The translations under genes were made by a program, and so were the position numbers. The notes below the pieces were generated by a model, which made no database searches, was not told the DNA's origin, and was given only the letters and a program-made list of their open reading frames with translations. Shown one piece after another: positions 1 through 64,000 of a stretch of 64,000 nt of DNA. Source of the stretch: Octopus vulgaris (lineage: Eukaryota); NCBI GenBank assembly GCA_951406725.2, contig OX597838.1:3782001-3846000 (forward strand). Reading direction: 5' to 3'. Numbering within the stretch: the stretch's first letter is position 1; each line of letters starts with the position of its first letter.

Positions 1-252
1 ACCAGCATCGGTTGTCAAGCAATGCTAGGGGGACAAATACAGACACACAAACATACACGCACACACATACATATATATATACATATATACGACAGGCTTC
101 TTTTAGTTTCCGTCTACCAAATCCACTCACAAGGCATTGGTCGGCCCGGGGCCATAGCAGAAGACACTTGCCCAAGATGCCACGCAGTGGGACTGAACCC
201 GGAACCATGTGGTTGGTAAGCAAGCTACTTACCACGCAGCCACTCCTGCGCC
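1..252 (-). mobile_element. tRNA-derived SINE, family A (5' part; runs off the window edge)
   Basis: Minus strand begins GGCGCAGGAGTGGCTGCGTGGTAAG (A-box-like) ... GGTTCAGTCCC (B-box-like) and matches the copies at 11599 and 20678. Confidence 0.9.
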
Positions 253-757
<505 letters not shown>

Positions 758-799
758 TTAATCACATATGTTTCGTATATTTCGTGTATGTATGTATTT

Positions 800-961
800 G
801 TTTGTCTGTGTTTGTTCCCCACCATCGCTTGATAACCGATGTTGGTGTATTTGCATCCCCGTAATAGCGGTTTGGTAAAAGAGACCAACAGAATCGGAAC
901 TAGGTTTACAAAGAATAAGTCCTGGGGTCGATTTGTTCGACTAAAGGCTGTGCTCTAGCAT
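800..961 (+). mobile_element. SINE family A, 3' half
   Basis: Matches 11835-12000 (acaaagaataagtcc...gtcgatttg...gactaaaggc). Confidence 0.8.
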
Positions 962-962
962 A

Positions 963-1218
963 CTCCCGCGATAGATGAAAATCCGCGAAGTAGAAACAGT
1001 ACACTACTGTATTTTTTTTAACATTATTTTTATAATTTGCATATATTTATTTTATTATGAATGCAAAACAACACTACGAAGGAATCGGCGTAAACTTAAA
1101 CGATAGGTGAACCGCGATAGATGAACCGCGATAGATGAACCACGATACGTGAACCGCGATATATGAACCACGATAGGTAAACCGAGAAGATGGCTCGCGA
1201 TATAGCGAGGGATTACTG
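963..1218. mobile_element. Tigger/pogo-like MITE, left end missing, with internal 15-bp tandem repeats
   Basis: Homologous to 37675-37897. Ends ...gcgagggattactg followed by TA. About six copies of gaaccgcgatagat at 1100-1190. Confidence 0.7.
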
Positions 1219-1223
1219 TATAC

Positions 1224-1813
1224 ATGTGTGTGTGTGCGTGTGCGTGTGTGTGTGTGTGCGTGTGTGCGTGTGTGTGCGTGTGTGTGTCTGTGTGTGTGCG
1301 TACGTGTGTGTGTGTGTGTGTGCGTGCGTGTGTGTGTGTGTGTGTGCGTGCGTGTGTGTGTGAGTGTGTGTGTCTGTGTGTGTGTGCGTGTGTGTGTGTG
1401 CGTGCGTGTGTATGTGCGTGTGTGTGTGTGTGCGTGTGTGTGTGTCTGTGTGCGTGCGTGTGTGTGTGTGTGTGTGTGCACGTGTGTGTGTGTGTGCACG
1501 TGTGTGTGTGTGTAGATACATGTATATCCGTATGAATATATTTATGCATGTGTGTGTGCGTGGTTCTACATATGAACGTATGGCGCACTTTTGCATATTT
1601 TTCTACGAATTTCACGCTGACGTTTTTATTGATGGTCTTGTTGTTGTTGTTGTTGTTGTTGTTGCTGCTGTTGTTGCTGTCGTTTCGAGTGTTGTGCATG
1701 TCTATGCGCGCCCATTTACTCATTGAGGTTTGTGTATGTGAATGTATGCGTATAAGTGTGTATGTGTGTGTATTTGCATATTCGTGTATGGATGTATATA
1801 TATGTCGGTGTGT

Positions 1814-1896
<83 letters not shown>

Positions 1897-1914
1897 TGTG
1901 TGTGTGTATGGATG

Positions 1915-1947
<33 letters not shown>

Positions 1948-2003
1948 CTGTGTGTGTGTGTGTGTGTGTTTGTGTGTCTATGTGTGTCTGTGTGTGTGTG
2001 TGT
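1224..2003. repeat. Compound (GT)n/(GTT)n microsatellite block
   Basis: Directly visible; explains the overlapping HT/CV ORFs. Confidence 0.95.
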
Positions 2004-2149
2004 CCGCAGTCTTGACATTCGGTCATACCGTCATCCGTGGACCCATCCATCACAATTGGTAGCGAGGTGGTAGGAGGGAGTGGAGCATGAACAGTGGTAG
2101 GAGGAGAATAAGAAGAAGGGTAACACGAAACGTAAATGTTGAAGGACAG

Positions 2150-2703
<554 letters not shown>

Positions 2704-3564
2704 CGTTGAGGTAGTGAGTAGTTTGTAGGCTGGTTGGCTGGTTCGTCGGTAGATATATGTGAGCCGGCGCAATTCGAAGACCCTCCCTCCATGCCACTCT
2801 CTCTCATTCTCTCTGTCTCCCTATTCTCACACCTTGTTGACCTCCATAACGAATGCACCAGTAAATCCATTTCTAATTACCATTGACCGATATTTTGGTC
2901 GCCATATTTGTTAGGTTGTTTTTGTCATATATATATATATATTTGTTTTTTATATTTTTGTGTTGTTTGACGAGGCATCGGTGATGGGGGGGGGCTGAAG
3001 TGGGGGTGGGGGTAAGAGACACGAAGGGGCCGGGGTCGGAACGTCGGCGGGGGGGTGGGGATTTTGTAGTGGACGTCTTCACTGTTGTCTCACCGTCAAC
3101 GTCACAGAGGCACATTACATTGCGTGGTGCGGTGAGGGGTGACATGGCGTGGCGGGTTTTGATGGGTGCAGGGTAGAGGTGATGGAGGTGGTGGTGGTGG
3201 TGGTGGTGGCGGAGGGAAATCCCTGATAGTGTTGATGTTAAAAAGGATAGTGGTGGTGGCGGTGATTGTGGTGGTGTCGGTGGCGGTGGTACGTTAATGG
3301 TGGTGGCGGTATGGTCATAGTGGTGGTAGGGCGATGTTTTATGAAAGTATGTTACCAAATCTTTTACTTAATACAGTCATTGAACTGTGGTCATGCTGGG
3401 GCATGGCCTTGGAGGGATTTACTTGAATTTATTTTCTATACTATCAGTCTCATTGGCCGAACCGCCAAGTAATGAGAGCGTAAACAAACCAACACAGCAC
3501 AAACTACACAGACTCATACACACACTCATACACACATACATATATATATATACGGGCGTGTGAA

Positions 3565-3608
<44 letters not shown>

Positions 3609-3736
3609 CATACACACACACACACAAAATTAAGAGGAATGACCACTAAAGTGGACACCTAATATGCTAAACATAGACGTCAAATCGCCATTACCACGTA
3701 GAATGTGTTCTCAAAAAAATCTCAGCAAATATACAT

Positions 3737-3813
<77 letters not shown>

Positions 3814-4031
3814 GTATATATATATTTATAAAAGAGAAGTTTGAAAACGCCACTATATAAGATAGATTTTAATATTATTTCTCACGAGTCACAACAGAGT
3901 CCACGTAGTGGTGTTTTGTGTGTGGGAACATAATGGCTGTTTTGTACGTTGACTAGAATCGTTGGCTGTAATAGTGAAAGTGAAAGAGATCCTTAAATTA
4001 TGTCTCTTTCATATATATATATATATATATA

Positions 4032-4436
4032 CTAGCAGTATCGCCCGGCGTTGCTCGGGTTTGTAAGGGAAATAACTATATAAGCATTTTTAGAGAGTTA
4101 TAGCCAAAAAAATAGCAAAAAAATGCATCAAAAATGGAAAAAAATTATGGTATTTTTTTTTAAATCGTTGACTCATCGTAGAGAGTTACTAGAGAGTTTT
4201 TAGAGAGTTACTTCCCTTATATAATAGCGAAAAAATGCATTAAAATGGAAAATAAATGATTGTAATTTATTTTTAAATCGTAGACTCATCGTAGACGCGC
4301 GCTAATACCCAGAAGGGCTCGATATGAATCACGACTATAAGATACCCGCTTTTGGTTAAACTGCACCGCAAAATGTGGGAGTAGTTAGGAATCTAAATCG
4401 TAGGAGACAGACACACAACCTTACTTTTATATATAT
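4032..4436 (-). mobile_element. Non-autonomous Helitron-like element in (TA)n
   Basis: The minus-strand 3' end has hairpin CCCGAGCAACGCCGGG (4044-4059) shortly before a terminal CTAG followed by T. Contains an internal ~110-bp diverged duplication. The 5' end merges into (TA)n. Confidence 0.75.
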
Positions 4437-4540
4437 ATATATATAACAGGCATAATGTAAGGAACTCTTTTAGTTGTGCAGCCAATAGTAAGAAAAAATT
4501 ACTTAGCACTCCTAAACCACGGACAGAGGCAGGTGGTTCA

Positions 4541-4985
4541 TGCAGGATTAGAAATGAATGCCCTGTGGACGGCCGATGTAACAGCGAGGACACAGTGTAC
4601 CAAGCAAAGGTAGCCTCAAACAGGAGCAACACAAATATCAGTAGCATCAATGTCAACACACTAAAATTTATGTCGGATCTTGTGAATCCAAATTCAAAAT
4701 TCGCCTGAACAACCACAGATCTTCTTTCAGAGTCCTGGAGAGACACAACACAACGACACTCGCAGCATACGTATGGCGCCTAAAGGACGATCATACGCCA
4801 TTTAGCATCAGGTGGAAGTAACTAGAAACTTGTGGACCCTATCGCAATGGAACAAGACTATGTAAATTGTGCATGGCAGAAAAATATATTATCATCATGA
4901 ACTCACATGAGCCAGGAGGCTTCTGAACTCCAGGACGGAAGCCGTGGGGAGTTGTTCACATTTTCGGAAATTTTTCTTCAAAATA
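4541..4985 (+). pseudogene. Penelope-like element C-terminal Cys-rich linker plus GIY-YIG endonuclease (Neptune/Naiad-type), frameshifted
   Basis: Hand translation: CRIRNECPVDGRCNSEDTVYQAKV / (frameshift) YVGSCESKFKIRLNNHRSSF...LAAYVWRLKD..PFSIRWK*LETCGPYRNGTRLCKLCMAEKYII / (frameshift) LLNSRTEAVGSCSH. The element (about 4445-5268) sits between (TA)n runs. Confidence 0.85.
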
Positions 4986-5264
4986 GGAAAACTTATCAAG
5001 CGAAGGAAGACAACTCGCCTGGCCATAAGTTTTTCAGAGGGATATTTCTTCAACTATCACCGGCGTTCTTGTGTTTTTTAAAAAATATTCTTTGCAGAGA
5101 ACAGTTATCGTTTAGGGAAACTAAAGATATGTTTAGTTTACGCTAAATATGAAAGAAATGGGTTTTTTCTTCTAAAACTTTTACTTTACATATACAGAAA
5201 TAAATAACTTCTCCATATTTTATAGGGTTTGCTCTTTTTCTGATTTTCTGATCTTATAACGAAG

Positions 5265-5368
<104 letters not shown>

Positions 5369-5369
5369 G

Positions 5370-5404
<35 letters not shown>

Positions 5405-5406
5405 GC

Positions 5407-5481
<75 letters not shown>

Positions 5482-5846
5482 GAGTAATAAATAAATAGAT
5501 AGACAGACAAACCGAATAATCCAAAGCAGTGCGTATGTACGAGAGATAAAAGCACACGCTCCTCTCTTTACCGAAATCATATCAGCGTGAAAATCCAATA
5601 AATGAATGGAGTTTGATATCGTTGACGAGACTTGTATCTCTTATCAGATACGACGCTTTCTAAATTTGGAACAAGGCACCAACACCGGTAGATTGATAGG
5701 GAAAGAGGGAGATAACGAAGATAAGATTAGGTGACGTTCATACATTTCTAATAACCATTATCAAACCAAATGAAGAGATATAGGTTAGTTTAGCGTTAAT
5801 ATATTTCATACATATGGCAATATGGCATATAATGTTTGTATGCGTT

Positions 5847-5904
<58 letters not shown>

Positions 5905-5952
5905 AAGACATATGCTTTTATATACATGCTTTTATGTGTGCAGGTATGTATG

Positions 5953-6907
5953 TCATTATTCAGTTTTTATTTCAAGATTTCTTGCCAATAGAAAAATAAC
6001 CGGTTTCTAACCAAGATCCAAGGCTCCTTCATTGGAATTTCAACATCAACAACAGGGCATTTTTGTATGTATGTATGTAAGTATGTATGTATGTATTCTT
6101 ATGCATATAGTTGCATATCTAGACAAGCTTATATGTATTTAAATGATAAATTTTTGGAAAGTTTTACAGATTTTTACAGCTCCAGTGAATGATTGGATCT
6201 GTAGTCTTCTGGTTTTGAGAAGCCTAATTTCTCAAGTTTAGTATTTAGGCTGCGTGTTACATATCCCAGAGCTCCAATTATTAGAGGATAAACCTGAACT
6301 TGTAATCTGGATAGAGTAACTGTAGATTTCTCAATAGTTCAGCATTAGGTCTTCTCTTTTCCCCTGATTTTCAGCTTTATGTTAACATCTGCTGGGCAGC
6401 TAATTTTCACAACTGTGCACAGTTTCTCTTCTCCATCCCAAATCATTATATCAGGTCTGTTGTGCTTACATTTTATTGAGGTCTTCACTGATATATTCCA
6501 CCAGTATTCCTTTTTATTATGAGTAGGAATGGCTTCTACCATATTGTGGGTTCTTATTACTGTGTCCTCGGGATTATCCTTCCGACGGATTTCATTATAG
6601 AGTGTCCTAGCTACAACATCATGTCTCATCGATATATATATTACCGCGATGACATTTTCGGACAACTGCTTATAATGTGGGTGATATCTTGAGTGTGAAC
6701 TTCACAAAGTCTGCACCGGTTGTCACATTTTGCTGCTTTTCCTGCATCTCTATCCCTTTTGTGCATCAGGTACCGGTTGATATTTCCTGTTCCTGGTTTG
6801 CAAACGCATACCCTTCAAAGTAGGGGGTAGTAATCTGGCTTTTGGTCCATGATAAACTGCTTTGATGATCGATGTTGCTATCATCACGGAGCTTTCTACT
6901 AACATAT

Positions 6908-6910
<3 letters not shown>
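5953..6910 (-). mobile_element. 5'-truncated RLE-type non-LTR retrotransposon (R4-like), 3' UTR ending at (TACA)n
   Basis: Minus strand gives CRLC...ITHIISSC zinc knuckle, RHD, then HNRPDIMIWD...VVKISCP (ORF 6345-6665). The 3' UTR is shared with 10400-10625. Confidence 0.85.
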
Positions 6911-6958
<48 letters not shown>

Positions 6959-7328
6959 ATATTACTTGTTTCTCAACTAGAGTTTTAAATACTCCAAGAC
7001 GGTGTTATCCATTCGGTATCGATAAATAACGAAATCAAATGCCCCAAAACCGTTTCTTCATCTGCCTACGACACGAAACGAACTCATATCATCTTTGTCG
7101 ACTGTCTCCTCGATCTACACATCTTCTTAATGTTCACTCTACAAGTCAACAATTCTTCATAAGAACGGCGGGGGAGGGGGTAGTTATACGAGTCCAACCA
7201 GTTTTTATTTATTTATTTATTTATTTATTTATTTCGGACTTCCAGCATCTTGACTTCAGCGAAAAGAAAAACACACTTGTGGGTCTCTGACACCACCATA
7301 TTTGTTTACATAATTGGCTTGAAACCCT

Positions 7329-7346
7329 CAGCGCCACCTAGTCGTC
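7329..7346 (-). promoter_or_regulatory. Candidate CTCF site
   Basis: Minus strand GACGACTAGGTGGCGCTG is close to the CTCF core CCASYAGRKGGCRS. Motif match only. Confidence 0.35.
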
Positions 7347-7445
7347 AACAACTCAGCTGAAGTAGTTATTTGAAGGTCAACAGAAAGCAGGAAGATATTT
7401 CCACCGAACAACGACGCAATAACTCATACTTAATACTGATACTTA

Positions 7446-7527
<82 letters not shown>

Positions 7528-7754
7528 CAACAACAACAATAATAATAATCACTGCAGCTCGAGTTCTCTTCCCACTTGAGATTAGCTTTTAATTTCTGTT
7601 TCGTTTCACACCGAGTTGGCTGTAATACAACCACCAGCCTCAGACTCAGTTGAAAACATGTTTTTGTAATTTCCCCCTCTCTCTCTTTCTCTCTTACACA
7701 CACACAGAGACACACACACAGACACTTTCCTCTCTCTCTCTATTTTCCTGGTTG

Positions 7755-8080
7755 ATTGGTTAGAATCGTTAAGGACCCCGGGAGAAACGCTTTGTGGTTC
7801 GAATCCAGCCGAAGACATCTTTGAGTCTAATCCCTTCAGCGTCGATAAAAATAAAGTACCAATCAAAAACTGAGGCTTGATGGTATTGACCAAACCCCTC
7901 CCCTCAAAATTACGAGCCTTGTGCTAGAATTAAAAACCATTACAAAGGTGGTGTCGTCTGCCTTTACTTTCCGGGTTCAAGTTCACCTGAGGTCAAATTT
8001 GCCTTTCATTCTGGGGTCGATGTAATTAACTAGACCCCTTCACACAAAATTCCAGGCTTTGTGCCTCTATTAGAAGGGAT
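7755..8080 (+). mobile_element. Two degenerate SINE family B copies in tandem
   Basis: ggttcgaatcc and gggttcaagttc B-boxes, gtcgataaaaataaagtacc core, and a ccttgtgc(c)tag-type tail. Confidence 0.65.
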
Positions 8081-8243
8081 TCTTATTATCATTATCATTA
8101 TCAGCAGCAGCATACTTATTATTATCATCATCAGCGTTATCATTATTATTATCAGTATTATTATTATTATTGAGTGAGAGAGCAGTGCATGCCATCAAAG
8201 TGACACTGGGGTAAAATATACGATGTATTATTATTATTATTAT

Positions 8244-8281
<38 letters not shown>

Positions 8282-8334
8282 TGTATGTATGTATGTATGT
8301 ATGTATGTATGTATGTATGTATGTATGAATTGAT

Positions 8335-8755
8335 AGGATTTCGGTTTGACTTGAGGGATATTCTCTCAGGCCCCCAGACACATAAACGGTGACAGTCATC
8401 AAAAAAGTCGCCATTTTATTTAGTTTTTTAGGAAAGATATTTAAATGTCTTTTGTTTTTAGTAGGAAATAAACCGACTCTGCAAAGCATTTTCAAGAAAT
8501 AACGCCGGATTATTTCAGTGTTGGGACACAGAGGTATTAAGATGATATCAGGTTGAAAGGAAACGACCATCATTAGACGGATTAAGCTTGATTACTATCG
8601 AGATATTCAAAAATCTACTTTAAATTAAAAAGAAGAAAAAAAACGAGAGGAAATTTTACAGTTCTTATTTTTAGAAAATACACAAAATCACAGAGAGAGA
8701 GAGAGATAAGCAGATAGACTGACTGACTGAGTGACTTATTGATATATAAATAGAT
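8335..8755 (-). mobile_element. Old non-autonomous Helitron-like repeat
   Basis: 8390-8608 is homologous to 9728-9928. It ends in (GACT)n then tatataaataga, i.e. a TC start on the minus strand. Confidence 0.5.
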
Positions 8756-8759
8756 AGAT

Positions 8760-8898
8760 ATGTTTCTTTATTAGCCACACAGGGCTGCACACAGACAGGA
8801 CAAAATTACAAGGTAGAGCTTTTCTTTTGGGGGTAAAAGAAGGGGGTTTAGTTTTCGATCAAAAGGGATCGTAAATGGAAAGAAAGAGGACAAAAAAA

Positions 8899-8975
<77 letters not shown>

Positions 8976-9074
8976 CAGACAGATAGATAGATATGTTTCT
9001 TTATTAGCCACACAGGACTGCACACAGACGGGACAGATTACAAAGTAGAGCTTTTCTTTTTTGGGGAGAGAGAA
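8760..9074 (-). mobile_element. Two 3'-end fragments of one retroelement, each inserted in (GATA)n
   Basis: 8760-8899 and 8993-9074 share tgtttctttattagccacacagg. The minus strand ends ggctAATAAAgaaacat directly into (CTAT)n. Confidence 0.7.
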
Positions 9075-9106
9075 TATATATATATATATAAAGGTGGGGT
9101 AAGTTT

Positions 9107-9138
<32 letters not shown>

Positions 9139-9141
9139 TAG

Positions 9142-9178
<37 letters not shown>

Positions 9179-9934
9179 CATACATACATACATACATACA
9201 TACATACATACATACAAAGGCCGGTGGTGTCGGATAAAGGGAAGAAACCACGATCCCTCACACCTTACGAGTTATCTGCAGATCCGAAACCGCTCTGAAT
9301 ATTACAACAATGGCGGAAACATCGTTAAAACGAGATTTGATTTTCTTTCTTTTTTTTTTTTTTTGCTTTTTCTAATTATATCATCTTTTCTAAAATTTAT
9401 TGTTCGTGTGGTAAGCTACGAAAATTCTTACTTTCCCTCAATTTCCTGTAATTCAGATGGCCTCGTGGTCCCAGTAGACAAAACTGAAAATGTGTTGCCC
9501 CGAAGGATGGCGAAGGAGATACACTGAGACTGCGACTTTGACTCACGGGGGTTGCACTTCCGTTTAGCCATCTCCGGCTCGATGGCGGTGAGCAGGGATA
9601 TGGTCCGGAGGGGCCGAGAACGCCGGAGGTCTCCTGTGCCACAGACTCGATCATAAACCCGTCAGAGAGTGAATAATATATTCCCATATGACACATTTTA
9701 CCGAAATCAAAACTCCAGACGTTCAACGATGACGTTTTTAAAATAGCAGCCATTTTATTAATTTTTTTTTCTGGAAACGATATTAAGAAGTCAACCGGAA
9801 CTGCAAGCATTTTAAGGAAATGACGTCAGATTATTTCTGTGATGAAACACAAACGTATTAAGATAATACCACGCAGAAAGGAAACGACCATCATTGGAAG
9901 GATTAAAGTTGATTATTATCGAGATATTGTTGGA

Positions 9935-10080
9935 TTAACGTGGTATCTTGGGTAATTGTCTTCTGCTATACCCTCGGGCCGACCAAAGCCTTGTGAGTGG
10001 ATTTGGTAGACAGAAACTGAAGGAATCTTGTCGTATATGTATATATTTATGTGTGCCTTTGTGTCTATGTTTGTCCCCCA
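9935..10080 (+). mobile_element. SINE family A, internal fragment
   Basis: ccgaccaaagccttgtgagtggatttggtagac core. Confidence 0.8.
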
Positions 10081-10120
10081 CAAACAGATGTATTAGTATA
10101 ACGCTCGGGAAGTGAAAAAG

Positions 10121-10158
10121 TCTTTAACGTTTCGAGCCTAGGCTCCTCCACAGAAAGG
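10121..10158 (-). ncRNA. Minimal type I hammerhead (U6 variant) in a PLE-like pLTR
   Basis: Minus strand: ccttt CTGTGGA g gagc-ctag-gctc GAAA CG TT aaaga. Same family as 43432 and 44971. Confidence 0.7.
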
Positions 10159-10399
10159 AACACAGAAAGAAACAAGGAGAGAAAATAAAGTATGTGTAGT
10201 GGCTAGCGATATATCATGGCGAATGCCGGGCAGAAGGGTCACACAGGAGGGCTAGGGAGAAGGGAAGGTAATAAAGTAGTGGTGATCCCAAAACGAAGGT
10301 TTTTATGTGCGTGTGGAAGAGGGCTGGTATATACACCCACATATATATATATATATACACACATACATATATATATATATTATACATACATACAGCGCA

Positions 10400-10625
10400 C
10401 ATGTCAAGACATGCAACTATATGCACGCCTATACATGCACAAAACAAAACGTACAAATCCGCACATGCACTGACTCCAGATGCTGCACATATACACACAG
10501 ATCTGTAAAGATACCTTGTTGATGCGATTCAAGTTCCTATGAAACAGCATTGGATCTAGGTTAGAAACCGACTCTTTCTCTATTAGCAAGAAACCCGGAA
10601 AAAAAACTGAATAATAATGATGCAT
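10400..10625 (+). mobile_element. 3' UTR of the RLE LINE family seen at 5953, within (TACA)n
   Basis: Shares atgcaactatatgca and ttggatctaggttagaaaccg...gcaagaaa...aaaactgaataat. Confidence 0.7.
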
Positions 10626-10673
10626 ATACATACATACACACACACACATACATACATACATACATACATACAT

Positions 10674-10705
<32 letters not shown>

Positions 10706-10760
10706 GCGCACAGACACACACACACACATATATTTACACTTTATTTAAAAGCAGCAGAAA

Positions 10761-10821
10761 ATATAACAAAAGTTGTTGCTCAGAGTTTCACGTTGCCGTT
10801 CATCGGACGGTTTTGTTATAT
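10761..10821 (-). ncRNA. Type I hammerhead-like motif with extended stem I
   Basis: Minus strand: atataacaaaa cc gt CCGATGA acg-GCAA-cgt GAAA CTC T GAG CA ac aac ttttgttatat. 11-bp distal stem I and GNRA-capped stem II; U4 and U16.1 are both C in this copy. Confidence 0.6.
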
Positions 10822-11150
10822 AACATCTACGTGTGTGTGTGTGAGTGTGTGTGTGTGTGTGAGTGTGGTAAAAAGTTTGCTTCCCATTAACATGGTTTCG
10901 TGTTCAGCCCCACTGCGTGACACCTTGGGAAAGTAACCTCGACTACAGCCTTGGGCCGTCTAGTATGGCCACAGTCCAGTGATTCAAAAAAGTGTATGTA
11001 TTTGTTTTAACGTATCGATTGTTAGCAGATATTGATCTATTAAACATCATATGAGGCACCCTAATTGATTCTCCCAGTAGAGTGAATGTGTTGACGTCAG
11101 AGGATTATTAGTGGTGGGCATATGGAAGGTCATTGAGAGAGAGAGAGAGA

Positions 11151-11194
<44 letters not shown>

Positions 11195-11202
11195 AGAGAG
11201 AG

Positions 11203-11264
<62 letters not shown>

Positions 11265-11598
11265 TGATTCTCGTACTTTGTCTGGTATTTCACTTATGGA
11301 AACCAAAGACGCCGAAAGACAAAACCAGCCATGATGGAATTTTAATCTAAAGCAGATTTTGTGCAGTTACCGTAAAATTTTTAGTAATGCGACATTTCTT
11401 ATTATCTGATAAAGGACTTTCATAGAGAGAATTAAATTAGTTATTGATAAGCAATTGACGATGATTTCAAATCCTTGCTTACATCCGGCGTTTCGTCCGG
11501 TGTCGGTTGGAGAATGATATACGATAAGGAGTTGATAATTTCGAATCGATAGTTTGAGATAATTATGAAGTATTTGTGTGCGCCTTAGACTCGGCTTT

Positions 11599-11763
11599 GG
11601 CGCAGGTGTGGCTGTGTGGTAAGTAGCTTGCTTAACAACAACATGGTTCCGGGTTCAGTCCCACTGCGTGGCATCCTGGGCAAGTGTCTTCTACTATGGC
11701 CTCGGGCCGACCAAAGCCTTGTGAGTGGATTTGGTAGACGGAAACTGAAAGAAGCCCGTCGTA

Positions 11764-11830
<67 letters not shown>

Positions 11831-12058
11831 GTTTGTGTGTCTGTGTTTGTTCCCCCAACATCGCTTGACAATCGATGCTGGTGTGTTTATGTCCCCTTGT
11901 AACTTAGTGGTTCGGCAAAAGAAACCGATAGAATAAGTACTAGGCTTACAAAGAATAAGTCCCAGGGTCGATTTGCTCGACTAAAGGCAGTGCTCCAGCA
12001 TGGCCGCAGTCACAAGACTGAAACAAGTAAAAGAGTAAAAAGAGAGAGAGTAAAAAGT
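11599..12058 (+). mobile_element. SINE family A, full length, with internal (TA)n and (GAGTAAAA)n tail
   Basis: tRNA-like A and B boxes, conserved body, tandem tail. Confidence 0.92.
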
Positions 12059-12274
12059 CATTGCTTAAATTAAAATTATTTAATTGGACTGACTTATGAG
12101 ATGCATTCTAGAAGTTTTGAGACTTATAAGATGTATTCCAGAAGTTTTGAGACTTTTGGGAGGGCGGCAGTTACAACTCTCCTAGTAACTGCAGAGATGG
12201 TTGTAACAACATTTTGAATACATCTTACTGAACACTGCTTGTTAAGGTAATCCCAACAGATTTTCTACTCAAAG

Positions 12275-12376
12275 TAAAGCCAGCACTGATTTGATACGGC
12301 GTTTCGTATCCGAATACGTCTACAACATAACGCGTACTCGGATACGAAACGTCGTAACAAATCAGTGCTGGCTTTA
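12275..12376. repeat. 44-bp inverted repeat with 14-nt loop
   Basis: 12275-12318 pairs with 12333-12376 with 3 mismatches. Confidence 0.9.
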
Positions 12377-12500
12377 ATTTGTGTGGAAAACTTGTTGAGA
12401 TGACCTTAACAAGGGATTTAATAGTACTGCTAACACAGTATGACATGGTATTCACTTATAAAGCGTTTAATATACTTTGTAGTACTTTATGGTTGCACGT

Positions 12501-12760
12501 GGAGGCGCGTGGCTTAGTGGTTAGGGTGCCAGCATCATCATCGTAAGATTGTGGATTCGATTCCTGGACCGGACTACGCGTTGTGTTCTTGAGCAAAACA
12601 CTTCATTTCACGTTGCTCCAGTCCATTCAGCTGGCAAAAATGAGTAACACTGCGATCGACTGGCGTCCCGTCCAGCTAGGGAACACATACGCCACAGAAA
12701 CCGGGAAACCGGGCTCATGAACCTGGCTAGGCTTTAAAAGGGCGCATCTATTTATTTTTA
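12501..12760 (+). mobile_element. tRNA-derived SINE family C (V-domain-like body)
   Basis: GGAGGCGCGTGGCTTAGTGG...GATTCGATTCC, then tgcgatcgactggcgtcccgtccag. Copies at 23091 and 47929. Confidence 0.88.
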
Positions 12761-12799
12761 TTATTTACGGTTGCATCCCCCACAAGTCATTAATAAACA

Positions 12800-13362
12800 C
12801 TACTTGTCACAGCTGACTATTTTGTAGAATGCAATCAGGACTGAAGGCAATTTGGAAGCTTGATATGCAATGATGTTTTGTGTTAAGCTGGACAAAAATT
12901 CTACAGAATCTTGTGAAGTGTTCCAGACTGGTTCTGGGTTAAATTGTGTGAGCCGAGCATCTGCCTTTCGCTGATACAAGAGGCCAGTCAAAGCAAGTCC
13001 ACCGAGAAGCTCGTGGTGACTTGCTTTTTTGACAGCAAGGGTTTCATCTACATATATCCAGTGGGACCCTTCTAAGCAGACGGTCAAGAAAGAGTACTAT
13101 GTGGAGGTTCTGATGGAGTTCAAAAAGAGATTTCGTCGTAAAAGGCAAGAGCAAGTGCACCAAGACAATGCAACAGTCCGCAATTCTATCCTGGGAACCA
13201 AATAATTGTCAGACAAGGACGTCAAATCTGTTCCTCGTCCTCCTTAAAATCCGGACCTTTCTCCTTGTGACTTTCAGAAGGAGATCAGAGATTTTTTGGC
13301 TTCTCGGAAATTGATAAATGTCTCTTTTGAAAAAGTATAAAAACTTCAGGAATGCACTTTGC
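12800..13362 (+). pseudogene. Degraded mariner (DD34D-type) transposase
   Basis: KLVVTCFFDSKG...QTVKKEYYVEVLMEFKKRFRRKR...HQDNA (13158)...PP*NPDLSPCDF (PDL at 13251). Confidence 0.85.
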
Positions 13363-13375
13363 AATTATCAAAGAA

Positions 13376-13378
13376 TGT

Positions 13379-13433
<55 letters not shown>

Positions 13434-13846
13434 TATGTGTGTGTGTAAGTATGAATGTATGTATATATATGCATATATGCATGCATACGTACACACATGC
13501 ACACACACACATACATACATACATACATACATACATACATACATACATAATTACATACTCACATACATTCATACACACACGCACACAAATACGTACATAC
13601 GCACAAATACATGCATACACACACATGCATTCATACACACACATGAATACGTACATACACACAAATACATACATACACACACATACATACACACACAAAT
13701 ACATACGCACAAATACATACATACACACATGCATACATACACACATACATATACACACATACATACATACGCACACACACACATACATACATACATACAT
13801 ACATACATACATACATACATACATACATACATACATACATACACAC
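13376..13846. repeat. (GT)n/(TACA)n microsatellite block
   Basis: Directly visible. Confidence 0.95.
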
Positions 13847-14383
13847 ATTAAGTATGCTGGCAACAGGATTTACAAATTTCGTTGATAACGATAAACTTCA
13901 GACACTCGAGACACAGAAACACATTTTTCCCCATAATTAGTTAATTAAGTAATGAGTGTCTCTGTCAATAGAATAGAATATACTTCCATTTCTTATCGAA
14001 TGGGATAGTTTTTCCCACCAGACGACTACGACGATAACAACAATAAGAACAACAGCAGTTGTTGATGTTATTGTTGTTCTGACATTTCCGTGAATTTATC
14101 ACCCTATCCTAGATTGCTACTTTTGTAAAAGAAAAAAAACCCAAAAGGATAAAAGACAATGTTGGAATTTGGTGTGATTTGAACTCAGAGAATGGTGTTA
14201 GAAAAAAGGCCTGTGAAATATTCTGTCCGTCGCTCAGAAGACCCTATCAGTTCACCGCCAAGTAGACCTCAATGCTCATCTGATGTTCTTTCTACTCTAG
14301 GCACAAAGCCCAAAATTTTCGGGGAAGGGTCCAGTCGATTAGATCGATCCCAGTACGCAACTGGTACTTAATTTATCGACCCC

Positions 14384-15391
14384 GAAAGGATGAAAAGCAA
14401 AGTCTACCTCGGCGGAATTTGAACTCAGAACGTCGATGAAGTAGGTACCAGTAACGTACTAGGGTCCATCTAATCGACTGCCCTCCCCCTCCCCAAAAAT
14501 TTCGGACCTTGTGCCTAGAGTAGAAAAGAAAGGATGAAAAGCAAAGTCTACCTAGGCGGAATTTGAACTCAGAACGTCGATGAAGTAGGTACCAGTAACG
14601 TACTAGGGTCCATCTAATCGACTGCCCTCCCCCTCCCCCAAAATTTCGGACCTTGTGCCTAGAGTAGAAAAGAAAGGATGAAAAGCAAAGTCTACCTAGG
14701 CGGAATTTGAACTCAGAACGTCGATGAAGTAGGTACCAGTAACGTACTAGGGTCCATCTAATCGACTGCCCTCCCCCCTCCCCCAAAATTTCGGACCTTG
14801 TGCCTAGAGTAGAAAAGAAAGGATGAAAAGCAAAGTCTACCTAGGCGGAATTTGAACTCAGAACGTCGATGAAGTAGGTACCAGTAACGTACTAGGGTCC
14901 ATCTAATCGACTGCCTCCCCTCCCCAAAAATTTCGGACCTTGTGCCTAGAGTAGAAAAGAAAGGATGAAAAGCAAAGTCTACCTAGGCGGAATTTGAACT
15001 CAGAACGTCGATGAAGTAGGTACCAGTAACGTACTAGGGTCCATCTAATCGACTGCCCTCCCCCTCCCCCAAAATTTCGGACCTTGTGCCTAGAGTAGAA
15101 AAGAAAGGATGAAAAGCAAAGTCTACCTAGGCGGAATTTGAACTCAGAACGTCGATGAAGTAGGTACCAGTAACGTACTAGGTCCATCTAATCGACTGCC
15201 CTCCCCCTCCCCAAAATTTCGGACCTTGTGCCTAGAGTAGAAAAGAAAGGATGAAAAGCAAAGTCTACCTAGGCGGAATTTGAACTCAGAACGTCGATGA
15301 AGTAGGTACCAGTAACGTACTAGGGTCCATCTAATCGACTGCCCTCCCCCCTCCCCAAAAATTTCGAACCTTGTGCCTAGAGTAGAAAAGA
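14384..15391. repeat. Tandem array, 7 units of 142-145 bp, derived from SINE family B
   Basis: Unit starts (gaaaggatgaaaagc) at 14384, 14528, 14672, 14817, 14959, 15103 and 15245. Units are near-identical apart from homopolymer lengths. Confidence 0.95.
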
Positions 15392-15792
15392 ATAAACCCT
15401 CACACCGCATCCAGCTACTTTTAAGCCTTGGGGGAAATCACGGAAATATGGCCGCCGTGGCTGCAGTATATATATATGCTTATTGACATGCTTCTAATCG
15501 GCCAGTCAATGCAGACCCGGAACTTAACAGCAGCAACAACAGCACTTACAATTAATTTTATCATTTGATTCATTGTTTTTCCCTGTGATATCTTCCGGTT
15601 AATACTTAGAATACCAGACGAAGAAGAGGAACACGACATAGGCAGCCGGATGTTCTTGGTCACAACAGGACAATTTATGCTGAAGCGATATCGTTAGACA
15701 GGAAGCAGCATTATTATTTTGAATATATTTTCTGACAACATGGAAAATCCAGAAACACACGCACACGCGCATACACACTCATACACATTCAT

Positions 15793-15844
<52 letters not shown>

Positions 15845-15965
15845 GCCTGATATACACGTATCGCGTTTTGCATCGAAATTGTTCAGGCACTTTTGTTTAC
15901 CAACATTAAATGCGTGTTTGTGCATGTATGTATCATGTGTATGCATTCATGTATGCACGAATGTA

Positions 15966-16047
<82 letters not shown>

Positions 16048-16167
16048 CGTATGCGTGTATATATGCATGCATGTATTTTGTCTACTGGGGTACAAAACAT
16101 TTGAATGATTCGTGGTCATTTATTTGTCAGGAATCGACATAAAGCTATTCTTTATAAAGATAAAGTC

Positions 16168-17060
16168 CATCCATCCATCTTTGTCAACGATTCCTGAAAG
16201 GGTTTTGCGAGTAGAGTCCTAAGACATTTCTGTAAAGTTCTGTCAGGGTTACTCATTTTTGCCAGCTATGAATTGGAGTTACGTGAAATGAAGCTCAAGA
16301 ATACAACGCGTCGCCCGATCCAGGAATCGAAACCACAAGCTTACGATCAGAAGTCCAACACTCTAACCACTAGGCCACGCACCTCCACAGTCCAGGAGGA
16401 TCAGATGAGGAGAGCTAGGAGCTCACATGTTGGATGTTGGGTGTCCATTTCTGCCCACCATTCCTGAAAGGGTCTTGGGAGTAGTAGAGTCCTAAGGCAT
16501 CTCTTCCGTAGGGTCCTGTCAGAAATAACCATCATTAGACATTCTAACCGGATTCCCAAGCGTGACCAAGTGAGACTATGGACGTTATCCAGCCATCTTT
16601 TTCTCGGTCAGCAGCTAGGTTTTCTTTCGGTCATTGTGGGATTGAGTCTTCAAGGCATTTCCTCCATAGGATCCTATCAGAAGCAACTGGCATTAGATTT
16701 TCCGGCGGGGTTCCCAATCGTGATCCACTAAGATAACGGGTATTATCCAACAATCCCCTACTTGGTCTACCACTGGGTCTCCTACCGTTTATGGGGATAG
16801 AGTACTGAGGCACCGCTTCCATAGAAAGCAACCGGATGGATTCCTAGGCGTGACCACCTGAAACAACGGATATTATCCAACCATCCCGTTTTGGATCCAA
16901 GCCTAGATATCCTCCCCGTTGGATTGACTTGATGAATCCGTCTTGTGATTCTTTCCTGCGTCATTGTAATCACATGTCCGTAATACCGGACTCATGACCT
17001 CACAGAACTGAGAAGTAGCGACTCGACATGGACGGACTCCTGGATCTCCGAGCTATGAAC
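16168..17060 (-). mobile_element. RTE-clade LINE 3' remnants, interrupted by a SINE head (16246-16388)
   Basis: Minus strand: VRYYGHVITM...GRRPSGRPSRGLLDN...SRLGTPPE...VASDRILWRKCLE. (CATC)n tail at 16168. Confidence 0.75.
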
Positions 17061-17066
17061 TCAAGA

Positions 17067-17241
17067 CAACCCAGCCTAGTGTGAAGGTAGAACATCTACA
17101 ACAATCAGCATTGCTTGGAACTGCAAGAATTCTTTGCAGGGTTCTTGAAGCATGACCAGTAAAAAAATTGTCACCTTAGTCTGCTGGTTGTGGACAGTTG
17201 ACACTTTCATTCACACCCAGTAAAATAAGCTGTGAGTTTTC

Positions 17242-17243
<2 letters not shown>
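17067..17243 (+). mobile_element. R4/Dong-like LINE extreme 3' end abutting (TAA)n
   Basis: VEHLQQSALLGTARILCRVLEA*, then a short UTR, then (TAA)n. Confidence 0.75.
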
Positions 17244-17298
<55 letters not shown>

Positions 17299-17304
17299 TA
17301 ATAA

Positions 17305-17788
17305 TCCTTTCTACAATAGGCACAAGGGCTGAAATTTGGGGAGAGGGTGACAATTCATTGACATCGACTACAATAACAGTTGATTATCATTACATAATAA
17401 CAATCATAATGGTTTCAAATTTTACCACAAGGACCTCAGTGTTTAACTGGTACTTATTTTATCGACCCCCTAAATGATGAAAAATAAAGTCGACCTCGGC
17501 GGAATTTGAACTCAGAATGCAGCGACGGGTGAAATACCCATTTCTTTACTGCCCACAAGGGGCTAAACATAGAGGGGACAAACAAGGACAGACAAACAAG
17601 GACAGACAAACGGATGAAGTCGATTATATAGACCCCAGTGCGTAACTGGTACTTATTTAATCGACCCCGAAAGGATGAAAGGCAAAGTCGACCTCGGCGG
17701 AATTTGAACTCAGAACGTAGCGGCAGACGAAATACCGCAGAGCATTTCGCCCGACGTGCTAACCACTCTGCCAGCTCGCCGCCGCCGC
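17305..17788 (-). mobile_element. SINE family B cluster (full copy 17540-17788 plus partial copies); core resembles the Meta/Sauria-type SINE domain
   Basis: Minus strand GGCGGCGAGCTGGCAGAGTGG...GAGTTCAAATTCC...gcctttcatcctttcggggtcgat...aagtaccag. Confidence 0.88.
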
Positions 17789-17909
17789 CAATAACAACAA
17801 CAGCAACAACTGTTGTTGCTTGTTTAATAATAACGCATTTGCTGGCGGCCTCAAACATGGTTTTTCCTGCTCTTTTACGTCGAACATCCTGCTGCTGCGC
17901 TCCTGGCCG

Positions 17910-17942
<33 letters not shown>

Positions 17943-18062
17943 CCTGCTCTCTTTCTTTCTTTCTTTCTTTCTTTCTTTGTCGTCCTTTCGTAATACAAAC
18001 AGGAAACAACACCATCGGAGGAAAGAAGAAAACAACACGGCGAACCTACAAATTAACTGTAA

Positions 18063-18706
<644 letters not shown>

Positions 18707-18996
18707 CATGTTATTTATTATTGCTTTTGTTGAATAAAATTTGTTGAAAAAAAAAAAAACCCCGCAATAATTCTGCTCCAACCCAACAATTTGATAAGAA
18801 CTGCATAACTTAGATGATAGGATGTGGATCGAGGGAGATTCGACTGCTATTTCTAACCATTTCAGCGGGGACTCAGAGCTTCTATTATAGGCCCAAGTGT
18901 GTTTAATTTTCAGATGGCAGAATCTGGTTTCAGATTTAGCTTTCGTTTCAACGGGTTTTCAGACATGTTTCATTGACATATTATTCATACATGTGT

Positions 18997-19381
18997 GGAG
19001 GCGCAATGGCCCAGTGCTTAGGGCAGCGAACTCGCGGTTGTAGGATCGCGGTTTCGATTCCCAGACCGGGCGTTGTGAGTGTTTATTGAGCAAAAACACC
19101 TAAAAGCTCCACGAGGCTCCGGCAGGGTGGGTGGGAGTCGAACCCTGCTGTACTCTTTCACCACAACTTTCTCTCACTCTTTCTTCCTGTTTCTCTCGTA
19201 CCTGTATTTCAAAGGGGACAACCTTTGTCACACTCTGTGTCCCGTCGAAACTCTCCGAGAACTACGTTAAGGGTACACGTGTCTGTGGGGTGCTCAGCCA
19301 CTTGCACGTTAATTTCACGAGCAGGCTGTTCCGTTAATCGGATCCACTGGAACCCTCGTCGTCGTAACCGACGGGGTGCCA
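18997..19381 (+). mobile_element. tRNA-derived SINE family D
   Basis: GGAGGCGCAATGGCCCAGTG...GTTTCGATTCC head. The 3' body ctacgttaagggtacacgtgtctgtgg is shared with 46529. Confidence 0.85.
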
Positions 19382-20677
19382 CGATTCATATCTGTGACTA
19401 CACGAAATAGCAGTCAAATCTCCCTCAAATTCTACTCTGTTGTCTTCAATAAAAACACAAAAGAGAACGTATTCTTATATAAAGTATTTAAAAACAAGAT
19501 TTTGTAAGGTTGAAGCATCTTTGATCTTTGGGTTACTCAATCCGCGCTGGCCTGGGGCTAAACAACATAAGCCTGCGATTCTATTAAATGACAATTTGAT
19601 CACTTCCACGTTTCGTATTTCATCTTTTTCCTTTGGTTACTTATTTTAGCATTAAATCGCTGACACGTCGTCGTCACTGACTGAATGATGGCTGCTTAAA
19701 AAGGTCATTACGATAAATAAATAAATAAATAAATAAATAGATAAATAAATAAATAAATAAATACAGGTCGGCGAAAGGGGAGAATCATTGAAGCGCCGTA
19801 TAAATTGCCTTGGAGTCGTTTGTTCTGGATCTCTGTGCTGTGGGTTCAATTCTCACCGAGGACAACTTTACATTTTCGTCTTTCGATAACTAGAAAAGAA
19901 CTCCAGTTCAAGAGTAGTGGATTAGCAGAACTGTTAAAGAGGTCATGAGCAAACTGCGGCCCTCGACCTTCTCGAAAACGGGTTGTCCATTAGACGTCGG
20001 ATTAGACGTCTTATAGTGTCCATTCTGGCTCTTTGCATTCTGACAACGTCAGCACCTGAGAATGCCAGGTTGTATTGGTCCTTGCCTCTTCCTGGGACAG
20101 TATCAGGGACCAAGAGAGAGGGAAGCACTTGCTAGGGGACCAAATGCTGATCTTTCGTGGAAAAAAGACCTTGTCCAAATGTGGGCCTTGAACAAGAACT
20201 TTCCAGATGAAGTTTGACGAACTCGTAAGATATTCGGAAGACCGCGAAAATAGATAAAAGATAAATAAAATCAGAAGTCCAGAACGAAAATGAATTCAGT
20301 ATTAAACTAATGTGGAGGCCTCAAGGCTCTGGGGTTTACCTTGCTGAATATAACAGCTCAAATCTCCCTCAAATTACATACAGAAACAGGCACACACACT
20401 TGCACACATACAAACACACACACACACGCGCGCGCGCATACACATATACACACGTACATAATACACACATTCAAATTCCGATCTAACAATGGCCTGCACT
20501 TCGTTATGAAACGAAGATTTTTATGGGGGTCTCTTTAACAACGCTGATATACAATCATACATATGACGCCCAAAAAGGCAGAAATGCACATTAACTAATA
20601 CTCCCCTCCCACTGCTGCTAGGACAAATACTGTAGTTTCAAGGCTTTATGATATGCAGAATGCTATTATAATACATA

Positions 20678-20831
20678 GGCGCAGGAGTGGCTGTGTGGTA
20701 AGTAGCTTGCTAACCAACCACATGGTTCCGGGTTCAGTCCCACTGCGTGGCATCTTGGGCAAGTGTCTTCTGCTATAGCCTTGTGAGTGGATTTGGTAGA
20801 CGGAAACTGAAAGAAGCCTGTCGTATATATG

Positions 20832-20864
<33 letters not shown>

Positions 20865-21068
20865 CTGTGTTTGTCCCCCTAGCATTGCTTGACAACCGAT
20901 GCTGGTGTGTTTACGTCCCCGTCACTTAGCGGTTCGGCAAAAAGAGACCGATAGAATAAGTACTGGGCTTACAAAAGAATAAGTCCCGGGGTCGATTTGC
21001 TCGACTAAAGGCGGTGCTCCAGCATGGCCGCAGTCAAATGACTGAAACAAGTAAAAGAGTAAAGAGTA
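20678..21068 (+). mobile_element. SINE family A, full length (small internal deletion)
   Basis: Matches the 11599 copy. Confidence 0.92.
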
Positions 21069-22000
21069 TAACACCTCTTCATTTCATTTTCTGCTCTCTC
21101 GTTCCGCCCTTCCATGCAAACACTTGCTGCATCAAACCCCACCACCTCGATTGTGGCCTTACTCTCTGGTCTGTTTGACAACGATAAACTCATGAGAAGG
21201 AAAATCAAGGTTTTTCTGGGGTTTTTTCCCCCTTTGACAGCGTAACAGTCGAACACAAGCCCTGACAAGTAGAATAAATAGCCATAAATTATAATAAAGC
21301 ATTATAAGAACTAATCTGAGACAGAAATAAAGGAGTAATAGGCACACTGAGAGAGATAAGAGTACCTTCTGCGCTACCGGGTGGCCGCGTTTCCATGTTA
21401 CCCAGACATCCGATGTGTGATTGTTTAACTGTTTACCCAAGAAGATATCAGAAACACAACATAAAAGAGGAAACAAGAAACTAAACAAAAGTAAAAAGCG
21501 AGTAATACTACGCTGCAAAAAAGAAACGTTTCGGATATTAGTCGTTTGTCAAGAAGAAAATCAGAGTTGAAAATCGAGAAAGAAGTTACGTGGAAACAAT
21601 AAGAGAATAATATCTTAAAAATCGTAGAGTGTTGAATGATTTGTTTAAACTGTTTTCTTTTCTGGCAGGCATTATTTTCCGTTTCTCAACACTCTAAGAA
21701 TAAAATTTTGTTTTTACTCATCTCAACAATCAAAGGTATTAACACCTACAAGCAGTCTTTGCTTAAGAAAGGATGTTGGGAATAATGAATAATACATAAC
21801 GAAATCCCTGTGGAATTTGGTGTGGGTAGGGAGAAAAGAGAGGAGAAAAAAAGTAAATTAAATTTCTAAGGGTTGATATTAAAGGAGAGTTGTAAATAAT
21901 TAATGAGAAAATTCGCTCCAGGTTGTTGTTAATTATAATTTCTGTAAATTAGGTTAATTAGTTTAAACCATAACAAACACACACACACACACACACGCAC

Positions 22001-22039
<39 letters not shown>

Positions 22040-22129
22040 TAAATATATATACATGTACATATATACACATATGTACACACACATATATATATGTGTCTAT
22101 ATATATCTACACACACACACACACACACA

Positions 22130-22785
22130 TAGGGTACGTTAGGTACATTATCACGATTTTATATATTTTTAATTTCATGGATGTGATTTGTTTGTTTTTG
22201 ATTTTGTCGACTACACAGTATAGTAGGGTCAGTTGGACACAACTTGTGATTAAAACAGCACTATGACGCAATTCACTCTGCCAGAAATTTGGAAATGACA
22301 TGCTGTACTGCTTGGCATTCGTGCTGAAAGCTCCAGTACGAACATTTCAGAGTGTTTGGCTATCAATCTGAGACATGTATCGAGAATGATAAAAACCAAA
22401 CATCCAGTCAACACCATGATGTTTGGAGTGAGCACTAGTGATGGCGACGTTATGCCTCCATTCCTCTTCCCGCACGGCCTCAGACTCAACACAGAGGACT
22501 ACATCAAGTGCCTGGAGGGGGCAGTGCTACCCTGGCACAAAATGGTGGCTACTGGAAGACCCTATGTCACAAGCAGGAGAACCCAGTCATGGCTGTCAGA
22601 TAATTTCTGCGACCACATCACCCCTAACATCTGGCTACCCAACTCCTCAGACTGCAACACACTTCATTATTATGTGTGGGGCACAGATGAGCGAGAGACC
22701 GACAAAAGATGAACCGAAGTCAAGGATTATGGCAGCATTCACCAATTTAAACAAGGGAACCGTCCAGAAGATTCACCACACCCTG
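22130..22785 (+). pseudogene. Internally deleted Tc1/mariner-superfamily transposon, maT (DD37D)-like
   Basis: ORF 22356-22712: KHPVNTMMFGVSTSDGDVMPPFLFPHGLRLN...GRPYV[QQD motif deleted]TSRRTQSWL...WLPNSSDCNTLHYYVWG. Ends are tagggt and caccctg. Confidence 0.8.
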
Positions 22786-22900
22786 TGTATTTTTTTCCAA
22801 TGGCCGGATAACTGAAGAGATGGCGGCGTGGATTTCCACCTCAGCATCCGAAACTCGGAGTTTTATCATGGATACCGAATAATTGTCACGTATTTCATTT

Positions 22901-22949
<49 letters not shown>

Positions 22950-23032
22950 CTTACATTATACACACACATATATACATGCATATTTATGTTATGTATGAAA
23001 TACATATATATGTGTGTATGTATGTATGTATG

Positions 23033-23063
<31 letters not shown>

Positions 23064-23090
23064 TGTGAGTGTGTGTGTGTGTGTGTGTGT

Positions 23091-23322
23091 AGAGGCACGT
23101 GGCTTAGTGGTTACGGTGTTAGCACCATGATCGTAAGATTGTGGTTTCGATTCCTGGGCCGGGCGACGCGTTGTGTTCTTGAGCAAAACACTTCATTTCA
23201 CGTTGCTCCAGTCCACTCAGCTGGCAAAAATGAGTAACGCTGCGATGGACTACGCCATTGAAACCGGGAAACCGGGCCCATGAGCCTGGCTAGGCTTTAG
23301 AAAGGGCGCATTTATTATTTAT

Positions 23323-23323
<1 letters not shown>
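23091..23323 (+). mobile_element. SINE family C
   Basis: Matches the 12501 copy. Confidence 0.88.
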
Positions 23324-23377
<54 letters not shown>

Positions 23378-23934
23378 GCATACATGCATACATTGAATCT
23401 GAACCTATAATTCATGACAATTGGTTGTACGGTATCTCATCTGTAAAATATGGGTCCATGATGAGTCTAAACGGCCGCAGCGGGTCTGAATAAAGAGCTT
23501 CGTGAATTCCATTTTGTCTCTTATCTTCTGAATCAAAGCTGGACAGATATTTAAATCTGGTTAAAGTCTTCACGTCAGGACGAGACAGATTCAAGGCCTT
23601 ATGAGATCTTTTTAATGAAGGCTGGGTTGAGATTCAACGAAACAAACCACCGTTTAAGAGCATTATCGCTCATGGAAAAGTGACTAAAAAATATAGAAAA
23701 ACAAGGAAGGAAATTAATTAAAAAGATGTCTTCTAAGTCACAGTAATCGTCCCCATATGTTACAAATGGATTTGTTACTGTTTTTTCGTCGCTGATATTT
23801 TTTTCTCTCTCCGGAAACAAATGTAATTCGTAATAATGATTGTAACTTCATACATACACTGTACTATCGTATAACCAGAGTACAGACAGTCGCCGTCACT
23901 GGCGAGCGAGTACGGCTCGCTAATATGTATCCTG

Positions 23935-24080
23935 GTCAGCTTTGCCTTTCATCCTTTTGTGTGTATGTTGTGAGGTGGGTGGGCGAATAAAAATAAGTAT
24001 CAGCTGAGTCCGGGGGTCGATGTAATTGACCTACCTTCTCCCTTACAATTGCTGGCCTTGTGCCAAATTTTGAAACCAAC
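23935..24080 (+). mobile_element. SINE family B, 3' fragment
   Basis: ctttgcctttcatcctttt...ggggtcgatgtaattgac...ggccttgtgcc. Confidence 0.7.
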
Positions 24081-24214
24081 ATAATATAAATACATTATTA
24101 TTGTATTGCATAAAAACCAAGAACAATAAAAAAGAAATTACGTAATACATAATGGACAATTAAAACCAATGTAATAAAATTAATACAGGCTGTGTCAAAA
24201 GTCACGCACCGAAA

Positions 24215-24281
<67 letters not shown>

Positions 24282-25054
24282 GTTATTGTTGTTGTTGTTG
24301 TTGTTATTATTATTTTAAAAGGATTGACGTAACTCTTCACTAAGGTAAAAAATATCAAGACGAAGAGCGCGATTCGATGTCAATGGATATTTTATAGGTT
24401 GAACGATATTTCTACAGTACGTCTGTCTTTGTCGAGTTCAAAGTAAGAAGTGATAAAAATTCAAAATTAGAGAAATTCAAATTTAAAGTATGAACGAGAG
24501 CAACCAGCGTCCTCGCGTTGATGGAATGACATCATCAGTCTTTAAGTTTCAATTTTATAACAGGCAAAAAGAAGAAGACAGAAAGAAAAAGAGAATAGGA
24601 AAAAAAGAATATCTAATCAAACAGTTTTGTATAAATTTGATGATATTCTCCTGTCATTTTATTCATTCCTCCTGGGCGTGATGTTAATAACCCGCAAACA
24701 TATTTCTCCTCATGCATTTTGAGAAGCGAAAGTGAACCCGGCGTCGATAACGACTTCTCATATTTCGAAGCAAATGTTCTCAACCAGAATGTTCCTTTGT
24801 CCACTGGTTCAGAGGAATGGGAAATCAGCTTTTTCAGCTTCTTTTTTCTTTGTTTTGTTCATCAAGCAGTTACACAAATAGTTCAAACGATTTTTAGAAG
24901 ACTATATCTTTTCAAGGACACTCAAAATCTCCTTAATGTCTGCACCAAGCAACATTTATCTTTAACGATAGTCTTCAATAAAAGCTGTCTTTATGTTAAA
25001 TGAATTGCTCTCACCAATTCATTTTTACTTCCGGACAAATGTTATGACGCCGGG

Positions 25055-25486
25055 TTGAGAATCGGAGCGGAAGATTTTCCTGGAATTCCAATACAATCGA
25101 CCATTTTTTCTCACACGGAATTTCTAATATATAGTCCACATCGCACACTGTTCATTTATCTCACCATGAACAATCATTTTGTTTTGTCGACCAACTTTTT
25201 TGAAGATGTTTATATTTATGACAGTTTGAACATACCAGTATTACAGGAACTAAAAGTACAAATAACAATGATGTACTCACCACAAACAAACATAATTCCT
25301 ACAATTCAACAAGTTCATATTACCAACTCCCAAGTTGGCGCTTATGATTGTGGCCTTTTGCCCTGGCGTATACATTTGAACTGGTCATTAGAGACGCAAC
25401 AGAGAAGTTTTTGATTTGATCGCTAAAAAATGCGAGCACATTTAAGATTTTGCCCAGAAAACAATAAATTTGTTCCTTTCCCGAAA
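25055..25486 (+). pseudogene. Ulp1/SENP-like (C48) cysteine protease remnant, probably transposon-borne
   Basis: NNHFV...IYDSL...QVGAYDCGL, then a frameshift to ALAYTFELV...FDR*KMRAHLRFC...FVPFP. The His/Asp/Gln/Cys order is conserved. Confidence 0.75.
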
Positions 25487-25510
25487 GTAAAGGTTTTGTA
25501 AATGTATATA

Positions 25511-25950
25511 TACTCTCTTTTACTATTTTACTTGTTTCAGTCATGTGACTGTGACCATGCTGGAGCACCGCCTTTAGTCGAGCAAATCGACCCCAGGACT
25601 TATTCTTTGTAAGCCTAGTACTTATTCTATCGGTTCTCTTTTGCCGAACCGCTAAGTTACGCGGACGTAAACACACCAGCATCGGTTGTCATGCGATGTT
25701 GGGGGAACAAACACAGACACACAAACATATACACACACATACAGATATATATGCATATATACGACGGGCTTCTTTCAGTTTCCGTCAACCAAATCCACTC
25801 ACAATGTATACACAAATATGACAATATACATACTATAGCCTCGGTCCGAGGCTATAGTAGAAGACACTTGCTCAAGGTCTACACAGTGGGAATGAACCCG
25901 GAACCATGTGGTTCGTAAGCAAGTTACTTACCACACAGCCACTCCTACGC

Positions 25951-25951
<1 letters not shown>
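25511..25951 (-). mobile_element. SINE family A, full length, with an internal rearrangement
   Basis: Reverse complement of the 20678 copy; foreign insert and palindrome at 25805-25859. Confidence 0.9.
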
Positions 25952-25985
<34 letters not shown>

Positions 25986-26092
25986 CACACAGATAGACAG
26001 ACACAGATCGATATATAGATAGATTAATCTGAAGGGTTACTTTATACTTTTATAGAGTACAAGGTTGTTATGCTTAAACAAGAATATTATTG

Positions 26093-26137
26093 ACAGTGAC
26101 TTCGGAGTTTCGGCCATCAAAGCCATCGTCGGTCTAC
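26093..26137 (-). ncRNA. Degenerate type I hammerhead-like motif
   Basis: Minus strand: gtaga CCGACGA t ggct-ttgat-ggcc GAAA CTCCGAAG TC actgt. Stem II and the GUC site are present; stem I pairs poorly. Confidence 0.45.
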
Positions 26138-26162
26138 ATGCGTTGGACTTTATAAATGCATA

Positions 26163-26482
<320 letters not shown>

Positions 26483-26530
26483 TATATGTATATTGTCATA
26501 TTTGTGTATACATTGATAGATACAGAGAGG

Positions 26531-26566
<36 letters not shown>

Positions 26567-26570
26567 GGAT

Positions 26571-26636
<66 letters not shown>

Positions 26637-26761
26637 TGATAAATAGACAGACAGACATGTTCATAGACATATATATATATATATACATATTACGTAAATA
26701 TATATACATGCACGCACATATACATACATAGACGCACACATAAACTTACACTTACACACTT

Positions 26762-26796
<35 letters not shown>

Positions 26797-27145
26797 CACA
26801 CACACACATACACATAGATTAATATACACAACATCCCTATCAGTATGAGCACTTTCCTCTCATTTCTAGTTCCCCTCCAGACGCCGCCAAAGCAGAAAAC
26901 ATGAGACCCGGTTGTTGTGTCGCTGGATATGGCCAGCGTGTGTTTGTTTGAACAAAAGATTACGTGAGACTGGCAGCCGATCCAGTTGCAGACGACACGT
27001 AATGGAGATAAACTGACAAAGCAAACGAGACGGCATTTTGGCGAGGAAATGTGAGAAGGGTTAAGGTAACGGATTAGTTAAGAATGGATGGAAATGTTTG
27101 GGGAAAAAGGAAGCGGGGGGCGCTGAGAGGGGAAAGTGAGAGTGG

Positions 27146-29170
<2,025 letters not shown>

Positions 29171-29481
29171 GAGGAAGAACAATTAAAAGGACTGGCGTCT
29201 CGACTTATGCCAAAGTGAGTCACAGCAATTTATTGCCATTGTTTGGACGGTTCCAAAGTGTCAGGACTTCAAATTACATGGAATTGATCAACCACCGATA
29301 CTGACGGCAGATCAGATATATACATACATACATATATATATATATACATGGGGGCTGTGTTGGTGTGTGTGTGTGTGTGTGTGTGTGTACATATGTATGC
29401 ATATGTATATAAATATATATATACATACATGCATATATACAGAAAGACATACATACGTACATATATATGTGCTTGTGTGTG

Positions 29482-29519
<38 letters not shown>

Positions 29520-29660
29520 GCATATATATTTATATACACATATATGTGTATATATATACATATATATATATATGTGTGTGTATATATATAAATGCATGTA
29601 TACTGTATACATACACACAGGTACACACACAAATGCGTACATACATATACATATATGTAT

Positions 29661-29967
<307 letters not shown>

Positions 29968-30142
29968 TTCAAATGAATTTTGTTTTCTTTACAGCTCGTA
30001 TTTCACGCCATAGTGATCTATGTAAAATTCACAGCCGCATGCAACATGAGTCGACGGGAGGGAAAATTCCACTTTAAATAAATAATAGACTCTCCAACTT
30101 GTATTGAGTGCAGCCTTTACCATTCATTAGCAAACCAGAATG

Positions 30143-30203
<61 letters not shown>

Positions 30204-30541
30204 GGTGTGGAGCGGGCTAAATCCAGGTTACATATGTTTCGTAGCGAGGTCTTACGTAATAATTAATCAGTAAGATCTGTACTTGCTGATCAGATGATCG
30301 GTTAGCTAGGAAGCATAAGTAGCTTGGATTGGATTTTATTCGTTTCACTTCCCCATAATTTGGATTTCCTTTTTTCTTTTTTCCGTTTGGGAACAGATAC
30401 ACATCGCGAACACGCGTGTGTGTGTATGTATGTATGTATGTATGTATGTATGTATGTATGTATGTATGTATGTATGTATGTATGTATGTATGGGTGGGTG
30501 GTAACATAAGTTGTAATAACCATTTATTGTCTATATTTAAT

Positions 30542-31619
30542 TATTTATTACCCACAGGGGGCTAAACATAGAGGGTGCAAAGAAGGATAGACAACGGGAT
30601 TAAGTCGATTACATCGACCTCAGTGCGTTACTGGTACTTATTTAATCAACCCCGAAAGGATGACAAAGTGGACCTCGGCGGAAGTTGAACTCAGAACGAA
30701 ATACCAGCAGACAAAATACCTATTTCTTTACTACCCACAAGGGGCTAAACACAGAGAGAAAAACAAAGACAGACAAAGGGACATTACATCGACCCCAGTG
30801 CGTAACTGGTACTTAATTTATCGACCCCGAAAGGATGAAAGGTAAAGTCGACCTCTCCCGAATTTGAACTCAAAACGTAAAGACGGACGAAAGGCGGCAA
30901 AGGATTCTGACAGCTCGCTGTCTTACTTATTCAAATATTTATAATAATAATGATTTTAAATTTTGGTAGAAGGCCAGCAATTTCTGAGGAGGAGGTAAGT
31001 CGTTTGCGTCACCCCACCCCCAGTGCTCAACTGACACATATTTCATAGACCCCGAAAGGATGAAAGGAAAAATTAGGGAGTAAAGACCCAAACGAAAAGC
31101 CGCCAAACGTTTTGTCGTACGCGCTAACCTTTCTACCAAATCGACCAGACAAAGGCATTAAGTCGATTACGTCGACCCCAGTGCGTAACTGGTACTTAAT
31201 TTATCGACCCCGAAAGGATGAAAGGCAAAGTCGACCTCGGCGGAATTTGAACTCAGAACGTAGCGGCAGACGAAATCCTGCTACGCATTTCGCCCGGCGT
31301 GCTAACGTTTCTGCCAGCTCGCCCGCGCCTTATTCTACCAAACCGACCAGCGAAAGCCACTTTATTACCCACAAGGGGCTAAACATGGAGGGGACAAACA
31401 AGGACAGACATAGGTATTAAGTCGATTATATCGACCCCAGTGCGTAACTGGTACTTAATTTATCGACCCCGAAAGGATGAAAGGCAAAGTCGACCTCGGC
31501 GGAATTTGAACTCAGAACGTAGCGACAGACGAAATACTGCTAAGCATTTCGCCCGGCGTGCTAACGTTTCTGCCAGCTCGCCCGCGCCTTATTCTACCAA
31601 ACCGACCAGCGAAAGCCAA
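30542..31619 (-). mobile_element. Cluster of five SINE family B copies
   Basis: Repeated gaccccgaaaggatgaaagg core near 30648, 30823, 31047, 31206 and 31465. Confidence 0.9.
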
Positions 31620-32042
31620 CATATATACACCATCCTATCTTTTCCGCCACTCAGCCACTCCGCTAGTCTCGTGCTCTGGAATTTTAACTTAATAGAACTA
31701 AATAGAAAACCTATTTTGTACTGGTTAGGAAATATTGTTTAATTAAATGTTAGGAATGTTTAATAAGCTCACAGCTGTTACTCATTTAGTCTCTAAATGG
31801 TTTAAATATGTTAACCCTTGTTAATTCAATACTTTAATGAAATCGTGTTTCAAGAATTCCGAATTCTGCTTTTCGTACTAAAAATGGAAAAGCAGCGAAA
31901 ATTATGACAAATCTCTCTCTTTTTTTTTTTTTTGTTTTTCTTCTTTTTATTTGTGCTTGGTTTCTTTTTTGTTCATCCTTCTTCACGAAGAATAAGATGC
32001 AACGCGAAATCCGAAGAGAAAGGAATTATCTGGATTCTCTGA

Positions 32043-32044
<2 letters not shown>

Positions 32045-32073
<29 letters not shown>

Positions 32074-32305
32074 TGTATGTATGTATGTATGTATGTATGT
32101 ATGTATGTATGTATGTATGTATGTATGTATGTATGTATGTATGTATGCATGTGTGTATGTATGTATGTATGTATATATGTATGTATGCATGTATGCATGT
32201 ATGTATGTATGTATGTACGTATGTATGTATGTATGAATGTATGTATGTATATATGTATGTATGTATGTATGCATATATGTATGTATATATGTGTATGTAT
32301 ATATA

Positions 32306-32338
<33 letters not shown>

Positions 32339-32482
32339 ATATATGTATGTATGTATATATGTATATATGTGTATGTATGTATATATGTGTATGTATATAT
32401 ATGTGTGTGTGTATGTATGTATGTATGTATGTACGTATGTATGTATGTGCACACATACATACATACGTACATACATACACAT

Positions 32483-32550
<68 letters not shown>
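32045..32550. repeat. (TATG)n/(TA)n microsatellite block
   Basis: Directly visible. Confidence 0.95.
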
Positions 32551-32562
<12 letters not shown>

Positions 32563-32835
32563 ACATATGAGTGTGTGCGGTGCGTGTGTGAATTATGTAG
32601 ATAAGCATGTATGTAAATTTATGATATATATATATGTATATTTATGTGTGTGTGCGTACACATATGTATACATATGCGCACACAGACACACGCATAAGCG
32701 TGTGTCTGTGTGTTTGTGTGTGTGCGGAGAGAGAGGGGGAGGTGAAAGAGAGAGAGAGAGAGAGAGAGAGATGAGGGAACGCTGGCAAACTGAAGAGAAA
32801 TGGGAAAATAGAAGAAGAAGAAGAACAAGAACAAG

Positions 32836-32867
<32 letters not shown>

Positions 32868-33286
32868 CGACGACGACGACGACTACAACAACAACAGCAA
32901 CAAAAAGCTGAAGAACAGTGAGTACAAGATGGAGAGTAAAGATTTCCGATTTGTGTTAGACAACAATAAAACTTGTCAGAAAAACGTAATGGTCCGGAAT
33001 TATGTCAAGACTTCTGTATATTTTGTCCATTCTTTAGAAATGCCAGTAAAAATGGAAGAAGGAGAGAAGAATGGCAGAGGGAAAATGGTAAAGGAATGGC
33101 TAGAGTGGAGGACAATAAGAACGAGGATGTTGTGTGTCTGTTGTGAAAACTGACATAACGTAGATGAAAAGTTTGTTTTGTCTGAAAGGCAGACGACAGC
33201 TCAGGAGTGAGAAATCAATAACAGACAAGAGAATTCTACAAACGATAAATAAATAGATTCATAATAATAATAATAACAACAACAAC

Positions 33287-33450
<164 letters not shown>

Positions 33451-33452
33451 TA

Positions 33453-34030
33453 AACAGAGGAGTTTATCATAGCAGCTCAAGATCAATGCCTACCAACAAG
33501 AAACTACCAGGCCAACATATCAAAGAACGGCAGTAGCCCAATATGTCGTATATGTCAACAACAAAATGAAACCATTGATCATGTTGTCTCCAAGTGCAGT
33601 CTTCTAGCGCCTACAGAGTATCTCAACAGGCATGATAGAGCTGCACAATATATTCACTGGGTAATTTGCAAAAACCTAGATTTGCCCCATGAAAAAAACT
33701 GGTGGTAACACAAACCACCTCCAGTGCTTGAAAATGACCACATCTCACTCCTCTGGAACTTCACCATTCAAACTGACAGGAAGATAGATGCAAATAGGCC
33801 AGACTTCATATTGAAAGACTTCAGACAAAGAACATGCCTCCTCATTGATATGACTGTCCCAATCGATATAAGCGTATCTGTCAAGACCTACCAAAAACTG
33901 AACAAGTATAAAGATCTTGAAATAGAAATCAGCAAAATGTGGAACCTGAAGACTAAAACAATACCTGTTGTCATAGGTGCCCTGGGAGTGATAGCGAAAG
34001 GGGCTGATTGCTACCTAACTCAGATATCAG
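33453..34030 (+). pseudogene. R4/Dong-like LINE fragment (zinc knuckle plus RLE), starting in (TAA)n
   Basis: CRIC...ETIDHVVSKC...RHD...WW*HKP...NRPDFIL...LIDMTVP...KLNKYKDL...IPVVIGALG; internal stop. Confidence 0.9.
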
Positions 34031-34279
34031 TTTGTGCCAGTCACGAGGCCAAACGTCCCTGAAAGTTTCATCCGAATCCATCCAGCGATAAAACATTTAC
34101 CTAGAACTAAATTAAGTACGAAATAATAAATAAATAAATATTATATAATTAGTATTTGTATAATTTAATTATGTCATTGTTGAATTGCTACATGGTGGTT
34201 CTTCTCTAATTTATATACATGTATAATATATATTGTGAAATTTGATTATTATTATTATTTTTTTTTTTTTATTATTTTA

Positions 34280-34404
<125 letters not shown>

Positions 34405-34419
34405 TTATTATTATTATTA

Positions 34420-35608
34420 CTTTTCTTTTCTTCTTTCAAATTTGCTTCCATTTCTTGCCGAGTGTCTTCCCGACTCCTAGGGCAAAGAAACTCATAGTAT
34501 ACATTGGTAGGCCATTAAACCAAACTCAATAGTTCGTTCATTTTTTTTTTTTTTAATTTTTTAAGTTAAATTAAAATACATGAGCAGCAACAGTTCTCAC
34601 ATCGACAATGCTCTTCTCAATACGTGTGATGTACCAGTTAAGACAATCTTTTGCACTTCTTGCAGGGATGGTAAGCCAGGGATCATTCTCATATAATTTT
34701 CGGTTCCCTTCTTGATCATTCCTAGTGCTCCTACGATCACTGGTATTGTAACCGCCTTGAGATGCCACATTTTCTCAATTTCAATGAGTAGGTCTTTATA
34801 TTTTCTGAGCTTGTCAAACTCTTTCGCTGAGATATTATGATCACAGGGGATGCTCATGTCGATCAATAAGCAAACTTTATTGTTTTGGTCTTTCACAACA
34901 ATATCTGGTTTATTGGCCTTGATGGTTCGGTCTGTATGTACTGGAAAGTCCCACAGAATGGTTACATTTTCTCCTTCAGTTACAGCCTCAGGGTGGTGAT
35001 TATACCACTTGTCGGCAGTTTTGATATTGTAATGCCGACTTATTAGCCAGTGTAGATATTGGCCAACTCTGTCATGTCTTAATTTATACTCCACTGGTGC
35101 TAAGACTTTACATCCAGAGATTAGATGGTCCACTGTTTCAATCATGTCGTTGCAGAATCGGCATTTTGGGTCTGCTCCATTTTTCATCACATTGGCCTGG
35201 TAGTTCCGGGTTAATAGGCTTTGATCTTGAGCAGCCAGGATGAAACCTTCGCTCTCTGCTTTTAGCCCTGAGCTCCGTAGCCACTGATGGGTTTGCTTCT
35301 GGTCAACATCAGCTTGTTTGCTGCGGGTCACATATTTGCCGTGCAGAGGTTTCTCCTCCCACCTATCAGCCAATTGCTCGTGCGCTTTTTTAGTTGCCAT
35401 CATTTTCACCTTCTTTGCAACAATAGTTGCCGTACTTCCCTCGGGTTGTTCAGTTTGGGTATCCTGCACGAGATCAATAGCAAATTTTTTGCTTTCCTTT
35501 ATGATAGAATGAAGCTTCTTTCGTCTCTCGTGATTTTCCACGAGCTTTAGCATCCAGTCATTCGATATTTCGAGATATTTGGCCAGTCCAATTGTGGTTG
35601 TTTTGTAT
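34420..35608 (-). mobile_element. 5'-truncated R4/Dong-like LINE with an uninterrupted C-terminal ORF and 3' UTR, inside (TAA)n
   Basis: About 337 aa without stops (35608 to 34597): LHGKY, AAQDQ, CRFC..ETVDHLISGC, RHD, KPDIVV, IDMSIP, KLRKYKDL, PVIVGALG. (TAA)n on both sides. Confidence 0.95.
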
Positions 35609-35624
35609 ATTATTATTATTATTA

Positions 35625-35716
<92 letters not shown>

Positions 35717-35729
35717 ATCATTATTATTA

Positions 35730-35817
<88 letters not shown>

Positions 35818-36100
35818 AAGCGGAGAAAAAAAGACAGGTCGATGGTCGCCGAGACCGTGATGGGATTTTGTTACCAATCCATCGACACCGATCGAGATTG
35901 AAGAGTTTATAAACAGATGCTACGCTGTTTCATCACGGAGCGACACGGTTTATCAGACATGTCTATCTTTACTATCAGTCATCAGTCATCAGTCATCACG
36001 CGTGGGTATCAGTTTAATCCTGCCATGTTTGATTCGTATCAACACTGCCAATGAAGTCATTAAGATCTGCCAACGTTTTTCCTCCGACCTCCCGTCTATT

Positions 36101-36419
36101 TCCTTCTTCTTCTTCTTCTTCTTCTTCTTCTTCTTCTTCTTCTTCTTCTTCTTCTTCTTCTTCTTCTTCTTCTTCTTCTTTATCTTCTTCTTCTTCTTCT
36201 TCTTCTTCCTCGTCTTCTTCTTCTTCTTCTTCTTCTTCTTCTTCTTCTTCTTCTTCTTCTTCTTCTTCTTCTTCTTCTTCTTCTTCTTCTTCTTCTTCTT
36301 CTTCCTCGTCTTCTTCTTCTTCTTCTTCTTCTTCTTCTTCTTCTTCTTCTTCTTCATTTTCTTCTTCTTCTTCTTCTTCTTCTTCTTCTTCTTCTTCTTC
36401 TTCATTTTCTTCTTCTTCA
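36101..36419. repeat. (TTC)n/(GAA)n tract, about 320 bp
   Basis: Directly visible, with few interruptions. Confidence 0.97.
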
Positions 36420-37164
36420 CCGGTGCCATCATCATAACCACTACCACTATCACTGCCTCTACCCTACCACCACCACCACCACCACCATCACTACCACCAC
36501 CACTACCACCACCGCCTCCAACAGCAACACCACACTCTTTTTTTCCTACGCCTCCCACCAGTACCCGAGTGTGGGGGGAAGACGATTACTGCTTCTGACG
36601 GTTACATCAGTCACTCGGGTGTGGCGGGGTACAATCTGATCGCTGAACTTCGTGATTTGGAGGTTGGCATAACCGTTTTCCTTCTCCTCTCTGTGTGTGT
36701 GTGTGTGTGTGTGTGTGTTTTAACGATCGTTTCAACAGTTTGTGCTGAAGACGACGAAGGTGAATTGGCAAAGTTTTAAGAACATCGGAGAGAAAGCAAC
36801 GATGTCGGGTTTACCTACACACACACACATACATGTTTGTGTATGTATGTACGTGCATGTATGCGTATGTGTGTGTGTATGTATGTGTGTGTGCGCGTGC
36901 GCGCGTGCGTGTGTGTGTGTGTACACAAATCGATCGAAAATAGAAATAAAAGGAAAACAGTTCAAGAAAAGAACGTGCGGGGTTAAATTTCGCCGTTGGT
37001 CTGAGAATCGAAACCACATCCGTGCGATCGTGAGAGCTACACTCTAAGCACTACGATGTATGTATGTATATTCATGTATATACGATGTATGTATGTATGT
37101 ATATTCATGTATATATATATATGCATGTGTGTTTGAAATATTTGGGGAATTTCTCAATTTGCCC

Positions 37165-37207
<43 letters not shown>

Positions 37208-37288
37208 TACTACTAACAAATATAGGATGAAGCCCCTTTCTCTACAGAAAAGAATTCCATCAGGAAGCGTGGCAGTATATTAAAAAAA

Positions 37289-37343
<55 letters not shown>

Positions 37344-37674
37344 CTACATACCTACATACATACAATTAAAGTAATTATAAACACATACATTTTAACACTT
37401 GATACATTGTTGTCTGAATCAAAAACTGATTTGTTATGGGAAGCAGTTGTCGTACATTCCTTCGCGAAGACATAAGGATCCAATCTCGAAGAGATGAGGC
37501 AGAAAATATCGGCCGACAAATTTTTAGCAGAACAGTTGGCCTTGTTTGTGCGGGCGTTCGTTTATGTTGATAAATTGGTTAAGAGATGAGATTATAGTGA
37601 CGACAATAAGGGAATGGATAGCTGTCATATCGGCGGGCTGACGGTCAATATACACAAAAAATTATACACACATA

Positions 37675-37897
37675 CAATAATTCCTTGACTATCGCGGGTG
37701 TTACATTCCAAAATCCCTGCGATAGGTGAAAATCCGCGAAGTAGAAATAGTACTGTGTTGTATTGTATTTTTTTATTATTTTTATAATTTGTACATATTT
37801 ATTTTATTATAAATTCAAAACAACGCCACAGAGGAATCGACGTAAGCTTAAATAATAAACCGCGATAGGTGAACCGCGATATGGCGAAGGATTACTG
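37675..37897. mobile_element. Tigger/pogo-like MITE with TA target-site duplication
   Basis: ta-caataattccttgactatcgcgg ... ccgcgatatggcgaaggattactg-ta (imperfect TIRs); homologous to 963-1218. Confidence 0.75.
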
Positions 37898-37949
37898 TAC
37901 ATATATAAGTAAATGCGTGTGTGTCTGTGTATACACACACGCACACACA

Positions 37950-38160
37950 CTCTTTCACTTGTTTCGGTCATTTGACTGCGGCCATGCTGAAGCATCGCCT
38001 TCAAGTGGTTTAGTTGAAGAAATCAATCCTCGAATTAATTCTTTGTAAGCTTAGTACTTACTCTATCCGTCTCACTTGCCGAACCGCTAAGTTACGTGGA
38101 CATAAACACGCCAACATCAATTGTCAAGCGATGGTGGTGGAACAACACAGACACAAAAGC
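37950..38160 (-). mobile_element. SINE family A, 3' half
   Basis: cttgtttcggtcatttgactgcggccatgctg...gccgaaccgctaagttacg. Confidence 0.8.
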
Positions 38161-38169
38161 ACACACATT

Positions 38170-38353
<184 letters not shown>

Positions 38354-39112
38354 CATACATGTGTGTGTGTAGAGGGTGGAAAAGTTACACAATAAAACAA
38401 GGTAGAAAATGCTAAGATAATGTTATCATGCACTCACACGCACATAAAAGAACATATACACGCACACCCATCCTCACACATACACAGACGCTCACACACA
38501 CACATACAAAAGCACACAGTTATACAGACACAAGGCACACATACGTTCATATACATGTACATCCATCCACACACATGCACATTATACTCAAGGACACACA
38601 GACACACTCACACACACACATATACACGCACACACATACACACACATACCCACACATACACACATATAAAAGTACAGTTATACAGAAACACAGGCACACA
38701 TACGCTTATATATATATATGTACACCCATCTACACACATACACATATATATTCAAGCACACACACACATTCGCACAGACACACACACACACACACAGTCA
38801 ATAAAAGGCCCAAAGTGAATTCAAGTACAAAAGCAATAAGACCGCATAATGACGAGTGTGTGGCGGTGAGGGAGGCGTTTGATGTTTGTGGGTGGTGGTG
38901 GGCCAATTTGGTAAGTACTACCACACCTAAATATAGAACTACACCAATAATAGGAATTTTATGAAGATATTCTGACATGGAAAAGTATTTTGGGAACAAG
39001 AATTGTTCGCAGTTGTTTGGCATGAACGAAGATCGGTGTTTGTCAAAGACACGACATATGGTAACACTTGTTAAAGAGATGCGATCTTACACGGTCGTTC
39101 TATTTGGGCGCG

Positions 39113-39167
<55 letters not shown>

Positions 39168-39312
39168 AACACATATATGTGTATATATTTGAGTGAGTGC
39201 GTGCATGTGTGTGTGTGTATAGATGTAGATATTGATATAGATAGATAGACGAATATAGATGTAGAGACCTTTGCGTATATATGTATACATACATATACAT
39301 ATATATAATTTT

Positions 39313-39417
<105 letters not shown>

Positions 39418-39911
39418 TATATATATATATATATATATGAATATATGTACTTATATATATATTGCACATATGACTATATATGTATGTATGAATACCCTTA
39501 TGACTATATATATATATATACATATATAAATACATGTACATATATATATATATGTATATATATGTATATATGTCTTTATATACATATATATGTATACATA
39601 GATTATATATATTGAATACATATATATATATACACACATACACACATATATATGTATGTATGTATGCATATATGTATCTTATGTATGAACTAAAGTATTT
39701 TAATTAGTCACTATAAATATGTAAGAATGTAAATTGTATATAGACATTCATTGTTCTAGAAATCCCCACATGTGTGCGCGCGTGTATATGTATGCATGCA
39801 ATTCCATACATTCATACATAAATACACACACATGCGCATATATATATATATAAACATACAAATATCTATCCATGCGCGTGCGCGTATATAGATATATAAA
39901 TTTGTGTGTGT

Positions 39912-39956
<45 letters not shown>

Positions 39957-40110
39957 CGTATATATACGTATAAGCGCTCATGTCCGTGTGCGTGTTTTTT
40001 CATATTGTATGTATGTATTTAATTAAGACTGGGTGATCATGACTGGAATGTCTTTTATCATTCATGCGTGTCCGTGTGTATGTATGCAACTATAATCATA
40101 TATATAAATT

Positions 40111-40173
<63 letters not shown>

Positions 40174-40351
40174 GCAGACGGACGGACGGACAGACGGACA
40201 GACAGACGGACGGATGAATGGATGCATGCTTAACCGAAAAATGTGTGGCCGAAAGTGGATGATCACGAATACCAGCGACCGAATTGGGTTTAGTCCGAAG
40301 TGTCTCTGGGTTACCATTATTCGTCAAAGAACGTTGCTCGGAGATCAGGGA

Positions 40352-40564
40352 ATCTTTTCTACCCTAGGCACAAAGCCCGAAATTTTGTGGGTGGGAGTCA
40401 GTCGATTAGATCGATCCAAATACGCAACTGGTACTTAATTTATCGACTCCGAAAGGATGAAAGACAAAGTCGACCTCGGCGGAATTTGAACTCAGAACGT
40501 AGCGACAGACGAACTACCGTTAAGCATTTCGCCCGGCGCGCTAACGTTTCTGCCAGCTCACCGC
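40352..40564 (-). mobile_element. SINE family B, full length (tail type B)
   Basis: Matches the 17620-17788 head and core; tail tctaccctaggcacaaagccc. Confidence 0.88.
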
Positions 40565-40604
40565 GTTTAATGCTCCATATATTGAAGCGTTAATTAACGT
40601 GATC

Positions 40605-40900
40605 TTCCATCCATTTGCTCTCCCCTCTACTCTTGGGGTGCTCGCGATGGTTGATTGCTCAAGCACGTCCTCCATTGGGTCATATTAATGACCCAATGGA
40701 GGACCTGATGAAGCAGCCGTCATTTCACTTTCCGGATTGATTCCCAAGCACGATTACTTGGAACTATGGATATTATTATTCTTGGTCTTCTCCAAATCTT
40801 CTGCCAGTTCGCTCAGCTTGAAGAATCTGTCTTGCAATTCTTTCCTGCGACATTCTAATCACATGTCTGTGGTACCGGAATGGTCAACTCTCAATGCGCA
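40605..40900 (-). mobile_element. RTE-like LINE 3' remnant
   Basis: Similar to 16650-16980 (attcccaagc..., cacatgtc..taccgga); (CCAT)n tail. Confidence 0.6.
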
Positions 40901-41025
40901 GACGTGGTGGATCAACCTGGGGAGAGACTCCCTAAACTTCGAGCAAAGCACCCTATAGAGTAACGTTACGCCAGGGATCCTACCCCCCATTGTTAATGAC
41001 TTGCAGGTAAATACATATACGAAAC

Positions 41026-41200
<175 letters not shown>

Positions 41201-41233
41201 GTAATAATGATAATGATGATGATGATGATGATG

Positions 41234-41520
41234 ATAAAAGGTACTGAAACCTATTTGAAAATGATACCAGGCTTACCATCCCTACAGGAAGTGCAAAAAA
41301 TCGTGTTTACTGGAATGACTCATGTACTGAGAAGAGCATTATCGCTGTGAAAACAACATCCATTCAGGAATTTATTTAATTATTAATTTTTTTTAAATAC
41401 ATATTTTACCTGTGAATTTGCGTGTGTAATCTGGGAATGCATACAATGAGCTTCTCTGCTCTAGGTGTACGGAAAACACTCGACGAGAAATGGAAGATAA
41501 TTTGAAGAAGGAAAAAAACA
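41234..41520 (+). mobile_element. Dong-like LINE 3' end (same family as 34420), inside (TAA)n
   Basis: KGTETYLKMIPGLPSLQEVQKIVFTGMTHVLRRALSL*. The UTR shares acactcg..agaaatggaag..aatttgaa. Confidence 0.9.
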
Positions 41521-41534
41521 ACAGCAACAAAAAC

Positions 41535-41580
<46 letters not shown>

Positions 41581-41609
41581 GCATAATGGCACCGAAAAAA
41601 TTTCCCCAA

Positions 41610-41655
41610 GACACCTGATGAAGGCTGGAGGGTATATCAGCCGAAAAGTTGTGTT
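41610..41655 (+). ncRNA. Minimal type I hammerhead ribozyme, canonical core, in a PLE-like pLTR (41598-41731)
   Basis: gacac CTGATGA a ggctg-gagggtatat-cagcc GAAA AG TT gtgtt. The paralogue at 606 reads GAAACGTT, so stem III carries one substitution here. Confidence 0.78.
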
Positions 41656-42408
41656 AACAACAAGCAAGATGAGGACAAATATCCGCCGAAGGTAAATAAT
41701 GCACACAATTCCTCATCTCTTGAATATAGAATTGTAATACGAAACATGTTAACAAAACTCGGTGATGGCTTTAATTTCAATAGAATATCTTTAGAGATAA
41801 CCCGAACAAGGGACGCCATTGTGACCACTTGCATTCGCACAATAAGTAAAGATGGGCAGACGACATTTTTAAATGATGTTATCGCAGGACAACAGTTGTT
41901 GTTTAGTCTCTGCGGATTAATATATACAACAAAGTTAAATATTCACTACTTTCTGCAAGTATGTTTGTGCTGCGAAAATTATTCAATTTATTCTGAAAAG
42001 AAAATAGTTTTAAATACGATATCAAATGGCTTCAGACTATTTAGATGAAGTGAACGTTGTGGCGTATACTTTCACAGGAAGTTTGAATTACTAACGATGG
42101 CATGTAAAAATATTTCTGTGTTTCGGGACATCAAAAGAGATAGAAAGACAGAAAGAGGAAGGGAGAGAGAGAGAGAGAGGATAGGTGAAGATGGTGAATG
42201 AGAGGAAGAGAGAAAGGTGGGAGGAGAGATGATAGAGAACACGGAGGGCAGATGGAAGCAGACCAACATTTGTCGATTTTACATGTGGTTGGGAAGACAT
42301 ATAACGATGATGGCAATGACGGTGGGGGGGGGGGGGCAGGTGGGTGGAAGTGGTGTGGAGGTTCAGACGATGAAAGGATTGCAATGACAATAATAATGAC
42401 AATGGTTG

Positions 42409-42442
<34 letters not shown>

Positions 42443-42540
42443 GGTGGTGGTGGTGGTGATCATGATGGTATGTATGGTGGTTTTGGTGGTAGTGGTGGTG
42501 ATGATGATGAGAAGGAAGTGATGGAAAAAGAGAAGGATGG

Positions 42541-42586
<46 letters not shown>

Positions 42587-43037
42587 GGGGTATGATGATG
42601 ATGATGAGGAGGAGGAGGAGGTGATGGAGGAAGAGGCGGATGGGGATGACGGTGATGATGGGGATGAAGGTGGTGTTAAGTGGTAGTGATAACGGAGATG
42701 GTGGCGGTGGTGGTAATGATGACGAAGGCAAGAACGATGACAATGATGAAGATGACGACGACGACGACAACGACGACGAGGACGACGATGATGATATCGA
42801 TACGTGGCAGGCATCGTGTGTGTATATGTGCGCTCAAGTCCTCTAGGTTTACAATTGAGAGATAAACAGGGTGGGTTTGCATGTTTGCGTGTTTGTGTAT
42901 ACCAATGGGTGTGGCCCATCAGATGGAGAGACACGCCGGGAAGGACTAAGGTTCATGCTGGTTAACGAGCCAACGGAATCCTCGCTCTCTCTCTCTCTTT
43001 ATATACACATGCATCATAATGATGATGGTGATGATGA

Positions 43038-43071
<34 letters not shown>

Positions 43072-43288
43072 GGTGGTGGTGGTGGTGGTGGTGGTGGTAG
43101 TGGTGGTGGTGGTGTATGCCTGTGGGCGTATATATATACATCTACATATAGCGTACATACATATATATATATATATATATATGCATATCAAATATACATA
43201 TGTAGTTATACACTCTTCCTCACACGTACACACACATATATTAGTAAGTGGCAAGTCCAGGTTTGTATACACACACACACACACAGAC

Positions 43289-43330
<42 letters not shown>

Positions 43331-43334
<4 letters not shown>

Positions 43335-43490
43335 CGGGAAGCTTTATGAAAATAAACAAAAGACGAAGGCAGGTGCAAAACAAACGAACAATTGTATTAG
43401 TATGGCGCTCAGGAAATATAAATAAAACAAGTCTTTAACGTTTCGAGCCTACGCTCTTCAACAGAAAGATACACAGAGAGAGAAAAACAC

Positions 43491-43492
<2 letters not shown>
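43331..43492 (-). mobile_element. PLE-like pLTR fragment in (TA)n carrying a hammerhead at 43432-43469
   Basis: Minus strand: tcttt CTGTTGA a gagc-gtag-gctc GAAA CG TT aaaga. Confidence 0.78.
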
Positions 43493-43553
<61 letters not shown>

Positions 43554-43589
43554 TAGATAGATAGACGCTAGATAGGCAGACAGACAGAC

Positions 43590-43645
<56 letters not shown>

Positions 43646-43671
43646 CTATATATAACTATATCTATATATAG

Positions 43672-43725
<54 letters not shown>

Positions 43726-43825
43726 TTTATTTAAAGCAGCAGAAAATTCAACAAAATCTGTTACTCTACCACTGGTATTTGAGTACTCTTTTTTCCACCT
43801 TGTTTCACATTTATGTGTTTACTCC

Positions 43826-43862
<37 letters not shown>

Positions 43863-43889
43863 AAAAAAAGTCAAGGTAGAAAAACTTGC

Positions 43890-44232
43890 AGTGTCTTGTC
43901 AACCATGACCACCCTGAGCTACGTTCGCATGTACCTCGCACTCCGTCGGTTGCAGTTGATTCGATCAACGGAACAGCCTGCTCGTGATCTTAACGCACAT
44001 AGGGCTGAGCACTCCATAGACATGCGTACCGTTAACCAAGTCTTGGGGCGGATTCATCATGACATAGAATGTGACAAGGCTGGCCCATTGAATTACAGGT
44101 ATGACTCACTTTTGCCAGCTAAGTGGACTGGAGCAACGTGAAATAAGTGCTTTGCTCATGGACACAACGCGACGCTGGGAATCGAAGTCATGACTTTATG
44201 CTCGCGAACCGAACACGCCTAACCACTAACCC
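43890..44232 (-). mobile_element. SINE family D-like copy
   Basis: Reverse complement of a tRNA head (ttagtggttagg...ttcgattccc) and body cacgagcaggctgttccgttgatc. Confidence 0.75.
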
Positions 44233-44520
44233 ACACACGTGTCCGTACGTACGTATGTATGTATGTATGTATGTATGTATGTATGTATGTATGTATGTAT
44301 GTATGTATGTATGCATGTGTGTGTGTATGTATGTATGTATGTATGTATGCATGCATGTATGTATGTATGTATGTATGTATATGCATGTATGCATGTATGT
44401 ATGTATGTATGCATGTATGTATGTGTGTATGTATGTGTGTATGTATGTCCTTCTTCTTAGACTGAGTGGTTCGACGTATATAGTGTATGAAAGGGTTTGC
44501 AATTTGATTTCTGTCCGGAG

Positions 44521-44535
44521 AGCGACATCTGGCGG
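44521..44535 (-). promoter_or_regulatory. Candidate CTCF site
   Basis: Minus strand CCGCCAGATGTCGCT, in a non-repetitive island. Motif match only. Confidence 0.3.
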
Positions 44536-44744
44536 AGGTTCACGGGGATCATATTTCACAAAGTGATCCGATCAATCCAGTGGAAGTTACAACTTTCGTC
44601 TGTCACTTACGCTTCGGACCATACAGATCGGCTGTGAGACGGAATGATTATCAAAGAGGTCACGGACGGCATGTCAGAAATGTTATTCAAAACAAAGAGT
44701 GTCAGAGAAGCTAGCAATCATGTGTGAGTAATCACCATAAACGT

Positions 44745-45162
44745 ATCGTGGTAAGAAGCCTGCTTCCCAACAACGCAGTTCCGAGTTCAGTCGCACGGCG
44801 TGACACCTTGGCCAAGTATCTTTTATATAGCCTTGGGCTGACCAAAGCCTTGTGAATGTATTTGGTATATATGAGACTATGAGACGGGTTTCTTTCAGTT
44901 TCCGTCTACCAAATCCATTCACAAGGCTTTGGTCAGCCCAAGGCTATCTCCTTGTATATTTCCCCATATTCCTTTCTGTCGAAGAGCGTAGGCTCGAAAC
45001 GTAAAAGACTTTTTCTATTTCTATTCCTGAGCGCCATACTAATACATTTGTTTGTTTGTACTCCACCTGCCTTAGTCTTTTGTTTATTTTCGTAAACCTT
45101 CCCGTTATAATAGAAGATACTTGGCCAAGGTGTCACGCCGTGCGACTGAACTCGGAACCGCG
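44745..45162. mobile_element. Fold-back SINE A pair with a nested PLE-like pLTR (44948-45109)
   Basis: Plus-strand arm 44745-44870; minus-strand arm 44883-44947 plus 45110-45162. Confidence 0.85.
44971..45008 (+). ncRNA. Minimal type I hammerhead (U6 variant)
   Basis: ccttt CTGTCGA a gagc-gtag-gctc GAAA CG TA aaaga. Confidence 0.72.
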
Positions 45163-45188
45163 TGTGCGTGCGTGCATGTGTTATTGTG

Positions 45189-45237
<49 letters not shown>

Positions 45238-46528
45238 GTGTGTGTGTGTGTGAGTGTGTGCGTGTGTACTGTTGATGTCATAAAAATTTAGAAACTTCGA
45301 GGGGAAGTAAAATAACTCTTTGCTCTGGCGGGGGACGGGGAAACTCGAATCAGATAGAGCTATCAATAATAACGTGTAAAAATTGCGTATAAAAAACCCC
45401 CTTTAAATAGAAAAAAATTTAAAGTTTTTAACCCAATATTTACATTTCATGTGTGTGTGTGTATGTGTGTGTGTTTCATTTTGTTGATCGCATTTTCCCT
45501 GTTTATTTTGATCTGACCCCTACCCAGCTCCCAACGCGAAAAAAAAGGTTATAAAGAATGACATATTTTTTTTTTTTCAGATATAAATTCATAAAAGAAA
45601 TGTTTTCTTAAAAAAAAAAAAAACGGTTTTGTTTTGTTCCATTTTTCAGAGTCGCCGCAACCATTCCATCTTTGAATATTTAGAATGTCTTAGAAAGGAC
45701 GCAGTGTCAGATTCTCTTTCATATCTCTCCTCCCCCTCCTCTCCTCCCCCTCCTCTCCTCCCCCTCCTCTCCTCCCCCTCCTCCTCTCTCTTCCTCCTCT
45801 TGTTCATTAAGCTAACATAATGAGGTTTTCATTTTTGTGTTTGCAAACTTCAGCTTTTTACTAATTTTTTTTATCTCTCTGCTAACCTCACTCTCTTCAT
45901 CTCTCGCTCTCTCTCTCTACATTTTTTTCTCTCTCTCTTTCTCCTTTTCTCTCTCTCTTTCTCCTTTTCTCTCTCTCTCTTTCTCCTTTTCTCTTTCTTC
46001 TTTTCTCTCTCTTTCTTTATTTCTCTCTCTTTCTCTTCCTTTCTCTCTCTCTCTCTTCCTTTTTCTCTCACTCTGTCTTCGCCTCTCTCTCTCGTTCTCT
46101 CTTTCTCTCTTTTCTCCCTCTGTCTCAATCTCTCTCTCTCTCCTTCTCTCTCTGTCTCCATTTCTCTTTCTTTCTTTCTTTCTTTCTTTCTCTCTCTCTC
46201 TCTCTCTCTGTATTTCTGTCTGTCTCTATCTCTCCCTCTCACCCCCTTGTCCCTCTCTCTCTCCCTCCCTCAGCTGGTGCTGTTACTTCAATGTTACAAC
46301 TTCGCTAGTTTATGAGATGTTACCGCAGATTCGAGGTCACATCCGCCTTCACAGCTTCGCGAAATATAATCTGCCAACGTCCTCGACGCAGAAATTGGCG
46401 AGTAACGCCGAGCCGTTTCCTTGTCTTAACACGTACCTCGTTAAGATCTTGGAGTGACAGGTTCAGAAGATAATACGGAAAGCAAACATCCATCATAGTC
46501 ACAGAAAAGCTACTGGGAGACGATGTCA

Positions 46529-46846
46529 AGGCGCGTGGCTTAGTGATTAGCGTATTCGACTCACGATCAAGAGGTTGTGAGTTCGATACTCGGCAGGGCG
46601 TTGTGTCCTTGAGCAAGACACTTTATTTCACGTTCCAGTCTAGACAGCAGGCAAAAATGGGTTGTACGTGTAATTCGAAGGGGCCAGCCTTGTCGCAATT
46701 CTATGTTGTGCTGAATCTCCCTGAAAACTACGTTAAGGGTACACGTGTCTGTGGAGTACTCGGCCACTTGCACGTTAATTTTATGAGTAGGCTGTTCTCA
46801 CGATCGGATCAATAGAAGTCCTCATCGTCGCAAGCGATGGAGAGTC
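46529..46846 (+). mobile_element. SINE family D
   Basis: tRNA head plus the 3' body shared with 18997. Confidence 0.82.
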
Positions 46847-47491
46847 AGTTAGTTACTGTGGACGATATCTTTGTTGTAGTTTCAGAGTTGTCGTAAAATC
46901 TTACTTTGTTTACTCATTGTGGTATCCATCCCTGACCCTCACCTTGGAAATTTGTCAATCCAGTCTGACATTCGCCTTTTGTCCAAGACACTGATAGTTA
47001 GTTCCCCTTAGTTACAGAGCCTTTATTTTGAGGCCATCCATTGCAGTTTGAGAGAAGGGTACACGTATTCCTCCCCTTGTCGCCATTTAGATTCGCCAAA
47101 TGTCATCCCAGTGCCTGTAAGATACTGGGTCATGGGACCCGATGCATTTTGACATGATTGATAGTGCTTAGTTCATAGAATATCTCGAGGTCTACAAAGA
47201 TGACGTGAGAGATGTTTGTACATTCGTAGTAACTGTTTGTATAAACACCACGTTTTGTGGGTGGAGTATGTTAACTGGTTTAACGAAACGCAGAAAACAT
47301 TGTTGACAGGCTATGACCCACCTAAAAAGATACCACTTTAATAATGTATAATACTATGTTTTACTGCTTTGCCCTCACTTCCCAGAACTGAGGAGATGTA
47401 CCACTTTTTAGTTAGTCGTTATATACTTTAATAGAAATATTAAAATTACTAAGTCTCTATAAAAGAGAATATGGCAGCGTTTACTGGAAAT

Positions 47492-47845
47492 TAATTGTTA
47501 TCGCCATATTAATATGGCATTCTTATAGATACAAGAATAATCGCTGCCATGGTCAGCTCCATGAGGCTACTGAAACTAGGTAAATATAAGCCTTCGAACA
47601 GAGACGTCAGTGGCGACACCTGCGGGTCTGACTGCGCTACATTGACAAGGGGCAATACCCCGAAACGCGTCTGTAGCTGTCGGACTGGCAGTGTGAAGCG
47701 GCTGACCTCCCTTGTTCGAAGGTTATAATGGATACAGATCGTGTATCAATAGCTATCTTGATGGCGGTGGCCTCATGGAGCTGACCATGGCAGCGATTAT
47801 TCTTATATCTATAAGAATGCCATATTAATATGGCGATAACAGTTA
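47492..47845 (+). mobile_element. Rod-like fold-back element with 79-bp terminal inverted repeats
   Basis: 47492-47570 pairs with 47767-47845 (3 mismatches, 2 of them G-U). Inner imperfect stems continue up to the hammerhead. Confidence 0.85.
47636..47677 (+). ncRNA. Type I hammerhead ribozyme with U3-A8 covariant core
   Basis: gctaca TTGACAA gggg-caata-cccc GAAA CGCG TC tgtagc. 6-bp stem I, 4-bp stem II, palindromic stem III ACGCGT, predicted GUC cleavage after 47671. Confidence 0.85.
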
Positions 47846-47928
47846 TATACTTTATTTCCCCGGTGTACAAGTTCAATATTTCAGACCAAAGTTTACAGCC
47901 AAAAATGGTAGGTTAAACACCGAGACGT

Positions 47929-48543
47929 GGAGGCGCGTGGCTTAGTGGTTAGGGTGTCAGCATCATGATCGTAAGATTGTGGTTTCGATTCCTGGACCGG
48001 GCGACACGTTGTGTTCTTGAGCAAAACATTTCATTTCACGTTGCTCCAGTCCACTCAGCTGGCAAAAATGAGTAACGCTGCGATGGATTGGCGTCCTGAC
48101 TTTTTTTTATATTTTTACCATAGGTGCAGATGTGGCCGTGTGGTAAGTCGCTTGCTTACCAGCCACATGGTTCCGGGTTCAGTCCCACTGCGTGGCACCT
48201 TTGGCAGGTGTCTTCTACTATAGCCTTGGGCTGACCAAAGCCTTGTGAATGGATTTGGTAGACGGAAACTGAAACTAGCCCATCGTATACATACATATGT
48301 GTGTGTGTGTGTGCTTACATGTCTGTGTTTGCCCTCACCCCACCATCGCTTGACAACCGGTGCTGGTATGTTTACGTCCCCGTAACTTAGCAGTTCGGCA
48401 AAAGAGGCCGATAGACTAAACACTAGGCTTACAAAGACTAAGTCCTGGGGGTCGATTTGTCGACTAAAAGCAGTTCTCCAGCATGGCCGCAGTCAAATGA
48501 CTGAAACAAATATAAGAATAACAGAATAAAAGAATAAAAGAAT
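47929..48543 (+). mobile_element. SINE C (47929-48097, 3'-truncated) followed by full-length SINE A (48123-48543)
   Basis: Match to the 12501 and 11599 copies. Confidence 0.88.
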
Positions 48544-49059
48544 GCGTTATCCCTTTATTCCATATAATTTTTACTCAATATATTTAACGTAACCTAACTC
48601 CACTTTTTCCATTTACGTTGTTCGCGCCGTCTAAAAACTTACCCCATTTATTTCCCATTTAGAATTCTTGTAGCATTCAACTTATTCTTCTGAAATTACA
48701 GTATTTCTCTTGTTTACACTGAAGCTGCGACAGAATAATTTAAGGTTCTTCGGGTGAATTAGTTTATTCAGCATTTTTCTCTTCCTTTTCATAATACGTC
48801 CATTTTGGATTTTTAGTTTTTTCTCACAAATGGCAGTAAATTCTTCTTTCTGCTGAGACAGTTTAGTTTAATGTTTCAAATTAGTTGTCTTTATATTAGA
48901 ATTGGATAAGTAAAAGAAGGGGATGGGGGTCTTTCTTTGGCTTCTTTTTGGTTTTTTTTTTTCTTTTTTGGTTTATGTGTTTGAGATATTTTTAAAGAAA
49001 GTATCCATTTATTTCTGTCTAAGGGTTATCTGTGAAAAAGCGGATTATTTTATTTTATT

Positions 49060-49290
49060 TTATTTTATTTTACTTGTTTCAGTTATTGGTCTGCGGCCAT
49101 GCAGGGGCACCATTTGAAAAGGTTTTAGTAAAATAAATCGACGCCAGTCCCTTTTTTTGGGGGTTGGAGATTTTAAGTCCTATACTTGTTCTATCGTCTC
49201 TTTTACTAAGCCATTATGTTATGGGGGCGTAAACAAAGCAACACCGCTTGTGAAGCGGTGAAGGGAAGTCAAATACAATCACAAATAGAA
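49060..49290 (-). mobile_element. SINE family A, degenerate 3' half
   Basis: ttttacttgtttcagttattggtctgcggccatgc tail. Confidence 0.7.
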
Positions 49291-49405
49291 ACACACACAC
49301 ACGCACTCGCATACATACATACATACATACATACGTAAAAAAGACTATGCATGGCTGTTACCCGGAATCTTGAAGAAGATAGTAGAAATGATACGAAGCG
49401 CATAT

Positions 49406-49645
<240 letters not shown>

Positions 49646-50250
49646 AATAAATTACTTTACTCTACAATGTATTGAGTACCTTATTTCTTCTATTCTTGCA
49701 CTTGTTTGGATTTATAACAATTCTCTCTTTCTCTCTCTATCTCTCTCTCTCCCTCCCTCTCTCTCTTCATATATATACATATATGTTTGTGTGTGTGTGT
49801 ATGTATGTATTTATGTATGTGTGTATGTGTGTGTGTGTGTATGTACGTACGTACGTATTATGCCTGTATGATGTATATATGTATATATATTTACACCACG
49901 AGCTCCCACACAGTTTCTGCTTACCCTACACTTCACTCAAAACGCATCGGATAAACCGAAGCTACATCACAAGACATTTGTCCAAGGTGTTGCCTTCGAC
50001 ATGATGCAAGATTGGTTTGATTACTATCGATGAAACGATTGTAAACCAATCAATGAACTCCATTCTTTGATTTTTTTTATTATATATATTCTACGGATGG
50101 TTGGTGTATTTTCTCATTATTGGGGGCAGTGGATTCTTCAGAAAACTTTCCACCTTTCAACTTTCAGATAGCAACCATCAACGGTAGTGTTTCATGAGCT
50201 TAGATTATATATCCCAGTCAGCTTACAAAATAAATTAGTGTGTACGTATG

Positions 50251-50295
<45 letters not shown>

Positions 50296-50754
50296 AGGTG
50301 TTTAATACATATTGGAAGCTGACACAACCAGTAAAATCTAACATAGATAGGTAGAGAGAGAGAGAGAGAGAAAGGGAGAATGGGAGAGTGAGAAAAAGAA
50401 GGAAAGAGAGGGAGAGAGATGTCTTTCTTGGCAAATATCCTCATTTGACCGGGAAATCTCCTGTGATTATCATTTTCAACATAAAATGTTTCTCAACAGG
50501 AGTCTGGTGTAAGAGAATACACACTCACACACACACTCACACACACACATACATACACGCACTTGCACACACACTCGCGTGGGGATACATACATATGTAC
50601 TATAAATATATATATATGTGTATATACATATACATAAGTACATTCATGTATAGATATACACCTACGTACATATGTACACACACATACATACACACAAATA
50701 TATATGTATACATATATATGTATGCATATATATATGTATGCATATATATATATG

Positions 50755-50804
<50 letters not shown>

Positions 50805-51048
50805 ATAGATACATGCACAAGCATATGTACTATAAATATATATATGTATATGCATATACATAAATACATTCATGTATATATATAAATACATCTACGTACA
50901 TACGTACATACACATATATGCACATATACATATACATACATATACATATATATATAGAGAGAGATATATATGTATATATATGTGCATATATATATATATA
51001 TATATACATATATACATATATATACATATACATATATATATACATATG

Positions 51049-51080
<32 letters not shown>

Positions 51081-51089
51081 TGTGCTTGT

Positions 51090-51139
<50 letters not shown>

Positions 51140-51589
51140 TGTGCGTGTGTGTGTGTGTGTGTGTGTATACATGTCCAATTATATTGAATCATATTCAGTT
51201 TCGTACTTGACTCCCTGGAGTGTTTCTCTTATGAACCAAAACTATCAAAATTTTTTTTCAAAATTCAAAAAAAGAAAACATACAAAAAACAAAATGTGAA
51301 AGAAATGCTAACAAATATAAAAAAACAACAACAGCAATAAAAACAACAGAAACCAGCGATTTTTTAATATGTTTCCTTTTTTCTCCCTCCCCTTTAAACT
51401 CTGAACAGATAGTCCCTTTGTTACTCCCCAGATTTTCGAGATCCTTGCCTCATTCATTCCCTATTAACGCGCCTCAAACTTATATATATCCGCCATTTTT
51501 ATCTTCGGGACTTTCCTTCTTAAATAAATCACTTTCACGTTTTATTCATTTTGATTTTCCTCACTCTTTCAGAAATATTCTTCCTTTGT

Positions 51590-51986
51590 TCCTCTGCCTT
51601 TTTTTCCATTCTTTATCTTCTTCTCACTTTTTTTCAGTTTCTTTCATTCTTTCGTTATTCATAGTTATATATCTATCTATTTATTTATTTATTTTTCGTT
51701 CTTTCCTCACTTTCATTCATTTAATAAGTTTCATCTTCCTCGTTACCTTCCTTTCTACTTTCTTTCAGTTATTTTATTCGTTCCTGATTTTCTTTCATTT
51801 CTTCTATCACTCGTTCTTCTCTACCTTCGTTCTCATTTACCATTCCTCTCTTTTCTTTCATCTCTCCTTCCTTTCTGCTTTCGTTCCTTGCTTCCATTTT
51901 TCCTATCTTTCATCTGCTTTCTTTCTCTCCTTGTTTATATCTTCTTTATTTCCTTCTTTCTTTTTTTCTTTCTCTCTTTATTTCCT

Positions 51987-52021
<35 letters not shown>

Positions 52022-52451
52022 CTACTGACGCTTCCATCCTTCTCCCTGTCTTCCTCATTTCCTCTCATTTATTCCCTGCCTCTTTCCTTCTTTCCTACTT
52101 TTTCTTTCCCCACCGTCCTTTCCTTCTCTCCTTCAACGAATTCACTTCCTCACCGTTCCTTTCATTCCTTTCTTTCTTCATTTCTTCCCTCCTTCCTACC
52201 TTCCAACATTTTCTTCTACATCTTTCCTTTCAAGTTATTTCCATTGCATCTAGCCCCACTTCAGCGCCATCTTCCCCTTTCGATCCCATAATTCCACATA
52301 CATTCATACATACATGCATACTTGCATACATACGTACATACACACATACATATATTCATACATACATACATTCATACATACATACATGCATACATACATA
52401 CATTCATACATACATAATACACACACATACATGCATGCATACATACATACA

Positions 52452-52485
<34 letters not shown>

Positions 52486-52740
52486 CATACATACATGCAT
52501 ACATACGTACATACACGCACATACATATATTCTTACATACATACATTCATACATATATGCATGCATACATACATACATACATACATACATACATACATAC
52601 ATACATACATACATACATACACACACATAGATACATACATACATACATACATATATACATACATACATTTATACATACATAATATTTACATACATACACG
52701 CACATACATTCATACATACATACTTACATGCATACATGCA
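51590..52740. repeat. CT-rich low-complexity tract followed by a (TACA)n block
   Basis: Directly visible. Confidence 0.9.
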
Positions 52741-53231
52741 CGCATATTTAAAAGACTATAAAAGTGATACTACAGACACCCAGATATCAGATACCTACTT
52801 GTTAAAATTACAAGGCAAGCGAACAAAAACAAACAAAACAATGGAAATAACGACAAAAACAATAAAACAAAACCCAAACACAAACACACACACATATACA
52901 CACATATATACACACACATACACGCACACACATTATATATATAACAAAGCCAAAATCCTAAACAACATGGCGACCATCAAACAATGGCTCCGTTGTGGAA
53001 GGAAAGAAATGAAACGTCAGTTGTTGTGACAGTTGTCAGGAGGAATTAAGGAATATGGTATTATTATGAATTTGAGACCAGGTCCATTATTTTGCGGGGA
53101 ATATATACCCGTAAAACCTTTGCGAATTCTAGAATTACAAGAGGTATTAAGGAAATAATGAAATTATATAGGGGACACCATTAAAACAATCTCAGTGGGA
53201 GATCACTTTATATATATATACATATACATAC

Positions 53232-53277
<46 letters not shown>

Positions 53278-53320
53278 TTATGTGTATGTGTATACATATA
53301 TATATATACATACATGCATT

Positions 53321-53398
<78 letters not shown>

Positions 53399-53628
53399 TA
53401 TAGATAGATATAAATATGAATAAATATATACACATGCATCCGTGTATATGCATATACATATATATTATATTATAGATATGCATAAGAGGTTTGCGTCCTC
53501 AACAACACGTTACCGAGTTCAGTCCCACTGCACAGCACCTTGGCTGTGTATCTTGCGAGTGGATATCACAGACAGAAACGGAAAGAAATCCGTCGTGTAT
53601 GTGTGTATATGTGTGTGTACGTATATAC

Positions 53629-53743
<115 letters not shown>

Positions 53744-54868
53744 CATACATACATACATACATTATGGCTGCACCCTCGATATCGAGTATGGCCATTGCAC
53801 GAAGCTTAACTGTTGCTGGTGCTGTGATCGAACGTGACTTTTTATTCCAGCTAAAGATCTACAATGTCTTACATACATACATACATACATATTGCCCGGT
53901 CTGAGATTTGAACCCGCAATCCCTCGACCGCGAGTCCGCTGCTGTAACCACTAGATCATGTGCCTCCACTACAAACAAAATTACTATTTCTAAAATTTCT
54001 CGAAAAGATCGACGAAGTAATGTTTGTAGCCACTTCAACATGGCTGTTCGTTCGAACGGGTTTCACTGTGATTTTTCAACCCCAGGAAGACATCTCCTCT
54101 AGTTGGTTTACGATGCGCAGTTGCGTCCGAGATATTGTGAACATGGAAGCGAACCCCTACCGCCTTCTAGCGACACCAATACCCTAACGACTATGACAAA
54201 TTCTCTTGACGGAGGTGCTCCAGCATGGCCGCAAATTGATGAAAATATTCTACAAATGAAGTAACTTCCTCTTGAGCTGAAAGTGGCTTCTTTGACAATA
54301 TAAGTTTATCAAAATCAATGCAACAGTCACTGCTACTGCGGCCACTACTGCTACTCCCGCTACTACTGCTGCTGCCGCTGCTGCTACTCTTGCTGTTGGT
54401 GGTGTTACCGTTTATCACGGAGACGAGTCATTAAAACTGAAATTGCGAGTTATCTTTCATGCTTCTCTGCTATTTTTTTCTCCGTTATTTTTATAGCTTA
54501 AGACTTATCACAGATTTTAAAACTTATCACAAATTTATCTCAGATTAAACTAGCAACTTTAAGATGTTCTTGCAGATAATAAGCAACAAACTAATCAAAT
54601 ATCGTTTGTTTATTTATTTATTCATTTATCATTATTATTATTGTTGTTGTTGTTGTTGTTGTTTTTGTTATTATTATTTATTGACAGCAAACGGATTTGT
54701 TGGTTGGCAGAAATTATAGATAAGTTAAGGCGGCGAGCTCTCTGTCTCTCTCTCAGTTTATATAAGTGCGTGTGCATGGGTGTGTGCATATTATACATAT
54801 ATTTATACACACATTGATACATATTTATGTAGATAGATAGATAGATAGATAGATAGACAGATAGATGG

Positions 54869-54922
<54 letters not shown>

Positions 54923-55143
54923 ATAGACAGACAGACGTACATTGATACATGCATACATACATACATAGAGTGACAGACACACAGAAAGGTAGATGGACAG
55001 ATATGTAGATGGACTGGTACATAGGATTCGAACTCAGGCCATAGAAGGTTAGAACCAATTCAGCGACCTGGTCTACCCATCACCCTAAAAGACTCTGCTA
55101 ATATTTACATGCAGCTATGCACGTAACTTTACCGACGTGTATG

Positions 55144-55211
<68 letters not shown>

Positions 55212-55296
55212 CGTGTGTGTGTGTGTGTGTAGGCATATGTATATATACGCACAGACATGCGCACACATATGTATCCACGTTATCTATATGAATATA

Positions 55297-55345
<49 letters not shown>

Positions 55346-55348
<3 letters not shown>

Positions 55349-55620
55349 AATGAGATAGGGGTTGAAAATTCAACCCACCATGGGATAATATATATCCAAT
55401 ATACTGCTAGATAGGTACCCAACAAAATTAATACATAGATGTTAAAAATTGTCAAGCAATCAGTTCATCTATTGTATTAAATGGGTAAAGGTAATAATAT
55501 TACCGTAAATTAATACTACAAAATTAGAGAATGGAGAAACATACTTAAATCAGTAAAACATCAACTATCCGATGATACTCAATCCATACTTTAATACACC
55601 ATTACATATGAGTAAAGGCA
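55346..55620 (-). mobile_element. (TA)n-inserted PLE-like terminal fragment cut by the gap
   Basis: Homologous to 26287-26482. Confidence 0.7.
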
Positions 55621-55720
55621 NNNNNNNNNNNNNNNNNNNNNNNNNNNNNNNNNNNNNNNNNNNNNNNNNNNNNNNNNNNNNNNNNNNNNNNNNNNNNNNN
55701 NNNNNNNNNNNNNNNNNNNN
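55621..55720. other. Assembly gap (100 N)
   Basis: Run of N. Confidence 1.
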
Positions 55721-55964
55721 TGGTGGTGATTGTTGTAGTGGTGGTGGTGGTGGTCTTGGTAGTGGTGGTGGTGGTGGTGCTAGTGATGGTGGTTGTAGTG
55801 GTGGTGGTGGTGGTGGTGGTGGTTTGTGAATCACCTGCAGCGGTATTTAAGCCTCTTCCAGAATGTCTGTCATTAGTTAAACAGCTGTTAACAAGATGAC
55901 TTCTGTTTGTCTGTATGTCTGTCTGTTTCTCTCTCACTCTCACTCTCACTCTCTCTCTTTCTCC

Positions 55965-56006
<42 letters not shown>

Positions 56007-56072
56007 TTAAATCTATCTATCTGTCTCTCCCTCTCTTTCTCTATCTCTCTCTCTGTCTCCCTTTCTTTCTCT

Positions 56073-56110
<38 letters not shown>

Positions 56111-56136
56111 CTCTCACACACTCTCACTGTTTCTCT

Positions 56137-56172
<36 letters not shown>

Positions 56173-56218
56173 CCTGTTTCTATCTCTCTGTCTCTCTTTA
56201 TATATATATATATATATA

Positions 56219-56270
<52 letters not shown>

Positions 56271-56509
56271 GTTCAATTACAATTGATACCCTGGTGGTGT
56301 TGAGTGGACTTCTTTCCACCACCACCCGCCACCCCACCCCGTACGCCTCATTTTCCTCTTCTTTCACCTCTCATTTCTCTCTCATTTCACACTTTGGCGC
56401 CAAAAGACAAGACCCAGGAATTTTTGTTCCCTTTTTTGTTTTTGTTTAAATAATTTTGATTTTTACTTTTTGTGTTTTTTTGTTTTTTTGTCATGCTCAG
56501 GAATACTTC

Positions 56510-57030
56510 TCCACCACCACCGTCACCACCGCAACCACCGCTGCCACCACCACCACTACTACCACCACCATCACTACAACACCAGAACCGTAACACAACC
56601 ACTACAACCATCACCACCACCACCACCATCGCTACTATAACTACACACACAACCATGACCACTATCACAACTACAAACACCATTACCACCACTACTACCA
56701 CCAACATTACCACCACCACCAAAGCTATAAACACCACCACCGACACCAGTACCACCACTACAACCACCAGCACAACCTCGCCCAATCACCATCACAACAC
56801 CAATACCACCAACATCACCACAACGACTACTACTACTACTACTACCACTACTACTACTACAACTACTACTACTACTACCATTACTACTACCACGACTACT
56901 ACTACCACCAATACTACTACTACTACTACTACTACAACTACTACCACTACAACCACCACTACTACCACCACTACTGCAACTACCACGAATACTACTACCA
57001 CCACCACCACTACTACTACCACCACCATCG
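56510..57030. repeat. Degenerate (ACC/ACT)n trinucleotide tract
   Basis: Directly visible. Confidence 0.9.
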
Positions 57031-57255
57031 CCATAACGTCCATCATTCTTTCTGTGATGGTTTCTCAATTCCATTATTCAAACATTCAAACCATTTCAAT
57101 TATGTCTGCTCAGGCTTTCCACTATTTTCCACTTTCATCGCAAAATAACATTTGCTTTCCTTTCTTTTTATTATTATTTCGTCCTTTCCTTTTTTTTCTC
57201 TTTCATAATCTTCTTCGTTCTCATCTTTTTCTGTCTCGTAATTTCATTACCTCTT

Positions 57256-57313
<58 letters not shown>

Positions 57314-57344
57314 TCTCTTTCTCTCTCAGCCATTCTCTCTACTC

Positions 57345-57549
57345 TTTACTCTTCTCCTCTTTTCCTTGTTTCAGTCATCTGACTGTGGCCTTGCTGGAGC
57401 ACCGCCTTTAGTCGAGCAAATCGACCCCAAGACTTATTCTTTGTAAGCATAGTACTTATTCTATCGGTTCTCTTTTGCTAAACTGCTATGTTACGGGGAC
57501 GTTAACAAACCAGCATCGGTAGTCAGGCGATGTTGGGAGGGGGGGACAA

Positions 57550-57583
<34 letters not shown>

Positions 57584-57754
57584 TTATATATATATACACA
57601 TATATACGACAGGCTTCTTTCAGTTTCCATCTACCAAATCCACTCACAAGGCTTTGGTCGGCCCGAGGCTATAGTAAGCAGACACTTGCCCAAGGTGCCA
57701 CACAGTGGGACTGAAACCGGAACCACGTGGTTGGTAAGAAAGCTACTTACCACA
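57345..57754 (-). mobile_element. SINE family A, near full length
   Basis: Reverse complement of the 11599 copy. Confidence 0.88.
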
Positions 57755-57841
57755 GATAGATATAGATATAGATAGATAGATTGATATGCATTTATATGTA
57801 TATTCACATACATATACAAATATACATATATATATATATAT

Positions 57842-57900
<59 letters not shown>

Positions 57901-57904
<4 letters not shown>

Positions 57905-59001
57905 AAATAAGAAAATGGAGAAATACATCCAAATCAAATATCAATTACCAGATAATACCCAATCACATATTTTATTAAACCACTACATAAGAAACTTTAA
58001 GGTCAAACATAATAATATAGAACAAAACAGTGTATGTATATACAGATATTTTACGCTTTGCATGGTACTGAAGTACTATTGTGGCCCTTGGTTTTGCTAC
58101 TATATTGCTAATAATGGGATCTATATATTGTTTTACTAGTATTAGCATCATTTATAATAAGAATAATGATATTGGTAGCATTAATGGTAATGATAAAGGT
58201 AATGATGTTAACATTAATGACATTTTGTAAATTAATATGAATTAATATAATGTACTCATGACTCTGTATATCTGCATTTGAGTATTAATATGTGTACGTT
58301 TTCTACATTGTAATATCACAATATTAAGTTGAAAAACTGTAACATTGAATGTGGAACATATGTATGTTTATTGATTTATATTATTTATATTATTATGTAT
58401 ATGTATATGTATAGGAGTATGAGTATATGCACTCATATGTATATGTATATGATTTATAAAGTGTATATGCAATTTGGTTTGTATTTCATAATCTCCGAAG
58501 AGGCCTTAGGATATTTTTGTAAATGTCTCATTTATAACTACATATTGACCTACCACAAATGGCTAATATAAGTAAAATGAGACATACTTATCTGTATGGC
58601 CGGAACAGCTGTAAGATGTAGTTTATATTTATATTTATATTTATTTATATTTATATTCTCTTATACATATTGTACTTATTGTATCATATTCCTCCTTTAT
58701 GTACACTGTTTTGTTCTATATTATTATGTCTGACCTTAAAGTTTCTAATGTGGTGGTTTAATAAAGTATGTGATTGGGTATTATCTGGTAGTTGATATTT
58801 GATTTGGATGTATTTCTCCATTTTCTTATTTTGTATTATGAATTTGTGGTAAAACATTTTACGTTTGCCCATATAATACAGTAAAAGAATTAATTGCATC
58901 GCAATTCTTAACATTTATGTATTAACTTTCTTGGGTATTTCACTAGCAGTATATTAGATATATGTTATCCCATGGAGGGTTGCATTTACAACCTCTATCT
59001 C

Positions 59002-59005
<4 letters not shown>
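57901..59005 (+). mobile_element. PLE-like non-coding element in (TA)n with 134-bp inverted repeats and a degenerate long-stem-II hammerhead
   Basis: 57901-58034 is inverted at 58702-58835. HHR-like motif at 58491-58617. The right end is homologous to the 26287 and 55346 fragments. Confidence 0.72.
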
Positions 59006-59040
<35 letters not shown>

Positions 59041-59071
59041 AATAATAATTTAATTTATATATATATACATC

Positions 59072-59106
<35 letters not shown>

Positions 59107-59213
59107 CTGTATAAAATATACATGCATATGTATGTATATGCTGTGTTTATATACGTGTGAGCGTGTGTGCATGTATGTACAGACAAACAGATATATATAT
59201 TTATATATACACA

Positions 59214-59297
<84 letters not shown>

Positions 59298-59467
59298 TGT
59301 ATGTATATATATATAAAATCATGTATATAGACATATATATGTATGTATATATATATAATTACGTGTGTGTGCATGTATACCGATATATTTACATATGTGT
59401 ATATGCATATATGTACGCATATCTACGTTAGTCTTCATGTATGTGCGTCTATATGCTTATACATACA

Positions 59468-59505
<38 letters not shown>

Positions 59506-59749
59506 GAGTGTTCAAACACGTTCCCACGACTTATCAACTGAGGTATCATATCCGTCACCAGATTAGAAAAATAAATAAATAAATAAACGAAATGAGAATA
59601 TTTAGAATAACGACATTGACTCTACATAGTATATATATATAACAGAATTAAACATGTAAACATGTGTGTCGATGTATATATGTATATGTTTATACATGTG
59701 TGTGTGTGTATATATGTATGTATGTATATATATATGTGTGTGTGTGTGA

Positions 59750-59818
<69 letters not shown>

Positions 59819-60002
59819 CTGTTATTCTGTGTTTCAGCCCTACGGCTGTGGCCACGCTGGGGCACCACCAGTGTATTCACCTTTTAATTGGCCAATTTTA
59901 TGGCGTTTTGCTGTAGGAGGGAATTCGACATTGCTGCTCTCTTTTTAGTTCCCTGCATTGATATTGGTTCATCTGGGATCTTGGACAGCAAGGGGTCAAG
60001 GT

Positions 60003-60028
60003 GTTATTGTTGTTGTTGTTACTATTAC

Positions 60029-60073
<45 letters not shown>

Positions 60074-60150
60074 CATTATTATTATCATAATTATTATTAT
60101 TATTATCATTATTATTTACATAATTATTATTATTATCGTTATTATTATTA

Positions 60151-60214
<64 letters not shown>

Positions 60215-60338
60215 CATAATTATTATTATTATTATCATTATTATTATCATAATTATTATTATTATTATCGTTATTATTATTATCATTACTATTATTACTA
60301 TTATTATCATCATTATTATTATTATTATTATTATCATC
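60003..60338. repeat. (ATT)n microsatellite with variant units
   Basis: Directly visible. Confidence 0.95.
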
Positions 60339-60783
60339 AATTCGCTCCAGACAAATATTTCTACGACAAAAAAATTAAGTCCGATCAACGAAAATAAAAA
60401 CGAAATAAAAAGGAACACAAGAGAAAATTATTGTTTTTTTACATAACCATGAATGCTTCAAAATATTTTGTTGGGAGGGGGGTAAGGCTTTTTGGAGGAT
60501 GGACGGTTCGCCTCCAACTGTTTTGAAGAATTTGTCTTATTCATACATTTTTGGCGGAGGAAATTAGGTGAGCTGTTTCATAGAAATACAGTATGTATCA
60601 TTGTTTATCAATATATATTCCAATATTTGCTTCCAACAGAGCAACACCTGGTTTATATGATAGAAGAACGACGGGGAAGGGCTTTACGCTAGTGGTTGCC
60701 GGCATTTTTGCAGCGATACCACCCGTATCTTCTTTACGAAACATGATAATCTACCCCAGATGATGTTAGAATATGGCATAATA

Positions 60784-61150
60784 GGCGCAGCTGTGGCCGA
60801 GTGGTTAAGAAGCTCGCTTCCCAACAACACAGTTCCAGGTTCAGTCCCAATGCACGGCACGTTGGGCAAGTGCCTTCTACTATTGCCTCGACCTGGCCAA
60901 AGCCTTGTGAGTGTTTTTGGTAGACGGAGACTGAAAGAAGCACCTTCATGGATATATATATATATATATACATGTGTATATATATGTGTGTGTGTCTTTG
61001 TGTCTGTGTATGTCCCCGAAACCTAGCCGTTCGGCAAAAGAAACCGATTGAATAAGTACTAGGCTTACAAAGAATAAGTCGATTTTCTTGACTAAATGTG
61101 GTGCTCCAGCATGGTCACAGTCTAATGACTGAAATGAGTTCAAGAATAAA
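60784..61150 (+). mobile_element. SINE family A, diverged full-length copy
   Basis: GGCGCAGCTGTGGCCGAGTGG...GGTTCAGTCCC plus body. Confidence 0.85.
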
Positions 61151-62438
61151 AGAAACAGAATGAGATTGCGAGTCCAGTGCAACGCGATTGCACAGCCCCT
61201 TGGTCAAGAGTCTTTTAATATGTTTAACCCCAGGCTAAATCATTCCAGTCGTGACCATTCCCTCTGGTTAAGGTTCTCTAAGGCTACTATACCTACTCAA
61301 TATAGGGAACATTAAAATGTCAACGGGAAACGATTACGTTTTAGTGAAACGACATCAGTGAATGACTAATATCATTATGATGCTTCAGTAAATAGGGGAG
61401 ACAACTTCAGACATTATTCGATTTTATTAAACCTCATCAATGAAACCTCTGGGTTGTTTTTTCTTCTTCACCTAAATCACTTTGGGTATAATTTGAGTCA
61501 AACTGCGGATGCTATTTCTAGCAGCTCGTTCCAACCACTTTGATCAGGCACGGGCAACCGTGCACATGAAACATGACTTGTTAGGCGGGCCGCACTATTA
61601 GGAAAATTCAAGGTAAGTTTTCGTAAGGTGAGCTATTTAGAAAGTCCTGCGGGCCGCGGTTAGCTCGTGACTAACTTAGATACTCGGGGTTCGTAAACAG
61701 CCACAAACAATACAAATAGAGAGAAGCACAGCGATGAGAAGCACTACTCTTACCATTACCCCCCCACCACCACCACCATCACTATGAAGTAAGGGGACAC
61801 ATAAATACCCATCACGGCAACCAAAAGGACGTACTTATTAAAGATTGGCGTCTATTTCCAGAATGAGGCATGGTGGGGCGGAAATAGGATAAAGAGAAAT
61901 AACTTCTGGACTATTGGAAGCCATGCACTCGGGAGATAAGAACCAGCAAACTGTGGCGACACCTTCTGGCAAAACAAACAAACAAAGAACAATAACCACT
62001 GATTGAAACCAAAATGGCAAAGTAAATGTTTCCCTTTTTTCGTTTTTGCTTAATTTTTCTTTCAGAAAAAATAACCCGTACAAAGAGTCGTAGTTAGAAT
62101 GGAAGAAAAATGAATATTTAATGGGTAGATTATCTAATCCCCACCCCTTCTGACATGTCATGTGACCTTCTTTGTATCGTCTGCTGATAATTTGTATCGT
62201 CTGCTGATAATTCAAGTGGTACTTAGAATACGTAAACTGACATTTTTGTTTTTTCTGCCCTGGTCTGGTCTTGTCTCATGTAGCCAAATGATGCTATACA
62301 TACATAAGTATAAATACGTATGTGTAAGCGCGTGTGCATGCGCGTATGTGTGTGTGTGTGTGTGTGCACGCGCATGTGTGTCTGTGTATACAGATACGTA
62401 CATATGGACACGCGTGCACACATATGTATGTGTATATA

Positions 62439-62519
<81 letters not shown>

Positions 62520-62596
62520 ACATATACATTCGTGTATATATATACACACACGTATGGATATGTATTCAAAAGTATATATGTGTATATATATATAGC

Positions 62597-62675
<79 letters not shown>

Positions 62676-62784
62676 CAATATATTACAGTCATCATCGCAT
62701 CGCTGTTTCTGTTGTTATTGTCGTGTTTAATTTCATTCGATATTTTCGTTGATTTTACGATTAAATTTATTAACTTAAACAATT

Positions 62785-63085
62785 GCAGCATGGAAGGAGT
62801 TCATAAGCCATTTAAAAACACACAAAAGCCGTGAGATTCACTTCAACAATTAAATTGAATTTGTTAAAATATTTTCGTCGCTTTGAGACCGCAACCTGTT
62901 AGCTGACAAAATTCCGTGCTGCATCTCTGAGAAAATATTTTGACAAAAATATTTTGACAAATTAAATTTAAATGTTGAAGTGAATCTAACGGTTTTTGTA
63001 TGTTTTTAAACACCTTCCACGCTTCAGCTGTTTTTGTTTCAGCACACGATCTCAGATCAGGTCACTTGCTAAGCAAGTACATCTT
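62785..63085. mobile_element. Fold-back PLE-like element with 65-bp inverted repeats
   Basis: 62811-62875 pairs imperfectly with 62946-63010. HHR-like motif on the minus strand at 62860-62910. Confidence 0.65.
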
Positions 63086-63433
63086 TGTAATTTATTAACT
63101 TATTCTTGTATATATTTCAGTTTCCATATCTAAAAACTTCCAAAAATTTGGTTAACACATAGAACATGCCACGGGGAAGAGAGACGGGGAGGAGCAAGGA
63201 GGGAGCGAGAGAAGGAGAGAAGAGGGAGAAAGAGGGGGGGAAGATTGCTAGAGAGACAGCAAAGTGAGGAGGAAGAAGAGGCAGAAGAAAATAGAGGGTG
63301 GTATATAAAGAAAGAAAGAAAGAAAGAAAGAAAGAGAGAAGAAAGAGAGAAAGAGAAAGATAGGAAGAAAGAAAGAAAAGAAGAAAGAAAGAAAGAAGAT
63401 AGATGGATAGATAGATAGATAGATAGATGGATG

Positions 63434-63535
<102 letters not shown>

Positions 63536-64000
63536 AATTGATAGAGAGATGATGGGTGGGGTCTGTTAACAATGCCGTATAGAATTAGATTGTTGTTTTA
63601 AACTCATTTCGAAAATTATAGAAATATGTCACAAAAAAAACGAGGGATAAAAAAAAAAGGAAAAGAATGTAAAAAAAGAAAAAGAAAAAACAGGCACACG
63701 AAAGGGAAAAATATTTTGTCAAAAAAATGTGTTTTGTGATATTTTGCTGAAAGATAAGAGCGAATAAAATGTTGTTTTGTCCGATTCCTGGATGACGAAA
63801 GAATATCATTGACCTCTCATACCCTCTGTTAAATTTAAACAGAGAATTTAATATGTTTTATTGCTCTTTTATACTCTTTTACTGGTTTCGTGTGACTGGA
63901 CTTGTTTACAGCTCTACTACATGGCCGGATTTACGTATGAGCCAGTATGGGCCATGACCCAGAATCTTCCAAGCTTCGGATATCCTATTGACGCAGACAA

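What the first reader, a model, noticed from the sequence alone, without database searches (positions are those of the whole stretch)
47492..47845. ~354-nt rod-like hairpin element capped by an intact U3-A8 hammerhead ribozyme (viroid/retrozyme-like architecture)
Seen: 79-bp terminal arms (47492-47570 / 47767-47845; 3 mismatches, 2 of them G-U on the + strand). Imperfect inner helices follow: tataa/ttata, ccttcgaaca/tgttcgaagg, gtcagtggc/gcggctgac and ctgcgggtctgac/gtcggactggcag, with several G-U pairs. These lead into stem I of a complete type I hammerhead: gctaca UUGACAA gggg-caaua-cccc GAAA CGCG UC^ uguagc. Known: HHR positions 3 and 8 form a Watson-Crick pair (normally C3-G8), so U3-A8 is a compensated variant rather than decay. 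Palindromic minimal stem III is typical of PLE and non-LTR retrozyme HHRs that cleave as dimers. Inference: G-U-tolerant pairing points to selection on + strand RNA. Unlike the other HHRs here, it is not in a microsatellite, has no ORF, and the whole ribozyme sits at the tip of the rod. It could be an undescribed non-autonomous ribozyme-bearing retro/MITE family, or an integrated circular-RNA-like monomer and dsRNA source.
Basis: partly seen in the sequence, partly recalled or inferred. Interest (0 to 1): 0.88.

Follow-up and report, generated by a model that had tools for sequence, protein, structure and literature searches.

The report
Retrozyme copy with inverted Penelope-type arm
This is one young copy of a very common 362-base jumping repeat that carries a predicted self-cutting RNA motif; the long hairpin seen here is just a backward partial copy formed at insertion, likely by a Penelope-type enzyme, so it is a new example of a known kind of element.

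Summary
The hammerhead is real: type I, U3-A8 core, predicted cut after 47671. The 354-nt rod is not the element. The element is a 362/363-nt ORF-less unit with at least 1,224 hammerhead cores in this genome, found as monomers and head-to-tail arrays.

The window copy is a 411-bp insertion (47431-47841) between 13-bp target-site duplications. Contigs of other public runs carry the empty site. The left 'arm' is a 5'-truncated inverted copy. Of its three mismatches, one is host DNA, one is a junction base and one a private change, so they say nothing about RNA selection. Only the inner ~40-bp extended stem I belongs to the RNA, with modest covariation.

Across 138 insertions the 3' ends fall at two fixed points. 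Inverted insertions pair one of each (79 of 93), both arms share a haplotype, and targets are mostly (TA)n. This is the Penelope-like footprint. Neptune-like elements with U3-A8 hammerheads exist in this genome, but the partner was not identified. Cleavage and circles are untested.

Verdict: a new member of the animal non-LTR retrozymes. The scan found this architecture before on other DNA, probably including this family.

The parts
47418..47430 (+). Left copy of the 13-bp target-site duplication
   Evidence: empty-site contigs with 13 letters fitting either side
47431..47567 (-). Inverted, 5'-truncated copy of the unit (unit positions ~99-237), ending at the 'long' (L) 3' end
   Evidence: 98.6% to a tandem unit of another locus
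47431..47491 (-). ~61-bp tail between the short (S, ~175) and long (L, ~237) 3' ends; present on this arm only
   Evidence: 3'-end clusters across insertions
47564..47570 (.). Inversion junction at a 3-4-nt microhomology (CCAC in both donors); T47568 matches neither donor
   Evidence: family sequences
47569..47841 (+). Direct, 5'-truncated copy of the unit (positions 261-363, then 1-170), running across the ribozyme cut and ending at the short (S) 3' end
   Evidence: 98-99% to other copies
47589..47724 (+). Extended, irregular stem I (about 40 bp) intrinsic to the RNA unit, with the hammerhead at its tip
   Evidence: folds; pair counts on 17 monomers
47636..47677 (+). Type I hammerhead: U3 47642, A8 47647, stem II 47649-47661, G12 47662, palindromic stem III 47665-47670, predicted cut after C17 47671
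   Evidence: core conserved across insertions
47842..47854 (+).

Best explanation
The stretch is one recent insertion of a 362/363-nt protein-less repeat with a predicted self-cleaving U3-A8 hammerhead (an animal non-LTR retrozyme), likely written into the genome by a Penelope-like (Neptune-type) reverse transcriptase-endonuclease. Shown: copy number, unit length, tandem arrays, target-site duplication, empty site, two fixed 3' ends and L+S pairing in inverted insertions. Inferred mechanism: the enzyme makes a staggered cut 12-14 bp apart in AT-rich or (TA)n DNA. Each cut strand then primes copying inside the same RNA template, one at the S site (~175 nt after the ribozyme cut) and one at the L site (~237 nt). 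The two truncated cDNAs are joined at a short microhomology, which gives the inverted arm and hence the 'rod'. Inferred from the class and untested here: arrays are transcribed, cleave as hammerhead dimers and are ligated to 362-nt circles. The template is a circle or an uncleaved multimer, not a cleaved linear monomer.
For: Copy number: 205 exact subfamily-A-type cores, 1,224 looser cores, 1,950 and 1,342 hits for two other unit motifs; reversed-pattern controls 0 in each. Unit period 363 in a natural dimer; 18 distinct monomers of 345-364 nt in two subfamilies 86% alike, GC 0.40-0.43. Of 138 distinct insertions, 93 are inverted, 44 one-armed and 1 complex. Inverted ends: L+S 79, S+S 2, L+L 1, other 11. 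In the 90 insertions found by pattern only, 61 are inverted and 51 of 53 classifiable ones are L+S (binomial p 1.6e-13). Targets: 124 of 138 touch (TA)n. Of the 14 that do not, 9 have 12-14-bp duplications in unique sequence, 3 lie in ATT/AAT repeats and 2 show none. Empty site: a joint 47417->47842 skipping 424 bases with 13 shared letters in 2 of 4 runs laid; a contig of a third run also bridges the site. The two arms share a haplotype: subfamily B 3 of 338 calls discordant vs 36% shuffled; subfamily A 15 of 372 vs 18% after dropping three columns beside an indel, 38 of 490 before. Only 2 of 186 arm 5' ends stop at the ribozyme cut. The genome holds intact RT + GIY-YIG elements (776 and 784 aa). 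The 784-aa family and a further family carry U3-A8 hammerheads near their 3' ends, with two 3' ends running into (TA)n. Literature passages: an inverted 5'-truncated copy and a one-sided tail are the typical PLE layout (PMC8557442); a PLE protein cuts and extends both strands and starts at two internal sites that bound the tail (PMC11167929).
Against: No autonomous parent was found. Of 113 PLE-bearing loci, none matched the unit better than E 0.011 apart from two loci that hold retrozyme copies; the best match lies in AT-rich flank beyond the element's end. The tail is ~61 nt against ~31-42 nt in the Neptune-like families seen and 30-40 nt in print. Cleavage was not tested: Rfam does not recognise the motif, and the 2026 preprint saw cleavage in only 1 of 9 predicted Xenopus dimers. 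Covariation is thin: 3 of 44 pairs change on both sides, 2 of them at lineage level, among related sequences. Only 16 of 229 private variants at multiply covered sites are shared by all units of an insertion, which does not separate a circle from a homogeneous source array. Most insertions were found through the ribozyme core or nearby motifs, so the share crossing the cut (129 of 138) is biased.
Confidence: 0.85

Rival explanations
1. The copies are heavily 5'-truncated ends (pLTRs) of an autonomous Penelope-like element that I did not sample, not an independent retrozyme.
For: Same footprint as PLE insertions; retrozymes are related to pLTRs in Xenopus (bioRxiv 10.64898/2026.07.22.740005, parts 1-3 read). 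Only 113 PLE loci of many thousands of candidates were compared.
Against: Units follow one another head-to-tail with no ORF between them, up to about 5.5 units. All 138 insertions are 162-2,000 bp and consist of unit sequence only. The ORF fragments seen beside two copies are separated from them by (TA)n.
Confidence: 0.1
2. The 354-nt rod is itself the mobile unit: a MITE-like or viroid-like element with terminal inverted repeats selected to form double-stranded RNA.
For: The arms are real and the fold is very stable; 61 of 90 pattern-found insertions have an inverted arm.
Against: Arm overlap ranges from 0 to 363 nt among 93 inverted insertions, and junctions differ at each locus. The duplication and the empty site set other ends. 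The arm mismatches are host, junction or private bases. There was no exact match to the core in viral contigs.
Confidence: 0.02
3. The element is a retrozyme-derived passenger whose hammerhead no longer needs to cut: uncleaved read-through transcripts of arrays are the template, and no circle forms. This concerns the RNA step only and is compatible with the best explanation's insertion step.
For: In vitro, hammerhead cleavage was not needed for insertion by the anole PLE (PMC11167929, parts 1-2 read). The copies cross the cut site. Shared haplotypes fit one array transcript as well as one circle.
Against: The core is nearly invariant in both subfamilies, with free change mainly at position 7 and A-U to G-U in stem I. 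The active fold costs only 1.5 kcal/mol. Other animal retrozymes of this size form abundant circles (PMC7229834, parts 2-4 read).
Confidence: 0.3

Closest known systems
Metazoan non-LTR retrozymes (Cervera and de la Pena 2020, PMC7229834, parts 2-4 of 6 read, supplement unreadable; Li, Clavereau and Pollet 2026, bioRxiv 10.64898/2026.07.22.740005, parts 1-3 of 5 read, supplements not seen)
   Same: ORF-less unit of 170-400 nt (mussel 350-390), GC under 50%, one type I hammerhead per unit, monomers and tandem arrays, target duplications longer than 4 bp, co-occurrence with PLEs.
   Different: U3-A8 core and a ~40-bp extended stem I. Two fixed 3' ends with L+S pairing and frequent inverted arms are not described for retrozymes in the parts read. 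Expression and circles are not shown here.
EN+ Penelope-like elements, Neptune-type, and their pLTR/tail insertions (PMC8557442, passages; PMC11167929, parts 1-2 of 4)
   Same: Inverted 5'-truncated copy next to the direct copy, tail on one end only, AT-rich or (TA)n targets, hammerhead a short way upstream of the 3' ends.
   Different: No RT or endonuclease ORF; tail ~61 nt rather than 30-40; no sequence match to the pLTRs sampled beyond the ribozyme core.
U3-A8 hammerhead variant of Schistosoma mansoni Cercyon PLEs (PMC4209133, passages)
   Same: Same compensated 3-8 pair; short palindromic stem III suited to dimer cleavage.
   Different: Here it has the canonical 6-bp stem I and 4-bp stem II and sits in a tandem non-coding unit. 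U3-A8 is the common form among the patterns counted in this genome: 4,570 hits (includes this family) against 6 for C3-G8 with the same ACGCGU stem III; the two patterns are not strictly matched.

Membership tests
Type I hammerhead ribozyme | Core NUGANNA / GAAA / UH with a Watson-Crick 3-8 pair and stems I-III | tested here: met
   core nearly invariant in both subfamilies; Rfam models give no hit
Type I hammerhead ribozyme | Self-cleavage after C17 (monomer or dimer) | not testable with these tools
   only folding: active fold 1.5 kcal/mol above the minimum; the stem III 10-mer pairs with itself at -8.9 kcal/mol and does not fold alone
Metazoan non-LTR retrozyme | ORF-less unit of about 170-400 nt, GC under 50%, one type I hammerhead per unit | tested here: met
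   345-364 nt, GC 0.40-0.43 in 18 monomers; no ORF of 80 aa or more in the window copy
Metazoan non-LTR retrozyme | Head-to-tail tandem copies, dispersed in the genome | tested here: met
   362/363-bp spacing of cores on many contigs; arrays up to 2,000 bp
Metazoan non-LTR retrozyme | Target-site duplications longer than 4 bp | tested here: met
   12-14 bp in 9 of 14 non-(TA)n insertions; empty site
Metazoan non-LTR retrozyme | Expressed as linear and circular monomer RNA | not testable with these tools
   only assembled contigs were available; they cannot show strand, ends or circles
Penelope-like insertion footprint | Inverted 5'-truncated copy, two 3' ends bounding a tail, AT-rich or microsatellite target | tested here: met
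Autonomous Penelope-like element (pLTR of) | Unit contiguous with an RT + GIY-YIG ORF | tested here: not met
   none in 138 insertions; no match in 113 PLE loci; the sample is partial
MITE | Fixed terminal inverted repeats shared by all copies and a short fixed duplication | tested here: not met
   arm overlap 0-363 nt; 44 of 138 insertions have no inverted arm
Viroid-like circular RNA agent | Rod-like unit with ribozymes in both polarities and no DNA phase | tested here: not met
   one hammerhead, plus strand only; the unit folds as a stem with a branched head; over 1,200 DNA copies; no viral contig match

The most novel reading that the evidence does not exclude
A Neptune-type enzyme dimer copies one 362-nt RNA circle from two hard-wired start sites, one per cut DNA strand, so that every inverted insertion gets one short and one long end from the same molecule. 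This small, young, polymorphic family would be a minimal natural substrate for reconstituting the unsolved Penelope insertion cycle and for testing whether retrozyme circles are the retrotransposition template.
Probability: 0.4. Interest if true: 0.6.

Novelty: new member of a known kind. Interest (0 to 1): 0.32.

Why it matters
The rod itself is ordinary: it is an inversion made at insertion. The family matters modestly. It gives direct genomic footprints (two fixed start points, L+S pairing, 12-14-bp duplications, an empty site) that an animal retrozyme is mobilised the way Penelope-like elements are. The papers read propose that route from co-occurrence and sequence kinship. It also names exact start sites and a candidate enzyme class that can be tested in vitro. 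The many inverted insertions are a possible source of double-stranded RNA if read through; that was not tested.

Tried and rejected
Rfam: no hit at gathering score over the window, and only a chance snoRNA hit at E 3.7 in 47300-48100.

Expression: no RNA holder listed. Contigs of four runs only guessed to be RNA cover parts of the unit, but they cannot show strand, ends, level or circles. Not used as evidence.

3-8 covariation within the family: not seen. Of the 100 cores listed, 98 are U3-A8 and 2 are C3-A8; none is C3-G8.

A-to-I editing fixed into copies (a lead from an earlier scan note): not seen. A>G makes up 4 of 16 shared private variants, and among single-copy variants A>G 21 vs T>C 32 of 207.

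Pile-up of 5' ends at the ribozyme cut: 6 of 186 arm ends mapped there by BLAST, but 4 run 7 or more bases across it on inspection.

Autonomous parent: three protein searches and 113 loci gave none.

Viral contigs: 0 exact matches to the core. tRNA origin: ARAGORN found none in 46000-49000.

G-U selection in the long arms, and MITE or viroid status: rejected, see rivals.

Literature searches listed no paper describing this family or L+S pairing for retrozymes. Repbase and Dfam could not be searched. The supplement of PMC7229834 and those of the 2026 preprint were not seen and may list cephalopod repeats. Lunse et al. 2017 (PMC5785218) was seen only as a citation.

Full report
Observation. The arms, the three mismatches and the hammerhead are in the sequence as written. 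The 381-nt stretch folds far better than its shuffles (z -25.6). The ribozyme has a 6-bp stem I, the core UUGACAA with U3 at 47642 and A8 at 47647, a 4-bp stem II closed by G10.1-C11.1, the palindrome ACGCGU as stem III, and a predicted cut after 47671. Rfam does not detect it. A looser scan finds one more convincing hammerhead in the window, a C3-G8 form at 41615.

What the unit is. A search of the own genome (2.8 Gb; an octopus-like animal is my inference, not a tool result) scored 40 of 1,714 candidates. Most full matches covered only the right three quarters of the query. Reading those loci showed a head-to-tail unit with a period of 363 bp. Exact patterns count 205 cores of the window's type and 1,224 cores with a looser pattern. 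Two other unit motifs gave 1,950 and 1,342 hits; reversed controls were 0. Eighteen distinct cut-to-cut monomers are 345-364 nt and fall into two subfamilies 86% alike. Median identity to the subfamily majority is 98-99%, so the family is young.

What the rod is. In the window, 47431-47567 is an inverted copy of unit positions ~99-237, and 47569-47841 is a direct copy of positions 261-363 followed by 1-170. They meet at a 3-4-nt microhomology. A 13-bp duplication flanks the whole. Contigs of 2 of 4 public runs join 47417 to 47842, skipping 424 bases with 13 letters fitting either side; a contig of a third run also bridges the site. So the insertion is 411 bp and is absent from other chromosomes. 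Arm overlap runs from 0 to 363 nt among 93 inverted insertions. One locus has a perfect 172-bp hairpin capped directly by the ribozyme. The long rod is therefore a by-product of insertion.

What belongs to the RNA. The cut-to-cut monomer folds as a circle at -131.6 kcal/mol against -81.9 for shuffles. It forms a long irregular stem with the ribozyme at one tip and a branched AT-rich head at the other. The plus strand folds better than the minus strand in 17 of 18 monomers. On 17 aligned monomers (one with a deleted core was left out), 98.7% of cells in 44 named pairs stay paired. Three pairs change on both sides and six change on one side only, mostly A-U or G-C to G-U. These sequences are related and the structure was derived from them, so this is modest support.

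Insertion footprint. I delimited 138 distinct insertions: 26 picked by likeness to the window, 90 by unit patterns, 22 chosen by me mainly as arrays. Ninety-three are inverted, 44 one-armed and 1 complex. The 3' ends cluster at unit positions ~175 (S) and ~237 (L). Inverted insertions carry one of each in 79 of 93, with S+S 2, L+L 1 and 11 having one end outside the clusters. In the pattern-only set the figure is 51 of 53 classifiable (p 1.6e-13). Targets are (TA)n in 124 of 138; duplications in unique sequence are 12-14 bp. The two arms of an insertion share a haplotype: 3 of 338 calls discordant against 36% in shuffled pairs for subfamily B. For subfamily A it is 15 of 372 against 18% after three columns beside an indel were dropped, and 38 of 490 against 21% before. 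Only 2 of 186 arm 5' ends stop at the ribozyme cut, so a cleaved linear monomer is unlikely to be the usual template. No editing signature was seen.

Likely enzyme. The genome holds many intact RT + GIY-YIG reading frames (Pfam RVT_1 in both proteins scanned, GIY-YIG below its cut-off in one). They have a CX4CXXC linker before the nuclease, which a passage of PMC8557442 assigns to the Neptune and Nematis clades; I call them Neptune-like without a tree. The 784-aa family and another family carry U3-A8 hammerheads with palindromic stem III and end at two points running into (TA)n. No pLTR sampled matches the unit outside the core (113 loci), so the partner is not identified.

Comparison with print. 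Non-LTR retrozymes are described as 170-400-nt tandem repeats with type I hammerheads, expressed as circles in coral, mussel and axolotl, with PLEs proposed as mobilisers (PMC7229834, parts 2-4 of 6). A 2026 preprint links them to pLTRs, sampled no cephalopod, and saw cleavage in 1 of 9 dimers (parts 1-3 of 5). The inverted truncated copy and a one-sided 30-40-bp tail are the usual PLE layout (PMC8557442, passages). An anole PLE protein cuts and extends both strands, starts at two internal sites bounding the tail, and does not need ribozyme cleavage (PMC11167929, parts 1-2 of 4). U3-A8 was reported in Schistosoma (PMC4209133, passages). A review (PMC11722881, passages) added nothing on ends. 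Seven searches listed no account of this family; repeat libraries and two supplements were not seen.

Earlier scan notes. The same architecture was noted for several other retrozyme-like units in this genome, and one note describes a 363-bp U3-A8 unit that is probably this family. I had the L+S result before reading them; the single-template and editing tests were prompted by them.

Verdict. A real feature with misread boundaries, and a new member of a known kind. The ribozyme is well formed but untested. The insertion footprint is the part worth following.

Noticed in passing
window 41610-41660: A C3-G8 minimal hammerhead with a 6-bp stem II just downstream of an (AAT)n tract.
   Followed up: no
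window ~253-443: Inverted pieces 68-80% similar to the hammerhead-bearing 3' end of the 784-aa Neptune-like family.
   Followed up: no
window 46522-46662 and 47924-48073: Two related heads of a very high-copy SINE-like repeat; ARAGORN calls no tRNA there.
   Followed up: partly
window 14384-15392: Seven tandem copies of a 144-bp unit at 98% identity.
   Followed up: no
L213-L217 (for example L215:6100-6520): Other ORF-less U3-A8 hammerhead elements with a similar stem II, a long extended stem I and a similar hairpin shortly before the 3' end; weak similarity to this unit upstream of the cut, none significant downstream.
   Followed up: partly
L165:2222-4576 and L161:2291-4621: Two young Neptune-like families with intact 784- and 776-aa frames in many copies. 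The 776-aa family ends in a hammerhead-like motif with G11.1-type irregularity that my scan missed.
   Followed up: partly
G000, genome-wide: U3-A8 hammerheads with palindromic stem III number 4,570 by one pattern and belong to many families.
   Followed up: partly
L064:2932-3305: The inverted arm joins through the stem I microhomology, giving a perfect 172-bp hairpin capped by the ribozyme.
   Followed up: partly
unit positions 39-46 (window 47710-47717): Inversion junctions cluster at the short palindrome inside the extended stem I.
   Followed up: no
L315-L321: A further RT family with a C-terminal nuclease-like region preceded by a CxC motif and no hammerhead found within the fetched flank; clade not tested.
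   Followed up: no
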